64,000 nt of DNA, taken from NCBI GenBank assembly GCA_963828805.1, contig CAWHGS010000021.1, positions 26,974-90,973 on the forward strand, in the 5' to 3' direction. The notes below the pieces were generated by a model that made no database searches, was not told where the DNA came from, and saw only the letters and a list, made by a program, of their open reading frames with translations. The DNA comes from an uncultured delta proteobacterium (lineage in GTDB: Bacteria > Desulfobacterota > BSN033 > UBA1163). Each line of letters starts with the position of its first letter. The stretch's first letter is position 1. Shown piece by piece: positions 1-64,000 of this stretch. Position numbers and translations under genes: made by a program.

Positions 1-199
1 CCGAGCATTTCCAGGCGAATCCGAAAACGGTCTTCCGAGTGTCGATAAGTTAAGGTGGGATATTTTCACCCTACCTTTGTTCTTTGGCAGCTGAATATCG
101 GTTTTTTTTCGAGGAGTAGCACCTACAAGTCAAGGGTTGGGACGAGATCCCAGACATGAGGATTGCTGTTTTTGTTTAGAATTACTGGAGGTTACACCC

Positions 200-343
200 A
201 TGAGCGACCATTTCACGGTCAACGAACTGGCCAGGTACTTCAACATTAATCCAAAGACCATTTATCGAAGGCTATGGGCTAAGGGGAGTCCTGCTTACAA
301 GATCGGACGGGTCTGGAGGATCGCCAGGAAGGACATTATTTGA
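200..343 (+). CDS. Excisionase-family helix-turn-helix DNA-binding protein
   Basis: Inner ATG at 200 of ORF 137..343, with GGAG about 10 nt upstream. MSDHFTVNELARYFNINPKTIYRRLWAKGSPAYKIGRVWRIARKDI fits the short excisionase/AlpA-type HTH pattern (..TIYR....G..PA.KIGR.WRI). Confidence 0.7.
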   Translation: MSDHFTVNELARYFNINPKTIYRRLWAKGSPAYKIGRVWRIARKDII

Positions 344-460
344 CTGAAGAGGTAAGATTGTTGATGGTTTCTTATGTCCAATCGAGTCCATAGATTGTTC
401 TTGACATTAGATCTTTAGTGGTGTATCTTAGGGATACACTTCATGTAAAGGAGATTCGGA

Positions 461-628
461 ATGTCACCGAGAGCAGCGAGAAGGAATTTTTACCTATCTG
501 AGTTGCAATTAAAACGGCTCACCCTGATGTCAACGAAAATGGGTTTATCGGCTTCTGAAATTCTGAGAAGAGCAATCGATGAGTATTGGGAAAGGTACGA
601 AAAGAAGGCAAAACAAGAAAGGAAGTGA
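461..628 (+). CDS. Ribbon-helix-helix (CopG/Arc-like) small DNA-binding protein, 55 aa
   Basis: ORF below the track cutoff, found by hand. AAAGGAG lies 8 nt before ATG 461. MSPRAARRNFYLSELQLKRLTLMSTKMGLSASEILRRAIDEYWERYEKKAKQERK has the strand-helix-helix layout of RHH proteins. Confidence 0.5.
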   Translation: MSPRAARRNFYLSELQLKRLTLMSTKMGLSASEILRRAIDEYWERYEKKAKQERK

Positions 629-729
629 AACCTGATAAACCAAACTCGTTAAGGTCAAGATGAAAGAGAGGGTTAGACCGAGAGACCTCTATCGGAAGTA
701 GTTGGAACCGCTCTTGAAGAAGATAAGGA

Positions 730-1161
730 ATGGGGGCCAAGATGGAACTTATAACTTTCGCTTTAGCTTTCACTATTCTGTTATTTTGTGCTTTTGTAGC
801 TTCATTGATAGCTATGCGCAAAGGAAGGAGTGGATTGAGGTGGCTCTTCCTCGGATTTTTGTTGGGTCCCTTTGCACTTGCCGTGGCTTTACTTGTGCCG
901 AGTTTGAGTAAGAAATGCCCTAAATGTGCTAATTATGTGAGAATTGAAGCCCACATTTGTAGATGTTGTGGTTACGGATTTCGACCCTCATCAAATAAGA
1001 ATCGTGATTCTTTCAGAATAGTAGAAGCGACAAATAACGAGACAATCATTGGAAGGATAGATGATTCTGAGACTGACAAGACAATCATTAAGAGGATAGA
1101 TGATTTTGAGAGTAACGAGACAATCATTAAAAGGATAGATGATTCTGAGAGTAATGGATAA
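730..1161 (+). CDS. Membrane-anchored zinc-ribbon protein with C-terminal 13-aa tandem repeats
   Basis: Two hydrophobic helices, then CPKC..x11..CRCC (zinc-ribbon spacing), then a 3x ETIIxRIDDSESN repeat. No family recognised. Confidence 0.5.
   Translation: MGAKMELITFALAFTILLFCAFVASLIAMRKGRSGLRWLFLGFLLGPFALAVALLVPSLSKKCPKCANYVRIEAHICRCCGYGFRPSSNKNRDSFRIVEATNNETIIGRIDDSETDKTIIKRIDDFESNETIIKRIDDSESNG
1041..1157 (+). repeat. 3 x 39-bp in-frame tandem repeat inside the 730..1161 CDS
   Basis: Units 1041-1079, 1080-1118 and 1119-1157 (gacaatcatt..ggatagatgatt.tgaga...) differ at only a few positions. Confidence 0.9.
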
Positions 1162-1230
1162 GAAACCACGTTTAGGATCAGACCCTTTGGAGTGGATAAG
1201 GGATACGAGGAAAGAAGCGGAAGGGGAGAT

Positions 1231-1661
1231 ATGAGGAAGAGAAACGGAGTTATCCTTGCGGTCATTGGATACATTGTTTTCTTTTTCTGTATGGAAGGAT
1301 GGGGGGCGAATTGGAAAGTTATCGGGGAAGATCTTGAAGATAGTGTATGGGAAATTGATGAGGCAAGCATCTCTCGTCAGCCTAATAACATTGTTAGGGC
1401 TTCCTTTAAACAACTCATTCAACAAAAAGTGTAAACAATTGGGTAAAAAGCTTTGGGGAGAAATACACTGATCTTACTTCTTCCATAGAATTAGATGAAT
1501 ATCACTGCGCGGAGGAAAAAATGCGCCTATTAAGCGTGACTGGGTATTCTCTTGATGGTCGGGTGATATATTCAGATCATTCTGCTAAAGAATGGCGATT
1601 TGTGGTCCCAGAATCAATAGGGGAGACCGTGTTTAAACAAGTATGCAAAAAACCTAAATAA
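1231..1661 (+). pseudogene. Small exported protein gene broken by two frameshifts (~1420-1470)
   Basis: AAGGGGAG RBS plus ATG 1231, with a signal-like N-terminus. The reading frame continues through ORFs 1192..1434 and 1256..1471, then a third frame (..YTDLTSSIELDEYHCAEEKMRLLSVTGYSLDGRVIYSDHSAKEWRFVVPESIGETVFKQVCKKPK*). It resembles small surface-adhesin-E-like lipoproteins, but the family call is uncertain. Confidence 0.4.
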
Positions 1662-2011
1662 TAAAGGCAAAACCACTCCCCGTGAAAAAGACAATGGCGA
1701 CGAGGAATATATTGCACTCCCTGACCCTAATGGCAACCCCCTAAAGTCCATAAAGAGATCATTTCACACGGCACTAACGAAAGCGGGGATCAAGGATTTC
1801 AGATGGCATGATTTGAGGCATACGAGCGCAAGCCATTTATTGATGAGAGGTGCATCTTGAAGACGGTTCAGGAACATTTGGGGCATACGTCAATCGCAAT
1901 GACGCAGAGATATTCTCACCTGAGCAGGAATTTGTGAGAGAGGACATTCAAAGATTGAACGGTATTGCGGAACGGTGGCGAAAATGGAAAAGGAAGTCAA
2001 CAGGAAGATAG
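1662..2011 (+). pseudogene. Tyrosine recombinase (phage integrase) C-terminal fragment, N-terminal half missing, at least 2 frameshifts
   Basis: ..KSIKRSFHTALTKAGIKDFRWHDLRHTSASHLLMRGAS / LKTVQEHLGHTSIAMTQRYSHLS / QEFVREDIQRL.. is read across three frames. The catalytic HxLRH, LGH and Y motifs are present. The upstream catalytic Arg box and the SAM-like domain are absent. Confidence 0.75.
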
Positions 2012-2095
2012 TAAGAAATTAGTAAGAAATGACCAAATTATCAATGGAACATCCAACCCTATCCTATGCAACCGCTTAAAACCATTAAAAGAAAA

Positions 2096-2173
<78 letters not shown>

Positions 2174-2246
2174 ACCTGTTTAGAGTAAACGATTTGTTTT
2201 CAAAAGTCCAGAAGCTTTGAAAGAAGTTTTGAAAGAAGGGCTTCAA

Positions 2247-2302
2247 TTCAGACACTGGACTTCAGACGCCAAAGTTCAGATTTCAGAGGTCAGACGTCAG
2301 AC
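2247..2302 (+). repeat. Degenerate heptamer array (K)TCAGAC, left arm of a large imperfect inverted repeat
   Basis: The array reads ttcagac..ttcagac..ttcagat ttcagag gtcagac gtcagac. Its reverse complement recurs at 2423-2450. Confidence 0.8.
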
Positions 2303-2422
2303 TAAAAAGAGAAAGTGGCCAAGGGCCACATAAGGATAACGGAGAGATGGTCTGATCGGAGGCGATGAGAGAACAGACACGCCGTGCCGGCAGGCAGGGA
2401 CACAATTCTTGAAACGTCCGGT

Positions 2423-2506
2423 ATCTGACGTCTGATGTCTGACTTCTGACGTCTGGTGTCTTCAGCCTTCAGCCTGTTGCCTATTGCCTATCGCCTGTTG
2501 CCTAAT
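2423..2506 (+). repeat. 12 consecutive heptanucleotide units drifting from GTCTGAC to GCCTRTT
   Basis: atctgac gtctgat gtctgac ttctgac gtctggt gtcttca gccttca gcctgtt gcctatt gcctatc gcctgtt gcctaat, with strict 7-nt register over 84 nt. Confidence 0.9.
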
Positions 2507-2512
2507 ACAGGG

Positions 2513-2541
2513 TTGACAACCTTCGGCGAGTTGGGTTAATT
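2513..2541 (+). promoter_or_regulatory. Candidate sigma70 promoter for the thymidylate-synthase-like gene
   Basis: TTGACA (2513-2518), 17-nt spacer, TTAATT (2536-2541). The -35 is perfect and the -10 is weak. Confidence 0.35.
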
Positions 2542-2574
2542 TTCATCAACTTTTCAAATTTCGTGGGGTCGAAG

Positions 2575-3231
2575 ATGAAGATCGAATTCATTCAAGCAAG
2601 GGACCTGCCGGATGCGTGGTTTCAGTGCGTGTACAACATTTTTGATCACGGATATGAGTATACGATCGATCGGGGGAGCTTCAAAGGCCACCAGAGACTC
2701 GAATACGATTACATCGTCGTCCAGATCGCCCATCCCGCGACAAGGCCCCTCATTCCGGATATTCCCCCGGGACTGAACGTTCCTCCGCCGACCTCGATGG
2801 AGTATGTGGAGCAGTATGTCGAAAAGCTGATTACTTCGATCAAAGGAACTCATGAGCAGTATACCTATGGCGAAGACCTCGAGAAACAGATTGATGAGGT
2901 CATCAAGATGTACCGGGAAGAGGGGTATAACACGAATCAGGCCTATATGGCTGTCGGCAATGCCAATTCCATTCTCCTCGAAGACCCCCAGTGCCTTCGC
3001 GGAATTGATACGCGGGTCCGCTATGGAAGACTCCATTTCATGCTCTACTTCCGCTCCTGGGATTTATGGGCGGGTTTTCCGTCAAACCTGGCGGGTATCC
3101 AGCTCCTGAAGGAATACATGGCAAAGGAGATCGGAGTGGAGGATGGAGAGATGATTGCCTCAAGCAAGGGCATGCATCTCTATGACTACTGCTGGGATCT
3201 TGCCATGACAAGAACTGGAAGAAAAAAATAG
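2575..3231 (+). CDS. Thymidylate synthase (ThyA) family protein, short archaeal-like form
   Basis: DPQCLRGID (catalytic Cys, cf. PCH) and FRSWDLWAGFPSNLAGIQLL (cf. RS.D...G.PFN) match the ThyA core. At about 218 aa it is shorter than E. coli ThyA. The start could be 2563 or 2575. Confidence 0.7.
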   Translation: MKIEFIQARDLPDAWFQCVYNIFDHGYEYTIDRGSFKGHQRLEYDYIVVQIAHPATRPLIPDIPPGLNVPPPTSMEYVEQYVEKLITSIKGTHEQYTYGEDLEKQIDEVIKMYREEGYNTNQAYMAVGNANSILLEDPQCLRGIDTRVRYGRLHFMLYFRSWDLWAGFPSNLAGIQLLKEYMAKEIGVEDGEMIASSKGMHLYDYCWDLAMTRTGRKK

Positions 3232-3273
3232 AGGTTTCAGGTCTCAAGTTTCAGGTGTCAGGTTTCAGGGTTC
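3232..3273 (+). repeat. 6 x heptamer AGGTNTC tandem array between convergent genes
   Basis: aggtttc aggtctc aagtttc aggtgtc aggtttc agggttc. The last units overlap the folE2 stop codon. Confidence 0.9.
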
Positions 3274-4054
3274 TCTGCTTTCGACATAGGCGTAGGCGCT
3301 GTGGTTATGGATGGATTCGAAGTTTTCAGATTCGACCGCATACCAGGTGATGTTCAGGTCCCGTTTTAACCGCTTGGCAATTTCTCTCACCACATCTTCC
3401 ACAAACATCGGGTTCTTGTAGGCTTTTTCGGTGACATACTTTTCGTCGGGTCGTTTCAGAATGGAATAGAGATCACACGAGGCGCAGTCCTCGATCAATT
3501 GAATGATGTCTTCAATCCAGATGAATTTCCTGAACCGAAGACGGACGGTGACGATCGATCTCTGGTTATGGGCGCCGTACTTGCTGATCTCCTTGGAGCA
3601 GGGGCACACGGTCGTTATAGGAACAACGATCCCCACATAGAAGTCGTCCTTTTCCCTTCTGATCGCTTGATCCGCAGAACCGGCAGATGTATTCCATCAG
3701 ACTTTTTGAGCGGGTCACGGGCGCTTCTTTTTCAATGAAATAGGGGAATTCAACCTCCAGATGGGCAGACTTTGCTTTCAGTTTCAGTTTCATTTCAAGC
3801 AGGATACTTGAAAAACTCTTGATGGAGATTTCTCCCTTAAACTTGTTGAGGATTTCGATGAAGCGGCTCATGTGGGTCCCCTTGAATTGGTGGGGTAGAT
3901 CCACATACATGTTCACGCTGGCAACGGTATGCTGAACGCCCTTTGCCTTATCAAGAACCGTAATGGGGTACCGGATATTCTTGACCCCAACCTTATTGAT
4001 CTCGATTTTTCGATGATCTTTTTGGTTCTGGATATCGTCCATCTTATCTTCCAA
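3265..4054 (-). CDS. folE2: GTP cyclohydrolase IB (FolE2/MptA family), one frameshift at the T/A run ~3650-3656
   Basis: ORFs 3566..4054 (..[17 protein letters not shown]..) and 3265..3636 (..[23 protein letters not shown]..) are the two halves of FolE2. They join as ..QKG|[18 protein letters not shown]. Confidence 0.85.
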
Positions 4055-4415
4055 AATAGGTGGCGCTGGCTGTATCGGACTCCCACGCCGTCACCCTTTT
4101 GAGTTTTACGGGATAGCGGGTTAGCTCCGGTTTCAGTTTATCGAAGATATATTTTGCAATCGTTTCAGAAGAGGGCTCTTTCTTCGCAAAATAGGCGAGA
4201 TCGTTCAGATAGGTATGATCCAGGGTTTTCAGGATCTTTTGGAGTTTCTGTTTAAGAATCCCGAAATCGAGAACGATTCCTTCCTGACTCAAACGATTCT
4301 TGACAACAGAGGCTTCAATCTTCCAGTTGTGGCCGTGGAGGGCTTCACAGCGACCCTGAAGGCAACGCAACCGGTGAGCCCCTGAGAAATGGGAATAAAC
4401 GGTAATTTCAAACAT
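4044..4415 (-). CDS. queD: 6-carboxytetrahydropterin synthase / 6-pyruvoyl-tetrahydropterin synthase family (QueD-like)
   Basis: 123 aa. Motifs FSGAHRL and CEALHGHNW (Cx3HGH) are typical of QueD/PTPS. The stop overlaps the folE2 start. Confidence 0.8.
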   Translation of the reverse strand: MFEITVYSHFSGAHRLRCLQGRCEALHGHNWKIEASVVKNRLSQEGIVLDFGILKQKLQKILKTLDHTYLNDLAYFAKKEPSSETIAKYIFDKLKPELTRYPVKLKRVTAWESDTASATYFGR

Positions 4416-4420
4416 GAACT

Positions 4421-5774
4421 CTAACCCACCAGAATGATCCGAACATCCATGACATTCGTCCGTGTCGGCCCTGTCATTAAAAGGTCCCCCAGTTTTTTAA
4501 AGAACGGGTAGGCATCGTTGTTCTCAAGATTGGCCCTGGGGTCGAGTCCGATCCCGCGAGCCCTCTTGACTGTCGTCGAGTCGGAAATGGCTCCTGCAGC
4601 ATCGGTAGGCCCATCCGTTCCATCGGTCCCTCCGCTGAGAAGAACGACCTTTTCGATTCCCTCGATCTCCAATGCACCGGCCAGGGCGAATTCCTGATTT
4701 CGCCCTCCAAGACCGTTTCCTCTGATCGTGACCGTCGTTTCTCCGCCCGAGATAAGACACGCAGGTTTTGGAATCGGGTTCCCGTGCTGGGCGACTTCCC
4801 TGACGATAGCGGCATGGAACCGGGCCGCCTCTTTCGTTTCACCCACAATGGAAGAGGAGAGGATGAGCGTATTGAAACCAAGCGATCTCGATTCCCTCGC
4901 TGCCGTTTGAAGGGCAAGAAGGTTCGATCCGATCAGCAGATTGTAGACCCTCTCAAAGGACGGATCTCCGGGCTTCGGCGTTTCTCCGATCTTTCCTTCC
5001 TTTCCGGACAGGAGATGACGATAAACGGACGGAGCGACTTCGTTCACGAGGTTGTACTTCTTTAGAATTTCCCAGGCCTCCTCAAAGGTGGAGGTATCGG
5101 GCACCGTGGGGCCGGAGCCGATGGAATCGAGCGGGTCACCGACGACGTCGGATAGGATGAAGGCAACCACCGTCGATGGATAGGCCAGTTGTGCGAGCCT
5201 TCCCCCCTTGATCTGAGAGATATGCTTCCGGATGGTATTGATTTCTTTGATATCGGCGCCGCAGTCGAGCAGGAGCTGGGTGACTTCCTGCTTTTCTTCG
5301 AGCAGAATGGGACTGGCAGGCATAGGCATGAGAGCGGAGCCTCCCCCGGAAAGAAGAAAAAGGACAAGATCCCGGGGACCCGAGTCTTTAAGAAGCTGAA
5401 CCATCTTCTCCGCTCCGGCGATGCCCTTCTGGTCAGGGATGGGGTGGCTCGCCTCGATGATTTCCGTCCGGTTCAACGGCAGGGCATGGCCGGTTTTGGT
5501 CGTGATGACGCCTTTTGTGATTCGGTCACCAAAGACCTCTTCGATCGCCTGAGCCATGGGAGCCGAGGCCTTTCCGGCTCCAATCAGGTAGATATTGCTG
5601 AAATTATTCAGGTCAAATTCGATTGGGAAGCCCTTCCGGCCTGACGACACGGAGTCGGCTCTTCTCAATTTCAAGAACTTCTTTCAGCCTTCGATAAGGG
5701 TCGGCTGCCGAAACAGCCTTTGTGAAAAGGGTCTTTGCAATGGTTCTGAGCTCTTCAATAGAAAATGTTTTCAT
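4421..5774 (-). CDS. Glycerate 2-kinase / hydroxypyruvate reductase family (MOFRL) protein, one frameshift ~5630-5645
   Basis: LIGAGKASAPMAQAIEE and the C-terminal SGGTDGTDGPTDAAGA..GPTRTNVMD are typical of MOFRL. The N-terminal 45 aa (MKTFSIEELRTIAKTLF.., AAGGAG RBS, ATG 5774) lie in another frame (ORF 5613..5801). Confidence 0.8.
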
Positions 5775-5903
5775 GTGACACTCCTTGAAAACGTTAAACA
5801 ATCTTATAATTGAAAACTGTATTAGTCAAATCCGTTTTACATGACGCAGGCTTCTTTGTTATAGTGAAAGGAATGAATTCTCCTTCCCGATTCCGGGGGC
5901 CCC

Positions 5904-7268
5904 ATGGTTATTGAGGGGAAACTTCCTCTCCGTTACGTCCTTACCGTCACTGAACTCACCCAAGAGATCAAGAGCCTTCTGGAGAAGCGATTCTCAGAAG
6001 TCTGGGTGGAGGGTGAGATCTCGAATCTCCGAATCCCGCCATCGGGGCATCTCTATTTTACTCTGAAGGATGATCTTAGCCAGATCCGGGCCGTTCTTTT
6101 CCGGACGCAGGCCCGTTCGCTTCGTTTCCTTCCGGAAGATGGACTGCACGTGATTAGCCGGGGACGGGTGAGTCTCTACGAAAAGCGGGGCGACTATCAA
6201 CTCATCCTGGAAACGATGGAGCCCAAGGGAATCGGGGCCCTTCAACTGGCCTTTTTGCAGCTGAAGGAAAAACTGGAGAAGGAGGGGCTTTTTGCCCAGG
6301 ATCACAAGAAAGCGATTCCCATGATTTCCCAGAGGATTGGAATCGTCACCTCTCCCACAGGGGCTGTGATCAGGGACATGCTCCATGTTCTCGCGAGGCG
6401 ATTCGAAAATCTTCACATCCTAATCTATCCCGCGCGAGTTCAGGGGGAAGCGGCCTGGCAGGAGATTGCCCGGGGAATCGAATATTTCAATCGGGAGAAG
6501 AATGTTGATGTCTTGATCATCGCAAGAGGGGGAGGGTCTCTCGAAGACCTCTGGGCGTTTAACGAAGAAGGGCTCGCAAGGGCCATCTTCAGGTCCCGAA
6601 TCCCGATCATTTCCGCCGTTGGACATGAAACCGATTACACGATTTCAGACTTTGTGGCTGACCTGAGGGCGCCGACTCCTTCCGCGGCGGCGGAGCTTGT
6701 TGTCAGGGATAAGCGGGAGCTGAAGAATACCCTTTACCACTTGAGTTACCGGTTAGAAAGTCAGATGGATCAGACGCTTCAGGAGCTTCGAACCGATCTG
6801 AACCACCTTCGAAAAATATTGGGAAGTCCCCGCAAGGCCATAGAGAATTATTTTCTCAGAATCGATGAACTTTTCGGTCGGCTTCAGCGGATGATCTCCT
6901 GGACGATCGAGAGATGTCATGAGAAGAATCTTCATATCAGCAGGGCTCTCTCCCTCCAGAGTCCGAAAGGAAGATTAGGTCACCAGCGTTTACTGTCCCT
7001 GGAGGCATCCAAGCGCCTTGAGCAACACTTCAACCATACGATCGGGATTCAGAGGGAGAGGCTCAAGGGGTTAATGGGACGATTGGATTCGTTGAGCCCT
7101 CTCTCAATCCTTCAGCGAGGGTACAGCATTACGAGAAAGATCCCGAACCTCGAGATCCTGAGGGATGCCGCCCAGGTCTCCCAGGGAGATCAAGTGGAGG
7201 TTCGGATTCACCGGGGCTCCTTGCTCTGCGAGGTGAGAGAAACAAAAGGGCCGGAGGGAGGGTATTGA
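5904..7268 (+). CDS. xseA: Exodeoxyribonuclease VII large subunit
   Basis: 454 aa with an N-terminal OB-fold (VWVEGEISNLRIPPSGHLYFTLKD), a catalytic core (IIARGGGSLEDLWAFNEE, SAVGHETDYTISDFVAD) and a coiled-coil C-terminus. Confidence 0.9.
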   Translation: MVIEGKLPLRYVLTVTELTQEIKSLLEKRFSEVWVEGEISNLRIPPSGHLYFTLKDDLSQIRAVLFRTQARSLRFLPEDGLHVISRGRVSLYEKRGDYQLILETMEPKGIGALQLAFLQLKEKLEKEGLFAQDHKKAIPMISQRIGIVTSPTGAVIRDMLHVLARRFENLHILIYPARVQGEAAWQEIARGIEYFNREKNVDVLIIARGGGSLEDLWAFNEEGLARAIFRSRIPIISAVGHETDYTISDFVADLRAPTPSAAAELVVRDKRELKNTLYHLSYRLESQMDQTLQELRTDLNHLRKILGSPRKAIENYFLRIDELFGRLQRMISWTIERCHEKNLHISRALSLQSPKGRLGHQRLLSLEASKRLEQHFNHTIGIQRERLKGLMGRLDSLSPLSILQRGYSITRKIPNLEILRDAAQVSQGDQVEVRIHRGSLLCEVRETKGPEGGY

Positions 7269-7312
7269 CGAAAGGGTATATTATTATTTAAAATTAATAG
7301 TTTATACTTATG

Positions 7313-7475
7313 TAGAAAATAGGTTTCGTCTGACGGCAAGGATGCCCGTATCGTCATTGGGCAACGTTCTTCGTATTGAGAAGTTCACGTAAGCGGTTCG
7401 ACCTAAACGAAACGCCTGCCTGCCGGCAGGCAGGGGCTTGTAACCGTAACCCTAACCATAACGCCCGGACTATTC
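7313..7475 (+). repeat. Dispersed repeat, copy A (inverted copy at 20593-20712), carrying a nested 20-nt palindrome
   Basis: ggcaaggatgcccgtatcgtcattgggcaacgttcttc ... ccctaaccataacgcccggac aligns with the reverse complement of 20593-20712. Extra internal material here includes the palindrome at 7415-7434. Confidence 0.8.
7415..7434. repeat. Perfect 20-nt palindrome CCTGCCTGCCGGCAGGCAGG (hairpin family member)
   Basis: The sequence is exactly self-complementary. Related hairpins occur at 2385-2398 (partial), 7925-7943 and 14418-14449. Confidence 0.9.
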
Positions 7476-7540
7476 TCATCGTTCGAGGGTGTCCTTCGGG
7501 CATGGCGCATTACTTAGAGAGCGGGGGAGAGGGGGTAGGA

Positions 7541-7786
7541 ATGGCGAAGGAAAAATTTGAAGAGGCCCTCAGTAAACTGGAGAAGATCGTCTCAAAATTG
7601 GAGAAGGGAGATATTCCCCTGGAAGAATCTCTGAAGTTTTTTGAGGAGGGGATTCGACTTTCAAGATTGTGCAATCAAAAACTGGACGAAGCTGAAAAGC
7701 GGGTGGAAGTCCTTCTGAAAGATAAGGAAGGAGTATTAAAACCTCAGCCTTTTGATCCTTCGGTAAACTCAGGACAGGCCCCTTGA
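7541..7786 (+). CDS. xseB: Exodeoxyribonuclease VII small subunit
   Basis: Inner ATG 7541 of ORF 7376..7786, preceded by a G-rich RBS. MAKEKFEEALSKLEKIVSKLEKGDIPLEESLKFFEEGIRLSRLCNQKLDEAEKRVEVL is the canonical XseB pattern. Confidence 0.9.
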   Translation: MAKEKFEEALSKLEKIVSKLEKGDIPLEESLKFFEEGIRLSRLCNQKLDEAEKRVEVLLKDKEGVLKPQPFDPSVNSGQAP

Positions 7787-7828
7787 CTCAGGACAGGTCC
7801 CTTCGATGAGCTCAGGACAGGCTCTTTC
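7768..7828 (+). repeat. 3 spaced direct copies of CTCAGGACAGGYCYYTT, the first overlapping the xseB stop
   Basis: Copies lie at 7768-7784, 7787-7804 and 7811-7828. A degenerate fourth (attcagggcag) starts near 7834. Confidence 0.85.
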
Positions 7829-7924
7829 GGGTCATTCAGGGCAGAACGATTCAAGGTTGCCGGAAGACTCTCCCGTCAATGACAATGAATAAGGAATCCG
7901 TGATTCAGACAGTAAAAGACCATA

Positions 7925-7943
7925 CCTGCCTACCGCAGGCAGG
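7925..7943. repeat. CCTGCCT-ACCGC-AGGCAGG hairpin (same family as 7415-7434)
   Basis: 7-bp perfect stem with a 5-nt loop. Confidence 0.8.
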
Positions 7944-8042
7944 GACCTCAGATATCAGACCGAATCTGAAAATAAAGGGAAAAGGCCCAACAGAAAAGGG
8001 GATGAGAAACACTTCAAGGGTTAATTTCCTATTCTAAAATAG

Positions 8043-8077
8043 TCTGGTGTCTCAGGTCTGAACTCTGGTGTCTGAAT
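8043..8077 (+). repeat. 5 x heptamer TCTSRNN tandem array just upstream of ispA
   Basis: tctggtg tctcagg tctgaac tctggtg tctgaat. Confidence 0.85.
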
Positions 8078-8099
8078 TGCAGAATAAGGAAGAATTTCC

Positions 8100-9011
8100 G
8101 TGGACCTTCGAAGGTATCTTGAAGAGAAAAGGGGTGTCGTCGATTCGGCTCTCCAAAAGTGGTTTCCGCCTCTGGAAGGCACCCACAAGGATGTGACATT
8201 TCTTTCCTCTCTTCACCTGGCGATCCGCCATAGTCTGTTCGCCGGGGGGAAAAGGATTCGACCCATCCTGTGTTTGGCTGCCTATGAGGTGGCAGGGGGA
8301 AAGGGCGAGGGGATCCTTCCTGTTGCGTGCGCCCTCGAGATGATCCACACGTACTCTTTGATTCACGATGATCTTCCTTCCATTGATAACGACGATTACC
8401 GAAGGGGGAAACCAACCTGCCACAAAGTGTTTGGAGAGGCCATGGCTATTCTCGCCGGTGATGCCCTTCTAACAGAGGCTTTCAACATCATGACCGAGCG
8501 ACCTCCGGGAGAAAATTGGGGCGAAGGGTGGGCACACATTGAGGTCGTCAATCGGGTGGCCCGGGCCGCAGGGATTAACGGGATGGTGGGAGGCCAGGTG
8601 GTTGACATCGAATCCGAGGGAAAAGAAGTGGATCTCCCCACGCTTCAGTTCATGCATACCCATAAAACAGGAGCCATGCTTCTGGTCTCAGTGCAGGCCG
8701 GAGCAAGATTGGGAGGCGCCACGGAGGAAGGTTTCAAGGCCCTCACGCGATACGGGGAGCGGATCGGGCTTGCGTTTCAGATTGCAGATGATATTCTCGA
8801 TATTGAAGGAAAGGTCGAAATCCTTGGAAAAACCCCGGGGAGTGACCGTTCGAAAAAGAAGGCCACCTATCCCTCGGTGGTAGGCCTTGAGGAGTCAAGG
8901 AGGATGGCGGGGGAACTGGTTGAACGGGCAGTGGAGGCCCTAAGTCTTTTTGGAGCGGAGGCAGACCCCCTGAGGGAAATCGGACGGTTCATTGTTACGA
9001 GAAATTCCTGA
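8100..9011 (+). CDS. ispA: Polyprenyl (farnesyl/geranylgeranyl) diphosphate synthase
   Basis: GTG start. First Asp-rich motif LIHDDLPSIDNDDYRRG and second motif FQIADDILD. Sits in the classic xseB-ispA-dxs arrangement. Confidence 0.9.
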   Translation: MDLRRYLEEKRGVVDSALQKWFPPLEGTHKDVTFLSSLHLAIRHSLFAGGKRIRPILCLAAYEVAGGKGEGILPVACALEMIHTYSLIHDDLPSIDNDDYRRGKPTCHKVFGEAMAILAGDALLTEAFNIMTERPPGENWGEGWAHIEVVNRVARAAGINGMVGGQVVDIESEGKEVDLPTLQFMHTHKTGAMLLVSVQAGARLGGATEEGFKALTRYGERIGLAFQIADDILDIEGKVEILGKTPGSDRSKKKATYPSVVGLEESRRMAGELVERAVEALSLFGAEADPLREIGRFIVTRNS

Positions 9012-9093
9012 CAGAAGGAAGGATAATATTCCTACGTTGATTGATTCGATAGGCGTTGCAGACCTAACCCGGTGTGTCTCAAGAAACACAATC

Positions 9094-11007
9094 ATGACTA
9101 AATTACTGGAACAGATTCATTATTCGTTTGATGTTAAGAAACTTGACTTCGAGGAGATGGTACGTCTCTGCAGCGAGCTTCGGGAAGAGATTCTTTCGAC
9201 CGTATCCAAGAATGGAGGGCATCTCGCTTCCAATCTGGGAGTCGTGGAATTGACCCTTGCCCTGCATTATGTTTTCGATCTTCCGAGGGACAAGCTGGTC
9301 TGGGACGTGGGGCACCAGAGTTATGCCCATAAACTCCTGACGGGAAGAGAGGATCGTTTCCATACCCTGAGGCAGCACGGAGGGATCAGCGGGTTTCCAA
9401 AGAGGGAGGAGAGTCCTTACGACACGTTCGATTCGGGCCACAGCGGTACATCGATTTCTGCGGCCCTTGGAATGTCTGAAGCCCTCAGGCACAAAAGCGA
9501 CGGAGGAAAGGTCGTCGCGGTGATTGGAGATGGGTCGATGACCGCAGGCCTTGCCTTTGAAGGCCTGAATCAAAGCGGCCATATCAAACGGGATCTGATC
9601 GTGGTCCTGAATGATAATGAGATGTCGATTTCTCCGAATGTGGGCGCCCTCTCATCCTACCTCAACCGACTCATGTCCGGGGAGTTTATCAATCGGTTCC
9701 GGGACGAAATGATGGCCTTTCTTGAAACCCTTCCCGGCATCGGAAAATCGGTTTCCCGGTTTGCCAAACAGGCGGAGGAATCCCTGAAGGGTCTGCTGAT
9801 GCCGGGACTCCTCTTTGAGGAGCTCGGCTTCAAATACATCGGGCCCATCGATGGCCATCGTCTCGACTATCTGATTGAGACATTCCAGAACATCCGGAAG
9901 ATGAAGGGGCCGATCCTGGCCCATGTGGTGACCCGAAAGGGGAAGGGATATCCGCCGGCGGAAAAAAATCCTGCCCGTTTTCACAGTGTTTCCCCTTTTA
10001 ATGTCGAGACAGGGGAACCTCAGCGGACTGTGTCGAAGGACGTTCCGACTTTTACAGAGATTTTCGGGAAAACACTCTGCCAGCTCGCAAGAGACAATCA
10101 GCGTATTATCGGCATCACGGCAGCCATGCAGAGCGGCACAGGGCTGGAACTTTTTTCAAAAGAATTCCCCGATCGATTCTATGACATTGGAATTGCCGAA
10201 CAGCATGCGGTGACGTTTGCCGCCGGACTTGCCCTGGAGGGAATGAAACCGGTGGTGGCCATCTACTCCACTTTTCTCCAAAGGGCCTACGATCAGGTTC
10301 ACCAGGATGTCTGTCTTCAGAACCTCCCTGTCGTCTTTGCTCTGGACCGGGGCGGGGTCGTCGGAGAGGATGGCCCCACCCATCATGGTCTCTTCGATTT
10401 TTCTTACCTCCGCCATATCCCGAACCTCATCGTCATGGCGCCCAAGGATGAAAACGAATTTCAGCACATGATCCGGACCGCCATCGAATGTCCTAAGCCG
10501 GTTGCGTTCAGATATCCGAGAGGCAAAGGGATGGGTGTTAAGATGGACGACGAGAGCCATTCCATCGAGATTGGAAAGGGAGAGATCCTGAAGGAAGGTG
10601 AAGATGTGCTGATCTTGGCCATTGGTTCAACCGTCTATCCGGCCCTCCATGCATCCGAGCAACTGGAGAAGGATGGGGTTCATGCGGCGGTGATCAATAG
10701 CCGCTTCCTGAAACCCCTGGATGAGGAACTGCTCTGCCTCTGGGCAAGCAGGACCCGGAGAGTCGTCACAGTCGAAGAGAATGTTCTTCAGGGGGGGTTC
10801 GGCAGCGCGGTGCTCGAACTCTTTCAGGAGAGAGGACTTTCTTCGATCGAGGTCAGGCGCCTCGGCATTCCTGATCTCTTTGTCGAGAACGGTTCCCAAT
10901 CCTTTCTGAGAAACAAATACGGAATCGATTCGAATAGTATTGTCGAGGAAGTCAGGGTGATGCTGGGAAAACATTTGAAGAGTCACGCAACGATTCAAAG
11001 GCAGTGA
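9094..11007 (+). CDS. dxs: 1-deoxy-D-xylulose-5-phosphate synthase
   Basis: Inner ATG 9094 (MTKLLEQI..). Motifs GGHLASNLGVVELTLALH, WDVGHQSYAHKLLTGR, GDGSMTAG and IAEQHAVTFAAGLA. Confidence 0.95.
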   Translation: MTKLLEQIHYSFDVKKLDFEEMVRLCSELREEILSTVSKNGGHLASNLGVVELTLALHYVFDLPRDKLVWDVGHQSYAHKLLTGREDRFHTLRQHGGISGFPKREESPYDTFDSGHSGTSISAALGMSEALRHKSDGGKVVAVIGDGSMTAGLAFEGLNQSGHIKRDLIVVLNDNEMSISPNVGALSSYLNRLMSGEFINRFRDEMMAFLETLPGIGKSVSRFAKQAEESLKGLLMPGLLFEELGFKYIGPIDGHRLDYLIETFQNIRKMKGPILAHVVTRKGKGYPPAEKNPARFHSVSPFNVETGEPQRTVSKDVPTFTEIFGKTLCQLARDNQRIIGITAAMQSGTGLELFSKEFPDRFYDIGIAEQHAVTFAAGLALEGMKPVVAIYSTFLQRAYDQVHQDVCLQNLPVVFALDRGGVVGEDGPTHHGLFDFSYLRHIPNLIVMAPKDENEFQHMIRTAIECPKPVAFRYPRGKGMGVKMDDESHSIEIGKGEILKEGEDVLILAIGSTVYPALHASEQLEKDGVHAAVINSRFLKPLDEELLCLWASRTRRVVTVEENVLQGGFGSAVLELFQERGLSSIEVRRLGIPDLFVENGSQSFLRNKYGIDSNSIVEEVRVMLGKHLKSHATIQRQ

Positions 11008-11750
11008 AAAAGGAACGTCTCGATAACCTCCTGGTCGACCGAGGGCTGGTCTCAAGCCGGGAAAGGGCTAAGGCCCTGATTGTTGAGGGAAAGGTCCTTG
11101 TTGATCAGCAGAAGATCGATAAGCCCGGGGCAACGGTCCGTGTAGAGGCTCAACTCGAATTGACCGCCCAATTGCCCTATGTGAGCCGTGGAGGACTTAA
11201 ACTCGACGGTGCGCTGAGCGCCTTTGGGATCGATCCGGGGGGAATGGTGGTGATGGACGTAGGAGCTTCGACAGGAGGATTTACCGATTGTATCCTCCAG
11301 CGAGGCGCGAAGAAGGTTTATGCGGTGGATGTCGGCTATGGGCAGTTGGCCTGGAAACTGCGAAACGACCCGAGGGTGGTCAACCTGGAACGAGCCAATA
11401 TCCGCTACCTTCAACGAGAGGCGGTTGAGGAAGAAGGGGTCGACTTGATTCTCATCGATACCTCTTTTATTTCGATCGAAAAGTTCCTTCCCCACCTTCT
11501 TGGATTTTTAAAGGAAGGGGGGATCCTTGTGGGTCTGATTAAGCCCCAATTTGAAGTCGGAAAGGGAGAAGTGGGGAAGGGGGGCGTTGTCAAGGATCCC
11601 GCGTTGCATCAAAAGGCGATCGACCGGATCTCAGCGTTCAGCAGGGAATTGGGGTTGAGGGTTCTGGGCGTGGCCGAATCTCCTCTTCTCGGTCCCAAAG
11701 GAAACAAGGAATTCTTTATCCATTTGCTTAAGAAATCGCATAGCGCATAG
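11004..11750 (+). CDS. tlyA: TlyA-family rRNA 2'-O-methyltransferase (S4 + FtsJ domains)
   Basis: GTG overlaps the dxs stop. RLDNLLVDRGLVSSRERAKALI is the S4 domain and VMDVGASTGGFTDCIL is the SAM motif. Confidence 0.9.
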   Translation: MKKERLDNLLVDRGLVSSRERAKALIVEGKVLVDQQKIDKPGATVRVEAQLELTAQLPYVSRGGLKLDGALSAFGIDPGGMVVMDVGASTGGFTDCILQRGAKKVYAVDVGYGQLAWKLRNDPRVVNLERANIRYLQREAVEEEGVDLILIDTSFISIEKFLPHLLGFLKEGGILVGLIKPQFEVGKGEVGKGGVVKDPALHQKAIDRISAFSRELGLRVLGVAESPLLGPKGNKEFFIHLLKKSHSA

Positions 11751-11772
11751 GGCATAGGGCATAGCGTAACTA
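11738..11772 (+). repeat. Heptamer array GCATAGS x4 followed by GTAAC (same family as 14353-14387)
   Basis: gcatagc gcatagg gcatagg gcatagc gtaacta. It starts inside the last codons of tlyA. Confidence 0.9.
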
Positions 11773-11779
11773 ATTAAAT

Positions 11780-11963
11780 TAATTAGAGTCTGTCCATAGA
11801 CTCACGGTTTCCAAAAGGTTGTCATTCCGGCCCCGTACAGCCGGGGTAACTCCAGCCGGAATCATTCTTTCAAGAGGTTCTGGATGCCCCCGTATCAAGT
11901 ACGGGGCAGGCTCCTCAAGTCCGGCATGACGGAATAACGGACTTTATAAACAGACACTAATTA
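11780..11963. mobile_element. MITE-like 184-bp element with 14-bp terminal inverted repeats
   Basis: TAATTAGAGTCTGT (11780-11793) matches ACAGACACTAATTA (11950-11963) at 13/14 positions as an inverted repeat. The interior is non-coding with GTCATTCCGGCC..GCCGGAAT and CCCCGTA..TACGGGG hairpins. Confidence 0.4.
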
Positions 11964-12013
11964 GAGAATTACGTGTCCGTAACGCTTTAATTTCGATCCA
12001 TGATCGGTGGAGG

Positions 12014-12559
12014 ATGGGTAGACCCAAAGAAGCTCAAGACGCAAAACTCTTCGTAAGCCTGATCACTTCAGACGAGGTGCTTTTCGAGCAGGGATTGGTC
12101 GGTCTCGGCTCAACCTTTGGCGAGACGGACTGGGTAAGTGAAAGGTTTCCGTTCAACTTAACAGAATATTATTCGAAAGAAATGGGTTCGCCCCTCTTTC
12201 GCCACTTCATCACCTTTAAAGACCTGAGACCGATTCCAAGGCTTCCTGAAATTAAACTGACGACCAATCGTCTGGAAGAACAATGGGCCACGCGGGAGGG
12301 AAATCGGCGAATCAATCTCGATCCGGGCTACCTCTGCCTCCATCATGTGGTCCTTGCGACAACAAAGGGATATACCCATCGCCCCTATCTCCGGGATGGC
12401 ATCTACGCGGATCTAACGTTGATTTATCGAGATAAATCGTTTCAGCCTCTGGAATGGACCTATCCGGACTATCGGCAGGCTTCCGTAATTGATTTCTTCA
12501 ATCAAGTCCGAAAGCGATACCTCAATGGCTTGAAGCAAGGAGTGAACGATCCATGTTAA
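12014..12559 (+). CDS. DUF4416-family protein
   Basis: 181 aa. KLFVSLI..., INLDPGYL and HRPYLRDGIYADLTL match my recollection of DUF4416, which commonly sits next to yicC/gmk in deltaproteobacteria-like genomes. Confidence 0.55.
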   Translation: MGRPKEAQDAKLFVSLITSDEVLFEQGLVGLGSTFGETDWVSERFPFNLTEYYSKEMGSPLFRHFITFKDLRPIPRLPEIKLTTNRLEEQWATREGNRRINLDPGYLCLHHVVLATTKGYTHRPYLRDGIYADLTLIYRDKSFQPLEWTYPDYRQASVIDFFNQVRKRYLNGLKQGVNDPC

Positions 12560-13431
12560 AATCCATGACAGGCTTTGGAAGGGAAGAAGGAGAGACAACG
12601 CTCGGGAAGGTGGGCGTTGAAATCCGATCCATCAACCATCGGTATTGCGATATCAATCTAAAATTGCCCAGGAGATTCAACCCTCTTGAGGCCCGGATCA
12701 AAGAGATGATCCGAGCCGAGGTTGCGAGAGGAAGGGTCGATGTCGCCGTCAAACTTGATGCGAAAGGAGAAGGAAAGATCCAGTTCGATGTGGACCTCTC
12801 CCTTGCCGAACAGTACTACAGGGCCCTCCATGTCCTTAAGGAAAGATTCCAACTCCAAGGGGAGATCACTCTGGAGCATCTGGCCGGCGCAAAGGATTTG
12901 ATCACGGCAAAAGAAGAGGTGGAGGATGTGGAGGCTTACTGGCCTGAGATCGTTGCTGTCCTGAAGCAATCCCTACGAGACATGGATCAAATGAAACGAA
13001 ACGAGGGAATCAGTCTCGGGAAGGACCTCGGGCAACGGTTGGACCGCATCTCCCAATTATTAGGGGATGTTCGGGACAAATTGCCCTTGACGCTGAAGAC
13101 CTATCAGGAACGGTTCAAGGAGAGGCTTCGTACGCTTCTCGACGGGACGGAAATGGATCCTGTCCGTTTCCAGCAGGAGATTGCCTCCTGGGTGGAACGG
13201 ACCGATATCACGGAAGAGCTGGTCCGGGCAGAGAGCCATCTGACCCAATTTCGAGGCCTCCTTGTGAGCGAGGAACCGGTCGGTCGAAAGATGGATTTTC
13301 TCCTCCAGGAGATCCATCGGGAGGTCAATACGATCAGTTCCAAGGTGAACGACGCAGAATTTTCGCAGAAGGCCGTAGAGATCAAGAGTGAACTCGAAAA
13401 GATCCGAGAGCAGGTCCAAAATATCGAATAG
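12553..13431 (+). CDS. yicC: YicC-family protein (stress-induced endoribonuclease family)
   Basis: MLKSMTGFGRE N-terminus, C-terminal DFLLQEIHREVNTISSK, 292 aa. Confidence 0.85.
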   Translation: MLKSMTGFGREEGETTLGKVGVEIRSINHRYCDINLKLPRRFNPLEARIKEMIRAEVARGRVDVAVKLDAKGEGKIQFDVDLSLAEQYYRALHVLKERFQLQGEITLEHLAGAKDLITAKEEVEDVEAYWPEIVAVLKQSLRDMDQMKRNEGISLGKDLGQRLDRISQLLGDVRDKLPLTLKTYQERFKERLRTLLDGTEMDPVRFQQEIASWVERTDITEELVRAESHLTQFRGLLVSEEPVGRKMDFLLQEIHREVNTISSKVNDAEFSQKAVEIKSELEKIREQVQNIE

Positions 13432-13440
13432 GAGGGGACA

Positions 13441-14101
13441 TTGCGAAGCGGGGTCGAATTAAAGAAGAGAGGGAGTGGCCTTGTTTTCATCATCTCCGCT
13501 CCTTCCGGCGCCGGCAAGACCACGCTGATCCGGAAGGTGATGGAGGAGCTTTTGGGGCTTCAGTTTTCGGTCTCCTACACCACACGCCCGCCCAGAACAG
13601 GAGAACAAGAAGGGAAAGATTATCATTTTGTTTCCACCGCGCACTTTTATGAAAATGGTGGAAAGAGACGACTTTCTGGAGTGGGCCGAAGTCCTGGGGA
13701 ACTATTATGGTACGGAGAGGCCCAATCTCGAAAACCTCGAACTGGAAGGGAAGGACCTGATCATGGATATCGATATTCAGGGAGCCCGGAAGGTTCTTCA
13801 GGAGATGAGCCATGCCGTGGCGGTTTTCGTCCTTCCTCCTTCCCCGGAAGCCCTCAGAGAACGTCTTGTGGGGAGAGGGCTTGATCTGCCTGAAGTCATC
13901 CAGCGCCGTCTCACCAACGCCAAGAAGGAGATCGAAGAGGCTCATCGATACCGGTATGTGATTCTTAACGAAAGGCTGGAGGAGGCGGTGGAGACCCTGA
14001 AGGCGATTATTCTGGCCGAACGTTGTCAGAAAGAGAAACGGTCAATCTTCGAAATAAAAATGAAGGAATGGGAGGCTTATCATGGCAAGAATCACGGTTG
14101 A
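13441..14101 (+). CDS. gmk: Guanylate kinase, one frameshift at the A run 13652-13655
   Basis: ORF 13441.. carries the P-loop [12 protein letters not shown] and [23 protein letters not shown] 13628..14101 continues with [27 protein letters not shown]. The gene is essential, so the break is most likely a sequence error. Confidence 0.85.
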
Positions 14102-14309
14102 AGACTGTTTGAAAAAAGTGGATAGCCGGTTTGAGTTGGTGATCCTCGCAGGGCGGAGGGCGAAAATGCTTATGAAAGGAGCCAAACCCCTGGTCGAGAG
14201 ACATAATCGCCCCATCGTGACCGCTCTTCGAGAGATCGCATCCGGGAAGGTGAAGTTCATAGATCCGAGGGAGAAGGGACTGAGTGACAAGCCTGCGGAT
14301 CATGCCTAG
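14082..14309 (+). CDS. rpoZ: DNA-directed RNA polymerase omega subunit
   Basis: [30 protein letters not shown] is the canonical RpoZ N-terminus. The gmk-rpoZ arrangement is conserved. Confidence 0.9.
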
Positions 14310-14352
14310 AAAGTTCGCTGCTGAGTCGGACAACTTAATGACTTAGAAAATC

Positions 14353-14387
14353 GCATGGCGCATAGGGCATAGCGCATAGCGTAACTT
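14353..14387 (+). repeat. Heptamer array GCATRGS x4 followed by GTAAC (second copy of the 11738 family)
   Basis: gcatggc gcatagg gcatagc gcatagc gtaactt. It is preceded by agaaaatc, as at 11731. Confidence 0.9.
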
Positions 14388-14417
14388 CATAAACCAAGAA
14401 CCGGTTTCATGGTTCGA

Positions 14418-14449
14418 GCCTGCCTACCGAAGCCTTGGCGCAGGCAGGC
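14418..14449. repeat. GCCTGCCT...AGGCAGGC hairpin (CCTGCC family)
   Basis: 8-bp stem (14418-14425 with 14442-14449) and a 16-nt loop. Confidence 0.75.
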
Positions 14450-14576
14450 GTTTCCCGTGTCCGTAACTCTTTGAATTATCATGCTTCGAGGGCGCACAAA
14501 CGGCCCTCCGTCTCCCTGCTGCCTTGTTTTGCCTCTGGGGCCATGTTATCATTTTTTTTGGCTTGAAGTCTGAGTC

Positions 14577-15947
14577 ATGATCACAAGAGAAGCAAAGAAA
14601 GGATTTTGGAACGTGGAGAAGAATGGCTATCGGGAAAGGGTACTGGGGATCTACCAATTGATGAATGATCACCTTTATTTTAACCGCCCGGACCTTGAAA
14701 TCAAAGGAGAAAAATATAATTCAGCGATTCTGTTTAGCCTCCTCACGGCTCTTAAGCAGGGTAAAGAGTTGATTATCGGCGAACCCGGATTAGGGAAAAC
14801 GACCTCGGCGGAATTTATCTGTTCTCTGATTTACCAATTCCCCCTTGGGATGATTTGGGCAAGCGAGGTCTCGGGCCATCCGGAGCAGACAGAAGAAAAG
14901 ATCATTGGCCGCCCGGACCTCGGGAAATTGAACCAGGGAGAGGAGGAGGTGGTGTGGACCAACTTCACCCAGATTCCAGCCAAGATCGTCGATGAGATCA
15001 ATCGCCTGCCTGAAACCAAACAGAGCATGATTCTCGACGGTGTGGACCGGGGAAACTGGGAATACCTGAATGAGATGATCATCAACGAGGAATACTGTCT
15101 GTTTGCCACTGCCAACTATCAGGATGGGGGGACCAACACCCTCATCGCACCCTTGGTGGACCGATTCGACGTGATGATTGAATCGAAATACCCGGGAGCC
15201 AATCTCTCCTTTCAGGTAGGAAAGAACAGCCGGAAGGATCACTTTCTTCGGCACCCCAAGATCGAAAAAGAGTTTCATCGCCTCTTTAAATCGAAGATTG
15301 CCTATGACAAGAAAATGGCTAAGATGGAAGAACTCTGCGACACCTTCGGTGAATTTGTGCACGACACGCTTGGGGTCAGGCCCCTTCAGAAGCGTGACCG
15401 GGAACAGATTCGCGCTGAAATGGAAGACCTGGCCTATGATCTGGACGCGAGTGCCTTTACGCGGATGGTCCTGGCCGAATTCTCATTTTGTGAGCATTAC
15501 GGGCAGAAACGGTCGGTCGAGAACTGCGAAGAGGGATGTCATTACTCCGGCTACCTCTGTCACGAAGTCAAGAATTGCGCCTCTAACCGATTGCCCACTT
15601 CAATCAAACAGTATGCTCAGGGATTGGCATGGCTCTTACAGGATTCGGAGATTGATATCGAACATATCAAGTCCGTCATCCCCTTCACGCTGGCCCACCG
15701 GGTTCAATGGAAGGATCAGGTTCTCTCCCAGAAGGAACGGGCGAAGCGAGACGACCCTTTTTCCATCTACCTCGTGAAGGAGGCCGTCAAGGTCATCTTA
15801 CAGAGATACCGAGAACAGAGTGATCATCTCAAGGATGCTTTGGCCGTGGGTTCAAGAATCTTCCAGGGGGAATCGCTTGAGCCTCTGGAAGGAGACCACC
15901 CTCTCTACCAGGAGATCAGGAAAGATCTCGAGCGGAAGAAACATTAA
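14577..15947 (+). CDS. MoxR-like AAA+ ATPase with C-terminal five-Cys cluster
   Basis: Walker A GEPGLGKT, Walker B AKIVDEINR, sensor-1 CLFATAN, APLVDRF. C305-x11-C-x3-C-x6-C-x5-C334 maps to 15489-15578. The start is uncertain (14577 or 14661). Confidence 0.8.
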   Translation: MITREAKKGFWNVEKNGYRERVLGIYQLMNDHLYFNRPDLEIKGEKYNSAILFSLLTALKQGKELIIGEPGLGKTTSAEFICSLIYQFPLGMIWASEVSGHPEQTEEKIIGRPDLGKLNQGEEEVVWTNFTQIPAKIVDEINRLPETKQSMILDGVDRGNWEYLNEMIINEEYCLFATANYQDGGTNTLIAPLVDRFDVMIESKYPGANLSFQVGKNSRKDHFLRHPKIEKEFHRLFKSKIAYDKKMAKMEELCDTFGEFVHDTLGVRPLQKRDREQIRAEMEDLAYDLDASAFTRMVLAEFSFCEHYGQKRSVENCEEGCHYSGYLCHEVKNCASNRLPTSIKQYAQGLAWLLQDSEIDIEHIKSVIPFTLAHRVQWKDQVLSQKERAKRDDPFSIYLVKEAVKVILQRYREQSDHLKDALAVGSRIFQGESLEPLEGDHPLYQEIRKDLERKKH

Positions 15948-16008
15948 GTCAGCCTCAGCCTCTCGCTTCCGTGATGCAGGACGGGCATTCATGTGAACTC
16001 ATATCATC

Positions 16009-16773
16009 ATGAAGACAGCACCAGAGCATAAGAGAGAACAGCCAGAACATTCAGAGCCCGTAGACCGGTTGACCCAAAACCCCTTCGAAGAATTTGGCGC
16101 CTTCGCCGTTTCCCCCAGGAAACTGCCTCTTGATGAGATTGTTCATTCGACCGAGGTGGTCATGGACCGAATCCGCAAGGGTTACGAAAAGCTCCTGGAA
16201 GAGGAGGCCAAAGAGCTGGTCTGGATGGTTCAGTACAATACGATCATCAAGGCCTATGAAGTCGCAGAGCGGTATGTCAAGGAGATCGAATATGCAGCAG
16301 AGGACATCGAGGATTTCTGTTTTGCCCTGGAGAACACCCAGAAGATCCCTTATCTGATCCCTGGACCCGCGGGTCTCTACATTTCCGCCCTATGCAACTA
16401 CGTTCAGGAAGAAGAGATTCTGCTTAAGCTTTCAGAACTGAAAACAGAGATCAACCTATTAGGGTTTCGGCTTCCTAAAGGGAAGCGTCTGATGATCGAG
16501 GGAGACACGGGTGATTTCACGGGAATCGGGGTCGAGGGCGGAGAATTGGTGATTGAGGGAAACGCCAAGAACTGGACCGGGGCCGGGATGCGAAGCGGCA
16601 AGATCCTGGTACGGAAGAATATCGGTCTCCATACCGGAGAATGGATGATGGGAGGGGAGATCCATGTGGGCGGCCGAGTCAGGGGCCTCGGAAATATCGT
16701 CGAGGGAAAGGTCTATGAAAGGGACAAGCTTGTTTACCCCGGGAAAGCCCGTTATCCCAATCTTTACTACTGA
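16009..16773 (+). CDS. GXGXG-motif beta-helix protein (GltB C-terminal domain / FwdC-like), stand-alone
   Basis: The C-terminal half KRLMIEGDTGDFTGIGVEGGELVIEGNAKNWTGAGMRSGKILVRKNIGLHTGEWMMGGEIHVGGRV shows the repeated G-x-G rungs of that fold. The N-terminal ~140 aa are unrecognised. Confidence 0.65.
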   Translation: MKTAPEHKREQPEHSEPVDRLTQNPFEEFGAFAVSPRKLPLDEIVHSTEVVMDRIRKGYEKLLEEEAKELVWMVQYNTIIKAYEVAERYVKEIEYAAEDIEDFCFALENTQKIPYLIPGPAGLYISALCNYVQEEEILLKLSELKTEINLLGFRLPKGKRLMIEGDTGDFTGIGVEGGELVIEGNAKNWTGAGMRSGKILVRKNIGLHTGEWMMGGEIHVGGRVRGLGNIVEGKVYERDKLVYPGKARYPNLYY

Positions 16774-16869
16774 GAAGGAGTGAAAAAAAACACATTGCCC
16801 GCGTCACGGTCATTCCGGCCCGCAGGGCCGAGGCAGAGGCAACCATTTTTTTACACGTTCTGAGTTTCA

Positions 16870-18543
16870 GTGAAAAATCCTGAGGTTGACCCGTTTAAAG
16901 AGATGAAGCCGGACAAGGACCATCAAAAGGTCGTTATCGAAAAGATTTGGCCGAGTGTGAAGCGGAAACATCTCTTCCCTGAGATCCCGGTGCCCAGGAT
17001 CGGGGAAGAGGCCGATTTTGCCAAGGGGGGGACAGGGGAAAACGAAGGGGTCGGGCTGGAGATGAAGGAAAAGCAGATGATCCTCAATTCCGCTTTCGTT
17101 TCCAAACTGAAAGGTCAAATTCCAGAGGAACAGGCGATCGAAGCCCTGCTCGATCATGGGATATCCCATTATACGTTCTGCCCGTGGGATTTTCATACCC
17201 ATGTCCAATTGTATGCGGAAGCAAAGAAAGTGGTCAACGACAAAGCCTTGGCAAAAATCATCGCCAACTATTTTATCGATGTGGTGGCGGAGACCTACTG
17301 TGTTAAAAAGAGAACAACCGATATTCCAGATCTGCGCCGGTCCCTTCCAAAAGGCAAAGTGGATCAGGTCATTGCCTCCCTTTACCAGAAGATCTGGGGC
17401 ATAGACCTCGGGATTCCTGTTGCATCCAAGGGGAGTGGTCGACAGGAAGAGACCGTTCGGCGGCTGGCCCGGATTCCTTATCTGGATCGACCGAGGTGGC
17501 GTGATAGCATTCAAAAATTTGCCAGGTCGATGAAGCCCCTTTTGATGGAGGAACAGAGAGAACAGGAAGCTCAGGACGGAAAGGGACAACCCAACCCCAT
17601 GGGGGATCATGATTTCAACCACTATTCGCTCGATGAGATCGACCAGGGGCTGCGTGATTACGCCCAAGAGACCATGAAGGTGGCTGACTTTCGAGAAGTG
17701 GTCGATGATTTTTCGGAGGATCTCAAGGAGGCCGGCTACGGAATGGAAAGAGGGATGGGCCGGGGTCAGGGAAATCCCCTGGATGCCGATATCCTCTTCT
17801 ACATGAAATTGGCTGAAAATTATGCGGTTCCCCTCCGAAAAACCCCGATGGAGCAGAAGGGAACCTTACACCCTCATTCCCATTCTCCTTGGGAAGTAGG
17901 ATCGCCTTTTCAGGATATTGATGTGTGGACCAGCTTCGGAAAAATAATGCCCGGTGTGACTCAAATCTGGAAAAGGCGTGAAGGAAAAGGAAGAGGGAAG
18001 GTTGAAGGAGTTCCCGATTGTCTGATTGCCATCGATTCCTCGGGCAGCATGATCAACCCCCGGAAAAATATGTCCTATGCGGTGCTGGGAGCAGCCTGTG
18101 CAACCGATGCCTATCTGCGGAATCAATCAAAGGTTGCTGTTTACAATTTCAGTGATGCTCCTATGGGGGGAAAAGATGTCCTCGGGTATACCTGCAGGCG
18201 AGAGGAGATCTACCGTACCCTGTGCAAGTACTTTGGTGGAGGGACAGCCCTGGATCTTGATGATCTCTTGCCGCTCATCCGAGGAAAGAAGAGTCTCGAT
18301 CTTTTTGTCATTACAGATATGAAGATCACAAATCTCGAGACCTTGATCGGATACTTCGAAAAGATTGAAAACCGGATCACGGCCGTCCATATCGGCGAGA
18401 ATCCCTATGCGGCAAGATTCGAGAAGGCGGTGGGGAATCGAAAAAATATCAGTGTCTTTACGGTCAGGAAGAAAGAGGATATCCCGCATATCGTACTGGG
18501 AAAAATCCGCGACTATTTCAGCGCTTCCGCGGAAAAGCTCTAA
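16870..18543 (+). CDS. vWA-domain protein with N-terminal metallopeptidase-like (DUF2201_N-like) region lacking the catalytic Glu
   Basis: MIDAS CLIAIDSSGSM (D389/S391/S393, 18034-18048), GGGT459 and ITD483. N-terminal ALLDHGISHYTF has HExxH spacing with Gly in place of Glu. GTG start. Confidence 0.75.
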   Translation: MKNPEVDPFKEMKPDKDHQKVVIEKIWPSVKRKHLFPEIPVPRIGEEADFAKGGTGENEGVGLEMKEKQMILNSAFVSKLKGQIPEEQAIEALLDHGISHYTFCPWDFHTHVQLYAEAKKVVNDKALAKIIANYFIDVVAETYCVKKRTTDIPDLRRSLPKGKVDQVIASLYQKIWGIDLGIPVASKGSGRQEETVRRLARIPYLDRPRWRDSIQKFARSMKPLLMEEQREQEAQDGKGQPNPMGDHDFNHYSLDEIDQGLRDYAQETMKVADFREVVDDFSEDLKEAGYGMERGMGRGQGNPLDADILFYMKLAENYAVPLRKTPMEQKGTLHPHSHSPWEVGSPFQDIDVWTSFGKIMPGVTQIWKRREGKGRGKVEGVPDCLIAIDSSGSMINPRKNMSYAVLGAACATDAYLRNQSKVAVYNFSDAPMGGKDVLGYTCRREEIYRTLCKYFGGGTALDLDDLLPLIRGKKSLDLFVITDMKITNLETLIGYFEKIENRITAVHIGENPYAARFEKAVGNRKNISVFTVRKKEDIPHIVLGKIRDYFSASAEKL

Positions 18544-18660
18544 ATTTTTCGAATCGCATTTACGATCCGGAGAGAATGTGTTAGAAGAATCTCACTCTCC
18601 CTTGATTCAAATGTGAATGAGGGAAAGAATGAAACCCTTTTCAGCCACGAGGACGATTGA

Positions 18661-19320
18661 ATGAACGAGCAAATATTGGAAGCACGGCATACCCATCAAG
18701 AGATTGTGCGAAAGTACAATATGATTGCATCTGTCTATGACCTGTTTGCCATATTGATGGTGTCGAAAGCACAGCAACGGGCGCTGGAAATGGCAGCCAT
18801 CCGAAATGGTGAGAGAGTTCTGGAGGTGGCCTTTGGCACAGGCCTCAATTTCATTGAGATCCTCAAGCGGAATCCGAAAGGATGGGTGGAGGGCATTGAC
18901 GTTTCAACGAAGATGCTTGAAAGGACCAGGAAAAGGATATCGAAAGTGGGAAACAAAAACTACGTCCTTCGTCTTGGGGATTGTCGACGGCTGCCCTTTG
19001 AAGATGAGACCTTCGATGTGCTGATGAACCAGTATCTTCTTGACATCCTGCCGGTTGAGGATTTTGTTCCCCTTCTCTCTGAGTTTAAACGCGTGTTGAA
19101 ACCCGGAGGGAGGATCGTGCTTGTTCACATGACGAAGAGTGAAAAATGGGTCAATCAGATCTATGAAGGCATTTATAGATTAAAACCTCCCCTATTGGCA
19201 GGGTGCAGAGGGGTAAGGGCGCAGCCCTTTCTTGAGGAGACCGGCTTCAAGGGTTTTCAAAGGCAATTTGTTTCTCAGTTTGGGTTTCCTTCTGAGGTGA
19301 TTAGAGGGGTCAAGAAATAG
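18661..19320 (+). CDS. Class I SAM-dependent methyltransferase (UbiE/COQ5-like)
   Basis: Motif I VLEVAFGTGLNF, post-I IDVSTKML, motif II FDVLMNQYLL and KPGGRIVLV. Confidence 0.8.
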   Translation: MNEQILEARHTHQEIVRKYNMIASVYDLFAILMVSKAQQRALEMAAIRNGERVLEVAFGTGLNFIEILKRNPKGWVEGIDVSTKMLERTRKRISKVGNKNYVLRLGDCRRLPFEDETFDVLMNQYLLDILPVEDFVPLLSEFKRVLKPGGRIVLVHMTKSEKWVNQIYEGIYRLKPPLLAGCRGVRAQPFLEETGFKGFQRQFVSQFGFPSEVIRGVKK

Positions 19321-19343
19321 AATTGGTTTAGGACAAGGCAGTT

Positions 19344-19866
19344 ATGATTCGCATCACTCTGATTCTATTAATTATTTTATGCGGTTCTCCCTCGTTCGCT
19401 CAAATTTATAAATGGGTGGATGAGCATGGGGGAGTCCATTATGCAGATGATGTTACCAGCATTCCTGAAAAGTACCAGCGCAACATGATAAAGGTTGACG
19501 GAGTGGATCTGGGGCCGGGTAGAGGCGCGAATGAGAGCCCGCCGAGGAATAGGGAAGACAATTATAAGGATCGGTTAGGCAGGGGGGAAGACTACTGGAG
19601 GGGGCGGGTAGCTGAGTCGAAGGATAGAATGAAATCTTTACAAGAAAAGGCCGAGAATTTGAGATTGAAATATAATGAATTGATCGACAAGATTTAATGA
19701 ATCGAGAAGTTCGGTCGAAAGATCGGGACTCAGAAACGAAAGGGATCAAATCAAACAGGAAATGGACAAGAATAAGGCAGAAATTGAAGAAGTGAAAAAC
19801 ACCATCGAGAAGAAGATCCCAGAGGAAGCAGAATTTTACAAAGCGAAGCCGGAATGGACGAAATAG
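19344..19866 (+). CDS. DUF4124-domain exported coiled-coil protein, one frameshift at the T run 19693-19695
   Basis: Signal peptide plus IYKWVDEHGGVHYADD (DUF4124 signature). After ..NELIDKI the coiled coil continues in the +1 frame (NESRSSVERSGLRNERDQIKQEMDKNKAEIEEVKNTIEKKIPEEAEFYKAKPEWTK*). Confidence 0.6.
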
Positions 19867-20138
19867 CGACAAATTTCATAGAGATTAAAAACAGTATCGA
19901 ATCTCACAGATCTCTTGTAAATGCTTAACCTATTGTAACCTAAAGAGTATTACTAATTCTCGATCTTCCTATAACAGGTTTGCAATAAAGAATGTGACAA
20001 TTTGTAAAAGAAAGAAGAAGAGAAATTAATTGGTATTAATTTTGCAGACGTAAGAATATGAGCAATTCTCCTCCAGAAATGGGCAAGATGCCTGCCTCAA
20101 TACCTCAGGAAACAGGTTAATCTCCAAAATTATTTAAA

Positions 20139-20154
20139 TGGCATCAAAAATGCA
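20139..20154 (+). promoter_or_regulatory. Candidate sigma54 (-24/-12) promoter upstream of the PilZ gene
   Basis: TGGCATCAAAAATGCA has GG and GC with the consensus spacing (TGGCAC-N5-TTGCW). It lies 25 nt upstream of ATG 20179 in an AT-rich intergenic region. Confidence 0.4.
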
Positions 20155-20178
20155 TTTCCATACTCAAAGGTTAAGTCA

Positions 20179-20595
20179 ATGGAAAAGCAGAATGCTGACA
20201 ATCAATACGGTCTTTCGGACCTGACTCCGCAAACCAAGATGGGTGTCCTGGCCATCGAGAAGCGCAGACACCCGAGGTACAGCGTGGAGTTGCCGTTGGA
20301 CTATTCTCGAATTGATGGGAGGGCGACCCTTGGCGGAATCGTGGCAAATGCCAGCGAAGGAGGTCTTCTCGTCTATCTCCCCGAGATCATGCAGATGGGA
20401 GACTTATTGAAAATTGAGATTTTCTTCGCGTCGGGACTGGAGTTGAATTCGGTCAAGGCTATTGCAAAAGTGGTATGGTACGATTTGGCGGCGAAAGAGA
20501 GCTGGGGAGAGCACCGATACGGTCTTCAGTTCCAATCGATCGAAGAAAAGGACTACGAGAGACTGAAAATCCTTTTGAGGGATGTTGGAAAATAA
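20179..20595 (+). CDS. PilZ-domain (c-di-GMP-binding) protein
   Basis: RRHPR (RxxxR) and NASEGG (D/NxSxxG) motifs with the usual spacing. 138 aa. Confidence 0.85.
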   Translation: MEKQNADNQYGLSDLTPQTKMGVLAIEKRRHPRYSVELPLDYSRIDGRATLGGIVANASEGGLLVYLPEIMQMGDLLKIEIFFASGLELNSVKAIAKVVWYDLAAKESWGEHRYGLQFQSIEEKDYERLKILLRDVGK

Positions 20596-20712
20596 TCCGG
20601 GCGTTTTGGTTAGGGCCGGGCGGTTACGGGAACCTCTTGAGAGGAAGAACGTTACCGAATGACGATACGGGCATCGTTGCCGTGACTGTTAGACGAGACA
20701 TTTATTTTTCCA
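20593..20712 (-). repeat. Dispersed repeat, copy B (inverted relative to 7313-7475)
   Basis: The reverse complement reads ..ggcaacgatgcccgtatcgtcattcggtaacgttcttcctctcaagaggttcccgtaaccgcccggccctaaccaaaacgcccgga. It is near-identical to copy A over the core blocks. Confidence 0.8.
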
Positions 20713-21025
20713 GGTAAAAGCATACTGTCAGGAGTGTTTTCCCCTACCCCAGAGCCCATAAAAAGTGGCTGCCCCGCTTCCTAAAGAGATACAGAACTTT
20801 TCTGTTGAGAATATCCCAGCAACCCCTCGATTATTCCCTTGACATGTCGGAGATAAAAAAATATCTTGAATTATTCTTAAAATTTGTTTAAGAATAGGTT
20901 GTGTCAGAGAAAATCTCAAATTGTTTTTCGGAAAGGTGATCAGGGGGAAGGAGACAAACCCAAATTTGATTAGAAGCAGACCTTCGACAAACGTTATTTA
21001 CCATGAGAAGAGTCGGGTTATTCTC

Positions 21026-22123
21026 ATGGGGATCGGAAACAATACCGTTGAAGAAAAAGAATCTTTCTGTGTTGAGCTTTCTGCAAAATACAGCATCCAA
21101 CGATCCCTTTTGAGAAAGATTGTCGATCAATGCCCCATCGTCATCAAGAAGAATGTTACCCTTCATAAGGCTGAGTCTCTGGCCAGGCTTCTGAAATCGT
21201 TCGGGGCCCAGGTTGCTGTGGAAGTTAAAAGAGACAGCCCACCCATCACTCTTGAATTCCAAAAATCGGACCTCCACCTTCTGAGCCTTGAATCAACCTC
21301 TCTCAGAAAGAACCGCGGGGGAGGCTGGAACGTCATCGGAAGGGCGAAAAACATCTCTTCGGAAACGTTAAACGACGTTTGGGTGCTTATCCAGCTCTTT
21401 GGAGATTTTGACGAACTCCTTACTTTTGAGGAGGTTCCTCTGGCCCTTAATCCTTTTCCTCAATCAGAGACCGCCCCGTTTAAGGCCATATTCGAAGGAG
21501 ATCTTTCCGTCCAGAAGCTCTCAATCACTTTTAAGAATGCGTCGGGAATGCCACTGGCGGCTTTGGACAGCAGAACCAAACCCGAATGGATCAAAGTTGA
21601 TTTCGATGAGGGAGATGAAGCGGTCATGTCAATCGTGCTGACGAGACCTTCTCGACCGATTCCGTTAGATCCGCACAGAGGCGAAGCAAAACCGGACAGC
21701 TCCTCAGGCTCTCTCTCAGAGGATGTTGAAGCACCAGGGGCCGAATGGGTTCCGGTTCATTCTGAGATCGTGGAAGAAGCGGTTTCCATCCCACCGGTGA
21801 AACACCTTGAGGAATCGGTGTTGGACACGGTTTCTCAAATGGGAGAGGGGGGTAGGACAGAAGCAGATGAAAATTGGAAGGGCCTTCTCGAAAACAAAAG
21901 GGAGGAACTCCCCGAAGGACCGATCGAGGCAAGAACAACCCCGGTTGAGGAACACCAACGAGTAGATTCTATCTCCTTGCCGTCTCCTTCCCTTCCTTTT
22001 CCTGAAAAAATTGAAGAAAAGATGGAAGAAATAGAGTTGGTTAGAGCCTCGGAAATAAATCGTGATCAGGAAGACCAGCCCGGACTCCTTGAGGGCTCCT
22101 TTACTCGATGCTTCTGCTTTTGA
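21026..22123 (+). CDS. Hypothetical protein with structured N-terminal domains and a long acidic low-complexity tail
   Basis: Longest consistent frame (ORF 20921..22123; first ATG with plausible context is 21026). The region ..NVTLHKAESLARLLKSFGAQVAVEV resembles L7/L12-C-like modules. The rest is unrecognised. It may be fused to the next ORF if a frameshift is present. Confidence 0.45.
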   Translation: MGIGNNTVEEKESFCVELSAKYSIQRSLLRKIVDQCPIVIKKNVTLHKAESLARLLKSFGAQVAVEVKRDSPPITLEFQKSDLHLLSLESTSLRKNRGGGWNVIGRAKNISSETLNDVWVLIQLFGDFDELLTFEEVPLALNPFPQSETAPFKAIFEGDLSVQKLSITFKNASGMPLAALDSRTKPEWIKVDFDEGDEAVMSIVLTRPSRPIPLDPHRGEAKPDSSSGSLSEDVEAPGAEWVPVHSEIVEEAVSIPPVKHLEESVLDTVSQMGEGGRTEADENWKGLLENKREELPEGPIEARTTPVEEHQRVDSISLPSPSLPFPEKIEEKMEEIELVRASEINRDQEDQPGLLEGSFTRCFCF

Positions 22124-22975
22124 AGAGGCAAGTCGGCTCATCCAGGAAATATCCGAAAAGAATGAGGAAAAAGAGAGGGAACCGGTTCCCTTTCCGTGGA
22201 TCGAGGAATTCAGGAAATCGATTGAGAGCTATTTCCAAGAACACCCCGATCCTTTTTCGCGCTGGTTTCAGAGTCAGCAGGAGAGAAGCGAATTTAAGGA
22301 TGGTTTCCACTCCCTCATCACCATACTGATCCATGCCCGGTTCGATCAGGCGGACGAAGCGCTGAAGGCGCTCGAAAATACGCAGCGCGTATTTGCACTT
22401 GCCTTGAATCCAAACACGGCTCCGAATGCAATTCCAGCCCTTGAAGGAACGGGCTTTTTCACAGGTGAACAATGGCGCGATCTCTTTGGTCGGGCGTTGC
22501 CGAAACTCCAGCAGGTCTGTCATGGCATTCTGGAAAGAAGAAAGTGGGAGGCCTCTGAGATTCAGAGATTGATTCAAGTCATTCCCCATATGAGCGATAA
22601 ATCAAGCCGGAAATCGGTTCGATGGATCTCGGATCTCACTCCGGCGGTCGTGGAGATCGATTTTGAAACCCTGCCTGTCTCCATCCACGAAAACGTTTAC
22701 CGGGTTGCTTGTCGGTTGGGAGTGGTTGATCCCCATTTCGATTTCTATCAGGGCAGGAACTCCATGGGGGATCGAAAAATTCAAGCCTTTGCGTTGAGCG
22801 CTTTTCCTAAGAATCCGTCAAGGATTGAGGATCCAATGACCTGGATTGGAGGGACAGAAGAGGGTGGGCATTGTTTCCCTCTGAACCCCAGTGTCTGGGG
22901 TGTCTGTTCGAGGCTTTTTGTCAGAAATTCTTTCTCCATTTTGATCCTTCGGAGAAGGGGATGAGCCACCGTTAA
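22062..22975 (+). CDS. Divergent endonuclease III-like (HhH + Fe-S cluster loop) protein, apparent -1 frameshift at the T run ~22874
   Basis: LPVSIHENVYRVACRLGVV parallels EndoIII PVDTHVxRVxxRLG, but Asp is replaced by Ser. After GGHC the -1 frame reads FPSEPQCLGCLFEAFC, which gives exactly C-x6-C-x2-C-x5-C. The corrected stop is at 22973-22975. Confidence 0.45.
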
Positions 22976-22987
22976 TCTGCAGGTGGA

Positions 22988-23836
22988 ATGGAACCCATGC
23001 AGCTTTCGTCAATGAGCAAAGAGAGGCGGCGATTTCCGAGATTACTTCTGGATTTACCCCTTGAATATCGCGTCGTGAACGCACCCTATGCTCATGGGGG
23101 GATCGTCGTTAATGCGAGTGAGGTTGGATTCCTCATCCAATCCATCAAAAACATTCCAATCGGGACAAAACTGATGGCTGCCGTTCTCTTTCCGAGGGGA
23201 TTTGAGTTGAGCAGTTTTGAGGTGCTCGGGGAGATCATCTGGAAAGACCTCCATTGGGAGGAGGATTGGGAGGGATTTAATTATGGATTAAGAATTATCC
23301 AACTGCTCGAAGAAGACCGCGGGAAACTGAAACAGATTCTCAGCAGGACACATCCTTCTCAAAGACGTCTCGTATCAGGCCTGAGTTTCTTCGAACACCG
23401 GTCTCCAGTGAACCGTAAACTAAACCCGCTTCAGAGTGAGAGTGAAACCGTGAAAGACGCAACCGAAGAAAAAGTGCATTATGGCATTGTCAATTTCGAG
23501 AGGAGAAGATTTCCCAGATTTACGATCGATTTACCCGTCGAATATCAGCATGAGCATTCGGATACGCATTATTCAGCAAGAGCTCTGAATGCAAGCGAAG
23601 GAGGACTTCTAATTTATTTTCCAGAAAAAGTGGAGATCGGTGATGTCCTGAAATTAAAACTCTTTTTTACGCTCGGCCATGACTTGAATACGGTAGAAAT
23701 GACCGTTGAAGTAGCCTGGATCGACATCCATCTCGGAGAGGGATGGGGAGATTACCGATCGGGGGTTAAATTCGTGGATATCTCCTCAGAAAACCTTCTT
23801 AACTTAAAAGGGTTTTTAAAAAACCTCTCAGAATAG
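22988..23836 (+). CDS. Tandem PilZ-domain protein (two c-di-GMP-binding modules)
   Basis: Domain 1 has RRFPR ... NASEVG and domain 2 has RRFPR ... NASEGG. The two halves are clearly paralogous to each other and to 20179..20595. Confidence 0.85.
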   Translation: MEPMQLSSMSKERRRFPRLLLDLPLEYRVVNAPYAHGGIVVNASEVGFLIQSIKNIPIGTKLMAAVLFPRGFELSSFEVLGEIIWKDLHWEEDWEGFNYGLRIIQLLEEDRGKLKQILSRTHPSQRRLVSGLSFFEHRSPVNRKLNPLQSESETVKDATEEKVHYGIVNFERRRFPRFTIDLPVEYQHEHSDTHYSARALNASEGGLLIYFPEKVEIGDVLKLKLFFTLGHDLNTVEMTVEVAWIDIHLGEGWGDYRSGVKFVDISSENLLNLKGFLKNLSE

Positions 23837-23889
23837 AACGCAGGCCTGTCCAAACCCTCGTCAGACCCATCAGCCACCCATTTAGTCTC

Positions 23890-24183
23890 TTACTTAAAGT
23901 CTAGACTTTCATCGGGAAAGGGACGAGAAAAAGAGAAACGAAAAGGATCGCTGATGAGCATTTTTGCGGCTTTGTCGGTGCTCTTCGTTGGGATCGTAAA
24001 GGGGAGGGAAACGATGAATAAGCCTGTCCCCACGATTCCAGCGGCGACTCCCAATGGCCTTGCCATGAACAGATCCGCCAAGGGCAAATCGTCACCGGTG
24101 TTTTTCGTCTGGGCCCATCCTTCCAGAGAAAAAGCTAGAGTGACCACGACGAATACAAGTAAAACAGCCAGTAGTTTCTTCAT
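23890..24183 (-). CDS. Small exported/membrane protein
   Basis: GGAGG RBS 8 nt before ATG 24183 (MKKLLAVLLVFVVVTLAFSLEGWA signal peptide), plus a second hydrophobic segment. No family recognised. Confidence 0.5.
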   Translation of the reverse strand: MKKLLAVLLVFVVVTLAFSLEGWAQTKNTGDDLPLADLFMARPLGVAAGIVGTGLFIVSLPFTIPTKSTDKAAKMLISDPFRFSFSRPFPDESLDFK

Positions 24184-24278
24184 TCTTTTTGCCTCCATTC
24201 GTCATTTAAGTATACGTTATCATGGATACTTTGAATTGTCAATTTTTTCTTTAGCGGGGATACAACAATAAATTTGAA

Positions 24279-24404
24279 TTAATGCTTCGAAAATTTGACT
24301 ACCCAGAGTGTGACCCCCCGACTGATCAACAGCTTCAGTAAATTGAACCGAATCCTCATCAGTTGAAGATAAAACGTCAGCTCTCTCCTTGAGAAATTTC
24401 GCAT
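24279..24404 (-). CDS. Candidate 41-aa small ORF downstream of a sigma54-like promoter
   Basis: AGGAGA RBS 5 nt before ATG 24404. The product is MRNFSRRELTFYLQLMRIRFNLLKLLISRGVTLWVVKFSKH. It contains a G6 run (error-prone), so the true length is uncertain. No homology recognised. Confidence 0.25.
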   Translation of the reverse strand: MRNFSRRELTFYLQLMRIRFNLLKLLISRGVTLWVVKFSKH

Positions 24405-24455
24405 TTTCTCTCCTGTCAGTGTTTCAGCTCGGAAAATATCCTTGAGTTTATTGTA

Positions 24456-24471
24456 AGCAATTTTGTTGCCA
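24456..24471 (-). promoter_or_regulatory. Candidate sigma54 (-24/-12) promoter
   Basis: The minus strand reads TGGCAACAAAATTGCT (TGGCA-N7-TTGCT, consensus spacing). It lies ~50 nt upstream of the sORF ATG 24404 and in the same orientation as 23890..24183. Confidence 0.4.
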
Positions 24472-24929
24472 TTTTTACAGTATGTGGATTAAAGAATATA
24501 ACCATTTGAAATAATAAGCTAATACATTATTTTAATAAGAAAATTGCACTTCTATCTGACTTTTTAGTGACATGTATTGTTACCGAAATGCAAAAATGTA
24601 CAATGGGAGCGCAACGGCACTTCTGCCTTTCCGCCCAGCCCGTACCTATGCGGCTCGAAGCGCGCAACGGCAGAAATGAAGGGCATCATGGTTTTCCTCG
24701 CCTCACTCTTGCCTTTCCCTGCAATCGGAGAACCTTCATGGCCCAGCTTATGAACGTCAAGCAGCCACTCCCGAACCCTTACCCTGAACTTGAAAAATTC
24801 ATTGCCAGGTTACCGATAAAGCCCAAACAAAGGCCGTGGGAAGCGCCAAAAAGCGGTTTGTCCAGCCGGTTCGGCTTGCTTCCGGTGATCTGAATATGAA
24901 AACCGGGGAGGGCAAGGGACTCATGAGCC

Positions 24930-24958
24930 TTGACAATTGAACAAAAAATCGATATATA
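24930..24958 (+). promoter_or_regulatory. Sigma70 promoter for the HNH endonuclease gene
   Basis: TTGACA (24930-24935), 17-nt spacer, TATATA (24953-24958). It lies 45 nt upstream of ATG 25003. Confidence 0.6.
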
Positions 24959-25002
24959 ACCTTCGAATTCAAGAAGATAATTCCCATCTCAAATTGAACG
25001 CC

Positions 25003-25527
25003 ATGGACTGGACACTGCTTCTCAATTCAACTTTCGAGCCCCTAAAGGTCGTTCCCTGGAAAAAGGCCGTTGTCATGGTTTTGCTTGAGAAAGTAGAGGT
25101 TGTTGAAGAATACGATCGAATGATTCGGAGCATCAGCGCTGTGCTCAGGCTGCCTGCTGTCATCCGTTTGAACCGCTATATTAAAAAGGGAACTCCCATC
25201 ATCAAATTCTCCCGCCAGAACCTCTACATCCGAGACGGGGGAAGATGCCAGTATTGCGCATCTCCCTTTTCTCCGAAGGAACTGACCTATGACCACGTGA
25301 TTCCCCGGTCAAAGGGGGGGGAAACGGAATGGACCAATGTGGTCACCTGCTGTGTGAGATGTAATTTAAGAAAGGGAGGAAGAACACCTGAAGAGGCCGG
25401 AATGTTCCTGATTCGAAAACCAAAGGCACCCATCTGGATTCCCCTGATCACGATGAGTCTTGGCCTTAAAGAAACCCCGGAGCCTTGGAGGGATTATCTC
25501 TACCTCAACTCGAGATTGACCTACTAA
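25003..25527 (+). CDS. HNH endonuclease family protein
   Basis: CQYCASPFSPKELTYDHVIPRSKGGETEWTNVVTCCVRCNLRKGGR is the HNH/zinc-finger core. The N-terminus LLLNSTFEPLKVVPWKKAV is typical of this conserved ~170-aa family. The start is taken at the inner ATG downstream of the promoter. Confidence 0.85.
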   Translation: MDWTLLLNSTFEPLKVVPWKKAVVMVLLEKVEVVEEYDRMIRSISAVLRLPAVIRLNRYIKKGTPIIKFSRQNLYIRDGGRCQYCASPFSPKELTYDHVIPRSKGGETEWTNVVTCCVRCNLRKGGRTPEEAGMFLIRKPKAPIWIPLITMSLGLKETPEPWRDYLYLNSRLTY

Positions 25528-25612
25528 AATATTTGGAGAAGAACACCTCACTGCTTACCGAATCCTTCGAGATGCAGAGGGCATCGTTTGCTTGTGAGAA
25601 AGGGCGAAGGAG

Positions 25613-26131
25613 ATGAAATATCTTTGGGCTCCTTGGAGAATGGATTATATTTTGGAGCGGAGAGAAGAGGGTTGCCTCTTTTGCCGAAAGGTGACTGAGA
25701 GACGGGATCGAGCAAATCTCATCCTCTATCGAGGGGAATATAGTTTCGTGATGATGAACAAATTTCCATACAACAATGGCCATCTCATGGTTGTTCCGTA
25801 CCGTCACTGTCTCGACTTTGAAACTCTTCGCAGAAAAGAGACAGCGGAACTTTTCGACCTGTTAGGTGTGGCCACCCGGGTACTGAGGGATAACCTTCAT
25901 GCTCAGGGGTTTAATGTCGGAATCAATATCGGAAAGGAAGGAGGAGCGGGGGAAGATCATCTTCATATCCATGTCGTGCCGCGGTGGGCAGGCGATACCA
26001 ATTTTATGCCGATCCTTGGGGAAACAAAAATTATCCCTCAATACCTGGAAAAAACCTGTCAAACCCTTCATCTGGGATTCTGCAATCTTTTAAAGAGAAG
26101 GGTGAAACGGAAAGGATTGAACCGGAGATGA
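25613..26131 (+). CDS. HIT-family nucleotide hydrolase/phosphorylase
   Basis: Histidine triad HLHIHVVPRW, plus MNKFPYNNGHLMVVP. Confidence 0.85.
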   Translation: MKYLWAPWRMDYILERREEGCLFCRKVTERRDRANLILYRGEYSFVMMNKFPYNNGHLMVVPYRHCLDFETLRRKETAELFDLLGVATRVLRDNLHAQGFNVGINIGKEGGAGEDHLHIHVVPRWAGDTNFMPILGETKIIPQYLEKTCQTLHLGFCNLLKRRVKRKGLNRR

Positions 26132-26454
26132 AAACTTTCTTCTGGATGATCGTCTTTTTCTTTGTCGTCCTCTTTGCGATCCATTTTTCCCTGCAAAACG
26201 GACAGGAGGTGACCCTTCGGTACTCCTTGCTGAATTATCACTGGGAAATTCCTCCCATCCCTCTTTTCTTGATCGTCTTCCTCTCCATTTTCGCGGGCGT
26301 CCTGATCGGCGGCTTCGGAGACCTTTACAGGCGGTTTCAATTAAGAAGGGCTCTCCGTCAGAGACAGAAGACGATCGAAAAGCTGGAGAAGGAGGTTCAG
26401 ACCCTCCAGGGCCGGGTGTCGGCCCCCTCTTCTTTTGGCAACAGTGATCGGTAA
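26128..26454 (+). CDS. LapA-domain (DUF1049) small inner-membrane protein
   Basis: ATG 26128 overlaps the HIT stop (ATGA). Two TM helices are followed by a basic coiled-coil tail (RRALRQRQKTIEKLEKEVQTLQ). Confidence 0.6.
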   Translation: MKTFFWMIVFFFVVLFAIHFSLQNGQEVTLRYSLLNYHWEIPPIPLFLIVFLSIFAGVLIGGFGDLYRRFQLRRALRQRQKTIEKLEKEVQTLQGRVSAPSSFGNSDR

Positions 26455-26495
26455 ACCCTGAGCCTGGTTTAAGACCGAAAAGTCGTGCCTGCGGA

Positions 26496-27281
26496 ATGGG
26501 AGAAATGGATTTCTTCAGTGGCGATTCAAAATCAGTGGTGAATCCAAAAGACATGGTCAGGGCCTTTACCCATCAAAATGGGGAGGCCTCAGACGAGCTC
26601 TTTTTAGAAAACCTGGCATTGGTCACCTTCACCTCCCAAGATTTGCATTCACTTGTCCAATCCCCCCAACAGGCCCGCCTCATTGGAACGTGGAGAAACC
26701 GAAACCCTCGCATTTATCGTGGGCAGGGTTGGGTTGCAGTGCAATCTCCCTTGGGTGCTCCGGGCACGATTATGCTCTTAGAAGAACTGGTTGCCTTTGG
26801 AGTGAGGTGCATCATCCTCCTGGGTTACTGCGGAACAATCCAGAAGGGGGTCTTCCTGGGAGACCTGGTGCTTCCACTGGAGGCAATTCGAGAAGAAGGA
26901 ACCTCTTATCACTACCTTCCAAAGGGCGAGAAGAGTTTGCCGGACCTTGGGATTCAAAGAAGACTCTTCGATTCCCTGGACAGGATCGGAGTTCCACTCC
27001 ACCAGGGACCCATTTGGACGACCGACGCTCCCTATCGGGAAACAACGGAGAAGGTGAGACGATACCGAATGGAGGGCGTCTTGGCTGTAGAAATGGAGAT
27101 GGCGGCTGTCTTTGCTTTCGGAAAGGCGGCGAAAATATCCGTCGGGGCAATCCTCATTGTTTCCGATGAGGTCAGAGAGGAAGGATGGCAGATTGGGTTC
27201 TTCTCACCGCAAATCCGATCCACGAGAAAGCGGGTGATCGAAGCCATCATCCACCACCTTCCCGAGTTGGCCTGTCTATAA
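26496..27281 (+). CDS. Nucleoside phosphorylase (PNP_UDP_1) family protein
   Basis: LLGYCGT, EEGTSYHY and VEMEMAAVFAFGKAAKISVGAILIVSD match the uridine/purine nucleoside phosphorylase-I fold signatures. Confidence 0.7.
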   Translation: MGEMDFFSGDSKSVVNPKDMVRAFTHQNGEASDELFLENLALVTFTSQDLHSLVQSPQQARLIGTWRNRNPRIYRGQGWVAVQSPLGAPGTIMLLEELVAFGVRCIILLGYCGTIQKGVFLGDLVLPLEAIREEGTSYHYLPKGEKSLPDLGIQRRLFDSLDRIGVPLHQGPIWTTDAPYRETTEKVRRYRMEGVLAVEMEMAAVFAFGKAAKISVGAILIVSDEVREEGWQIGFFSPQIRSTRKRVIEAIIHHLPELACL

Positions 27282-27340
27282 ATTTCCCTTGCATCTAAAA
27301 GTGGATTATGGTATATTTACGTTGAAGTCAGGGTCTGCTG

Positions 27341-27368
27341 AAAAAGCGGGCAAAAAGCCCGCTTTTTT
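27341..27368 (+). terminator. Rho-independent terminator
   Basis: aaaaaGCGGGCaaaaaGCCCGCtttttt is a GC stem followed by a T6 tract. The flanking A-run makes it potentially bidirectional. Confidence 0.7.
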
Positions 27369-27401
27369 ATTAAACGGCTCCCTTTTTCAAGTGGTCAGGA
27401 C

Positions 27402-27863
27402 ATGGATCCTCAGGACGTCATCGAACGCGTTCATCGACTGGTAGGTCCCGTTTTGTTGAGTGGGGGATTAGAACTGGTAGAGGTCGAATATCGAAGGGAA
27501 GCGAGGGGTTGGGTTCTTCGGCTTTACGTCGATAAAGAAGGGGGAATAACGCTCGACGATTGCGCCCAAATCAGCCGGGAAATCGGAAGGAACCTGGATG
27601 TGGAGGATTTCATCACAACCCCCTATATTCTCGAGGTCTCCTCGCCTGGTTTAACGCGATCCCTGAAAACCGAAAAAGATTTCATGAGATATCGGGATTG
27701 CCTAGTCAAGGTAAGAACGAACCAACCGGTCGAAAATCGGAGACAATTTACGGGAAGGCTTCGAGGGGTCGCGGAAGAGGGGATTCAAATCGAAGTCGAT
27801 GGAAAGGTTTTTCTGCTTCCCTTGTCATTTATTGCCAAGGCCAATCTCGACATTGAATTTTAG
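27402..27863 (+). CDS. rimP: Ribosome maturation factor RimP
   Basis: 153 aa containing YILEVSSPGLTRSLK. It sits immediately upstream of nusA. Confidence 0.9.
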   Translation: MDPQDVIERVHRLVGPVLLSGGLELVEVEYRREARGWVLRLYVDKEGGITLDDCAQISREIGRNLDVEDFITTPYILEVSSPGLTRSLKTEKDFMRYRDCLVKVRTNQPVENRRQFTGRLRGVAEEGIQIEVDGKVFLLPLSFIAKANLDIEF

Positions 27864-27880
27864 AGACGGAGTGGAGTGTT

Positions 27881-29356
27881 ATGCCATCAAATCTTAACTT
27901 TATCATTGACCAGGTAGGAAAGGATAAGGGGATCGACCGGAAGGTGATCATCGAGGCTCTGGAGCAGGCCGTTTTGACGGCTTCCCGCAAGAAGTACGGC
28001 CATCAGGGAGAGATTGAGGTTCATTATAACGAGGAAGCAGGGGAGATTGAACTCTTTCAATTCAAGCAGGTCGTTGAAGAAGTGATGGACCCTTCGACCG
28101 AGATCTCTATCGTGGAAGCCCAGGAGCTGGATTCGGAGGCTCAAAACGGGGACAGTCTGGGGGTCAAGCTTACAACCGATTTTGGGCGTATCGGCGCTCA
28201 AACGGCCAAGCAGGTGATCATCCAGAAGGTTCGTGAAGCCGAACGTGAGAACGTCTTTAATGATTTTAAAGATCGAAAGGCAGATATCGTCAGCGGGAAC
28301 GTTCAGCGCATGGAGAAGGGGAATCTCTATGTCAATATCGGAAGAACAGAAGCCGTCCTTCTCTCAAAGGAACAGATCCCGGGTGAAGTGTATCGTCAAG
28401 GGGATCGACTTCGCGCCTATATCTTGGATGTCCAAAAGAATTCAAAGGGCGTACAGATCTTCCTCTCCCGGACCCATCCCGGATTCCTCGTCAAACTTTT
28501 CGAGAATGAAGTCCCTGAGATTTCGGAAGGGGTGATCAAGATCATCAGTGCTGCCCGGGAACCAGGGGAGAGGGCCAAGATTTCGGTTTATAGTTCTAAC
28601 CGCGATGTGGATCCCGTGGGAGCCTGCGTGGGAATGAGGGGTTCTCGAGTTCAGAGTGTGGTGCAGGAACTCCGGGGAGAAAGGATTGATATTATCCCTT
28701 GGGTCCAGGATCAGGCGAAATATATCTGCAATGCGTTGGCGCCCGCCAAGATTTCCAGGGTCTATATTGACGAAGAGAACCGACATATGGAGGTGATCGT
28801 TGCTGACGATCAACTCTCCCTGGCCATCGGGAAAAAGGGTCAGAATGTCCGCCTGGCCTCCAAATTGACGGGTTGGAAAATTGACATTAAAAGCGAATCG
28901 AAGATGGAAAAGATCTCTGGCGAGATCTTTGAAATGTTCAAACAACTTCCTTATATCGGCGATGTGACGAGTCGCATCCTCTACAATGAGGGGTTTCGTT
29001 CGATGAAGGAGATTTCCGAGGTCGATCCGGAAGAATTGGTGAGGATTCTGGAGATCGAAAAGGAGAAGGCCCTTGAGATTATCCGGCGCGCTTCTGAAGG
29101 ACCGGTAAAAGAGGGCTCCGAACCGACCCGCGAGGAAATTTCCGCTCCCTCCGGCCCAGCAGGGGACTCCGTCGATCGAATCGAAGGAGTGGGTGAAAAA
29201 ACGGCAGAAATTTTAAAAGCCAATGGGTTTCAGACGGTTCAGGATCTTTTGGGATCCGACGTCGAAAAGCTCTCCTCCCTTCCGGGAATTGGCCCCAAAA
29301 AGGCTGAAAAGTTGCTTCAATCCGCTCAACGGTTTATCGGGGGAGAGAAGGAATGA
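27881..29356 (+). CDS. nusA: Transcription termination/antitermination factor NusA
   Basis: S1 and two KH domains (ACVGMRGSRVQSVVQELRGERIDII, LAIGKKGQNVRLASKLTGWKIDI) plus C-terminal HhH repeats. Confidence 0.95.
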   Translation: MPSNLNFIIDQVGKDKGIDRKVIIEALEQAVLTASRKKYGHQGEIEVHYNEEAGEIELFQFKQVVEEVMDPSTEISIVEAQELDSEAQNGDSLGVKLTTDFGRIGAQTAKQVIIQKVREAERENVFNDFKDRKADIVSGNVQRMEKGNLYVNIGRTEAVLLSKEQIPGEVYRQGDRLRAYILDVQKNSKGVQIFLSRTHPGFLVKLFENEVPEISEGVIKIISAAREPGERAKISVYSSNRDVDPVGACVGMRGSRVQSVVQELRGERIDIIPWVQDQAKYICNALAPAKISRVYIDEENRHMEVIVADDQLSLAIGKKGQNVRLASKLTGWKIDIKSESKMEKISGEIFEMFKQLPYIGDVTSRILYNEGFRSMKEISEVDPEELVRILEIEKEKALEIIRRASEGPVKEGSEPTREEISAPSGPAGDSVDRIEGVGEKTAEILKANGFQTVQDLLGSDVEKLSSLPGIGPKKAEKLLQSAQRFIGGEKE

Positions 29357-29631
29357 ACCTCATGAGGCACGTTCCTATCCGAATGTGCATCGGATGTGGA
29401 AATCGGAGGACGAAGGGCGAGCTGATTCGATTTGGCCGGGAGGATTCTCGCTCCGTTTCGCTCGATGCCCGACGACACACGGGCAGAGGTTTTTATCTCT
29501 GTCCTGATCCGGCGTGCTTGAACACCGCTCGTAAAAAAATGAGGCGCCGCGGTTTTCTGGAGGGTGTGGATTTTGAGGTTTTAAAGTCCCGGATGGATCG
29601 GGAGAAGGAGAAGCGGGAGGAAGTGGAATGA
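29353..29631 (+). CDS. ylxR: YlxR/RnpM (DUF448) family RNA-binding protein
   Basis: [20 protein letters not shown] and GRGFYLC motifs, in the conserved position between nusA and infB. Confidence 0.85.
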
Positions 29632-32261
29632 CAAAGGTAAAAGTCCTCGATCTGGCGCGCGAAGTCGGGATGGAGGATGACAAGTTGCTCATGAAACTGA
29701 AGCGCATGGGCGTCAAGATGAAGGATAAGAAATCCGAGGAGCCCGAAATTGTAAAGCCCCTCTCCGATGAACGGGTCATTGGAAGGGACTCTGAGAAAGA
29801 GATCGTTGAGAAGCGCGTTAAGCCCACCGTGATTCGGAGGAGGACCCGAAACCTGGAGCAAAAGGTAGAGCCGGCTCCACCGGCCGAGATCCCATCGCCT
29901 CCCCCCGCTGTCCCTGAGCCGAAGGTTCAAGAGAAGAGGCCTCTCAAGGAGGCAGAAGGAACGGTCCAGGCAGCGGTGCCAAGGGAGGTCGCAGCCGGGA
30001 CCAAGGGGACGCAAAAAGGAAAAGCGGAAGGGGTCCAAGAAGCCCCGCTTCAGGCGGAGCCTCCGACAGAGGCAAAGGAAGTCACCCCGGTCCGTCCGGA
30101 AGAGAAGAGGGTTGTCCCTCCGCCCGTTCCTTCTCGAGAGGCTGAGAAGAGAATCGAGATCCACAAAGAGGGTCCTGTTCCCAGAATTCAGGAACCCAAG
30201 ATACCCCTCCCCAAAGTCGTGGAAACAAAGCCCAAGGAATCCGTGGAAGAGAAGAAAGAGATCCAACCTCCCCCCAAGAAAAAACTTTTGGACAAGGAGG
30301 AATCGGAGGCCCTTGCGGTAAAAAAGAAAGGATTCGTTAAGAAGAGAAGGATGATCGAGGAAAGGTTGCTGGTTGAGGGGGAACCCTTGGAGGAAGAGGT
30401 GCGGGTCGAGAAGGAGGGCGAACCTTTGCTCAAACCCTTTAGACCGGTGAGGAAGAAAGTGGTGGTCAGGGAATCGAAAAAGACCGAGGTGACGGTTCCA
30501 AAAGCGATTAAAAGGATTATCCGAATCGCTGAAATGATCACCGTCGGAGACCTTGCGAAACGGATGGGCGTCAAAGGCGGAGAATTGATCAAAAAACTGA
30601 TGGCCATGGGGATTCTTGTTAATATCAACCAGACCATTGATACGGATGTGGCCTCTCTCGTGGCGAGTGAATTTGGCTACGAAGTGGAAAAGGTTTCGTT
30701 GGAGCACGAGGACCTTTTGGAGCGAAGGGAAGACCAACCCGAACAGCTTAAACCCAGACCCCCCGTCGTCACGATCATGGGCCATGTGGACCATGGCAAG
30801 ACCATGCTTCTCGATGCGATCCGGAAGACGAACGTGGTAGACGGAGAGGCCGGGGGAATCACGCAGCATATCGGTGCTTACGATGTGGAACTCGAGAAGG
30901 GCCATGTGGTTTTTATCGATACTCCCGGTCACGAAGCTTTTACTGCGATGAGAGCGAGAGGCGCCCAGGTGACGGATATCGTGGTGCTTGTCGTGGCTGC
31001 CGATGACGGTGTGATGCCTCAGACCAGGGAGGCGATTGATCATGCACGGGCGGCCAAAGTGCCCATCGTGGTGGCCATCAACAAGGTGGATAAACCGAGT
31101 GCCAATCCGGAAAAAGTGATGAAGGATCTGGCCGATTACGCTCTGATCCCAGAAAAATGGGGAGGCAGTACGCTCTTTGCGGAAGTTTCGGCAAAGCAGA
31201 AGAAGGGGATCAAAGAACTCCTCGAATTGATTCTTCTCCAAGCCGAGATGCTCGAGCTTCAGGCCAACCCGAACAAGACTGCTCGGGGCGTAATCATCGA
31301 GGCAAAACTGGACCGGGGGAGAGGTCCCGTGGCTACGCTTCTCGTTCAGGAGGGAACGCTCAAGGCAGGGGATGCGTTTATTGCCGGGTCTCATTATGGA
31401 AGGGTGAGGGCCATGTTGAATGACAGGGGCTATAAGATCGAAGATGCGCCTCCCTCGATACCCGTCGAGGTTGTGGGTTTCTCGGATGTCCCGGAAGCCG
31501 GGGAGACCTTTATCGTGATCCCCGACGAACGGTTGGCGAGACAGATCAGCCTGCATCGGCAAGAAAAGGTGCGCGAAAAAGAACTCGCAAAACTGAGTAA
31601 AGTTTCACTGGAAGAGCTCTATGATCAGATCAAGAAGGGGGAAGTGAAGGAACTCAACGTCATCATTAAAGCTGATGTTCAGGGATCGATTGAGGCCATA
31701 AGAGAAGCTTTGAGAAAACTCTCTGCGGATACCGTTAAGGTCAATGTGCTCCATGAAGGGGTGGGTGGAATTACCGAAACCGATGTCAATTTGGCCTCGG
31801 CCTCCAATGCGATTATTATCGGATTCAATGTCCGGCCGGTCACCAATGCTCAATCGCTTGCAGAGAGAGAACACGTTGATGTCCGAACCTATTCCATCAT
31901 TTATGATGCCATCAACGATGTTAAAAAGGCTTTAGAGGGCCTCCTCGAACCCACCTATCGGGAACGTTTCCTTGGAAGGGCGCAGGTGATTCAGGTCTTT
32001 AGCGTCCATAAGATAGGGATGATTGCAGGGAGCGTCGTGACCGACGGGAAGGTCGTGCGAGGGTCCCACGCCAGGCTTCTTCGGGATAACGTGATTGTTT
32101 ATAACGGCAAGATTGGTTCCCTCCGGCGCTTCAAGGATGACATGAAAGACTGCAGCCAGGGCCTTGAATGCGGTATTGGAATCGAGAATTTTAACGATGT
32201 GAAACTCGGGGATATCATCGAGTCCTATGACGTTGAGGAAATTCGTCCCCAACTGGCCTGA
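29628..32261 (+). CDS. infB: Translation initiation factor IF-2
   Basis: 877 aa. G domain [29 protein letters not shown]. Lys/Glu/Pro-rich N-terminal extension. Confidence 0.95.
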
Positions 32262-32325
32262 TGCCTCATTGGATTTCAGGAGACCGTAGGAAGAGAGGAT
32301 ATTCCGGGTTCCGGTGAGATGGAAG

Positions 32326-32613
32326 ATGGTGATTGGAGTTTGTCGAATTCACCTCCGCATCCCGGAGAACCATTCGTTGAAGGAAAAGCGCCATGTGATC
32401 CGAAAATTGATCGATCGGGTCAGACACCGGTTCAACGTGGCGATCTCGGAGGTGGACGACAACGATCTGTGGCAGCGGGCCCAGATTGGTTTCTGTACGG
32501 TTGGGAACGACCGTCGTTTCGTCAACTCGAGTCTCGACAAGATCATCGATTTTATCGAGAAGATGTACCTTGCGGAAGTGATTGAAAAAGAGATGGAAAT
32601 TATTACCGTTTGA
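32326..32613 (+). CDS. DUF503 (YlxP-like) protein
   Basis: MVIGVCRIHLRIPENHSLKEKRHVIRKLIDRVRHRFNVAISEV is the typical DUF503 pattern. It lies between infB and rbfA. The start could be 32314 or 32326. Confidence 0.8.
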   Translation: MVIGVCRIHLRIPENHSLKEKRHVIRKLIDRVRHRFNVAISEVDDNDLWQRAQIGFCTVGNDRRFVNSSLDKIIDFIEKMYLAEVIEKEMEIITV

Positions 32614-32692
32614 CCGGAACGTGCCCCGTCCCGCTCTTTGCGGGATAGGCGGGGTCAAGGGGCGCAATGTGAAACGAAATCACCCTAGGGGG

Positions 32693-32720
32693 AAGCCCCG
32701 GCCTGTGGCCGGGGAGCTTC
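32693..32720 (+). repeat. GC-rich hairpin inside the infB-rbfA operon
   Basis: gaagCCCCGGCCtgtGGCCGGGGagcttc has an 8-bp perfect core stem extended by gaag/cttc. No T tract follows. Confidence 0.6.
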
Positions 32721-32738
32721 ACGTGCGCAGGAAAAAAG

Positions 32739-33113
32739 ATGGAAGGGAAACGGTCCGAAAGAGTTGCTGATTTAGTTCGGAAAGAAATCTCCGAAATGCT
32801 GGTGAGGACGATTAAGGATCCTCGTATCGGCTTTGTCACCATCACCCGCGTGACCGTTACCGATGATTGCCGATCGGCCAGGATCTATTACAGCGTGGTG
32901 GGGTCCCCTGATGAAAGGGAGCAATCCCTGGAGGGACTCAACAGTGCAAAAGGATACATTCGAAGAGAGCTCGGCCACCGAATGAAGTTGAAATACACTC
33001 CGGAAATCGTCTTCCAGTTCGATCCGTCGGTCGAATATGCTGTTCACATGGGAGAGTTGATCCATCACCTCCAGGAAGAAAGAGAAAAGAAAGAGGGAGA
33101 CCATGGGGATTGA
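32739..33113 (+). CDS. rbfA: Ribosome-binding factor A
   Basis: RSERVADLVRKEISEML..KDPRIGFVTITRVTVTDDCRSARIYYSV. Confidence 0.9.
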   Translation: MEGKRSERVADLVRKEISEMLVRTIKDPRIGFVTITRVTVTDDCRSARIYYSVVGSPDEREQSLEGLNSAKGYIRRELGHRMKLKYTPEIVFQFDPSVEYAVHMGELIHHLQEEREKKEGDHGD

Positions 33114-34048
33114 TGGGTTTCTCGATCGTGGATAAACCCGAAGGGATCACTTCCCTCGATGTGGTCCGTCAGGTCAAACGACGACTGGGGATCAAGAAGG
33201 CAGGTCATGTGGGAACCCTCGATCCTTTTGCCACAGGGGTACTTCCAGTGGCTCTTGGCGAGGGAACGAGACTGATTCCTTTTTTGAGCGAGGAACCCAA
33301 GCGGTACGAGGGAACTCTAAAATTAGGGGAGGAAACGACGACAGACGACCCCACAGGCGAGGTCATTTCGAGGAGGCCTTGGACAGGGGTAACCCCGGAA
33401 GAGCTCCGGAAGGCCTTCCAATCCTTCTCGGGAAAGATTCTGCAGATCCCCCCCATGTTCTCAGCGGTTAAAATGGCAGGAAAACCTCTCTACCGGCTCG
33501 CCCGAAAGGGACTGGTGATTGAACGCAAGGAGCGCGAGGTTCATATCTTTCACCTCCAAATTGAGGGGGTGGATCTTCCTCATGTTCAATTTCAGGTTTC
33601 GTGTTCGAAGGGAACTTATGTTCGTGCCCTCGCAAAAGATATTGGTCGTGAGATTGGATGCGGTGCTCACTTGACCCATCTGCGGAGGGTTCAAAGCGGG
33701 CTCTTCTCAATCGAGAAAGCGCTGTCATGGGAGGAAGTAAAGGACTTAGAACCCGAGAAGCTTCGGCTAAGGGTTCTCCCTTTGGAAGAGGCCTTACCCG
33801 GTCTCCCGGAGGTGATTGGAGATCAGCGAATAGTACAAAAGGTTCGTCTGGGACAGGGAATGCGGGTTCGGGATCTCTCATCCCAATTTCCTCCAGAATT
33901 TGATCAGGGGAAGTGGATCAAGATCACGGCTCCCGGAGAGGGGTTGGTTGCTATTCTAAAATCGGAGGTCAAACACAGCGACATCCCATGGGCGCAAGGG
34001 GATTCCGTCGTATTTCGGCCTCTCAGAGTCTTTCATGCAAAGCCTTGA
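33110..34048 (+). CDS. truB: tRNA pseudouridine(55) synthase
   Basis: KPEGITSLDVV, AGHVGTLDPFATGVLPVALGEGTR (catalytic Asp) and QIPPMFSAVK. Confidence 0.9.
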   Translation: MMGFSIVDKPEGITSLDVVRQVKRRLGIKKAGHVGTLDPFATGVLPVALGEGTRLIPFLSEEPKRYEGTLKLGEETTTDDPTGEVISRRPWTGVTPEELRKAFQSFSGKILQIPPMFSAVKMAGKPLYRLARKGLVIERKEREVHIFHLQIEGVDLPHVQFQVSCSKGTYVRALAKDIGREIGCGAHLTHLRRVQSGLFSIEKALSWEEVKDLEPEKLRLRVLPLEEALPGLPEVIGDQRIVQKVRLGQGMRVRDLSSQFPPEFDQGKWIKITAPGEGLVAILKSEVKHSDIPWAQGDSVVFRPLRVFHAKP

Positions 34049-34078
34049 ATATCGATCATGTGAAAAGGAGAGAAACGT

Positions 34079-34348
34079 ATGGCACTTGTTCTGGAGAAAA
34101 CGAAGGAGATCATTGACCAGTTCAGAACTCATGAAAAAGATACCGGGTCACCTGAGGTTCAGGTGGCGCTTCTCAGCGAGCGAATCCGATATCTCACGGA
34201 ACACTTCAAGACCCACAAACGGGACCACCATTCGCGAAGGGGCCTTTTGAAACTGGTGGGACAGAGGAAGAGACTTCTGAACTATCTCAAAGAGAATAAG
34301 GTCGATCGGTATCGCCAGATCATCGATAAACTGGGTCTACGAAAGTGA
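34079..34348 (+). CDS. rpsO: 30S ribosomal protein S15
   Basis: 89 aa containing [50 protein letters not shown]. Confidence 0.95.
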
Positions 34349-34405
34349 TCTCCGGAGGAGATATTCTTGCGAGCCCCAACCCAATAAAAGGAGTGAAAAA
34401 AAATT

Positions 34406-36511
34406 ATGGTTGAGAAGTCGCACGTCGATTTTGGTGGAAGGACCCTCTCCATTGAAACAGGAAGAGTGGCCAAACAGGCCAATGGTGCTGCCCTGGTCCA
34501 ATATGGAGAAACCGTTGTCCTGGTCACGGCGGTCACCGCTAATGAGAAACGGGAAGGGATCGATTTCGTTCCCCTGACGGTCAATTACCAGGAGATGACC
34601 TATGCTGCGGGAAGGATCCCCGGGGGGTTTTTCAAGAGAGAGGGAAGACCCACGGATCACGAGACCCTGATCTCTCGCTTTATCGACCGCCCGCTGCGCC
34701 CCCTCTTTCAAAAAGGCTTTCGATACGAGACGCAGATCATCGCCACCGTTCTCTCGGCGGACACGGATAATGAGCCGGCGATCTTGGGGATGATCGGTGC
34801 GTCTGCAGCCCTCACCTTTTCCGGGGTTCCCTTCGGGGGTCCGATTGCAGGAGCCAGGGTAGGCCGGATTGATGGAGAATTTGTGCTCAATCCCACACAC
34901 GAAGAACTCGGGATGAGCGACATTGACCTCTTTGTGGCCGGGAGCGAAGATGCCATCATCATGGTGGAAGGGAGTGCCCGAGAGGTGAGGGAGGCGGAAG
35001 TGCTGGAGGCCATCCTCTTCGGGCATCACTCGCTGAAACCCGTCATTGATCTTCAGAGAGGGATTGCGCGGGCCCTTGGAACAAAGCCAAAGGATTATGA
35101 TATCCGTAAACTGGATGAAGCAATTTATGCAAACGTGGAGAAGGCGGTCGGAGAACAGCTCGTGGATGCGTATCGCATTTCAGAGAAGATCAAGAGAAGG
35201 GAACGTGTGGAGGAGATCTTCCAGTCCGGTCTTCGTGATTCGGGGGCTGAGGATGAGGCTTCTCAGAAGATGGTCAAGGTGGCCTTTGAGGATCTGGACC
35301 GTAAACTGATGCGAAAGCTCATTTTGGGTCAAAGAAAGAGGATCGATGGAAGGGGGCTGGCAGAGATCCGTCCCATTTCCTGCGAAGTGGGAATCCTTCC
35401 GAGGACCCACGGTTCCGCGCTCTTTACGCGAGGAGAGACTCAGGTCCTTGCCGTCGTCACCTTTGGTACCTCTGAAGATGAACAAAAGATCAACTCCCTC
35501 ATGGGGGAGACCTATAAGTCCTTTATGCTCCACTATAATTTCCCTCCTTTTTCTGTCGGAGAAGTTTCTCCGCTTCGGTCTCCGAGCCGGAGGGAGATCG
35601 GCCATGGAGCCTTGGCGGAAAAGGCGATCCTGCCCATCCTTCCTTCCGATGAGAAATTCCCTTACACGATACGGATTGTCTCGGAGGTCTTGGAATCGAA
35701 CGGGTCCTCTTCGATGGCAACGGTCTGCGGTTCAACCCTGTCTTTGATGGATGCCGGCGTCCCGATCAAAGCGCCTGTGGCTGGAATTGCCATGGGTTTG
35801 ATCCTGGAAGGAAACGAAACCGCTATTCTCTCCGATATCCTCGGGGATGAAGATCATATCGGGGATATGGACTTCAAGGTGGCGGGAACAGCGGAGGGAG
35901 TCACCGCAATTCAGATGGACATCAAGATACGGGGAATTTCGAAGCCGATCATGCAGCAGGTTCTTGAACAGGCCCGAGAGGGAAGACTCCATATCCTCGG
36001 AAAGATGAAGGAGACGATTGCCCAACCCCGGAAAGACCTCTCCCCTCATGCACCGAGGATCATCACCTTGCAGGTTAAACAGGAAAAGATCCGTGATATC
36101 ATCGGCCCGGGCGGCAAAACGATCCGCAGTATTGTCGAGCAGACTGGCGTGAAGGTCGATGTCGAAGATTCTGGAGTCGTGAAACTCGCCTCGCCCAATT
36201 ACGAATCGATCGATAAGGCCATTGCCATGATCAAGCAACTCACCCAGGAAGTGGAGATCGGAGGGTTCTATACGGGGAAGGTCCGGCGGATTCTCGGTTT
36301 TGGAGCAATCGTTGAACTCTTCCCTGGAACGGACGGACTGGTCCATATCTCTCAATTGGCAGAAGAACATGTGAAAGAGGTCACTGATGTGTTGAAAGAG
36401 GGAGACGATGTGCTCGTCAAGGTGATCGATATCGATCCTCAGGGCCGAATTCGATTGAGCCGAAAGGCGGCCTTAAAAGAGAAGCCAGGCGAAACACGGG
36501 ATAAGGGATAG
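34406..36511 (+). CDS. pnp: Polyribonucleotide nucleotidyltransferase (PNPase)
   Basis: 701 aa with two RNase PH domains ([20 protein letters not shown]), a KH domain ([10 protein letters not shown]) and an S1 domain ([19 protein letters not shown]). Confidence 0.95.
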
Positions 36512-36521
36512 GGGAAGACGC

Positions 36522-37799
36522 ATGGGTGTATCAGAATATCAGAAGACGATCCTTGGAAATGGTATCAAGGTCATCACGGAAGAGATTCCTTATCTTAAAT
36601 CCGTTTCGATTGGCGTGTGGGCGATCAGCGGATCGAGGGATGAACAGCCTCAAGACAACGGGATTTCCCATTTCATCGAGCATCTCCTGTTTAAAGGAAC
36701 GGAACGAAGGACGGCCTTTGAGATCGCCAAAGAGATCGACTCGGTCGGAGGAACGCTCAACGCTTTTACCGGAAGGGAATATACCTGTTTTTATGCCAAA
36801 GTGATCGATCGGAATCTGCCCCTGGCCATTGACCTCTTGGCCGATATCTTCCTCCACCCTCTCATGGAACCGAGCGACGTGGAGAAAGAGAGGATGGTCA
36901 TCCTCCAAGAGATCCGGATGGTGGAAGATACACCCGATGATTACATTCACGATCTTTTCAACCGCGTCTGCTGGGGAGATCACCCGTTGGGATTTCCGAT
37001 TTGCGGCACCACCGAGCGTGTCCAATCCTTCACTCGCGAACAGATCCATCACTTCTTTACGAAGAACTATCCGCCCCATCGCATCATTATTTGCGCGGCA
37101 GGAAGCCTTCAGCATGCGGAAGTGGTCGCACAGGTCGAAAAGACCTTCGGCCAGATTCCGAAGTCGACTGTCTCGCAGCAACGGTTAACCCCCGAACCGA
37201 TTTCGACCACCAATACCTGGAAACGGGACCTGGAGCAGGTCCATATCTGCCTCGGAACGAGGGGACTCCAGTACAGTCATGCTCTTCGCTTTGCTTCCTA
37301 CGCACTCAATACCATCTTGGGAGGAGGCATGAGTTCCAGGCTCTTTCAGGAAATCCGCGAGAATCGGGGGTTGGCTTATTCTGTTTACTCCTACCTTCCG
37401 GCCTTCATCGATACGGGATTGTTTGTGGTCTATGCAGGAACAAGTGGAGATTCCTATCAGGAGGTCATTGACCTTATCCTGAAGGAGTTCAACCGCCTTA
37501 AGACCGACCCCTTTAGAAACGGGGAGCTGGAAACCGCAAAGGAGCATCTGAGAGGGAATCTTCTTCTCAGCCTCGAAAGCTCGGATAGCCAAATGACCCG
37601 ACTGGCAAAGAATGAAATCTACTTTGATACCTACATCCCAGTGAATCAGATCCTTGCCGGCATCGACAGCGTCAAGGAGGAAGAGATCCGTCAGCTCGCG
37701 ACGGAACTCTTCGATGAGCGCTATTTCTGCCTGACGATGCTGGGTCCCATGGACGGGAACGGTCTGGTGAAGAGTCCATTCGAATCATGGAAAACGTGA
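36522..37799 (+). CDS. M16-family (pitrilysin) zinc peptidase
   Basis: Inverted zinc motif [11 protein letters not shown] (HxxEH). 425 aa. Conserved position after pnp. Confidence 0.85.
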
Positions 37800-38236
37800 C
37801 CATTCAAATCAAACCCTTGGAAAGGGGGCGATCTACGCCCCTCCCCCGATACATGACTCAGGGGGCTTCCGGGATGGATCTCTTTGCCTGTTTGGAAGAG
37901 GAAATTACTCTGACTCCCGGACAACGGAGGCTGGTCCCAACCGGAATCTCCGTGGCAATCCCGGAGGGGTTCGAAGGCCAGGTGAGACCCCGGAGCGGTC
38001 TGGCCATCCGGAACGGGATTGGTGTGGTGAACGGCCCGGGAACGATCGATGCCGATTATCGAGGCGAGATCGGTGTCCTTCTCATCAACTTTGGAAATGA
38101 GCCTTTTACAGTTCGGGACGGGGACCGCATCGCCCAATTGGTCATTGCCCGGGTTTTTCGTGCAGTCTGGGAAGAGGTGGATCATCTTCCCCTCTCCGGG
38201 AGACAAGAGGGGGGATTTGGCCACACGGGCCGATGA
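37787..38236 (+). CDS. dut: dUTP diphosphatase
   Basis: [28 protein letters not shown] and GGFGHTG motifs. Confidence 0.9.
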
Positions 38237-38322
38237 GAAGGGTTGAGAAAAGAAGGGGGGATCCATTCAGGCAGAGGTTCTCTCCCTCTGCTTTTTCTTT
38301 CCCCCGACATCGGGCGGAAACG

Positions 38323-39201
38323 ATGTTGGATCAATTTCTTCATTACCTCACCGTTGAGAAGGGGCTTTCCGACAATACGATTGAGGCTTATCATCACGAT
38401 GTGGGCCGTTTTTTGGTTCACCTGAGAAATAAGGAGATTCAAGACTTTTCAAGGGTGGATAGAGTGAATCTCCGGGCCTTCCTGGCCGGGTTAAGGCGAC
38501 AGGGGCTTTCAACCAGATCTATCGCCAGAAACCAGGCTGCGATTCGAACCTTCTTCCGTTTTCTGCTCCTGGAAGGGATTCTGGAATCCGATCCTGCTGA
38601 GGATTTGGAATCCCCGAAAACAGATAAACACCTGCCTGAAATTCTGACCCTGAGAGAAGTCGAAGTGTTGCTGGAACAACCCGATCGAAAGACACCCCTT
38701 GGGATCCGGGACCGAGCCATGCTCGAAACGCTCTATGCAACCGGCATCAGGGTTTCAGAGCTCATCCAGCTTTCCATCCACCAGGTTAATCTCGAGGGGG
38801 GATACGCCCTCATTTATGGAAAGGGGTCGAAGGAAAGAATCGTTCCCCTCGGGAGTGAAGCCATCCAGTGGATCACCCACTATGTGCAGGGTGTTCGAAC
38901 AGGCCTTTTGACGGGGAAGGAGAGTCCCTCTCTTTTCTTGACCCGCTCGGGAAAGGGGATGAGCAGACAACGGTTCTGGAAGACCCTGAAAGGCTACGGT
39001 CAGAAAGCCGGAATTCGGAAAAGAATGACCCCTCATCTTTTGCGTCATTCTTTTGCCAGTCATCTTTTAGAGCGGGGAGCGGATCTTCGTTCCGTCCAGA
39101 CGTTGCTTGGCCATGCGGACATCTCAACGACTCAGATCTACACCCATGTTACCGGCGAGCGGCTAAAGAAGGTTCATAAGAAGTACCATCCGAGGGGCTA
39201 A
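38323..39201 (+). CDS. xerD: Site-specific tyrosine recombinase XerD/XerC
   Basis: Inner ATG 38323 (MLDQFLHYLTVEKGLSDNTIEAY). Catalytic residues appear in ATGIRVSEL, HLLRHSFASHLL and LLGHADISTTQIYTHV. Confidence 0.85.
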   Translation: MLDQFLHYLTVEKGLSDNTIEAYHHDVGRFLVHLRNKEIQDFSRVDRVNLRAFLAGLRRQGLSTRSIARNQAAIRTFFRFLLLEGILESDPAEDLESPKTDKHLPEILTLREVEVLLEQPDRKTPLGIRDRAMLETLYATGIRVSELIQLSIHQVNLEGGYALIYGKGSKERIVPLGSEAIQWITHYVQGVRTGLLTGKESPSLFLTRSGKGMSRQRFWKTLKGYGQKAGIRKRMTPHLLRHSFASHLLERGADLRSVQTLLGHADISTTQIYTHVTGERLKKVHKKYHPRG

Positions 39202-39360
39202 GTTTACCCCGGTCAATGAAGAAGGGGGAACGAATCATTTACAATAAGATATTGAAAACGTTGCGGACTCCCAACGGATGAGGGCTGTTCTGAAGGGATG
39301 GGTCTCCAGGGTTCAATAGCCACGGACCCATCATCCTCTGCGATATTTCATCGGGTAGTT

Positions 39361-42003
39361 ATGGAAGTGATTACCACCCATACGAATGCTGATTTTGACG
39401 CTTTGGCCTCTATGGTGGCAGCCAAGAAGATCTACCCCGGCGCAGCTCTTGTTTTTTCAGGGTCCCAAGAGAGGAGTCTTCGAGATTTTTTTATTCACTC
39501 GACGCTCTATGCGCTGGAGATAGAGCGGATGAAACATATCGACCTTGAAAAGGTAAATCGTCTGATTCTGGTCGATACCCGGCAGATGAGCCGCATTGGA
39601 AAGTTTTCAGCACTTGTGGGAAAACCGGGTCTGGATATTCACGTTTATGATCATCATCTTCCTTCTTCCGATGATCTGCACGGTAGCGTGGAGGTCGTGG
39701 CCGAAGTCGGATCGACGGTCACCTTGATGATCAGGATTCTCCAGGAGAGGGGAATCGACATCACTCCTGACGAAGCAACGGTGATGCTCCTGGGTCTCTA
39801 CGAAGACACGGGAAACCTCACGTTTTCTTCGACGAAAGAGGACGATTTCGTGGTTGCAGGGTATCTGGTCCGAAAAGGGGCCAATCTCAATATCCTGTCC
39901 AATCTGATCACCAAGGAGCTGACGGCGGATCAGGTCTTTCTCCTGAATGACCTCATTCAATCTGCAACCCGGTATCATATCCACGGGACGGATGTGGTGG
40001 TCGCGCAAGCCGCCGCCGACCATTATATCGGCGATATTGCCATTCTCGTCCACAAGCTGAAGGATATGGAAAACCTGGATGTTCTTTTCGTCCTGGTCCA
40101 GATGGAGGACCGGGTGTACCTGATCGGAAGGAGCCGTCTTGAGGAGGTGAATGTGGCTGAGATTGCAAGCGAGTTCGGGGGCGGAGGTCATCCTACCGCC
40201 GCTTCGGCCACGCTGAAAGGGATGCCCCTCACAGAGGCGCTGGACCGTCTGGTCAAGACCTTGAAAGAGATGGTGAGGCCCAAAAGGGTTGCGAGAGATG
40301 TGATGATCTTTCCGATTAAGACGATTCATCCTGATCAGACACTGGAGGAGGCGGGGGAGGTCCTCAGGCGTTATAATCTGACGATCCTTCCCGTTCTCTT
40401 CGAGAAAAAAGTCGTGGGTATGATTTCCAAACAGGTGGTGGAGAAAGCGATTCACCATGGTCTTCAGGGTTCTCCGGTGCGAGAATACATGACGACCGAA
40501 TTTGCCGTGGCCCCTCCCGATGCCCCTTTTTCTCGAATCCAGGACCTGATCATCGGTCAAAATCAGGGCCTCCTTCCCATCATCGAAAAGGACGAGTTGG
40601 TCGGGACGATCTCGCCGGGAGAGGTGATGCGTGCCCTTCAGGAAGAGATGAAATCCTTAGGGGACTCGACGGCTCTCGACGCCCAGCCCCTTCATGCCCG
40701 TAAGAAGATCATTTCAAAACTGATGAGAGAACGATTACCCGAGCGGCTGCAACGCCTCCTGGAGGAGTTTGGAAGGGTGGGAGACGAACTGGGCTACTCG
40801 ATTTATGCGGTGGGCGGGTTCGTACGGGACCTCCTCATGCGTGTGGAGAACTTTGATATCGACATTGTGGTTGAAGGCGATGGGATCCGATTCGCAGAAT
40901 CTCTCGAGAAGCGGGTATCCTGCCGGATCCGAAGCCATAAAAAATTCGGGACGGCGATCATTCTCTTTTCAGACGGTCTAAAGGTCGATGTGGCGACAGC
41001 GCGTATCGAGATCTACGATTCGCCCGCGGCCCTGCCGACCGTGGAGAAAGGGTCGATCAAGTTGGACCTCTACCGGAGAGACTTTACGATCAATACCCTG
41101 GCCATCCAACTCAACCCAAAGGCCTTCGGAGAGATCATCGATTTCTATGGCGGAATGAAGGATGTCAAAGAAAAGGTCGTCCGAGCCCTTCACAATCTCT
41201 CGTTCGTTGAAGATCCCACACGCATTTTCCGGGCCATCCGATTTGAACAGAGACTCGGCTTCCAGATCGCAAAGCACACGCAAAACCTGATGAAGAGTTC
41301 GGTCAAGATGGGTTTTTTACAACGACTCTCCGGCGGCCGGGTCCTCTCGGAACTCCTCCTGATCCTCAAGGAAGACAATCCCATCCCCGCCCTCAAGCGG
41401 ATGAAAGATTTCGATCTGCTCCGTTTTCTCCATCCCAATCTCAAACTGGACGGGGACGCCTTCGAACTCTTCGAACGGATCCATCATGTCACCTCCTGGT
41501 TCGATCTCCTCTTCCTGGAAGAACAGTATGATCGTTGGCTCATCTATTTTTACGGGCTGATGGATGGGTTGAAGGGAAGGGAGATCGAGGAGATGGGGCA
41601 ACACCTCTGCATGAATGAAAGAGAGCAGAAGCGGACAGTCGAGGGGAAGAGGCAAGCCGACCAAACCCTGCTTCTCTTCTTCTCCTGGATCCATACAGGC
41701 TATTTGCCGAAACGGTCTGAAATCTATGCAAGCCTCGATTCCTTTTCGATAGAGACGAAGCTCTTTATGATGGCGAAGACGAATCAGACGACCACCCGGC
41801 GATACCTCTCTCTCTATTTTACTCAGTTAAAGGACGTCAAGCCATTGCTCAGAGGAGCCGATCTGATCGAGATGGGAATGAAGCCGGGGCCCTTCATCAA
41901 AAAGACATTGAGTAATCTTCTCAAGGCGAGGCTTGACGAACAGGTCGTGAGCCAACAGGACGAGTTTGAATTTATCTTTAAGGAACGAACGGTAGAGCCA
42001 TGA
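39361..42003 (+). CDS. DHH/DHHA1 phosphoesterase - tandem CBS - poly(A) polymerase/CCA-adding nucleotidyltransferase fusion protein
   Basis: N-terminal THTNADFDALAS and GGGGHPTAASA (DHH/DHHA1), two CBS modules, then YAVGGFVRDLLM..DIDIVV and RRDFTINTLA (PolyA_pol head domain). Inner ATG 39361. Confidence 0.8.
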   Translation: MEVITTHTNADFDALASMVAAKKIYPGAALVFSGSQERSLRDFFIHSTLYALEIERMKHIDLEKVNRLILVDTRQMSRIGKFSALVGKPGLDIHVYDHHLPSSDDLHGSVEVVAEVGSTVTLMIRILQERGIDITPDEATVMLLGLYEDTGNLTFSSTKEDDFVVAGYLVRKGANLNILSNLITKELTADQVFLLNDLIQSATRYHIHGTDVVVAQAAADHYIGDIAILVHKLKDMENLDVLFVLVQMEDRVYLIGRSRLEEVNVAEIASEFGGGGHPTAASATLKGMPLTEALDRLVKTLKEMVRPKRVARDVMIFPIKTIHPDQTLEEAGEVLRRYNLTILPVLFEKKVVGMISKQVVEKAIHHGLQGSPVREYMTTEFAVAPPDAPFSRIQDLIIGQNQGLLPIIEKDELVGTISPGEVMRALQEEMKSLGDSTALDAQPLHARKKIISKLMRERLPERLQRLLEEFGRVGDELGYSIYAVGGFVRDLLMRVENFDIDIVVEGDGIRFAESLEKRVSCRIRSHKKFGTAIILFSDGLKVDVATARIEIYDSPAALPTVEKGSIKLDLYRRDFTINTLAIQLNPKAFGEIIDFYGGMKDVKEKVVRALHNLSFVEDPTRIFRAIRFEQRLGFQIAKHTQNLMKSSVKMGFLQRLSGGRVLSELLLILKEDNPIPALKRMKDFDLLRFLHPNLKLDGDAFELFERIHHVTSWFDLLFLEEQYDRWLIYFYGLMDGLKGREIEEMGQHLCMNEREQKRTVEGKRQADQTLLLFFSWIHTGYLPKRSEIYASLDSFSIETKLFMMAKTNQTTTRRYLSLYFTQLKDVKPLLRGADLIEMGMKPGPFIKKTLSNLLKARLDEQVVSQQDEFEFIFKERTVEP

Positions 42004-42743
42004 CGTCACACGACAGGTCCCAGGAGGAGGCCCACGCCTATACGGTCCGATTGGAGATGTTCGAGGGTCCCTTGGACCTTCTTCTCCATTTGATCAAGAA
42101 GAACAGGCTGAACATCACGGATATCCCGATCGCCCTCATTACCGAACAGTACCTCGAATACCTCAAGCTGATGAAGGTCCTTAATCTCGACGTTGCAGGA
42201 GAGTATCTCCTGATGGCGGCGACCCTTCTTCACATCAAGTCAAAGATGTTGCTCCCGGCCTCTTCGGGGGAGGAGGGGGAAGAGATAGAAACCGACCCGA
42301 GGGCGGAACTGGTGCGAAGGCTCTTGGAGTACCAACAGTATAAGGAGGCAGCACTCGAACTGGAAGATCGGCCCTTGTTAGACCGGAATGTGTTTGCCCG
42401 GCCCGTGTCCCAGGAGACAGAGGAGACAGAAGAGGAGGAAAGAGTCGAGGTGAGCCTCTTTGAGCTCTTGGAGGCTTTCCGGAAGGTATTGGACAAGGCA
42501 AGGCTGGAAACCTTCCATGACGTGACCCTGGAGCCAATCACCGTAGAAGAGAAAATCCGGGAAGTCCTATCCCTTCTCCAAAAGGAGAACAGAAGCATGG
42601 CTTTTCACACTTTCTTTCCGGATCAAGCCTCCCGGGCCACGGTCGTGGTTACCTTTCTGGCCGTGCTTGAACTTGTGAAGATGAAAGTGATCCGTATCTT
42701 TCAGGCCTCCGCCTTTGAGACGATTCGTCTCTCGCTCATTTGA
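42000..42743 (+). CDS. scpA: Segregation and condensation protein A
   Basis: FEGPLDLLLHLIKKNRLNITDIPIALITEQYLEYL is the ScpA signature. Confidence 0.9.
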   Translation: MTSHDRSQEEAHAYTVRLEMFEGPLDLLLHLIKKNRLNITDIPIALITEQYLEYLKLMKVLNLDVAGEYLLMAATLLHIKSKMLLPASSGEEGEEIETDPRAELVRRLLEYQQYKEAALELEDRPLLDRNVFARPVSQETEETEEEERVEVSLFELLEAFRKVLDKARLETFHDVTLEPITVEEKIREVLSLLQKENRSMAFHTFFPDQASRATVVVTFLAVLELVKMKVIRIFQASAFETIRLSLI

Positions 42744-42810
42744 CGGAGAGTCACTTTTTTTTGACCTTCAGCGTTGAGTCGCTGCAGACGGTCTATCAGG
42801 GGAGGGTGTT

Positions 42811-43698
42811 ATGAAACGAAAACGAATCTGGGTTGGGCTCTTGGCGATCGTTGTGGTCCTCGTTCTCTTTTTTTCTGGTCTCGTTCTCATCGTTCGACTC
42901 TCCGGGAAGTCGAACCGTCTTCCCTTTGGCGACAAGATTGCCGTCGTGGAGATCCACGGCGTCATTACGCAGTCCTTTCCGGTCATTGACGAGATCCATC
43001 ACCATCTCGCGGACGACGCGGTGAAGGCGATCATCTTGCGGATCGACTCTCCCGGTGGGGGGGTAGGCCCTTCCCAGGAGATTTACCGTGAAGTCCTGAA
43101 GGCCAAACAGAAGAAGAAGATGGTGACCTCCATGGGCGCAGTGGCAGCCTCAGGGGGGTATTATGTTGCGTGTGCGTCCGACCTCATTGTTGCAAACCCG
43201 GGGACGATTACAGGTTCCATTGGCGTGATCATGCAGTTCTCGAATTTCGAGGAGCTTCTAAAAAAGGTCGGGATCAAAGGGGTTGTCCTCAAGAGCGGAG
43301 AGCACAAGGATATCGGTTCTCCATTTCGGGAGATGACCCCGGAAGAGAAGAAAATCATGCAGGAAACGCTCGATAACGTCCACCAGCAGTTCATCCGGGC
43401 CGTGGCCGATGGCCGCAACCTCGATCCGGCAAAGGTTCTTCCCATTGCGGACGGTCGAATCATGACGGGAGAGCAAGCGAAACAGCTCGGCCTCGTCGAC
43501 AAGATGGGAAACCTCGACGATGCGATTGAGGAGGCGGCAAAACTGGTGGGCATCGAGGGCAGGCCTCACGTCCTCTATCCGAAGAAAAAATTCACCCTGT
43601 GGGAACTCCTGATGAAAGGCATGGTCTCTGCCGTGATTGAGGCGTTGAACGAGAAGGGATTTGAACTGAACTATCGGTTGCTGTTACCTGTGGACTAA
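42811..43698 (+). CDS. sppA: Signal peptide peptidase SppA, 36K type
   Basis: N-terminal TM helix. RIDSPGGGV, AASGGYYVA (Ser nucleophile region) and GEHKD. Confidence 0.9.
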   Translation: MKRKRIWVGLLAIVVVLVLFFSGLVLIVRLSGKSNRLPFGDKIAVVEIHGVITQSFPVIDEIHHHLADDAVKAIILRIDSPGGGVGPSQEIYREVLKAKQKKKMVTSMGAVAASGGYYVACASDLIVANPGTITGSIGVIMQFSNFEELLKKVGIKGVVLKSGEHKDIGSPFREMTPEEKKIMQETLDNVHQQFIRAVADGRNLDPAKVLPIADGRIMTGEQAKQLGLVDKMGNLDDAIEEAAKLVGIEGRPHVLYPKKKFTLWELLMKGMVSAVIEALNEKGFELNYRLLLPVD

Positions 43699-44381
43699 GG
43701 TGACATTCCAAACTCTTTCAGCCACGCCGCAATCCGTTTCATATCCTCCCAGACCTCTTTTTTTCGTTCGGGATTGCGCAGCAGGAAGGCCGGGTGGTAG
43801 GTGGGAATCATCCGGATTCCGGTGAGATCAAAGCATCTTCCCCGGAGAACTGTAATCTTCTCCCGCGTTTGGAGAAGTGATTGTGCGGCAACGGTCCCGA
43901 GGGCGCAGATGATTTTGGGTTGAATGACCTGAATTTGTCTTAAGAGAAAGGGCCGGCAGGAAGAGATCTCATCCGACTCCGGGTTGCGATTCTGAGGAGG
44001 CCTGCATTTCACGATGTTGGCAATATAGACCTGTTCACGCTCGAGATGGATGGACTGAAGGATCTTGGTCAAGAGTTGGCCTGCCTTGCCCACAAACGGT
44101 TTTCCCTGAACATCTTCTTCGTATCCAGGGCCCTCTCCAACAAGCATCAGGGCTGCCTTTTCATTTCCCTCCCCAAAGACAAGGGTTTTTCTCGTTCGGT
44201 GGAGCTTGCAGCGTTTGCACTCTCCAAGGTCCGCTCGAACCTCCTTGAGGGTCGATTTTTGCGGGGGGAGGACTGGAAGAGCATCTAACCCCATCTCCCT
44301 TAGATATTCGAGGTAGGATTTAAGATCGTCGATCACTTCACGTCCTTTAATATCCATCGGTTCACCGGGAGTATTGCGCAA
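43695..44381 (-). CDS. Uracil-DNA glycosylase, family 4
   Basis: LVGEGPGYEEDVQGKPFVGKAG, CRPPQNRNP and HPAFLLRNP motifs, with an N-terminal CKRCKL Fe-S Cys pair. The start could be 44381 or 44357. Confidence 0.85.
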   Translation of the reverse strand: MRNTPGEPMDIKGREVIDDLKSYLEYLREMGLDALPVLPPQKSTLKEVRADLGECKRCKLHRTRKTLVFGEGNEKAALMLVGEGPGYEEDVQGKPFVGKAGQLLTKILQSIHLEREQVYIANIVKCRPPQNRNPESDEISSCRPFLLRQIQVIQPKIICALGTVAAQSLLQTREKITVLRGRCFDLTGIRMIPTYHPAFLLRNPERKKEVWEDMKRIAAWLKEFGMSP

Positions 44382-44514
44382 TCTTTTCGTTCAATTTTGC
44401 AAGGAGGGCATCAAAGCCAGATCTTGGGCGGCGCGTTTCTGCCCAATTGCTACTGCATTGAAACTTTCTGCCATCAAGCCGAGGAACCCAATCGCCTGTC
44501 GCAAAACACTCGCC

Positions 44515-45453
44515 CTAATGCAACAGCGAGTCAGGAAGACGGAAGTGAGTCTCTTCCCGTTCGCCTTCCATCTCGATGACTTCACCCACCCCATACTCGC
44601 GCAGCCTGTTTAGAACGGTCTGCACCATTGCCTCCGGCGCCGACGTTCCAGCCGTCATTCCTATTCGGGTGGTTTCCGAAAACCAGTCCGGATTGAGATC
44701 GTCTACATCCTCGATCAAATGGGACCGGATGCCGTTCTGCTCTCCCACCTCCCGCAACCGGTTCGAATTGGAACTGTTTCGGGCCCCGACAACGAGCAAT
44801 AGGTCAATGTCCTTGGCCAAACGACGCACCGCATTCTGTCGGCTCTGTGTGGCATAACAGATGTCGCTCAGTTCCGGGCCCTGAATCGTCTCAAAGCGCC
44901 TTTTTAATGACCGGATTACATCACGGGTATCTTCTGTGCTGAGGGTCGTCTGAGTCACATAAGAGAGCCGTTCCGGGTTCTTGACTTGAAGAAGCTCGAT
45001 TTGAGAGCTGTCCGGAATAACATAGACGGCTCCCTCGACGCGGCCCCGGGTGCCTTCGACTTCAGGATGGCCGGGATGACCGATGATGATCACTTCCAAC
45101 CCCTGCTGACTGTAACGCTGGGCTTGAAGATGGACTTTTGTAACCAGAGGACAGGTAGCGTCGACAATCCGAAGGTTCCTCTTCTCCGCTTGATTGACAA
45201 CGGCCGTCGAGACGCCGTGAGCGCTGAAAATGGTCACTTCCCCGGGAGGCACTTCGACCAGACTTTCAACAAAACGAGCACCTTGATTCTTTAGGTTGTC
45301 GACGACGTGACGGTTGTGGACGATTTCGTGCAGCACGTAAACGGGCGTTCCATACTTTTCAAGAGACCGTTCAACAATCTTGATCGCGCGAATCACTCCC
45401 GCACAAAAACCACGGGGACGGGCAAGGATGAGTTGTGAATGTTTATCTTTCAT
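44515..45453 (-). CDS. ispH: 4-hydroxy-3-methylbut-2-enyl diphosphate reductase
   Basis: Inner ATG 45453 (MKDKHSQLILARPRGFCAGVIRAI). SAHGVS, DATCPLVTKVH, GHPGHPEVEG, QTT and ICYATQSRQ. Confidence 0.9.
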   Translation of the reverse strand: MKDKHSQLILARPRGFCAGVIRAIKIVERSLEKYGTPVYVLHEIVHNRHVVDNLKNQGARFVESLVEVPPGEVTIFSAHGVSTAVVNQAEKRNLRIVDATCPLVTKVHLQAQRYSQQGLEVIIIGHPGHPEVEGTRGRVEGAVYVIPDSSQIELLQVKNPERLSYVTQTTLSTEDTRDVIRSLKRRFETIQGPELSDICYATQSRQNAVRRLAKDIDLLLVVGARNSSNSNRLREVGEQNGIRSHLIEDVDDLNPDWFSETTRIGMTAGTSAPEAMVQTVLNRLREYGVGEVIEMEGEREETHFRLPDSLLH

Positions 45454-45733
45454 GCCAGAAGAGGGTGGAAACAGACCGGTCCAGATCCACCTCAAAGAAG
45501 TAAAGCATCTTTCATATTGGTAAACTATACTTTTTCCATTCGCCAAGGTCAAGTGAGATCAGGTAAAACAAGAGGGCATTGGATTCAGGTTGCAGCAATG
45601 GCCCGTCGACTGCAGACCGGGCGAGAGGATTGTCTTTCGCGCTCTCGCCGATCCAGCCACCATGGAAATCGATCTTTGGCGAAAAGAAATAGAGGACAGC
45701 GAATCTTTACTATCGTCAACCACAAAAAAAGTT

Positions 45734-45793
45734 GTCATTGCGAGGAACACCGTGACGAAGCAATCTCCAGAGATCCCCCTCCCTCGCAATGAC
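45734..45793. repeat. REP-like palindromic element GTCATTGCGAGG..(36 nt)..CCTCGCAATGAC
   Basis: 12-bp perfect inverted repeat (45734-45745 with 45782-45793). It shares the GTCATT head with units at 11821, 16809, 7351 and 20660 (reverse strand). Confidence 0.85.
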
Positions 45794-45865
45794 AGCCCCG
45801 GGCACGTCTACTTATTTGGAACGTTTACCATAGAAAGGGATTACCGACACCTCTCCACCCTCAGG

Positions 45866-46306
45866 TTATTCCGGGTCTCCTGTATCTGGTTTAAGGCCTG
45901 CCGCCTTGATTCCCCAGACAGCGCAGAGTTCATCATTTTCAGAAGTATCGCCGCTGATTCCCACGGAACCCAGGATTTCTCCGGTTTGAGAACGGACCAA
46001 GACCCCTCCGGGAACGGGAACCATCCGGCCTCCGGAAAGATCGGAGAGGGCGCCGAAAAACATCGGAGCTTTCGCGGCTCTCCTGGCGAGTTCCCGCCCT
46101 CCGAAACCCATTCCCAGGACCCCCCAGGCCTTTCCCATCGCAATCTCCGCCCGAAGAAGGCTGGCCCCATCCTCACGTTTGATCACCTTGATCTGTCCCC
46201 CCGCATCAAGCACAACCACCGCTAATCGGGCAAACCCCAATTCACGGCCCTTTTCGAGCGATTTGTCGACAATTAGATTAGAGAGTTGAAGTGTCAGATT
46301 TTCCAT
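45866..46306 (-). CDS. GlcG/HbpS-like (DUF336) haem-binding family protein
   Basis: 146 aa. AVVVLDAGGQ, AEIAMGKA and GGVLVRSQTGEILGSVGISGDTSENDELCA fit the GlcG pattern. Confidence 0.75.
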   Translation of the reverse strand: MENLTLQLSNLIVDKSLEKGRELGFARLAVVVLDAGGQIKVIKREDGASLLRAEIAMGKAWGVLGMGFGGRELARRAAKAPMFFGALSDLSGGRMVPVPGGVLVRSQTGEILGSVGISGDTSENDELCAVWGIKAAGLKPDTGDPE

Positions 46307-46402
46307 GGCAGGAGCCTCCTTGGCAGTTTATTTCCTTTCATCATAGAAGCAGGATATCCAAGTTGTCAAGTTTCCTTTTCTTTCTAAACCCAAACTTTGT
46401 CA

Positions 46403-46431
46403 TTGACGAAAAACGGATAAAAGTTTATATT
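46403..46431 (+). promoter_or_regulatory. Sigma70 promoter for tRNA-Arg
   Basis: TTGACG (46403-46408), 17-nt spacer, TATATT (46426-46431). The tRNA 5' end is at 46442. Confidence 0.65.
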
Positions 46432-46441
46432 TCGTCCTGTT

Positions 46442-46515
46442 GCCCCTGTAGCTCAGGTGGATAGAGCGACGGATTCCTAATCCGCAGGTCGCCTGTTCGA
46501 GTCAGGCCAGGGGCG
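46442..46515 (+). tRNA. tRNA-Arg (anticodon CCT), no encoded CCA
   Basis: GCCCCTGTAGCTCAGGTGGATAGAGCGACGGATTCCTAATCCGCAGGTCGCCTGTTCGAGTCAGGCCAGGGGCG is a 74-nt cloverleaf with anticodon loop TTCCTAA and T-loop TTCGAGT. Confidence 0.95.
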
Positions 46516-46553
46516 CTTTTTTTGTTTGTATCCCAGGTCAGGCGGAAAATAAG

Positions 46554-47784
46554 ATGAAAGCTGAAATCATTGCGGTCGGTTCAGAACTCCTCTTGGGTCA
46601 AATCGTCGATACCAATTCGGCCTTTATTGCGAAGCGTCTTGCAGAGAATGGAATTGAGATGGTGAAGACACAGACGGTAGGGGATGACCTCAAACGAATG
46701 GAAGAAACGATTCGAGACTCCATGCGGCGATCCAACATCATCATCACGACGGGCGGGATCGGCCCAACAGAAGATGATCTGACCCGAGACGCCATTGCAA
46801 ATGTGACAAACGTCCTCTGACGTTTCAGCCGCATCTCATGGAGCAGATCGAAGCCATCATTCAGAGACGTGGGTTCCGTGTCGCTGAGAACAATCGAAAA
46901 CAGGCCTATATTCCCGAAGGGTGCAATCCCGATTGAAAACCCCAAAGGGACAGCCCCGGGGTTTATCGTCGAGGGCCCGACATGGGTTACCCTCACCATT
47001 CCCGGCGTCCCTTCGGAGATGGAATACCTGATGGAGAATGCGGTCATCCCCTATCTCCGTAAGCGATTCCAGTTGGAAAGACAGGTCATCCGTTATAAGG
47101 TACTAAGGGCCTGCGGGATAGGGGAGAGCGCTTTGGGTCTTCAAATCGAGGATCTCATGAAAGAGGGGAGGAACCCCTCGGTTGGAACCCTCGCCGCTAT
47201 CGGTGACATCCGGATTCGAATTACAGCCAAAGCTGAAGATCCAGGAGAAGCCGATCAACTGATCTCCGAGACCGAACAGGAGATCCGAAGCCGCCTCGGT
47301 ACTCTGATTTATGGAATCGATCAGGAAACGCTTCAGGGGAATACGCTCCGCATTCTGGAAGAACGGGGACTCAGCCTCTCTGTGATTGAAACGTTTACCG
47401 GAGGCGTTGTCTCGCAAAAGATGGCGGCCACTGGAAGCTCTTCCTTCGTCCAGGGCATGGTTCTTCCCGCCCCAGTTTCCCAAAGGAAATTTCTCGGGAT
47501 CTCCGGAGAAAGAGTTCGATCTTCTCATCCAGGACCCAACAAAGATGGCTGCCTCATTGGCCGAAAGAGCTCGGAAGACCATCGGGACAGATCTCGGATT
47601 GGCCCTGGTCGGACGGGTAACCGAGGAGCAGCCAAGAGGCGAGTTCAAAATAGAAGCCTGCAGCGTACTCTCCGCCCCGACAGGCTCTGAACAGCAGGAA
47701 TCCCCGCTCGGAGGGGAACCTCAGATGGTTCGGGAAAGGATCTCGATTCTGGGAATAGACCTTCTCAGGAAAGTTCGTGCTTAA
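46554..47784 (+). CDS. cinA: Competence/damage-inducible protein CinA (MoCF-binding + PncC-like deamidase domains), three frameshifts
   Basis: MKAEIIAVGSELLLGQIVDTNSAFIA..ITTGGIGPTEDD, then RPLTFQPHLMEQIEAIIQRRGFRV.., then IENPKGTAPGF..PGVPSEM, then a C-terminal domain in a further frame. Shifts occur at the A run 46808-10, the G run 46919-21 and ~47496-47512. Confidence 0.8.
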
Positions 47785-47843
47785 AGTAAGTTCTAAAACA
47801 TAGGGTTTACCTCGAAGTTATCTAAGGAGAAACAGGGAAGAGA

Positions 47844-48312
47844 ATGTCCCGCCAGATCATCCAGTGCCCGAAGTGCAAAGAATGAGATCGAGATCTTCAG
47901 AAATCCTATCCCCACGGTCGACATTATTATCGAGTATAGGGAAGAGGGAATCGTGTTGATAAAACGGAAAAACCCGCCCTTTGGTTGGGCCATTCCTGGA
48001 GGTTTTGTTGACTATGGTGAATCTCTGGAGAAAGCAGCCGTTCGAGAGGCAAAGGAGGAAACAAATCTTGATGTGGAGTTAGTGAGTCAGTTTCATACTT
48101 ATTCTGATCCTAATCGAGATCCGAGACATCATACGATTACAACAGCTTACATAGCAAAAAGTAAAGGAACGCCTGAGGCAAGAGATGACGCCTCGGAAAT
48201 CGGTGTTTTTACCAGAAATACCCTGCCTGAAGAGATTGCCTTCGATCACCGTCAAATACTGGAAGACTATTTTGGCCAAAAACAAAGAGTTCCAATAATC
48301 AACCCCGGATGA
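47844..48312 (+). CDS. NUDIX hydrolase with N-terminal zinc-ribbon, one frameshift at the A run 47877-47879
   Basis: [12 protein letters not shown]| then (N)[44 protein letters not shown] (Nudix box GX5EX7REUXEEXGU). Confidence 0.8.
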
Positions 48313-48388
48313 CCAAACAATTTCCAGTCTTCCGGTATTTAAAAACCAAGGAGAATTTGTTATTTGATTATTGGTGCCTGGAATTTGA

Positions 48389-49585
48389 TTATTCTAATTT
48401 CGTAAGGGCCTCCTCAATTCGGTTCAATCCCTCACGGATATCCTCCATGGAGGTAGCGTAAGAAAGCCTCTGAAAGGCGCCTGCGCCAAACTCGATTCCC
48501 GGAACTACGGCCACCCTAGCCACCTCCAGGAGAAAAGCAGCCAGGTCTGAAGAATTGACAATCTTCTTTCCCTGGTAGGACCTTCCGTGGTAGGAGGAGA
48601 AATTCGGAAAAACATAGAAGGCACCTACCGGTTTGTAACACGAGACCCCCTTCATTCCATTCAAGCGGTCCACGATATAGTTTCTCCTCTGATCAAAGGC
48701 TGACACCATCCTGTCCACCTCTTCTTGAGGTCCCAGCAGAGCCTCCACAGAGGCCTTCTGGGCAATGGAGTTTGGATTGGAAGTGCTTTGGCTTTGGATG
48801 TTAGTCATTGCGGTGACGATCTCTTCGGGCCCGGCGGTATAACCGATTCTCCATCCGGTCATGGAGTAAGTCTTTGCCACTCCATGGACAATGATCGTCC
48901 TCTTCCTGATTTCTTCGCCGAGAGAGGCAATACTCGCAAACTTGAATCCATCATAGACGATCTTTTCATAGATCTCGTCTGAAATGAGGAAGATGTTCTT
49001 TGTAACAGCGATTTCAGCAATCTTCTCCAAATCACCCTTTGTGTAAGCGCTTCCCGTTGGATTGGATGGACTGTTGAGAACGAGTGCCTTCGTCTTTGGA
49101 GTAATGGCCCTGACCAGGTCCTCTGGTTTTACCTTAAAGTCATTTTTTTCTTCGGTTTCAATCACCACGGGAATGGCATTCGCCAATTCAACGATCGCCG
49201 GATAGGAGACCCAGTAGGGGGCTGGAATGATCACTTCATCTCCTTGGTCAAAAAGCGCCTGGGCCAGATTATAGATGGCATGTTTCCCCCCGCAAGAGAT
49301 CAAAATTTCCGACCGTTTGAAGGTGAGCTGGCTATCTCTCCGAAATTTCTCAATAACGGCATCCTTTAATTCATCGATCCCTCCAGCAGCAGTATACTTG
49401 GTGAACCCACTCTCAATAGCCCTGATCGCGGCCTTTTTGATGTTATCGGGTGTGTCAAAATCGGGTTCTCCAGCCCCAAAACTAATCACATGAATACCCT
49501 GAGCTGTCATCGATTTGGCTTTGGCCGTAATGGCGAGGGTAGGGGAGGGCTTTAGGTTTCTTGCTCTGTTTGAGAGAATGGACAT
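48389..49585 (-). CDS. Aspartate/aromatic aminotransferase (class I PLP-dependent)
   Basis: 398 aa. FGAGEPDFDTP, NSPSNPTG and HGVAKTYSMTGWRIGY (PLP Lys) motifs. Confidence 0.85.
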   Translation of the reverse strand: MSILSNRARNLKPSPTLAITAKAKSMTAQGIHVISFGAGEPDFDTPDNIKKAAIRAIESGFTKYTAAGGIDELKDAVIEKFRRDSQLTFKRSEILISCGGKHAIYNLAQALFDQGDEVIIPAPYWVSYPAIVELANAIPVVIETEEKNDFKVKPEDLVRAITPKTKALVLNSPSNPTGSAYTKGDLEKIAEIAVTKNIFLISDEIYEKIVYDGFKFASIASLGEEIRKRTIIVHGVAKTYSMTGWRIGYTAGPEEIVTAMTNIQSQSTSNPNSIAQKASVEALLGPQEEVDRMVSAFDQRRNYIVDRLNGMKGVSCYKPVGAFYVFPNFSSYHGRSYQGKKIVNSSDLAAFLLEVARVAVVPGIEFGAGAFQRLSYATSMEDIREGLNRIEEALTKLE

Positions 49586-49607
49586 GGCTCTTCCTCCTTA
49601 AATTGAT

Positions 49608-50577
49608 CTACATCTTAAATAGAATATCCGAAATCCGACCGATCTTTTCCACTCCCTTGATTTCATGAGGGAACAAGGGGGTCTCAATCAATTGGATCCG
49701 ATGAGAGTATCGGTTGGTCAGTTGTTGGATGTAGGCCTGCTGCATCTCTTGCCTTTTCTTGTGAAAATCGCAATCTGCCTGTAGAATCACATTGTTAATA
49801 ATCAAATAGTTCACCTTCAGTTGATATTCATCAAAGTCGCTGATGATTCGTTCGGTCTGCTTGACCCCCAGGGCCTCTGGAATCGTCACAAGGATGAATT
49901 CGGACTTCTGTGGATCTCTGATAAAGCGGACGACCTTTTCAGCCAAATCCTCCCATCCACTGATAATTTCAAGGAGGGAGCGCTTCCCTTTCTTCAAGCG
50001 GACAGTATCCTTTAATTTTTCGAGATAACTGTAGAGATTCATGTAGAATTTGGTCGCCGCTTCAAGATGTTTCAAGAAAATCTGGGGAAGGTGAAGGAGT
50101 CTCAGGGTATGACCGGCCGGGGCTGTATCCCAAACGACCAGTTCGTACCGGCCGCTTTCGACCAACTCCAGGATATAGTTGAGCATATATTCTTCTTCAA
50201 TTCCCGGTGCGCCTCCGATGTAGTCCACAAAGTCATAATCCACAGAAGCAAACGATGAAATGACCTCATAGATCTCCGGCCCGAACCGTTCCTTCCATTT
50301 TTTTGATACCACCTCTGAACTGATTTCAATGCCATAAAGATCCTTCACCGATTCAATCGGAGTTTCCTCGATCACCGATCTCCATTTCAAAGATATCGGA
50401 GAGGGAAGGCGTTGGGTCGCTGGAGATGATCAACGTCTTTTTTCCCTGGAGGGAGAAATGGAGGGCAATGGCCGAGGCGCACGTCGTCTTTCCGACCCCG
50501 CCTTTACCGCCAATCATGATGAGCCGTTTGGCTTCCCGATCCAGGCGCTTCAACGAAGGAATCATCGCTGTCTCCAC
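49608..50577 (-). CDS. ArsA/GET3-family P-loop ATPase, one frameshift ~50370-50390
   Basis: The N-terminal piece has GGKGGVGKTTCASAIAL..ISSDPTPSLSDIF. The C-terminal piece has VVWDTAPAGHTLRLLHLP, typical of ArsA-type ATPases. Confidence 0.8.
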
Positions 50578-50582
50578 GCAAA

Positions 50583-50611
50583 TTGCATTCGGAATGATTA
50601 AACTTTATAAT
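50583..50611 (+). promoter_or_regulatory. Sigma70 promoter for the 2-oxoacid:ferredoxin oxidoreductase operon
   Basis: TTGCAT (50583-50588), 17-nt spacer, TATAAT (50606-50611). It lies in the divergent intergenic region. Confidence 0.55.
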
Positions 50612-50692
50612 GAAAAGCATGGGAAGGTCAAGATCTCGACTTGGCAAACCAAGAATAGGTTCTTAATCCTTTTAGATTTCCGGAGAACGAGA

Positions 50693-50923
50693 TTGAAGAC
50701 AGGGTATATCGAAATCGATGGGGAGTTATGCAAAGACTGCAGACTCTGTATCCACGTCTGTCCCCACCATCTGATCGTTCCTTCCCTCAGAATGAATCAG
50801 AAGGGGTACTGTCCTGTGGAGTTTAGCGAAACGCAACTTAGAAACGAGGAGCGAAAGTGCACCGGTTGCAGCCTCTGTGCAATCTCTTGCCCTGAAGTTG
50901 CGATTGAGGTCTATCGTGGCTAA
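50693..50923 (+). CDS. 4Fe-4S dicluster ferredoxin subunit (delta, OorD/KorD-like)
   Basis: [12 protein letters not shown] and [12 protein letters not shown] motifs. The TTG start at 50693 after GGAGAA is a guess; the long upstream extension of ORF 50426.. looks non-coding. Confidence 0.65.
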
Positions 50924-51990
50924 AGTACTGATGCGGGGGAACCACATCATCGGGGAGGCCGCTGTCCTGGCAGGGTGCCGCTTTTACTTCGGTTATCCAA
51001 TCACCCCCCAGAATGAATTGCCGGAGTACATGGCTGAAAGGTTTTCAAAATTGGAGGGTGGGGTCTTTATCCAGGCCGAGAGCGAGATCGCGGCCATTAA
51101 CATGGTGATCGGAGCGAGCATGGCCGGGGGTAGGGCGATGACCTCCTCTTCAAGCCCCGGGATTAGCCTTAAGCAGGAAGGCATCTCATTTTTGGCCGCC
51201 CTCGAATTGCCTGCTGTCATCGTCAACATGACCCGTGGTAGCCCTGGGCTTGGGAATATCGCTCCCGCCCAGTCCGACTATTTTCAAGCGACTCGCGGAG
51301 GAGGGCACGGCGATTACAGGACGCTCGTCCTCGGCCCCAGTTCCGGCCAGGAACTGGCAAACCTGACCTTCGAAGCCTTCGACCTTGCGGATAAGTACAG
51401 GATCCCGGTCATCCTCCTTGGAGACGGGATGCTCGGCCAGATGATGGAGCCGGTCGAATTTCCACCTGAGATTCAAGTCAAAAGACCTGCCCCGCAAAGA
51501 CTGGGTTCTGACAGGAGCCAAAGGGAGGCCGAGCCGCTTCATCCGATCCCTTCTCCTCGATCCAATGGAGGAGGAAGAGCACAACTGGAAACTGATGCGA
51601 AAATATGAACAGATCTCAGAGGATCAGATCCGATACGAACCGTTTGCTCTCGATGACGCGAAGATGATTGTCGTTGCCTTTGGGACCGCGGCCAGGATCG
51701 CAAAAGGAGCCATCAAGCGGGTGAGAGAACAGGGGCTCAAGGTCGGCCTGATTCGGCCGATCTCTCTCTGGCCCTTCCCCTCCAAAGCCATCAAAGAGGC
51801 TGCGAAAAAGGCGACAACCTTTTTCGTTTTTGAAATGAACATGGGCCAGATGGTGGAGGATGTCAAACTGGCTCTTGAAGGAAGCGGAGAGGTCCATTTT
51901 TACGGAAGGCCGGGGGGCATCGTTCCAACCCCGCTCGAGTTATCGCGGGCGATCTCCAGCCAGTATCATCAAAAGCGATTGGACAAATAA
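50916..51990 (+). CDS. korA: 2-oxoglutarate/2-oxoacid:ferredoxin oxidoreductase alpha subunit, one frameshift ~51490-51498
   Basis: [35 protein letters not shown] in ORF 50877... It continues as [45 protein letters not shown] in ORF 51565..51990. The D-A-B-G gene order matches oorDABC. Confidence 0.85.
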
Positions 51991-52074
51991 GGTTCAGGGT
52001 GGGGTCGAGATTCAGGTTAAATAATAATCGAATCAGTTCCATCCGGCGCCCTCCCGAATGATTGGGATCAATAA

Positions 52075-52833
52075 ATGAAAAAGGTATTTTCGAGGCCCAA
52101 GAGTCTAAAAAAAGCTCCCTTTCACTATTGTCCCGGGTGTGGCCACAGTATTCTGCACCGTTTGATCGGAGAGATCATCGATGAGATGAAACTCCAGGAC
52201 AGAATCATCGGTGTTCCACCGGCCGGGTGCGCTGTTCTGGCTTACAATTACTTGGACATCGATATGGGTGAGGCGGCCCATGGAAGGGCGGCTGCCGTGG
52301 CTACAGGATTAAAGCGAGCCCTGCCGGATCGAGTCGTCTTCACCTATCAGGGGGATGGCGACATTGCTGCCATTGGGACTGCCGAGACGATCCACGCCGC
52401 AGCCCGCGGAGAAAACTTCACGACGATTTTTGTCAACAATGGAGTCTATGGAATGACAGGTGGGCAGATGGCTCCTACGACGCTTCTCGGACAGCCTTCA
52501 ACCACCTCTCCCGGCGGTAGAATGGGAAAGAGGGATGGTTACCCGATTAACCTCAGTGAGATGTTAGCGTTGGCCAAGGGAAGCGCCTACATCGAAAGAA
52601 CGGCGCTGACCAGTCCGGCGAATATCTTGAAGACGAAAAGGGCGATTGCAAAAGCCTTTCACGTCCAATTGGAAAGGCTCGGGTTCTCCCTCGTTGAGGT
52701 TCTTTCTCCTTGCCCGACCAACTGGAAAATGAACCCCGCTGAATCCTGGAAATGGATCGACGAGGTCATGGCCAAGAGTTTCCCCCTCGGGGTTCTCAAG
52801 GATGCGACTGGGGAGAAGCACGATGCTCATTAA
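52075..52833 (+). CDS. korB: 2-oxoglutarate/2-oxoacid:ferredoxin oxidoreductase beta subunit (TPP-binding)
   Basis: FHYCPGCGH and GDGDIAAIG..NNGVYGMTGGQ (TPP motif GDG..NN). Confidence 0.9.
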   Translation: MKKVFSRPKSLKKAPFHYCPGCGHSILHRLIGEIIDEMKLQDRIIGVPPAGCAVLAYNYLDIDMGEAAHGRAAAVATGLKRALPDRVVFTYQGDGDIAAIGTAETIHAAARGENFTTIFVNNGVYGMTGGQMAPTTLLGQPSTTSPGGRMGKRDGYPINLSEMLALAKGSAYIERTALTSPANILKTKRAIAKAFHVQLERLGFSLVEVLSPCPTNWKMNPAESWKWIDEVMAKSFPLGVLKDATGEKHDAH

Positions 52834-53359
52834 GACCATTTTTTCCGGATTCGGCGGCCAGGGGGTGATTATGATGGGCTATCTTCTTGCCATGGCTGGA
52901 ATGGCTGAGAAGAGAAATGTGACCTGTCTCCCTTCTTATGGAGCCGAGGTCAGGGGAGGCACAGCGAACTGCACGGTGGTCATTGCCGATGAGGAGATCG
53001 CTTCCCCGGTTGCTTCAGAACCTGAATTTGCCGTCCTGATGAACAATCCCTCCTTGTTTCGATTTCAGAACCAAATTCAATCCGGAGGCGCCCTCTTTCT
53101 CAATTCGAGCATGATCGAGTCGCGCCCCGTTCGCGGAGATCTGGAAATCTACGAAGTCCCGGCGAATGAACTCGCAAAGCAACTGAATGAGGATAAGGCG
53201 ATGAACATCGTGATGATGGGGGCTTTCATCAAAAAGTCGGGGGTGGTCTCTTTTGAAACCATGGAACAGGTTTTGAAAGAAACTTTTTCCCGGCGGAATC
53301 CGGGAATTTTGAAACTGAACAGGGCGGCTCTTTTGTTGGGTTACGATTATCTTGAATAG
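52823..53359 (+). CDS. 2-oxoacid:ferredoxin oxidoreductase gamma subunit
   Basis: Inner ATG 52823 overlaps the korB end. The N-terminus IFSGFGGQGVIMMG is typical of gamma subunits. Confidence 0.85.
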   Translation: MLIKTIFSGFGGQGVIMMGYLLAMAGMAEKRNVTCLPSYGAEVRGGTANCTVVIADEEIASPVASEPEFAVLMNNPSLFRFQNQIQSGGALFLNSSMIESRPVRGDLEIYEVPANELAKQLNEDKAMNIVMMGAFIKKSGVVSFETMEQVLKETFSRRNPGILKLNRAALLLGYDYLE

Positions 53360-53371
53360 GGGGAAGAGGGA

Positions 53372-53797
53372 ATGTCCGTCAAACAGATCTCCGTCAGCCT
53401 TGAAAACGTCCCTGGAAAGCTCTCCGAAGTCAGTGATTACTTAGAAAAGAACAGGATCAACATCATTGCCCTGAGCGTGGCCGATACCGCCGACATCAGT
53501 GCAGTGCGTTTTGTGGCCGATGCCCCTGAAAAGGCTGTCAACGTCCTCAAGACCCATGGTTACTCTGTCGCGGTAACAGACGTCCTGGCGGTTGGGACAC
53601 CCCATCACCCCGGCGGCCTCAATGCCGTCCTGAAAGCCCTCAAAGAACAGAACGTCAACGTCCTTTATCTCTACGCCTGCCTGGGTGCGGCGGAAAAGAC
53701 GATCCTCATCATTGGAGTTGACAAGATGGAAGAGGCCGTTCAGGTCTTGAGAGAGAATTGGGTCCGGATGTATGATGAAGACCTCTACGCGTTTTAG
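53372..53797 (+). CDS. ACT-domain protein (two ACT-like repeats)
   Basis: ISVSLENVPGKLSEVSDYLEKNRINIIALSVAD, plus a second similar half. The family call rests on pattern only. Confidence 0.6.
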   Translation: MSVKQISVSLENVPGKLSEVSDYLEKNRINIIALSVADTADISAVRFVADAPEKAVNVLKTHGYSVAVTDVLAVGTPHHPGGLNAVLKALKEQNVNVLYLYACLGAAEKTILIIGVDKMEEAVQVLRENWVRMYDEDLYAF

Positions 53798-53812
53798 GAT
53801 AGGGTGGTCATG

Positions 53813-54661
53813 TTAGAGGTAGCTGTGAAGTCCTGAGAGAAGATAATTAACCCCGAAATAGGTAAACATAACAGCCGCAAATCCGATGATCGAGAGGACG
53901 GCCGCCTTTCTTCCCCTCCAATCTCGTGTCAACCGAGCATGTAAGAAAGCAGCATAGATGAACCAGGTGATGAGAGACCACGTCTCTTTGGGGTCCCAGC
54001 TCCAGTAAGTTCCCCAGGCATAGTTAGCCCACGCCGCGCCGGTCACGATGCCGAGGGTCAGCATCGGAAAGCCTATCACAATCGATTTATAATTAATTTC
54101 ATCGAGGATCGGGGCGGAGGGTAACCATTTGGAAATTTCAGCGGATTCCCCTCCCTTTCGGTCACGAATCAAGTAGAGGATGCTGATCCCGAAAGAAACG
54201 GCAAAGGAAGCATATCCAAAGAAACAGGTCGTCACATGGATCGTGAGCCAGTTGCTCTGGAGCGCTGGAACCAGGGGGGTGATCTTGGCATCAATCCCGG
54301 GGATGATCGACGTAAGGGCGATGGCCAAGAAGGCGAAGGGGGTGACAAAGACGCCGATGATCCTTTGTCGATACTTGAACTCCAAAATCAGATAAAGGAG
54401 GACAATGGTCCATGAGAAGAAAATGAGGGACTCGTACATGTTGGACAAAGGAACATATCCATACCCTGTCTGGTGCGTTTCGATCCAGCGAAGCGCCAAC
54501 CCCGCGGAGTGAAGAATCAGGCCGATAGAGAGGATCACTGTCGCAAGGCTTCCGATTCCCCGATGCTGGCTGGTGACGAAGATCAGGTAACACAAGAAAC
54601 AAACGAGGTAGATCCCCATCGAAAAATTGAAAAGGAGCTGACTGGAAAGGGGAGACGTCAT
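53813..54661 (-). CDS. ccsA: Cytochrome c biogenesis protein CcsA (system II haem handling)
   Basis: Polytopic membrane protein with the Trp-rich motif [23 protein letters not shown]. Confidence 0.85.
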
Positions 54662-54687
54662 GGGTTACTCCACAAGAAAATCATTCA

Positions 54688-54716
54688 AGAATAACCGACG
54701 AGAAAGGTGTTGTCAA
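54688..54716 (-). promoter_or_regulatory. Candidate sigma70 promoter for ccsA
   Basis: The minus strand reads TTGACA (54716-54711), 17-nt spacer, TATTCT (54693-54688). A GGAG RBS precedes ATG 54661. Confidence 0.45.
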
Positions 54717-55000
54717 TTTCTCTCGGTCATTTTTTTGAGAGAAGTGGGACCGGAGAGAGGGGACGAGATTGAAGAAACCCAGATATTGTAGAAAACCTAA
54801 CCATGCGGACAGGGGTGAACCGGTCGGAAAGGATCAGGGCGAACCTAGCGAGGGAGCAGTCCCGTCCCAGACCCCTGCGGGAGTTCACTGTGGGTGACAC
54901 CCTCCTCCCTAAAATGTCAATTTGACCGCCGTCTGAAGCCTTGAAGAGCGGTTACCCATGGCCGTTTTTGCACCCATTAAAAGGCGGGGAAAGAGAGGCT

Positions 55001-56134
55001 TCAGTGGGAGAAACAGGTCGTTTTTAACTGATCTCTATCCTGCAGGACCTCCTTCATTTCTTTCAATGAGAAGAGGAAGGCGGAAACGAGGTTAGGATCA
55101 AATTGCTTGCCCGCCCATTTCAATAGTTCCTTTTTGGCCTCCTCCCGCGTCAGGGGTTTACGATACGGGCGATTCGACGTCATGCTGTCATAGGAATCAG
55201 CGACGGCAATGATCCTTGCCCCGAGAGGAATCTGGTTTCCCCTCAATCCCTCAGGGTAACCGTTCCCGTCGAAGTGCTCATGATGGTGCTCAATATACGA
55301 GACAAGCGTGGGAGAAAGGTTGAGGGGGGATAGAAGCTCAATCGCTTTTCGGGTGTGCTGTTTGATGATGGCCCAGTCGGTGTCTGTGAGGGCGCCCTTC
55401 TTATTGATGAAGCGGTTGCTGATTCCAATCTTCCCGATGTCGTGGAGATAGGAGGCAATTTGGAGCTCGGTCCGATCTTTCGGGGGAAGGGAAATCTTTC
55501 TTGAAATGAGGTCGGAATAATGGCAGACTCGCTCAGAGTGGCCTGACGTATAGGGATCTTTTTCTTCAAGCGTGAAGGATAAGACTTTTGAAAATTCGAG
55601 ACAGGTCTGATGGTCTGAAACACCCAGGTCATTCAGATGGGACGAAACCAGGTCCTCTCTTCCGGGAAGGAAGAAGCCGTTTGAATTCATTTGAGAAGAA
55701 TGGGAAGGGGTTTGCGAAAAGGACTGTCTCAGAAAGCTTCTTGCCTTTAGCTGGAGTTTTCTCCGCTGCAGGGCTTTCTCAATGATGCCTGTGATCTCCT
55801 TGACATTAAAGGGCTTTGATATAAAATCGAAAACCGCGTGACGGATGGCTTCAATGGCGCTCTGTAAGGTTCCAAATCCGGTGATGATGATGACCATCAC
55901 ATCGGGATCGATCACCCGGATCTGTTTCAACGTTTCAATACCGGACATGCCCGGCATCCTAAGATCCAAGGTAATGACATCCACCTCGATTTCCCCGAGG
56001 AGTTGGAGGGCTGAAGAACCATCTTCAGCAGAGTAAACGTTATAATTGGGTTTCAGAATCATTCGGAGCGATTCTCTCGGACCGATTTCATCGTCAACAA
56101 TTAGCACGTTCGGCAAATGGGAATTGATATCCAT
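55001..56134 (-). CDS. Response regulator with HD-GYP c-di-GMP phosphodiesterase output domain
   Basis: REC domain (VLIVDDE..DVITLDLRMPGMSG..) plus HD-GYP (YLHDIGKIG, HHEHFDGNGYPEGL). Confidence 0.85.
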   Translation of the reverse strand: MDINSHLPNVLIVDDEIGPRESLRMILKPNYNVYSAEDGSSALQLLGEIEVDVITLDLRMPGMSGIETLKQIRVIDPDVMVIIITGFGTLQSAIEAIRHAVFDFISKPFNVKEITGIIEKALQRRKLQLKARSFLRQSFSQTPSHSSQMNSNGFFLPGREDLVSSHLNDLGVSDHQTCLEFSKVLSFTLEEKDPYTSGHSERVCHYSDLISRKISLPPKDRTELQIASYLHDIGKIGISNRFINKKGALTDTDWAIIKQHTRKAIELLSPLNLSPTLVSYIEHHHEHFDGNGYPEGLRGNQIPLGARIIAVADSYDSMTSNRPYRKPLTREEAKKELLKWAGKQFDPNLVSAFLFSLKEMKEVLQDRDQLKTTCFSH

Positions 56135-56178
56135 TGATCCCTCTCTCAGTTCGATGAAGTTACGAATAGATTTATTAA

Positions 56179-56194
56179 AGCAAGAAATTTGCCA
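56179..56194 (-). promoter_or_regulatory. Candidate sigma54 (-24/-12) promoter for the HD-GYP response-regulator gene
   Basis: The minus strand reads TGGCAAATTTCTTGCT (TGGCA-N7-TTGCT, exact consensus spacing). The -12 element lies ~45 nt upstream of ATG 56134, directly downstream of an NtrC-type activator gene. Confidence 0.55.
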
Positions 56195-56395
56195 GATGGA
56201 GTAAAAAGGCCTAACATATCTTTAATTACCTGAAATTAAAGGATATAATTTGTTGGAGGGTCAGATCTCTCCAAGTATCGAAAGGCAGAATCCTTGCCAA
56301 AGGATGAGCCGTCACGGTCCTCAATAACACGTAACTCTTTATAATTTAAGAGTAAAATCGAATTTACCCAAATTGGACAGGGCTTGACAAAACTG

Positions 56396-57787
56396 TTATT
56401 GTTCTAAAATCGATCTTGTGCTATCCTGCAGAATTCCGAGCTTATCTATCTTGTATTTTAGAATGCGGCGGCTGATTCCCAGCAACTCTGCAGCCTGAGA
56501 TTGAACGTTGTTTGCCCTCTTGAGGGCATCCGAGATGAGCTCCCTTTCAAACTCCTCTTCAGCCTTCAACAGGGAGACATTTCCCTGGAGGATCGATTCC
56601 TTAAGGCCATTCGTCTTCGGCGTATCGAGAGAAGAAAAGGGTAATTCGGAGGGCTGAATATACTCGTTTGGCGTCAATGCCACCATCCGTTCGATCAAGT
56701 TTTCCAGCTCCCGTACATTTCCAGGCCAACCATACTGAGTCATCCAGGTCAAAACTTCTTCACTGACTCCTTTCACCCTCTTGCCATTTTCTTCATTGAT
56801 CTTCTTAATAAAATGTTCGATCAAGAGAGGAATGTCCTCCCTTCGGTCTCGCAATGGCGGAATCACGATAGGAACCACATTGATCCGGTAATAGAGATCT
56901 TCCCGGAATTCCCCCTTCTTGATCTGTTGAGTCAGGTCTTTGTTGGTGGCCGTGATGAGCCTCACATCGACTTTGATCGTTTTGGAACTCCCCACCCGGT
57001 TGAACTCTTTTTCCTCTAAAAACCGGAGAATCTTTGCCTGGGTGGCGAGACTTAATTCACCGATTTCATCAAGGAAGAGGGTTCCTGGGTGGGCCACTTC
57101 ACAGCGCCCCAACTTCTTCTCAATGGCGTTTGTAAAGGCTCCTTTCTCGTGGCCAAAGAGCTCGCTCTCCATCAATGTTTCTGGAATCGCGGCACAGTTG
57201 ATCGTGATAAAGGGAAAATTCTTCCGCGGGCTTTGATGATGAATCGCCCGCGAGACCAGCTCTTTGCCCGTTCCGCTTTCACCCATGACGAGAACGGTCG
57301 CCCTGGAAGGAGCGATCTGTTCGATCAGATGAAAGATATGCTTCATCCCTTTGCCTTTTCCAATCATCCTCCCGAAGTCGTACCGCTGATCGATTCTCTC
57401 GCGGAGGTACTTCACCTCCTTCAGCAGGGCTTGATTGGAGAGCGCCCGGTTGACGATCAAACGAAGCTCGTCCACATCGAAAGGTTTCGTCACATAATCA
57501 TAGGCGCCGAGTTTCATCGCTTCGACAGCGGTTCGGACCGTCCGCGTGGCGGTGATCATAATCACAATCGTGTCGGGGTCTTCCCGTTTCATCCGTTCCA
57601 ACACCTTCAATCCATCCAGATCTGGAAGCAGAATATCCAACAGAATGATGTCCGGGGTGTGTTCTTTCATCTGCGAAAACGCCTCATCTGCGCTCTTGGC
57701 AAGAAGGACCTCGAACTCCTCCTTGAAGACCATCTTGAGTGATTCCCGGGCTCCGATTTCATCATCCACAATCAGAAGGCTTTTCAC
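56396..57787 (-). CDS. Sigma54-dependent response regulator (NtrC family: REC + AAA+ + Fis HTH)
   Basis: LLIVDDE..DIILLDILLPDLDG (REC). GESGTGKE, GAFTNA (GAFTGA variant), LFLDEIGEL, EDLYYRINVV. C-terminal AAELLGISRRILKYKI. Confidence 0.9.
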   Translation of the reverse strand: MKSLLIVDDEIGARESLKMVFKEEFEVLLAKSADEAFSQMKEHTPDIILLDILLPDLDGLKVLERMKREDPDTIVIMITATRTVRTAVEAMKLGAYDYVTKPFDVDELRLIVNRALSNQALLKEVKYLRERIDQRYDFGRMIGKGKGMKHIFHLIEQIAPSRATVLVMGESGTGKELVSRAIHHQSPRKNFPFITINCAAIPETLMESELFGHEKGAFTNAIEKKLGRCEVAHPGTLFLDEIGELSLATQAKILRFLEEKEFNRVGSSKTIKVDVRLITATNKDLTQQIKKGEFREDLYYRINVVPIVIPPLRDRREDIPLLIEHFIKKINEENGKRVKGVSEEVLTWMTQYGWPGNVRELENLIERMVALTPNEYIQPSELPFSSLDTPKTNGLKESILQGNVSLLKAEEEFERELISDALKRANNVQSQAAELLGISRRILKYKIDKLGILQDSTRSILEQ

Positions 57788-57805
57788 AAGGCGTTCCTCT
57801 CCTGC

Positions 57806-59356
57806 TCAGACGTTGCTCGCAGGGTAATAAATGACCTTTCTTCTCTCAATGGGAAGTCGAAGGGAGATGAGGGTTCTCGGCTTCTTCTCATTGACGTCAA
57901 TCGTCATTCTTCCCTTATTCTTTTTCAGGATTTCGTGGATGAGCCTCAACTCCAGTTCCTCGGCTTCCTCGGGTTGTGGGGAGGAAATGCCAAAGACCGT
58001 GTCATAGGTGTCCATCGTCTTTTTAAAACCCGTGAAAATCATCAGGATCTCAATCCATTCCCTCTCCCTGTCGGAGCGGGCTTCTTCTCCATCGGCTTGC
58101 TTCGGCTCCACAAACAGCTTCGTCAAAAATCCAATGCTCCCGTGGGGAGGAAGGAAGGGCAGAACATACTGAAGCAGCGAATGAAAGATATAGCGCAGCT
58201 GCTCATCGTGCATCATGGTTTCCGGAAGATCTTTCTCCAATTTCTTGAATAGCTTGATTTTCTTTTCTTCAAAAAGAGCCTCATGTCGCTTTAATACCTC
58301 TTCGAGAATTTGATGAATCGTATTCGATTTGTTGAGAGGCGTATTCATCTTAACGTAATTGAGGAGACCATTCAGCACGAGATCAATCTTTTCGATGTCA
58401 TCGCTCACCACCTTATAAAAAGAGTCCCGGTATTCCCCGTCATTAAATTTCTCCCGCAGCAGTTGCGTAAAGGTTTTGATCGAGACCAGGGGGTTTTTAA
58501 TCCGGTGAACCAGTTCGGCCAGAAAAAAGATCCAGGGGAGGGACTGGTGCTCACGGTCCGAGGGGTCTCCATTCGATTCATAGGGAGTTTTGAAATCCGT
58601 TCTCTTGAGAAAGCCAAAAAAAGAGTTCTTCTCGTTTTCCGCATTAAAAAAAAGATCCTTTTCCATCAGGTTCTCTCCCTCTGAAAAAATGGCGCTTCGA
58701 AGGATCACCGTCTCCAATTCTTTGAGGTTTCCGGGCCACCAGTAACTCTGCAGTAGGGAAAGGACGTTAGGAGAAATCCCTTTCCTTTTCAGGTTCATCC
58801 GGGTGGCATAGTCAAGCAATAAATGACGAGCGATCGTCGGAATATCTTTGCTTCGATCTCTTAAGGGAGGAACATAAATGGACAGGGTGTCAAGCCGCCG
58901 GTACAAATCCTCAGAAAATTTTCCCTGGAGGACTCTCTCCCTCAGATTCTCGGAGGCGGAAGCAATCCACCGGAGGTTCTTCACGATCCGTTTTTCACCG
59001 TTGAATTTAAAGAGGCCCTCTTCCATGAGATCGACAAGCCTTAATTGGTCTCCCTGACTCAAATATCCGACCTCTTTAAAAAAAAGAGTGGCCGGGATCG
59101 CTCCGTAACGCGTCTCTTTAAAGAGAAGGCTGAGTTGGGGCAGGAGGGTTCCCTCCTTCACTATCTTGCAGTCGATCTTATAGAAACGGTGGTATTTCCA
59201 TTCTCCCGTTTGGTAAACGACCCTTGCAACCCACTCCTTTCCGACCCCCTGTTCGCCCTGAATGAGGACGGGAACATTATTCTGGGCAGCTTTTTGGATC
59301 AAAGGGATGATCTGGGCAGGAATGATTCGCGCTTGTAGGATATCTTGGTATTGCAT
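57806..59356 (-). CDS. Hybrid protein: degenerate sigma54-activator-type AAA+ domain fused to HisKA and a degenerate HATPase-like domain
   Basis: The N-terminus has GEQGVGKE (Walker A), but LFFKEVGYL replaces LFLDEIGEL and there is no GAFTGA loop. EDLYRRLDTLSIYVPPLRDR is retained. The C-terminus has ELVHRIKNPLVSIKTFTQLL (DHp His box) but no recognisable N, G1 or G2 boxes. Confidence 0.7.
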   Translation of the reverse strand: MQYQDILQARIIPAQIIPLIQKAAQNNVPVLIQGEQGVGKEWVARVVYQTGEWKYHRFYKIDCKIVKEGTLLPQLSLLFKETRYGAIPATLFFKEVGYLSQGDQLRLVDLMEEGLFKFNGEKRIVKNLRWIASASENLRERVLQGKFSEDLYRRLDTLSIYVPPLRDRSKDIPTIARHLLLDYATRMNLKRKGISPNVLSLLQSYWWPGNLKELETVILRSAIFSEGENLMEKDLFFNAENEKNSFFGFLKRTDFKTPYESNGDPSDREHQSLPWIFFLAELVHRIKNPLVSIKTFTQLLREKFNDGEYRDSFYKVVSDDIEKIDLVLNGLLNYVKMNTPLNKSNTIHQILEEVLKRHEALFEEKKIKLFKKLEKDLPETMMHDEQLRYIFHSLLQYVLPFLPPHGSIGFLTKLFVEPKQADGEEARSDREREWIEILMIFTGFKKTMDTYDTVFGISSPQPEEAEELELRLIHEILKKNKGRMTIDVNEKKPRTLISLRLPIERRKVIYYPASNV

Positions 59357-59366
59357 CGTTCAATGA

Positions 59367-60620
59367 TTAAAAAGGGTTCAGCTGGTTTCCAAACTCCCTC
59401 TTCCGGGGCAGAGTGTCCCGATGGAGGGGTAAATTGACATAGAACGTGGATCCATTGTTCGGCTGGCTTTCCACATCGATATAGCCTTTATGCTCCTGGA
59501 CGATCTGGTTGGAGATGGATAGCCCAAGTCCGCTTCCCGTATGCTTGGTGGTGAAGAAAGGGTTAAAGATACTCTCCAGGTATTCCGGCGGAATTCCACA
59601 CCCGGTATCGGTGAACTCGATCTGAATATAGGGGTCTCCGTTGGATTTGATGTAAGGCCTTGTTTTGACGCATATCTTTCCGCTCTCTGCTGTTGCCTCA
59701 ATGGCATTGATCAAGATGTTTAAAAAGACCTGCTTCATCTGCTCCCGATCGATCGGAACAGGAGGCAGATTCGGAGGAAAATCTTTATTAATATGGATCT
59801 GTTTTTTCTTGGTTCCGCTGGAAACGAGAAGGATGATTGAATCCAGGATAGTATTGATATCTTCGGCCTCTACCTTTGGGTCGGAAGGTCTGGCAAACTC
59901 GAGAAGTTCATTGATCAGGCTTGAAATCCGGTCAACCTCTCCCGACACAATGTGGAGAAAATGGTTCCGAAACTCCTCATCATCAAATCGCTCCGGCAAA
60001 AGCTGCGTAAAGGTTTTTATCGCAACGAGGGGATTCCGGATTTCATGGGCTAGGGCAGCCGTAAGGGTTCCGAGAGAAGCCAAACGGTCGGCTCTTTGCA
60101 TATGCGATTTTGATTTCTTAAGGTCTTCCGTCAGTCTTCTATTCTCAAGGGCATTCGCGGACTGGGTTGCAAGGATGGATAAAACTTCGACATCTTCATG
60201 GGTATAGGGATCGGGAGGCGACTTCGAGCCGAGACAAATCAATCCGTTTAGATTTCCGTTCAAAATCAGTGGGATGATAATGGCAGCTTCCAGTAGAGAC
60301 ATGCGTTCAGAGAGATCGGCTTCTTTTACAAGTTCATCCCGAAGCAGAATATCCCCTCGTTTCAGGAGTTCTTGAGAGAGGGGGTCCTCTCTGGCGAGGA
60401 TCGATGAGGGGCTCATTCGACCCTTTGAGTGAACCGATTCAACCAGATGAAACCCTCCCTTTTCTTCATTCAGCAGGAAAAGAGAGGCCGTTTGCGCACC
60501 CATGGCTTTTACCATGGTCTCGAGAATCTGCTTTGCGAGCGATTTCAGGTCGGGAATAGAGTTCAGGGCAATACTGAAGTTTTTTAGGGTTTCAAGGAAG
60601 GGTTCTCGGTTTCCGGACAT
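59367..60620 (-). CDS. Sensor histidine kinase (GAF + HisKA + HATPase_c)
   Basis: LAHEIRNPLVAIKTFTQLL (H box), NILINAIEA (N box), DTGCGI (G1) and GSGLGLSI (G2). The start is taken at ATG 60620 (AGAGGA RBS); 60647 or 60842 are alternatives. Confidence 0.85.
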   Translation of the reverse strand: MSGNREPFLETLKNFSIALNSIPDLKSLAKQILETMVKAMGAQTASLFLLNEEKGGFHLVESVHSKGRMSPSSILAREDPLSQELLKRGDILLRDELVKEADLSERMSLLEAAIIIPLILNGNLNGLICLGSKSPPDPYTHEDVEVLSILATQSANALENRRLTEDLKKSKSHMQRADRLASLGTLTAALAHEIRNPLVAIKTFTQLLPERFDDEEFRNHFLHIVSGEVDRISSLINELLEFARPSDPKVEAEDINTILDSIILLVSSGTKKKQIHINKDFPPNLPPVPIDREQMKQVFLNILINAIEATAESGKICVKTRPYIKSNGDPYIQIEFTDTGCGIPPEYLESIFNPFFTTKHTGSGLGLSISNQIVQEHKGYIDVESQPNNGSTFYVNLPLHRDTLPRKREFGNQLNPF

Positions 60621-60720
60621 CGGTCCTCTGTTGAAATGGACTGCCATAAGGATTTGCCCTACCCAATGGGTATCATGGAGCGAAAATCTAAAAAATAGGC
60701 ATTGTACCGATTTCAACGCT

Positions 60721-60749
60721 ATTATTATCGTTATTTTCCGTTCTGTCAA
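60721..60749 (-). promoter_or_regulatory. Candidate sigma70 promoter for the kinase-hybrid-NtrC operon
   Basis: The minus strand reads TTGACA (60749-60744), 17-nt spacer, AATAAT (60726-60721). Confidence 0.4.
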
Positions 60750-60913
60750 CAATTTTGTACATCCGCCTTTTTGTCGCTTTTGGGTGGAAGTCAAAGGCCG
60801 AGAAGACTCGAATGAAGATAAATACCTTTGAATTATGGCCATTTACAAAACGTCTTGAAATGATTAAAAAAATATGCTATTGTTTTTTTGAATTTTTATA
60901 CAAGGAGATACCG

Positions 60914-61147
60914 ATGCATACTGATGGAAGTAAACGATTTGATAAGAGAAACATCGAAAGCAACCTGCGGAGAGGGGTTATGGTCTCAAAGGAATATGAG
61001 AATTATCTCAACAAATTACCCGATGCAAGCGATAAGATATTTGATCCTGAGGACGAGTCTCCGGTACAGCAAGAAGACGTTGAATTACGAAGCGGTCATG
61101 AGGGAATGACGAAAAAGAGAGGGGGAAAAGGCAAAGCGAAGGGGTAG
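60914..61147 (+). CDS. Hypothetical 77-aa protein
   Basis: AAGGAG RBS 7 nt before ATG 60914. Lys/Gly-rich C-terminus. No family recognised. Confidence 0.4.
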   Translation: MHTDGSKRFDKRNIESNLRRGVMVSKEYENYLNKLPDASDKIFDPEDESPVQQEDVELRSGHEGMTKKRGGKGKAKG

Positions 61148-61151
61148 TGCC

Positions 61152-61490
61152 ATGCCTATTTATGAGTACCGGTGCAATCGATGTCGTAGGGAATTCAGTT
61201 ACTTTCTTGTTCATTCAGAGCATCCGGGCATGGTGAACTGCTCGTTTTGCCATAGCAAAAACGTAAAACGAGTATTATCCTCTTTTTCTGTCCATCAGAC
61301 AGAGGAATCAAGACTCTCCAGTTTTGATACATCGAAACCTCAAGGGTTCGATTTTTATAAGGATTCCAGGAACGTTGGGCTTTTTGCAAAGAAAAAGATG
61401 CGAGACCTCGGGGTTGATCTGGGATCCAAAATGGATGAAATTGTCGAAAAGGGAAGGACCGGAAAGATTTTAGACGATTATCAAAAATAG
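61152..61490 (+). CDS. FmdB-family putative regulatory zinc-ribbon protein
   Basis: MPIYEYRCNRCRREF...CSFCHS is the CxxC..CxxC FmdB/CxxC_CxxC_SSSS signature. Confidence 0.8.
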   Translation: MPIYEYRCNRCRREFSYFLVHSEHPGMVNCSFCHSKNVKRVLSSFSVHQTEESRLSSFDTSKPQGFDFYKDSRNVGLFAKKKMRDLGVDLGSKMDEIVEKGRTGKILDDYQK

Positions 61491-61514
61491 AGCGGTGATA
61501 CAGCTTCGAATATA

Positions 61515-62621
61515 ATGGAAGAAAAAGATTATTACAAAATCCTGGGCGTCTCTCGAGATGCGACGGAAGACGAAATCAAGAAGGCTTACCGCCGGGTCGC
61601 CATGCAGTCTCATCCCGATCGAAATCCCGGGAACAAAGAGGCAGAGGAAACATTTAAGTTGACCTCTGAAGCTTATGAAGTATTGAGGGATCCCGAGAAG
61701 AGGGGGATTTATGATCGTTACGGCATCGAAGGTTTGAAGGGATCCGGATTCACCGGATTTCGAGGGTTTGAAGACATTTTTTCAACTTTCGGAGACATTT
61801 TTGAAGATTTTTTTGGTTTTGGCCGAACGAGTCCTAGAGGATCCAGGCAGCGCCCGGGAACAGACCTGCGGTATGATCTTAAAATATCCTTTCTGGATGC
61901 TGCTTTCGGTAAAGAGACCGAAATTGACTTACCCAAGACTGTCTCCTGTGAGGCCTGCGGAGGATCGGGAGCCAAGCCTGGAACTTATCCCTCGCAATGC
62001 TCTGTTTGTCGTGGTTCTGGGCAGGTCACCCGTTCCCAGGGTTTTTTCACGATCAGCACCGCTTGTCCTCAATGTCGGGGAGAAGGAAAAATCATTGAAA
62101 ACCCGTGTAAAGAGTGCAAAGGTGCCGGGAGAGCCAGGAAGACCCGCAAGATTCATATCGCCATTCCTCCCGGAGTGGATACCGGATCAAAACTGAGAGT
62201 TCGCGGCGAAGGGGATGATGGGCAGCGCGGCGGACCGCCGGGTGACCTTTATGTCTTTATCTATGTTGAACCCCATGATTTCTTCTCACGGGATGGTGAT
62301 GACGTGGTCTGTCAGATCCCCATCAGTTTTCCCCAGGCCGCTCTTGGATCTGAAATGGACGTACCCACACTCAACGGGAAAAAGAGATTAGCGATTCCTC
62401 GAGGAACCGAAAGCGGTGAACTGATCCGAATCCGGGGAGAAGGTTTCACAAAATTGAGAGGACACGGAAGAGGCGATCAAATTGTTCAGATCATTGTCAA
62501 AACTCCCAAACACATGACAAGGCAACAGGAGGAACTGCTGAGAGAATTTGAAGAAATAGGGAAGAAGAAGGACCCGAAGGAAGAAGGGGTTCTAAGGAAG
62601 TTCTTTAAGAAGAGAATGTAA
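61515..62621 (+). CDS. dnaJ: Molecular chaperone DnaJ
   Basis: J domain with [16 protein letters not shown] region, and four CxxCxGxG zinc motifs ([32 protein letters not shown]). Confidence 0.95.
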
Positions 62622-62697
62622 AAGTTAACATAATATTTATTATCAGACATAACTCTACGGTAATGCCTTTCACTCCATCAGCCTTTCGATCACCGGA

Positions 62698-63272
62698 ATG
62701 ATTCTTTCAGGCGGAAAGAGTCACCGGATGGGTGAAAACAAAGCCTTTATCGAAATTGAAGGGATGCCGATCATTCAAAGAATCTGCAATCTCTTTCGAG
62801 GATTATTCCGTGAGGTCATTATTGTCACCCATCAAAGGGAGTTATATCTCCACTTGGAGGCAACCGTTCACGAGGACCTCTTCCCAAACGCAGGCGCTTT
62901 AGGGGGTTTGTATACTGGACTGATCTATTCCTCGTTTCCTTATGCCTTTACAGTGGCCTGTGATATGCCGTTCCTCAAGGCTTCTGTGATCGAATACCTG
63001 AGTCAACAAGTGGAACGATATGATGTGGTCGTTCCTAAGACGCATGATGGTCTGCAACCCCTCCACGCGATTTACTCCAAAAACTGTATCCCGCCTATCC
63101 AAAAGATGCTTCAGGAGAAGAAAACAAGAATTATTGATTTTTATCCTCTGTCCGTGTTAAAATGATTGAAGCAAGAGAGATTCTTGGAATCGATCCCGAA
63201 ATGGAATCTTTCATCAACCTCAACACGCCAGAGGAATTGATTCGATTCAAGAAAAAAACCTCAACCGCATGA
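62698..63272 (+). CDS. mobA: Molybdenum cofactor guanylyltransferase MobA, one frameshift at the A run 63159-63162
   Basis: MILSGGKSHRMGENKAF.. and ACDMPFL. After ..PLSVLK the next frame gives MIEAREILGIDPEMESFINLNTPEELIRF, the typical MobA C-terminus. Confidence 0.8.
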
Positions 63273-64000
63273 TCCATAAAGAAAAATCCCTCTTCCTCGT
63301 TTTTGCTCTCTTTTTCCTTTTGGAGATGTTCTCTTTTCCATCGGTGAGTCAAGGAACTTAAATGAAGATGAACAATTGATCCATGTGGGCGTTGGAGCCT
63401 TCCAGGATGGCCTATACGACATCGCCGAAAAGCAATTTTCCCTCTTTCTCGGGATTTTCCAGCCCATGGAAAGGTCCACGATGTTTCATATCTGTTGGCG
63501 AAAAACCTTTCTGCTCCAGGAGAAATGGAAGGAGGCCAAAGCTATATTCTCAAAGATGATCCAGGAAAACAAGAGCGTTGACTCGATGGATTATGCTCTC
63601 TTCTGGATGGCTCAAACGGAGATGAAGATTGGGGAATCCCGAATATGAGCCGAAGATGGCTTCTTCTCCTCACAAGAAATTATCCGAGGTTTGAATGGGT
63701 TGATTACGTCTACTATCACTTAGGCTCCCTCGGGATTGAACTGAATCGGTTTACCCTTGCCGAATCCTTCTTGAATAAGGTCCTGCTTCTCTCCAAACGG
63801 GAAGAACTGATCCGCAGGGCTTCTTTTTGGCTTAGGGATGGTTTCCTTAAAGCAGAATGAGTTTGAAAAGGCGATCCTTTATCTGAAACCCCTCTGGGAA
63901 GACTTAAGACGCCTTTCCCTATCCTATCGGAAGGAGATTCTTTTTTGGCTCAGCGAAGCCCAATTTAGATTAGGACAATTTCAAGAGGCAAAGCGGAACT
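63269..64000 (+). CDS. Exported TPR-repeat protein (partial, runs off the window), at least 5 frameshifts
   Basis: ATG 63269 overlaps the mobA stop. A signal peptide MIHKEKSLFLVFALFFLL is followed by TPR-like segments scattered over three frames (..GLYDIAEKQFSLFL.., ..NYPRFEWVDYVYYHLGS.., ..NEFEKAILYLKPLWE..QFRLGQFQEAKRN). Confidence 0.5.

What the first reader, a model, noticed from the sequence alone, without database searches (positions are those of the whole stretch)
14577..18543. MoxR-like AAA+ ATPase, stand-alone GXGXG beta-helix protein and vWA protein with a Glu-less HxxxH: an apparently undescribed three-gene cassette
Seen, gene A (14577-15947): Walker A GEPGLGKT, Walker B IVDEINR, FATAN, DRF, and a C-terminal C-x11-C-x3-C-x6-C-x5-C cluster (15489-15578). 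Seen, gene B (16009-16773): it ends in the glycine-rung pattern GDTGDFTGIGVEGGELVIEGNAKNWTGAGMRSGKILVRKNIGLHTGEWMMGGEIHVGG, as in the GltB C-terminal / FwdC GXGXG beta-helix. Seen, gene C (16870-18543): LLDHGISH (HExxH spacing with Glu replaced by Gly, 17155-17169) and a C-terminal vWA fold with MIDAS D-S-S-G-S (18034-18048). Established: MoxR AAA+ ATPases work with vWA partners (NorQ/NorD, CbbQ/CbbO, CoxD/CoxE, CobS/CobT, RavA/ViaA) as metal-centre insertion or complex-remodelling chaperones. Inference: a GXGXG protein wedged between the pair could be the client, an adaptor, or a third subunit. I know of no described MoxR-GXGXG-vWA triad. The Cys cluster and retained His ligands hint at metal handling. 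A SAM methyltransferase and a DUF4124 protein follow on the same strand.
Basis: partly seen in the sequence, partly recalled or inferred. Interest (0 to 1): 0.7.

Follow-up and report, generated by a model that had tools for sequence, protein, structure and literature searches.

The report
Conserved AAA+ / beta-helix / vWA operon
Three adjacent genes (a divergent MoxR-type AAA+ ATPase with a cysteine cluster, a small FwdC-like beta-helix protein and a metal-site-bearing von Willebrand A protein) form a strongly conserved, unnamed operon in uncultured anaerobic bacteria, and probably encode a new three-part version of the ATP-driven chaperones that put metals into enzymes.

Summary
ORFs A (14577-15947), B (16009-16773) and C (16870-18543) and every quoted motif are at the stated coordinates.

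Domain calls:
- A is a remote MoxR/ChlI-type AAA+ ATPase. It just passes Pfam AAA_5, and its best solved relative is MoxR 2r44.
- B has a disordered N-terminal NPFxxF tail, a helical domain and a FwdC/GltS-type beta-helix.
- C has a vWA domain with an intact MIDAS, preceded by an unclassified helical domain with an invariant D-H-x3-H-x3-C-x2-D-x3-H site. That site never contains the catalytic Glu.

The adjacency is not chance:
- All 69 related loci with enough upstream DNA carry A-B-C in the same order.
- Six remote relatives of B (36-45% identity) sit in the same triad with unrelated neighbours, and one genome fuses A to B in frame.
- The methyltransferase and DUF4124 genes are lineage-specific neighbours, not part of the system.

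No curated family, defence model, plasmid, viral contig or paper covers the triad.

Best reading: a dedicated MoxR-vWA remodelling or metal-insertion chaperone with a beta-helix third subunit. The client is unknown. Its novelty is that of a new variant of a known kind.

The parts
14577..15947 (+). Gene A: divergent MoxR/ChlI-type AAA+ ATPase, 456 aa
   Evidence: ORF. Pfam AAA_5 scores 25.6 bits (cut-off 22); AAA_lid_2 and AAA_3 fall below their cut-offs. The family profile's best PDB match is MoxR 2r44 (E 0.0066), aligned over Walker A, the H2-insert-like segment, Walker B, sensor 1, the Arg finger and the sensor-2 lid.
14778..14801 (+). Walker A GEPGLGKT (residues 68-75)
   Evidence: Invariant G68-T76 in the 9-sequence alignment.
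14871..14933 (+). Invariant segment SGHPEQTEEKIIGRPDLGKLN between Walker A and B, the likely helix-2 insert / pore element
   Evidence: Invariant. It aligns with 'fTPDLLPSDLIG' of MoxR 2r44. In NorQ the H2 insert contacts the vWA finger (PMC13036017). The role proposed here is an inference.
14985..15005 (+). Walker B IVDEINR (residues 137-143)
   Evidence: Invariant. Aligned to DEVNR of 2r44.
15102..15167 (+). Sensor 1 (FATAN, N180) to Arg finger (DRF, R196)
   Evidence: Invariant. Aligned to ATQN...DRF of 2r44.
15489..15590 (+). Cys5-His cluster C305, C317, C321, H322, C328, C334, running directly into the sensor-2 motif C-A-S-N-R338
   Evidence: All are invariant down to 52% identity. They are also present in L002 and L083. 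'CASNR' aligns with the 'GASTR' sensor-2 motif of MoxR 2r44. The metal or redox role is an inference.
16009..16773 (+). Gene B: 254-aa protein with a disordered N-tail, a helical domain and a FwdC/GltS-type beta-helix
   Evidence: ORF. phmmer finds solved FwdC chains at E 6.6e-11. TIGR03122 gives 4.8e-19, below its cut-off. AF2 pLDDT is 80.5. Foldseek top matches are FwdC, FhcC and GltS alpha.
16078..16095 (+). N-terminal NPFEEF motif of B (residues 24-29), a probable docking peptide
   Evidence: F26 and F29 are invariant in 14 sequences at 34-58% identity. The motif lies in a low-confidence, non-helical tail. In L083 it follows the C-terminus of A after about 6 residues in one reading frame.
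16126..16401 (+). Helical domain of B (residues 40-131)
   Evidence: AF2 helices 40-70, 76-90, 97-109 and 118-131. Y83, A127 and N130 are invariant.
16414..16737 (+). GXGXG beta-helix of B (residues 136-243)
   Evidence: AF2 strands, pLDDT about 90-96. Fold and sequence matches to FwdC.
16870..18543 (+). Gene C: 557-aa (or 546-aa from the ATG at 16903) protein with a helical N-domain with a metal-type site, a Gly-rich linker and a C-terminal vWA
   Evidence: ORF. No Pfam, NCBIfam or PDB sequence match for the window protein. Family alignments.
17152..17202 (+). Invariant D95-H96-x3-H100-x3-C104-P-W-D107-x3-H111 site; position 97 is always G or A, never E
   Evidence: AF2 places H96/H100 on one helix and H111 on the next, at low confidence. 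Metal binding is an inference.
18019..18537 (+). vWA domain of C (residues 384-556) with a complete MIDAS: D389-S-S391-G-S393 (18034-18048), T459 (18244-18246), D483 (18316-18318)
   Evidence: VWA_2 in 10/10 family members, best E 7.9e-6, and precomputed PF13519 on many relatives. All 50 top Foldseek matches are vWA domains, including NorD 9qhe_G. MIDAS residues are invariant.

Best explanation
A, B and C are the three subunits of one conserved, chromosomal, housekeeping-type machine. It is a MoxR-class AAA+ / vWA remodelling chaperone with an extra beta-helix subunit.

Shown:
- The three genes are inherited together as an operon.
- A has all the AAA+ catalytic motifs.
- C has a NorD/CbbO-like layout: a helical N-domain, a linker, and a C-terminal vWA with an intact MIDAS.
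- B is a FwdC-like beta-helix whose N-terminal tail can be fused to the C-terminus of A.

Inferred:
- A forms a hexamer.
- The vWA domain of C docks on the ring ('finger-in-pore', as in NorQ-NorD). ATP hydrolysis then twists or stretches C's linker and N-domain against a client enzyme.
- The invariant His/Cys/Asp site in C's N-domain holds or hands over a metal ion.
- B is tethered to the C-terminal face of A through its NPFxxF tail and serves as a rigid docking platform for the client or for C. The homologous beta-helices of FwdC and glutamate synthase are likewise structural scaffolds.
- The Cys5-His cluster that abuts the sensor-2 arginine of A is a structural zinc or Fe-S/redox element that could gate ATPase activity.

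The client is not encoded next to the operon and remains unknown.
For: Co-inheritance:
- A-B-C is colinear and adjacent in 69/69 loci with enough upstream DNA.
- Identities to the window proteins are correlated across loci (Spearman 0.83-0.88).
- The triad recurs with unrelated flanks around remote B relatives of 36-45% identity: P0244, P0247, P0248, P0251, P0252 and P0256.
- There is an in-frame A-B fusion in L083.
- Gene calls with 4-nt overlaps occur in L084, L085, L087 and L002.

Strong constraint: A, B and C are more conserved than the adjacent yicC and gmk in 27/27 loci (medians 77/81/69% vs 64/56%).

Domain identities.

Invariant motifs.

The mechanistic template (finger-in-pore, H2 insert, linker stretching, metal insertion, redox-sensitive cysteines in the ATPase) comes from NorQD (PMC13036017).

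The genomic setting is housekeeping (Lon, ArsA-like ATPase, PBP1A, UvrA, KdsB, rpoZ, gmk). There are no defence, plasmid or viral signals.
Against: - No client, no metal and no complex has been observed; the mechanism is entirely by analogy.
- A's link to MoxR is weak at the sequence level. AAA_3 and AAA_lid_2 fall below their cut-offs, and the PDB profile match has E = 0.0066.
- The model of C is poor (pLDDT 53.6), so neither a 'finger' nor the fold of the N-domain could be identified.
- No riboswitch or other regulatory clue lies upstream.
- One B-like protein (P0253, 35% identity) stands alone next to an ornithine carbamoyltransferase gene, so the B fold is not restricted to the triad.
- The A-B fusion rests on a single MAG contig.
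Confidence: 0.55

Rival explanations
1. The triad is a class-I-chelatase-like enzyme rather than a protein chaperone. A would play the ChlI/CobS role and C the ChlD/CobT role (vWA plus a metal site). B would replace the large substrate-binding subunit (ChlH/CobN) and present a small-molecule cofactor for ATP-dependent metal insertion.
For: - Class I chelatases are three-component AAA+ / vWA / third-subunit systems (established knowledge).
- A's lid weakly matches the ChlI lid.
- Some sources label C relatives 'Mg-chelatase subunit ChlD'.
- C carries an invariant metal-type site.
Against: - B (254 aa, beta-helix) has no similarity to ChlH/CobN, and its only invariant polar side chains are Y83, N130 and D169, with no evident ligand pocket.
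- No tetrapyrrole or cofactor-biosynthesis genes recur next to the operon.
- C lacks the AAA-like N-domain of ChlD.
Confidence: 0.12
2. B is not an adaptor but the client or a regulated cargo. A and C would remodel, assemble or disassemble B oligomers. Alternatively, the triad is a general proteostasis unfoldase working with Lon.
For: - B is the most conserved of the three (median 81%).
- Lon and an ArsA/HSP20-type ATPase lie directly downstream of C in 12 and 7 loci of one clade respectively.
- The disordered N-tail of B could be a pore-engaging degron-like peptide.
Against: - An in-frame A-B fusion is easier to reconcile with a subunit than with a substrate.
- The Lon linkage is confined to one clade; other clades have PBP1A, a methyltransferase or thioredoxin in that position.
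- MoxR ATPases are not known to thread substrates (established knowledge; PMC13036017).
Confidence: 0.15
3. The triad is a MoxR-vWA 'ternary' conflict/defence system of the kind described by Kaur et al. 2020, with B as a new third component or effector.
For: Ternary MoxR-vWA systems with a variable third gene are known (PMC7159879).
Against: - There is no VMAP or iSTAND component and no effector domain. The proteins are very highly conserved, whereas those conflict systems diversify.
- The triad sits among housekeeping genes.
- No PADLOC hit, and nothing on plasmids or viral contigs.
Confidence: 0.04
4. The three genes are merely neighbours without a common function.
For: None beyond the absence of experimental data.
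Against: 69/69 colinear loci, remote triads with different flanks, correlated divergence, gene overlaps and a fusion.
Confidence: 0.01

Closest known systems
NorQ-NorD (and CbbQ-CbbO) MoxR AAA+ / vWA metal-insertion and enzyme-repair chaperones
   Same: A MoxR-class AAA+ gene lies next to a partner with a helical N-domain, a linker and a C-terminal vWA with MIDAS. NorD is among the structural matches of C. There is a conserved segment in the position of the H2 insert, and there are cysteines in the ATPase (PMC13036017).
   Different: - A third, obligatory beta-helix gene sits between the pair.
- A and C match no NorQ/NorD or CbbQ/CbbO models.
- A has a Cys5-His insertion at sensor 2.
- C has a His/Cys/Asp site.
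- No cNOR or Rubisco genes are nearby.
- The client is unknown.
FwdC / FhcC and the C-terminal GXGXG domain of glutamate synthase (GltB domain 3)
   Same: The beta-helix fold and glycine-rung sequence pattern. In those enzymes the domain is a non-catalytic scaffold (established knowledge).
   Different: - B scores below the FwdC and Pfam GXGXG cut-offs.
- B has an extra helical domain and an NPFxxF tail.
- B is never next to FwdA/B/D or GltB/GltD genes in the loci examined; it is always next to an AAA+ and a vWA gene.
Class I chelatases (ChlI-ChlD-ChlH, CobS-CobT-CobN)
   Same: A three-gene logic of AAA+ motor, vWA/MIDAS partner and third subunit, with a weak ChlI-lid similarity.
   Different: The third subunit is unrelated and about five times smaller. 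C lacks the AAA-like half of ChlD. There is no cofactor-biosynthesis context.
MoxR-vWA ternary conflict systems (VMAP, iSTAND; Kaur et al. 2020, PMC7159879)
   Same: A MoxR + vWA + third-gene architecture.
   Different: No VMAP/iSTAND, no effectors, no diversification, and a housekeeping context.
DUF2201_N/DUF2201 (zincin-like + vWA-like) partners of MoxR ATPases
   Same: The comparison rests on my own knowledge of that Pfam family.
   Different: No hit to DUF2201_N or DUF2201 in 10 family members, even at E up to 10. The catalytic Glu is absent in every sequence. Homology is therefore untested rather than shown.

Membership tests
MoxR-class AAA+ ATPases (helix-2-insert clade) | Walker A, Walker B, sensor 1, Arg finger and a sensor-2 Arg in the lid | tested here: met
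   GEPGLGKT, IVDEINR, ATAN (N180), DRF (R196) and CASNR (R338) are invariant. They align with the same motifs of MoxR 2r44.
MoxR-class AAA+ ATPases (helix-2-insert clade) | Significant match to the curated MoxR models (Pfam AAA_3 PF07726, AAA_lid_2 PF17863) or AAA_5 | tested here: inconclusive
   AAA_5 scores 25.6 bits against a cut-off of 22, so it passes. AAA_3 scores 16.4 against 27 and AAA_lid_2 scores 19.6 against 22.7, so both fail. The PDB profile match to 2r44 has E = 0.0066.
MoxR-class AAA+ ATPases (helix-2-insert clade) | Adjacent vWA/MIDAS partner gene | tested here: met
   C follows in 69/69 loci. vWA evidence is.
MoxR-class AAA+ ATPases (helix-2-insert clade) | Hexameric ring with ATPase activity | not testable with these tools
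   Needs biochemistry or complex modelling.
FwdC (formylmethanofuran dehydrogenase subunit C) / Pfam GXGXG | Score above the curated cut-offs (TIGR03122 130.65; PF01493 32.5) | tested here: not met
   68.6 bits and 25.5 bits respectively.
FwdC (formylmethanofuran dehydrogenase subunit C) / Pfam GXGXG | Right-handed GXGXG beta-helix fold | tested here: met
   AF2 pLDDT is about 90-96 over residues 136-243. Top Foldseek matches are 5t61_C, 8rja_C, 6s6y_C and 1ea0_A. phmmer to FwdC chains gives E = 6.6e-11.
FwdC (formylmethanofuran dehydrogenase subunit C) / Pfam GXGXG | Encoded with FwdA/B/D, or part of GltB | tested here: not met
   The neighbours are always the AAA+ and vWA genes.
von Willebrand A domain with MIDAS | vWA fold | tested here: met
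   All 50 top Foldseek matches are vWA domains, although the model is low-confidence. VWA_2 hits in 10/10 relatives.
von Willebrand A domain with MIDAS | MIDAS residues DxSxS...T...D | tested here: met
   D389, S391, S393, T459 and D483 are invariant.
Zincin-like / DUF2201_N domain | HExxH with a catalytic Glu, and a profile match | tested here: not met
   Position 97 is G or A in every sequence. There is no DUF2201_N hit.
MoxR-vWA ternary conflict systems (Kaur et al. 2020) | VMAP or iSTAND third component and variable effector domains | tested here: not met
   The third gene is a beta-helix protein. The architecture is invariant. There is no PADLOC hit.
Class I chelatases | Large ChlH/CobN-type substrate-binding subunit | tested here: not met
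   No such gene in or next to the triad in any locus examined.

The most novel reading that the evidence does not exclude
The triad is a previously unrecognised, near-essential metallocentre-maturation machine of anaerobic Thermodesulfobacteriota and Tectomicrobia. In this reading, an Fe-S or redox-active Cys5-His cluster wired directly to the sensor-2 arginine gates a MoxR motor. A beta-helix subunit (not the vWA partner alone) selects the client. The Glu-less H-x3-H-x3-C site of the vWA partner delivers the metal. That would be a new architecture and a new regulatory principle for MoxR chaperones, pointing to an unidentified metalloenzyme client in these uncultured lineages.
Probability: 0.2. 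Interest if true: 0.75.

Novelty: new variant of a known kind. Interest (0 to 1): 0.57.

Why it matters
MoxR-vWA pairs are widespread, but only a handful (NorQD, CbbQO, CoxDE, RavA-ViaA) have known clients, and their mechanism was only recently visualised.

This triad adds three things:
- a fixed third subunit of a fold never linked to AAA+ motors;
- a conserved cysteine cluster sitting on the ATP-sensing element;
- a candidate metal site on the vWA partner.

It is also under stronger constraint than neighbouring housekeeping genes, in at least 167 species-level genomes, and all 80 that were displayed are metagenome-assembled genomes. It defines three unnamed protein families, gives a clean target for structural and biochemical work, and could lead to an unknown metalloenzyme maturation pathway in syntrophic and sulfate-reducing anaerobes.

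Tried and rejected
- Sequence searches of C against Pfam, NCBIfam and the PDB, as a single sequence and as a 10-sequence profile, gave nothing for the N-domain. A DUF2201_N/zincin origin could therefore be neither confirmed nor excluded.
- The AF2 model of C was poor (pLDDT 53.6). Only its vWA half gave interpretable fold matches.
- A phmmer search with the Cys-cluster segment found only alpha-hairpinin peptides at E about 0.4, which is not meaningful.
- Back-translated pattern scans with B alignments failed for lack of conserved stretches. The genome scan was done with C instead.
- Rfam found no riboswitch in the window or upstream of A. The promoter/terminator scan was at background level.
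- PADLOC, plasmid tblastn and the viral-contig scan were all negative.
- Taxonomy of the remote loci L084, L087 and L088 could not be read from cluster names. Tectomicrobia and Thermodesulfobacteriota names appeared only among relatives of the L087 copy of C.
These genes are absent from all loci where C is below 66% identical and from part of the near clade.
- The FAD_binding_4-C fusion (P0573/L091) comes from a single contig, has a junction at a shared 'QIIEE' and lacks A/B upstream. I did not use it as evidence.

Full report
**Observation.**
The window carries three consecutive + strand ORFs at exactly the reported coordinates: A 14577-15947 (456 aa), B 16009-16773 (254 aa) and C 16870-18543 (557 aa). 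All quoted motifs are present at the quoted positions:
- A: Walker A GEPGLGKT at residues 68-75, Walker B IVDEINR at 137-143, FATAN/N180, DRF/R196, and five cysteines at 305-334 (15489-15578).
- B: the glycine-rung run at residues 165-222.
- C: HGISH at residues 96-100 (17155-17169) and DSSGS at 389-393 (18034-18048).

The start of C is uncertain. It is either the GTG at 16870 or the ATG at 16903; relatives are mostly 541-549 aa. Upstream lie yicC, a gmk split over two frames, and rpoZ. Downstream lie a UbiE-type methyltransferase, a DUF4124 protein and a PilZ protein.

**Domain identities: gene A.**
- It passes Pfam AAA_5 narrowly (25.6 vs 22 bits). It touches AAA, AAA_lid_2 and AAA_3 below or near their cut-offs, and it has no NCBIfam family.
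- A 9-sequence family profile finds the MoxR structure 2r44 as its best PDB match (E 0.0066) and the ChlI lid weakly.
- The 2r44 alignment covers Walker A, the segment 'SGHPEQTEEKIIGRP' opposite MoxR's 'fTPDLLPSDLIG', Walker B, sensor 1 and the DRF arginine finger. It also places the lid motif 'C-A-S-N-R338' opposite MoxR's sensor-2 'G-A-S-T-R'.
- A is therefore a very divergent MoxR/ChlI-type AAA+ ATPase.
- The Cys cluster (C305, C317, C321, H322, C328, C334) is invariant down to 52% identity. It runs straight into the sensor-2 motif.

**Domain identities: gene B.**
- It scores below the Pfam GXGXG and TIGR03122 FwdC cut-offs. It nevertheless matches solved FwdC chains at E = 6.6e-11.
- The AF2 model (pLDDT 80.5) shows a disordered N-terminal tail (residues 1-39), four helices (40-131) and a beta-helix (136-243).
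- Its top fold matches are FwdC, FhcC and the glutamate synthase alpha subunit.
- Across 14 relatives at 34-58% identity, the invariant positions are glycines of the rungs, Y83, A127, N130, D169 and two phenylalanines of an N-terminal NPFxxF motif. None of these invariant residues resembles a known catalytic motif.

**Domain identities: gene C.**
- The window protein has no significant Pfam, NCBIfam or PDB sequence match.
- VWA_2 is hit by 10 of 10 diverse family members (best E 7.9e-6), and many relatives carry a precomputed PF13519 assignment.
- The AF2 model is poor (pLDDT 53.6). Even so, all 50 best fold matches are vWA domains, including NorD in the NorQD complex.
- The MIDAS residues D389, S391, S393, T459 and D483 are invariant.
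- The N-terminal ~330 residues are predicted helical. They carry an invariant D95-H96-x3-H100-x3-C104-P-W-D107-x3-H111 motif. Position 97 is Gly or Ala in every sequence, never Glu.
- No DUF2201_N or zincin profile is matched.

**Is the adjacency meaningful?**
- A genome scan with C patterns found 167 species-level genomes. The 80 shown are all MAGs of Thermodesulfobacteriota, labelled Syntrophaceae, Syntrophorhabdus, Syntrophobacterales, Desulfarculaceae, Desulfobacteraceae and similar.
- tblastn of A, B and C shows the three genes adjacent and in the same order in every locus with at least 2.3 kb upstream of C, 69 of 69.
- Identities to the window proteins are correlated across loci (Spearman 0.83-0.88).
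- The flanks are not conserved. yicC/gmk/rpoZ, the methyltransferase and DUF4124 accompany the triad only in the near clade, where C is at least 66% identical, and the methyltransferase is missing in part of it. Other clades have Lon plus an ArsA/HSP20-type ATPase, PBP1A, UvrA or KdsB.
- An exhaustive representative search with B found about 25 full-length family representatives at E below 1e-30, above a large background of generic GXGXG proteins.
- Of eight remote family members looked up, six (36-45% identity to B) lie in A-B-C triads with entirely different neighbours: protein kinase/PP2C, thioredoxin, an aldehyde ferredoxin oxidoreductase (AFOR) gene, NADH dehydrogenase and FKBP.
- One of the eight (P0250) is an in-frame fusion of the C-terminus of A to the NLFEDF tail of B.
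- One of the eight (P0253, 35% identity) stands alone.
- Gene calls often overlap by 4 nt.
- Relatives of the remote L087 copy of C include proteins named from Candidatus Tectomicrobia/Entotheonellaceae. The triad therefore spans at least two phyla.
- In 27 loci that also contain yicC and gmk, A, B and C are each more conserved than both housekeeping neighbours (medians 77, 81 and 69% vs 64 and 56%).

**What it is not.**
- There are no PADLOC hits, no plasmid matches, no viral contigs and no riboswitch.
- The known MoxR-vWA ternary conflict systems use VMAP or iSTAND third components with diversifying effectors (PMC7159879). This triad is invariant and sits among housekeeping genes.
- Full-text searches found no paper that co-mentions MoxR with GXGXG or FwdC.
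- Public names for the three proteins are 'hypothetical protein', 'VWA domain-containing protein', 'Mg-chelatase subunit ChlD', 'glutamate synthase domain-containing protein 3' or 'formylmethanofuran dehydrogenase subunit C'.

**Most likely mechanism.**
By analogy with NorQ-NorD, the vWA domain and a finger enter the pore and contact the H2 insert, and ATP hydrolysis twists and stretches the partner's linker to open the client for metal insertion (PMC13036017). On that template I propose the following:
- A forms the hexameric motor.
- C is the NorD-like partner. Its MIDAS and N-domain grip a client, and its His/Cys/Asp site handles a metal.
- B is tethered to the C-terminal side of A by its NPFxxF tail, and it provides a rigid beta-helix platform that contributes to client selection or complex geometry.
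- The Cys5-His cluster next to the sensor-2 arginine is a plausible structural-zinc or Fe-S/redox element. A thioredoxin gene overlapping the stop codon of C in one remote locus and the redox-sensitive cysteines of NorQ make redox gating conceivable.

What is shown: co-inheritance, domain identities and invariant motifs. What is inferred: complex formation, metal binding, the adaptor role and redox gating. The client is not encoded nearby.

**Rivals.**
- A class-I-chelatase-like enzyme. It shares the three-part logic, but B is unrelated to ChlH/CobN and there is no cofactor-biosynthesis context.
- B as the client, or a Lon-linked proteostasis role. The Lon linkage is clade-specific, and a fusion argues for a subunit.
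- A defence system, disfavoured on all counts.
- Chance adjacency, refuted.

**Verdict.**
The finding is real and its interpretation is essentially right. This is a conserved, unnamed three-gene system that extends the MoxR-vWA chaperone paradigm with a new third subunit and new sequence families. It is a new variant of a known kind and of moderate to high interest. Its function and client remain open.

Noticed in passing
window 13465-14095: The guanylate kinase gene is split over two reading frames. Residues 2-62 of a relative's Gmk align in frame 1 at 13465-13647, and residues 32-211 align in frame 2 at 13556-14095. This is either a frameshift in an essential gene or, more likely, an assembly or sequencing error.
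   Followed up: partly
L089 523-7477 and L090 (relatives of P0255): An archaeal-looking contig (class I lysyl-tRNA synthetase, Sua5) carries a tandem array of 8 same-strand genes. Four have weak Pfam GXGXG hits, among them the two-module 529-aa protein P0255; the others have no Pfam hit. None is next to an AAA+ or vWA gene.
   Followed up: no
L091 835-3411: A homologue of C is fused in frame to an N-terminal FAD_binding_4 domain. The junction falls at a shared 'QIIEE' peptide. A paralogue of the FAD protein lies upstream instead of A/B, and Lon lies downstream. It is a single metagenomic contig and may be chimeric.
   Followed up: partly
L084 10360-10689: In a remote triad on a 4.7-Mb contig, a thioredoxin gene overlaps the stop codon of C by 4 nt. 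A ZnuA-type metal-binding protein and a permease/DUF1980 pair lie a few kb downstream.
   Followed up: no
L049-L077 (e.g. L072 5676-8114, L051 8975-10192): In one clade, Lon protease directly follows C on the same strand in 12 loci. An ArsA-type ATPase with an HSP20-like domain follows Lon in 7 of them.
   Followed up: partly
L037 1885-3447 and 26 other near-clade loci: Most near relatives have a ~477-aa HD-domain gene between rpoZ and gene A. It is absent from the window, where a 277-nt intergenic region (14300-14577) takes its place.
   Followed up: no
window 20179-20595 and 22988-23836: A PilZ-domain gene lies downstream. A second ORF has two PilZ-like repeats, judged by eye from its sequence. 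Relatives such as L001 also have three PilZ genes after the DUF4124 gene.
   Followed up: no

Follow-up and report, generated by a model that had tools for sequence, protein, structure and literature searches.

A conserved, apparently kinase-dead fusion of degenerate sigma54-activator and histidine kinase modules encoded between a kinase and an NtrC-type activator in Thermodesulfobacteriota

Two-component systems are usually drawn as pairs, with RedE, RetS, NifL and DivL as exceptions that provide kinase-dead control points. The AAA+ domain of sigma54 activators has likewise been reused; TyrR and the NtrC protein of Rhodobacter capsulatus have sigma54-type AAA+ domains without the GAFTGA loop that serve oligomerization or ligand binding, and both keep a DNA-binding domain and are sigma70-dependent transcription factors. 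RedE is not known to carry an AAA+ domain or to work with sigma54 activators, and DivL has an ATP-binding catalytic (CA) domain. In the RedCDEF "four-component" system of Myxococcus xanthus, the gene for the kinase-like RedE lies with those for a real kinase and response regulators; RedE cannot autophosphorylate and modulates the real pair by serving as a phosphatase or phosphoryl acceptor (PMC2755868). NifL of Azotobacter vinelandii is a kinase homolog without kinase activity that is paired with the sigma54 activator NifA, binding the activator AAA+ domain through its DH (DHp-like) and GHKL domains (PMC12998190, PDB 9qq6); it is a separate protein with PAS sensors and an ADP-binding GHKL domain. 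RetS acts on another kinase, GacS, by DHp-DHp contact and not by regulator phosphorylation (PMC8498467; PDB 6dk7, 7n0e); this membrane-bound hybrid kinase has receivers and a recognizable HATPase_c domain, lacks an AAA+ domain and shows no operon linkage. In DivL and the plant phytochrome kinase-related domains (PDB 4q20, 8isk) the transmitter fold has been kept for protein-protein signaling after kinase loss; DivL has Tyr in place of the His, and neither is fused to an AAA+ domain.

The window analyzed here, a 64,000-nucleotide stretch of DNA from an uncultured delta proteobacterium, encodes a protein in which a decayed regulator motor and a decayed kinase transmitter are joined and kept between their functional counterparts (Table 1). 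This protein, which we name PSK (pseudo-bEBP/pseudo-kinase), is apparently kinase-dead, and its gene is flanked by those of a real kinase and a real activator at nearly all loci examined. Like RedE, it is a kinase-like protein with a real kinase and response regulators encoded alongside, a likeness that lies in this description and in the generic HisKA fold. As with NifL, a kinase homolog is paired with a sigma54 activator, and PSK joins both kinds of module in one chain. PSK has no sensor domain (no PAS match in Pfam) and lacks the nucleotide boxes of the CA domain; the AAA+ domain that it carries is degenerate, and the downstream gene codes for a second activator, a real one. In contrast to TyrR and the R. 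capsulatus NtrC, PSK has a kinase transmitter and no HTH domain. The top structural matches to its C-terminal half include RetS, and both DivL and the plant phytochrome domains are among its structural matches.

Table 1. Coordinates of the PSK gene, its domains and motifs, and the neighboring cassette features in the 64,000-nt window.
Feature	Position (nt)	Strand	Basis or remark
PSK whole gene	57806..59356	(-)	516 aa; ORF and Pfam architecture
Sigma54-type AAA+ core, residues 1-165	58862..59356	(-)	Pfam, BLASTP, AlphaFold, Foldseek
Walker A GEQGVGKE in AAA+ core	59234-59257	(-)	
Walker B position TLFFKEVGY in AAA+ core	59063-59089	(-)	Lys94 replacing Asp
AAA+ lid, residues 166-240, with PPLRDR and WWPGNLKELE	58637..58861	(-)	Pfam AAA_lid_14
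Linker, residues 241-275, conserved NSF..FLKK helix	58532..58636	(-)	Stand-alone paralogs start at linker
HisKA DHp, residues 276-340; H-box ELVHRIKNPLVSIKTFTQLL	58337..58531	(-)	Pfam HisKA
His284 codon of DHp	58505-58507	(-)	
Degenerate catalytic (CA/GHKL-fold) domain, residues 341-505	57842..58336	(-)	Alignment, AlphaFold, Foldseek
Conserved C-terminal tail P-I-E-R-R-K-V-I-Y-Y	57824..57853	(-)	Invariant P502, E504, R506, Y510
GAF-HisKA-HATPase_c histidine kinase, bona fide	59367..60842	(-)	Pfam
Sigma70-like promoter inside long kinase ORF	60721-60749		
NtrC-type sigma54 activator: REC, AAA+ with GAFTNA, HTH_8	56396..57787	(-)	Pfam
Candidate enhancer (UAS), from activator stop codon	56367..56397	(-)	Near-palindromes ACAGTTTTGT and CCAATTTGG
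Sigma54 -24/-12 promoter TGGCAAATTTCTTGCT	56179..56194	(-)	~45 nt upstream of REC-HD-GYP gene
REC-HD-GYP response regulator, putative c-di-GMP phosphodiesterase	55001..56134	(-)	Pfam Response_reg and HD_5; HHHEHFDGNGYP motif

The PSK reading frame and its spacing agree with the initial annotation, with a gap of 10 nt between the upstream kinase stop (59367) and the PSK gene and a gap of 18 nt between the PSK gene and the GTG start (57787) of the NtrC-type gene. The gene order is kept in relatives, where the kinase stop codon and the PSK start codon overlap, supporting the proposal that the gene belongs to the kinase-activator operon as an integral third component. A hidden frameshift creating an artificial fusion had been raised as a concern, and the source assembly does contain split-frame matches in several other activator genes. 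The best 120 database matches to PSK are all approximately 515 aa with the same Pfam architecture, a reading frame of 513-519 aa recurs across more than 100 independent assemblies, and at least 20 further genomes from the same family of bacteria carry full-length, stop-free orthologs. A frameshift fusion of two genes, an assembly artifact or a decaying pseudogene, for which we see practically no chance, is therefore refuted; there are no internal stops, and dN/dS is 0.09-0.14. Literature searches for the AAA+/HisKA fusion architecture, which had been unfamiliar at first reading, returned no paper describing it, and PSK is a conserved signaling protein that has apparently gone undescribed. Public records name these proteins "sigma 54-interacting transcriptional regulator" or "nitrogen-specific signal transduction histidine kinase", labels that call for caution, as the sequence is predicted to permit neither activity.

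The N-terminal half of PSK is recognizably of the sigma54-activator type. Pfam matched Sigma54_activat at residues 15-160 with 78 bits (239 bits for the neighboring activator) and AAA_lid_14 at residues 166-244 with 64 bits, with HisKA coming after the lid and no match to HTH_8. BLASTP aligned residues 15-239 with the neighboring activator at 32% identity (E 4e-38), with an 11-residue gap exactly at the GAFTGA loop (GAFTNA in this activator) and LFFKEVGYL in place of LFLDEIGEL. Both of these departures, and the retention of the Walker A motif, had been read from the window, and they extend across the family: Lys40 of Walker A is present in 119/119 PSK sequences, the Walker B Asp position is Lys (K94) in 110/119 and Arg in 6/119, and the GAFTGA position is occupied by the 11-residue gap or by ETRYGA, a loss common to all relatives. 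The P-loop Gly39 is found in 82/119 sequences and replaced by Glu in 33/119, the Arg-finger position is Arg in 71/119 and Gln in 42/119, and the FRED Arg is Ser in 112/119. The AAA+ domain is predicted with a pLDDT of ~90 (AlphaFold), and the model matches the AAA+ domains of NtrC1 (E 4e-18), ZraR, PspF and NifA with E values of 1e-15 to 1e-18 (Foldseek). Inspected by eye for a FleQ-like c-di-GMP site (R-N after Walker A), the PSK AAA+ domain has no Asn at this position (KEWVARV). The module is predicted to be no longer able to contact sigma54 or hydrolyze ATP. In the tree, all PSK AAA+ domains have a single origin (100/100) and lie on a long branch separate from every real activator, and the cassette activators form one clade; from gene and domain order, we infer an origin by tandem duplication and deletion, kinase-[activator'::kinase']-activator.

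The C-terminal half carries a HisKA domain (residues 278-338, 32 bits in Pfam), and BLASTP aligned residues 280-505 to the neighboring kinase at 26% identity (E 5e-23), with the kinase segment HEIRNPLVAIKTFTQLL corresponding to HRIKNPLVSIKTFTQLL in PSK. This kinase is the sole relative of the PSK transmitter in its own genome. The DHp had been described as a near copy of that of the kinase, and this holds for the first helix: in 18 in-genome kinase/PSK pairs the identity clusters in DHp helix 1 and the loop, which is of equal length in both proteins, and the remainder is ~20% identical. Helix 1 and the loop make up the receiver-contact and dimer region; helix 2 of PSK is strongly diverged from the otherwise ultra-conserved helix 2 of the kinase. 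All residues of helix 1 are invariant in 56 PSK orthologs, and among PSK sequences His284 is present in 117/119, Asn288 (H+4) in 118/119 and Pro289 in 119/119. The acid at H+1 has been lost, with Arg285 in 119/119, and Lys arose there independently in one or more distant lineages (L049; unplaced representative P0166). All REC-bearing relatives at ~30% identity retain the DHp His and Asn, and distant relatives have a canonical HE(I/V)KNPL box. The phospho-chemistry residues of PSK thus appear to be under selection.

HisKA mutagenesis has shown that kinase activity alone depends on the H+1 acid, and phosphatase activity alone on the H+4 Asn/Thr (PMC3510030). In the work of Willett and Kirby, E372A abolished kinase activity with phosphatase activity at the wild-type level, N375A abolished only phosphatase activity, and H371A reduced phosphatase activity only modestly (PMC3510030). 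The PSK H-R-x-x-N corresponds to this published kinase-minus, phosphatase-plus signature, the H+1 substitution tested being Ala, which differs from Arg (PMC3510030), and gives a clear sequence-level prediction of the same phenotype. Since the H+4 Asn is kept and only the H+1 acid lost, the PSK DHp may still be a phosphatase or receiver-docking site.

In the domain following the DHp no match to HATPase_c was found in PSK by Pfam (E<=1), the same profile scoring 94 bits in the upstream kinase. Aligned to this kinase, the N box (N..(x3)..N) is S393/Y397 in PSK, the G1 box DTGCG is FTGFK and the G2 box GSGLGL is AEELEL, these positions holding conserved non-glycine or hydrophobic substitutes. Alignment and profile search agree with the earlier statement that all three boxes are missing, and the domain is predicted to be no longer able to bind ATP. 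The kinase catalytic fold is kept in the AlphaFold model (pLDDT 80-95), and the transmitter model matches the transmitters of LvrB, ZraS, RetS, HK853, WalK and DivL with probability 1.0 (Foldseek); the single-chain model has a pTM of 0.50, with the DHp at low confidence as a monomer and no confident inter-domain packing. The C-terminal tail is common to stand-alone paralogs that consist of DHp and pseudo-CA, and absent in real kinases. The suggestion that both enzymatic modules are dead therefore stands for the ATPase and kinase motifs, whose losses support degenerate chemistry of both kinds across the whole PSK family, however it overlooked the phosphatase residues, as His284, Asn288 and Pro289 are near-invariant.

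A phylogenetic survey of the architecture, as proposed in the initial annotation, identified more than 118 full-length PSK orthologs with 57-99% identity and the same architecture, limited to one family of Thermodesulfobacteriota, and ~30%-identity relatives with an extra Asp-less pseudo-receiver in five other families of this phylum. Every domain has a dN/dS below 0.25 (AAA+ lid 0-0.04, DHp 0.02-0.07, pseudo-CA 0.14-0.23), and PSK, phylogenetically an old module, is subject to purifying selection. A kinase lies upstream of PSK or its relative at 18 of the 22 loci checked, with an activator downstream in all of those where the contig allows. The order kinase, PSK, activator, REC-HD-GYP is found in 10/10 related genomes and the order kinase, REC-PSK, activator at 5-7 of 10 loci from distant families, the contig ending or a flanking gene being absent elsewhere; seven family genomes without PSK are missing the cassette activator too. 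The stand-alone paralogs have lost the PSK-type His and Asn. One PSK ortholog with 85% identity is located on a 4.6-kb contig with no adjoining kinase or activator, which counts against the phosphatase reading given below. A wide spread beyond the phylum was rejected: a contig scan with two patterns gave mostly ordinary activators because one of these, YxWPGNxxEL, is generic, and only L077 was a true relative. Matches to both halves in Acidobacteriota, Gemmatimonadota, Rhodoferax and Syntrophus were adjacent kinase and activator genes without fusion.

The true start of the cassette kinase is probably Met66 (60647) or Met75 (60620), as homology to its orthologs begins at residue 78. The cassette activator shows 70-76% identity in ten related genomes. 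Beyond its stop codon, the block ACAAAATTGT...TTCAATTTTGA is kept in most of 11 genomes when their intergenic regions are aligned and is not evident in L020, and is a candidate enhancer. The promoter pattern TGGCA-N7-TTGCT is found at the same place in 11/11 genomes of the family to which the window belongs, the REC-HD-GYP gene is syntenic in 10/10 related genomes, and rpoN is present in the genome of the window. The REC-HD-GYP gene is a likely sigma54 target of the cassette, a promoter link that applies to this family; for the REC-bearing cassettes of other families, a simple pattern found no strict sigma54 promoter downstream of the activator. The helix-1 signature DDExGxRESLxM is common to the receivers of the activator and the REC-HD-GYP protein. 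The DHp and receiver helix 1 are both almost invariant, which leaves no variation from which covariation between them could be read.

PSK probably tunes or resets its kinase-activator pathway, and as a tentative first choice we take it for a phosphatase or phosphate sink that docks receivers, is kinase-dead and is tethered by an AAA+ domain unable to hydrolyze ATP. The reading as a kinase-dead, phosphatase-competent docking site comes from the retention of His284 and Asn288 with Arg at H+1. The working part would be the DHp four-helix bundle, with helix 1 mimicking that of the adjacent kinase; PSK would dock receivers phosphorylated by the real kinase, those of the NtrC-type activator and probably of the REC-HD-GYP protein too, and drain or buffer their phosphorylation. 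The degenerate AAA+ and pseudo-CA domains would serve as oligomerization or targeting and regulatory surfaces, for example by keeping the phosphatase beside the AAA+ assembly of the activator, and the net result would be negative tuning or resetting of the sigma54 output that turns on the c-di-GMP phosphodiesterase gene in this family. If settled, this would show how uncultured relatives of sulfate reducers reset or insulate sigma54 pathways. A precedent is RedE, which resembles a kinase, cannot autophosphorylate and serves as a phosphatase for RedF (PMC2755868). Counting against the phosphatase reading, an invariant His alone is not proof of chemistry, and Arg at H+1 could disturb the phosphatase geometry too. 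NifL also retains a His, which is dispensable for NifL, and in some kinases phosphatase activity is stimulated by nucleotide in the CA domain, a stimulation predicted to be impossible in PSK. The phosphatase reading also leaves the conserved AAA+ domain, the pseudo-CA surfaces and the ERRKVxYY tail without a compelling role, and stand-alone paralogs without His and Asn indicate that the module can have a phosphorylation-independent role.

The near identity of helix 1 and the equal-length loop in the 18 in-genome pairs would also suit a RetS-like inhibitor, in which the PSK DHp heterodimerizes with that of the adjacent kinase in a mixed four-helix bundle, breaking the homodimer and blocking or redirecting autophosphorylation. 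The genes are translationally coupled, which would favor co-assembly, the neighboring kinase is the only relative of the transmitter in its genome, and RetS, which ranks with the best structural matches, is a precedent in breaking up the DHp dimer of GacS (PMC8498467). We regard this as unlikely, however, with helix 2, half of the dimer core, strongly diverged from that of the kinase, the need for an AAA+ domain unexplained, and a structural role alone giving no account of a His, Asn(+4) and Pro(+5) that are near-invariant at ~30% identity. Doubtful too is an anti-activator that acts on the AAA+ ring, whether a dead AAA+ domain joins the real activator in mixed rings poor in GAFTGA loops and Arg fingers and poisons them, or the DHp and pseudo-CA form a NifL-like clamp on the AAA+ domain of the activator. 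The PSK AAA+ fold is intact and highly constrained, and a PSK subunit, having neither the L1 loop nor the Walker B Asp and with Arg at the finger position in only 60%, would cripple neighboring sites; the layout resembles the REC-AAA-dimerizer of NtrC, with an Asp-less receiver still present in distant relatives, and NifL uses its DH and GHKL domains to bind the AAA+ domain of NifA (PMC12998190). However, the PSK AAA+ domain lies on a long separate branch, so that its interface may not fit that of the partner, NifL requires ADP in a GHKL domain whose counterpart in PSK has no nucleotide pocket, and a helix 1 that tracks that of the kinase and the kept His and Asn are left unexplained.

A phosphorelay intermediate or branch point, with His284 phosphorylated in trans by the kinase CA domain within a heterodimer or by back-transfer from a receiver and the phosphoryl group then passed to a second receiver such as that of REC-HD-GYP, would draw on the near-invariant His, the canonical HE(I/V)KNPL box of distant relatives, the two cassette receivers with the same docking helix and the transfer of a phosphoryl group from RedD to RedE (PMC2755868). 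The H+1 acid needed for His phosphorylation from ATP is nonetheless Arg in 119/119 sequences and Lys in at least one further lineage, and the pseudo-receiver of relatives has no Asp, making this route quite improbable. Very improbable is a real but unusual kinase, in which a divergent CA domain or the AAA+ P-loop still supplies ATP: Lys40 is invariant, the pseudo-CA is under purifying selection, and Nla6S of M. xanthus reportedly has a divergent CA domain, so that absent boxes do not always mean inactivity, but in PSK the N, G1 and G2 boxes are all replaced, Glu stands in place of Gly39 in 33/119, Lys replaces the Walker B Asp and the H+1 acid is gone.

A fairly improbable elaboration of the preferred phosphatase reading makes PSK a double mimic, a phosphate partitioner and possibly c-di-GMP sensor, in which the DHp would dock and dephosphorylate the activator and REC-HD-GYP receivers, the AAA+ domain would engage the activator ring or the kinase, and the pseudo-CA would sense a ligand or partner. 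Such a use of the pseudo-CA would resemble CckA, in which c-di-GMP binding at the catalytic domain switches the kinase to phosphatase mode. If the double-mimic reading is true, PSK would be a feedback node between the two-component pathway and c-di-GMP turnover, and the expanded stand-alone DHp and pseudo-CA paralogs would be a new family of phosphorylation-independent signaling adaptors. Two observations touch on this subject: sister lineages add an Asp-less decoy receiver to the activator-copy half, and the stand-alone paralogs adjoin PilZ genes at 4/14 loci and HD-type genes at 3/14 loci.

The fusion of a pseudo-bEBP and a pseudo-kinase, here PSK, is encoded between a GAF-HisKA-HATPase_c kinase, whose stop codon precedes it by 10 nt, and an NtrC-type activator with a GTG start 18 nt further on, gaps that agree with those first reported. 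Pfam matches were obtained to Sigma54_activat (residues 15-160, 78 bits), AAA_lid_14 (166-244) and HisKA (278-338), and none to HATPase_c even at E ≤ 1. In alignment with the window activator (32% identity across residues 15-239), PSK has an 11-residue gap at the GAFTNA loop and a Walker B of LFFKEVGYL for LFLDEIGEL; both changes are likewise present against Aquifex NtrC1. Identity to the window kinase (26%, residues 280-505) spans the entire catalytic (CA) domain, in which the N-box Asn residues are replaced by Ser393 and Tyr397, the G1 box DTGCG by FTGFK and the G2 box GSGLGL by AEELEL. The domain searches and the alignments to active bEBPs and kinases thus uphold the whole sequence description in the initial annotation, including the loss of Walker B, GAFTGA and the N, G1 and G2 boxes.

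Coordinates of the PSK cassette and its putative regulatory elements in the window
Feature	Position	Strand	Basis or remark
Kinase, GAF-HisKA-HATPase_c, upstream of PSK	59367-60842	-	ORF, Pfam
PSK gene	57806-59356	-	ORF of 516 aa
Activator, REC-AAA+-HTH_8, GTG start, downstream of PSK	56396-57787	-	ORF, Pfam
Candidate enhancer, near-palindrome pair	56367-56397	-	Directly after activator stop codon
Sigma54 -24/-12 element, TGGCA-N7-TTGCT	56179-56194	-	About 45 nt upstream of REC-HD-GYP gene
Sigma70-like promoter	60721-60749		Within kinase ORF

The AlphaFold model is confident for the AAA+ domain (pLDDT about 90) and for an alpha/beta sandwich at residues 345-505; it defines the DHp poorly, which is to be expected when a dimeric bundle is modelled as a monomer. 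Foldseek matched the N-terminal half to the AAA+ domains of NtrC1, ZraR, PspF, FleQ and NifA, and the C-terminal half to the transmitters LvrB, ZraS, RetS, HK853, WalK and DivL and to phytochrome kinase-related domains.

PSK is a real feature, and the original observation is confirmed. The best 120 database matches (57-99% identity) are 507-547 aa long, with one exception of 450 aa, and 119 of them share the four-part Pfam architecture, the remaining one being without the HisKA match only. No fewer than 20 further genomes in the window's family carry full-length, stop-free orthologues. The gene is constrained in all four domains: dN/dS is 0.14 and 0.10 against the 94%- and 85%-identical orthologues, respectively, with 0.08 for the AAA+ domain, 0-0.04 for the lid, 0.02-0.07 for the DHp and 0.14-0.23 for the CA-like domain. 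An artificial fusion of two genes by a hidden frameshift, a concern raised earlier given the error-prone assembly, is ruled out by the same-length orthologues, the stop-free frames and the low dN/dS. Indel-type breaks do occur in other activator genes of this 64%-complete MAG, and the PSK gene is unbroken. Two-adjacent-frame matches in its other sigma54-activator genes (contig positions C5:15954-16626, C28:10983-11706, C47:29228-29966, C33:56677-57404 and C38:12166-12847) suggest indel errors or pseudogenes. One related genome has a PSK orthologue in three overlapping pieces, two containing TGA stops (G013:C4:13228-14775), beside an activator gene that is unbroken and 85% identical; the orthologue there is a pseudogene or else results from an error of assembly.

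A census of 119 PSK sequences found Walker A Lys40 in all 119, preceded by Gly (82) or Glu (33) at position 39. The Walker B Asp position holds Lys (110) or Arg (6), the FRED Arg position Ser (112), the Arg-finger position Arg (71) or Gln (42) and the second N-box Asn position Tyr (118). By sequence, PSK is predicted to be incapable of hydrolysing ATP, contacting sigma54 or phosphorylating its His from ATP, and can be neither activator nor kinase. The proposal that both enzymatic modules are dead therefore stands for the ATPase and kinase residues and may not hold for the DHp, where His284 (117/119), Asn288 at H+4 (118/119) and Pro289 (119/119) are near-invariant; Arg285 at H+1 is present in every sequence. 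The DHp is the most constrained part of the protein, with helix 1 invariant at every residue among 56 orthologues.

The gene order DnaJ, Zn-ribbon, kinase, PSK, activator, REC-HD-GYP, CcsA is fully kept in ten other family genomes, at 59-65% identity to the window's protein for the kinase, 48-60% for PSK, 70-76% for the activator and 61-66% for REC-HD-GYP. The PSK start overlaps the kinase stop in most of these, and PSK is inherited jointly with the kinase-activator pair. Seven family genomes without PSK also lack the cassette activator, their best matches reaching 44-51% against 70-85% for true orthologues. One orthologue (85% identical; L135:2006-3556, GCA_936419595.1) departs from the synteny: it evolves under purifying selection and lies on a 4.6-kb MAG contig, with neither kinase nor activator beside it. 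Its flanks resemble four different contigs of the window's genome, short tRNA-sized matches are present as well, and either the gene has truly moved or the contig is chimeric.

The sigma54 element was found in 11 of 11 family genomes, the near-palindrome pair is conserved in most of them, and the window's genome carries rpoN. Given this conserved promoter, the cassette of this family likely drives transcription of the REC-HD-GYP gene, which encodes a putative c-di-GMP phosphodiesterase; the promoter and candidate enhancer between the activator and REC-HD-GYP genes tie the cassette to c-di-GMP turnover. The receivers of REC-HD-GYP and the activator have the same helix-1 signature. The window kinase is short, with homology to orthologues beginning at residue 78 of its 491-aa ORF, and since a sigma70-like promoter falls within the ORF, the gene probably yields a soluble GAF kinase of some 416-425 aa. 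Where related genomes have the kinase gene on the contig, its product is about 720 aa long and carries a membrane region at the N-terminus in eight of nine; the short form recurs in one other genome (G020).

When PSK is compared with the kinase of its own genome (18 pairs), identity clusters in DHp helix 1 and the loop between the helices, with divergence in helix 2 and the CA domain. Work on HK853-RR468 and EnvZ reportedly places receiver docking and dimer specificity in the part of helix 1 that lies below the His. Throughout the fused lineages, His, Asn(+4) and Pro(+5) are invariant, and at least two have a base in place of the H+1 acid. In four HisKA kinases, the H+1 acid is required for kinase activity only and the H+4 Asn/Thr for phosphatase activity only, loss of the His lowering the latter just modestly (Willett and Kirby, PMC3510030); work cited therein describes the EnvZ DHp by itself as phosphatase-active. 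Because of this distribution of identity, the role of helix 1 and the invariant residues beside a replaced H+1 acid, the simplest reading, offered tentatively, is that PSK may serve as a dock for receivers that is kinase-dead and phosphatase-competent. In that role it would remove phosphate from the activator, REC-HD-GYP or both, with the AAA+ and pseudo-CA parts, speculatively, as targeting or regulatory surfaces.

PSK could instead pair with the kinase in a mixed, RetS-like DHp bundle, which we consider rather unlikely, or, with similarly modest prospects, clamp the AAA+ domain of the activator in the manner of NifL or poison it in a mixed ring; the NifL-like reading draws on the binding of the NifA AAA+ domain by NifL through its DH and GHKL domains (PMC12998190). 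A role as phosphorelay intermediate is improbable, and that of a non-canonical kinase very improbable. The phosphatase-competent dock and its rivals are not mutually exclusive, and a copy of both partners may well touch both.

RedE, RetS, NifL and DivL are likewise kinase-like third parties in two-component pathways, and TyrR, a sigma54-type AAA+ homologue, is without GAFTGA as PSK is. Full-text literature searches gave no published description of the fusion, in line with the view in the initial annotation that the architecture is not known to have been characterised, and the public names of these proteins are generic and misleading. The fusion of two decayed modules, its fixed position between functional originals and the expanded stand-alone pseudo-transmitter family described below appear to be new.

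Searched exhaustively and without a profile, 1.84 billion cluster representatives yielded only 296 PSK-related hits at E ≤ 1e-30, with two classes besides the orthologues. Stand-alone proteins of 280-345 aa, of which genomes of the window's family have several each, comprise the linker helix, DHp, pseudo-CA and ERRKVxYY tail as in PSK, with 35-49% identity to its C-terminal half, and their His and Asn are not conserved. Their genes adjoin PilZ-domain genes in four of 14 loci and a membrane HD_5 gene (HD-GYP-like, GYP absent) in three. REC-PSK proteins (620-660 aa) align end to end with PSK at about 30% identity behind an extra N-terminal receiver. They are likewise without GAFTGA and HATPase_c, their Walker motifs are degenerate to varying degree, and the H-box is the canonical HE(I/V)KNPL, with HK in one lineage (L049). 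In the receiver, Gly, Glu or Asn takes the place of the phospho-acceptor Asp, and the conserved Thr is gone; the helix-1 docking signature is kept.

In a phylum sample of 401 genomes (255 genera), REC-less orthologues are confined to the window's family, and REC-PSK relatives occur in 20 genomes of five other families. The order kinase, REC-PSK, activator was found in five to seven of ten distant-family loci, with a 700-950 aa membrane and GAF kinase, and REC-HD follows in at least one; the others end at a contig edge or lack a flanking gene. At one distant locus a REC-HisKA-HATPase hybrid kinase lies beyond the REC-HD gene (L046:1243-2433, minus strand), and the pathway there may be longer than the cassette. 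As gene order and domain order fit, we infer that PSK arose by tandem duplication of a kinase-activator pair and a deletion joining the REC-AAA+ of the first activator to the DHp-CA of the second kinase. In the AAA+ tree, cassette activators form one clade and PSK domains with or without receiver group as one clan (100/100), whose long branch neither supports nor opposes the activator-derived half of this origin; in the window's genome, the neighbouring kinase is the sole relative of the PSK transmitter.
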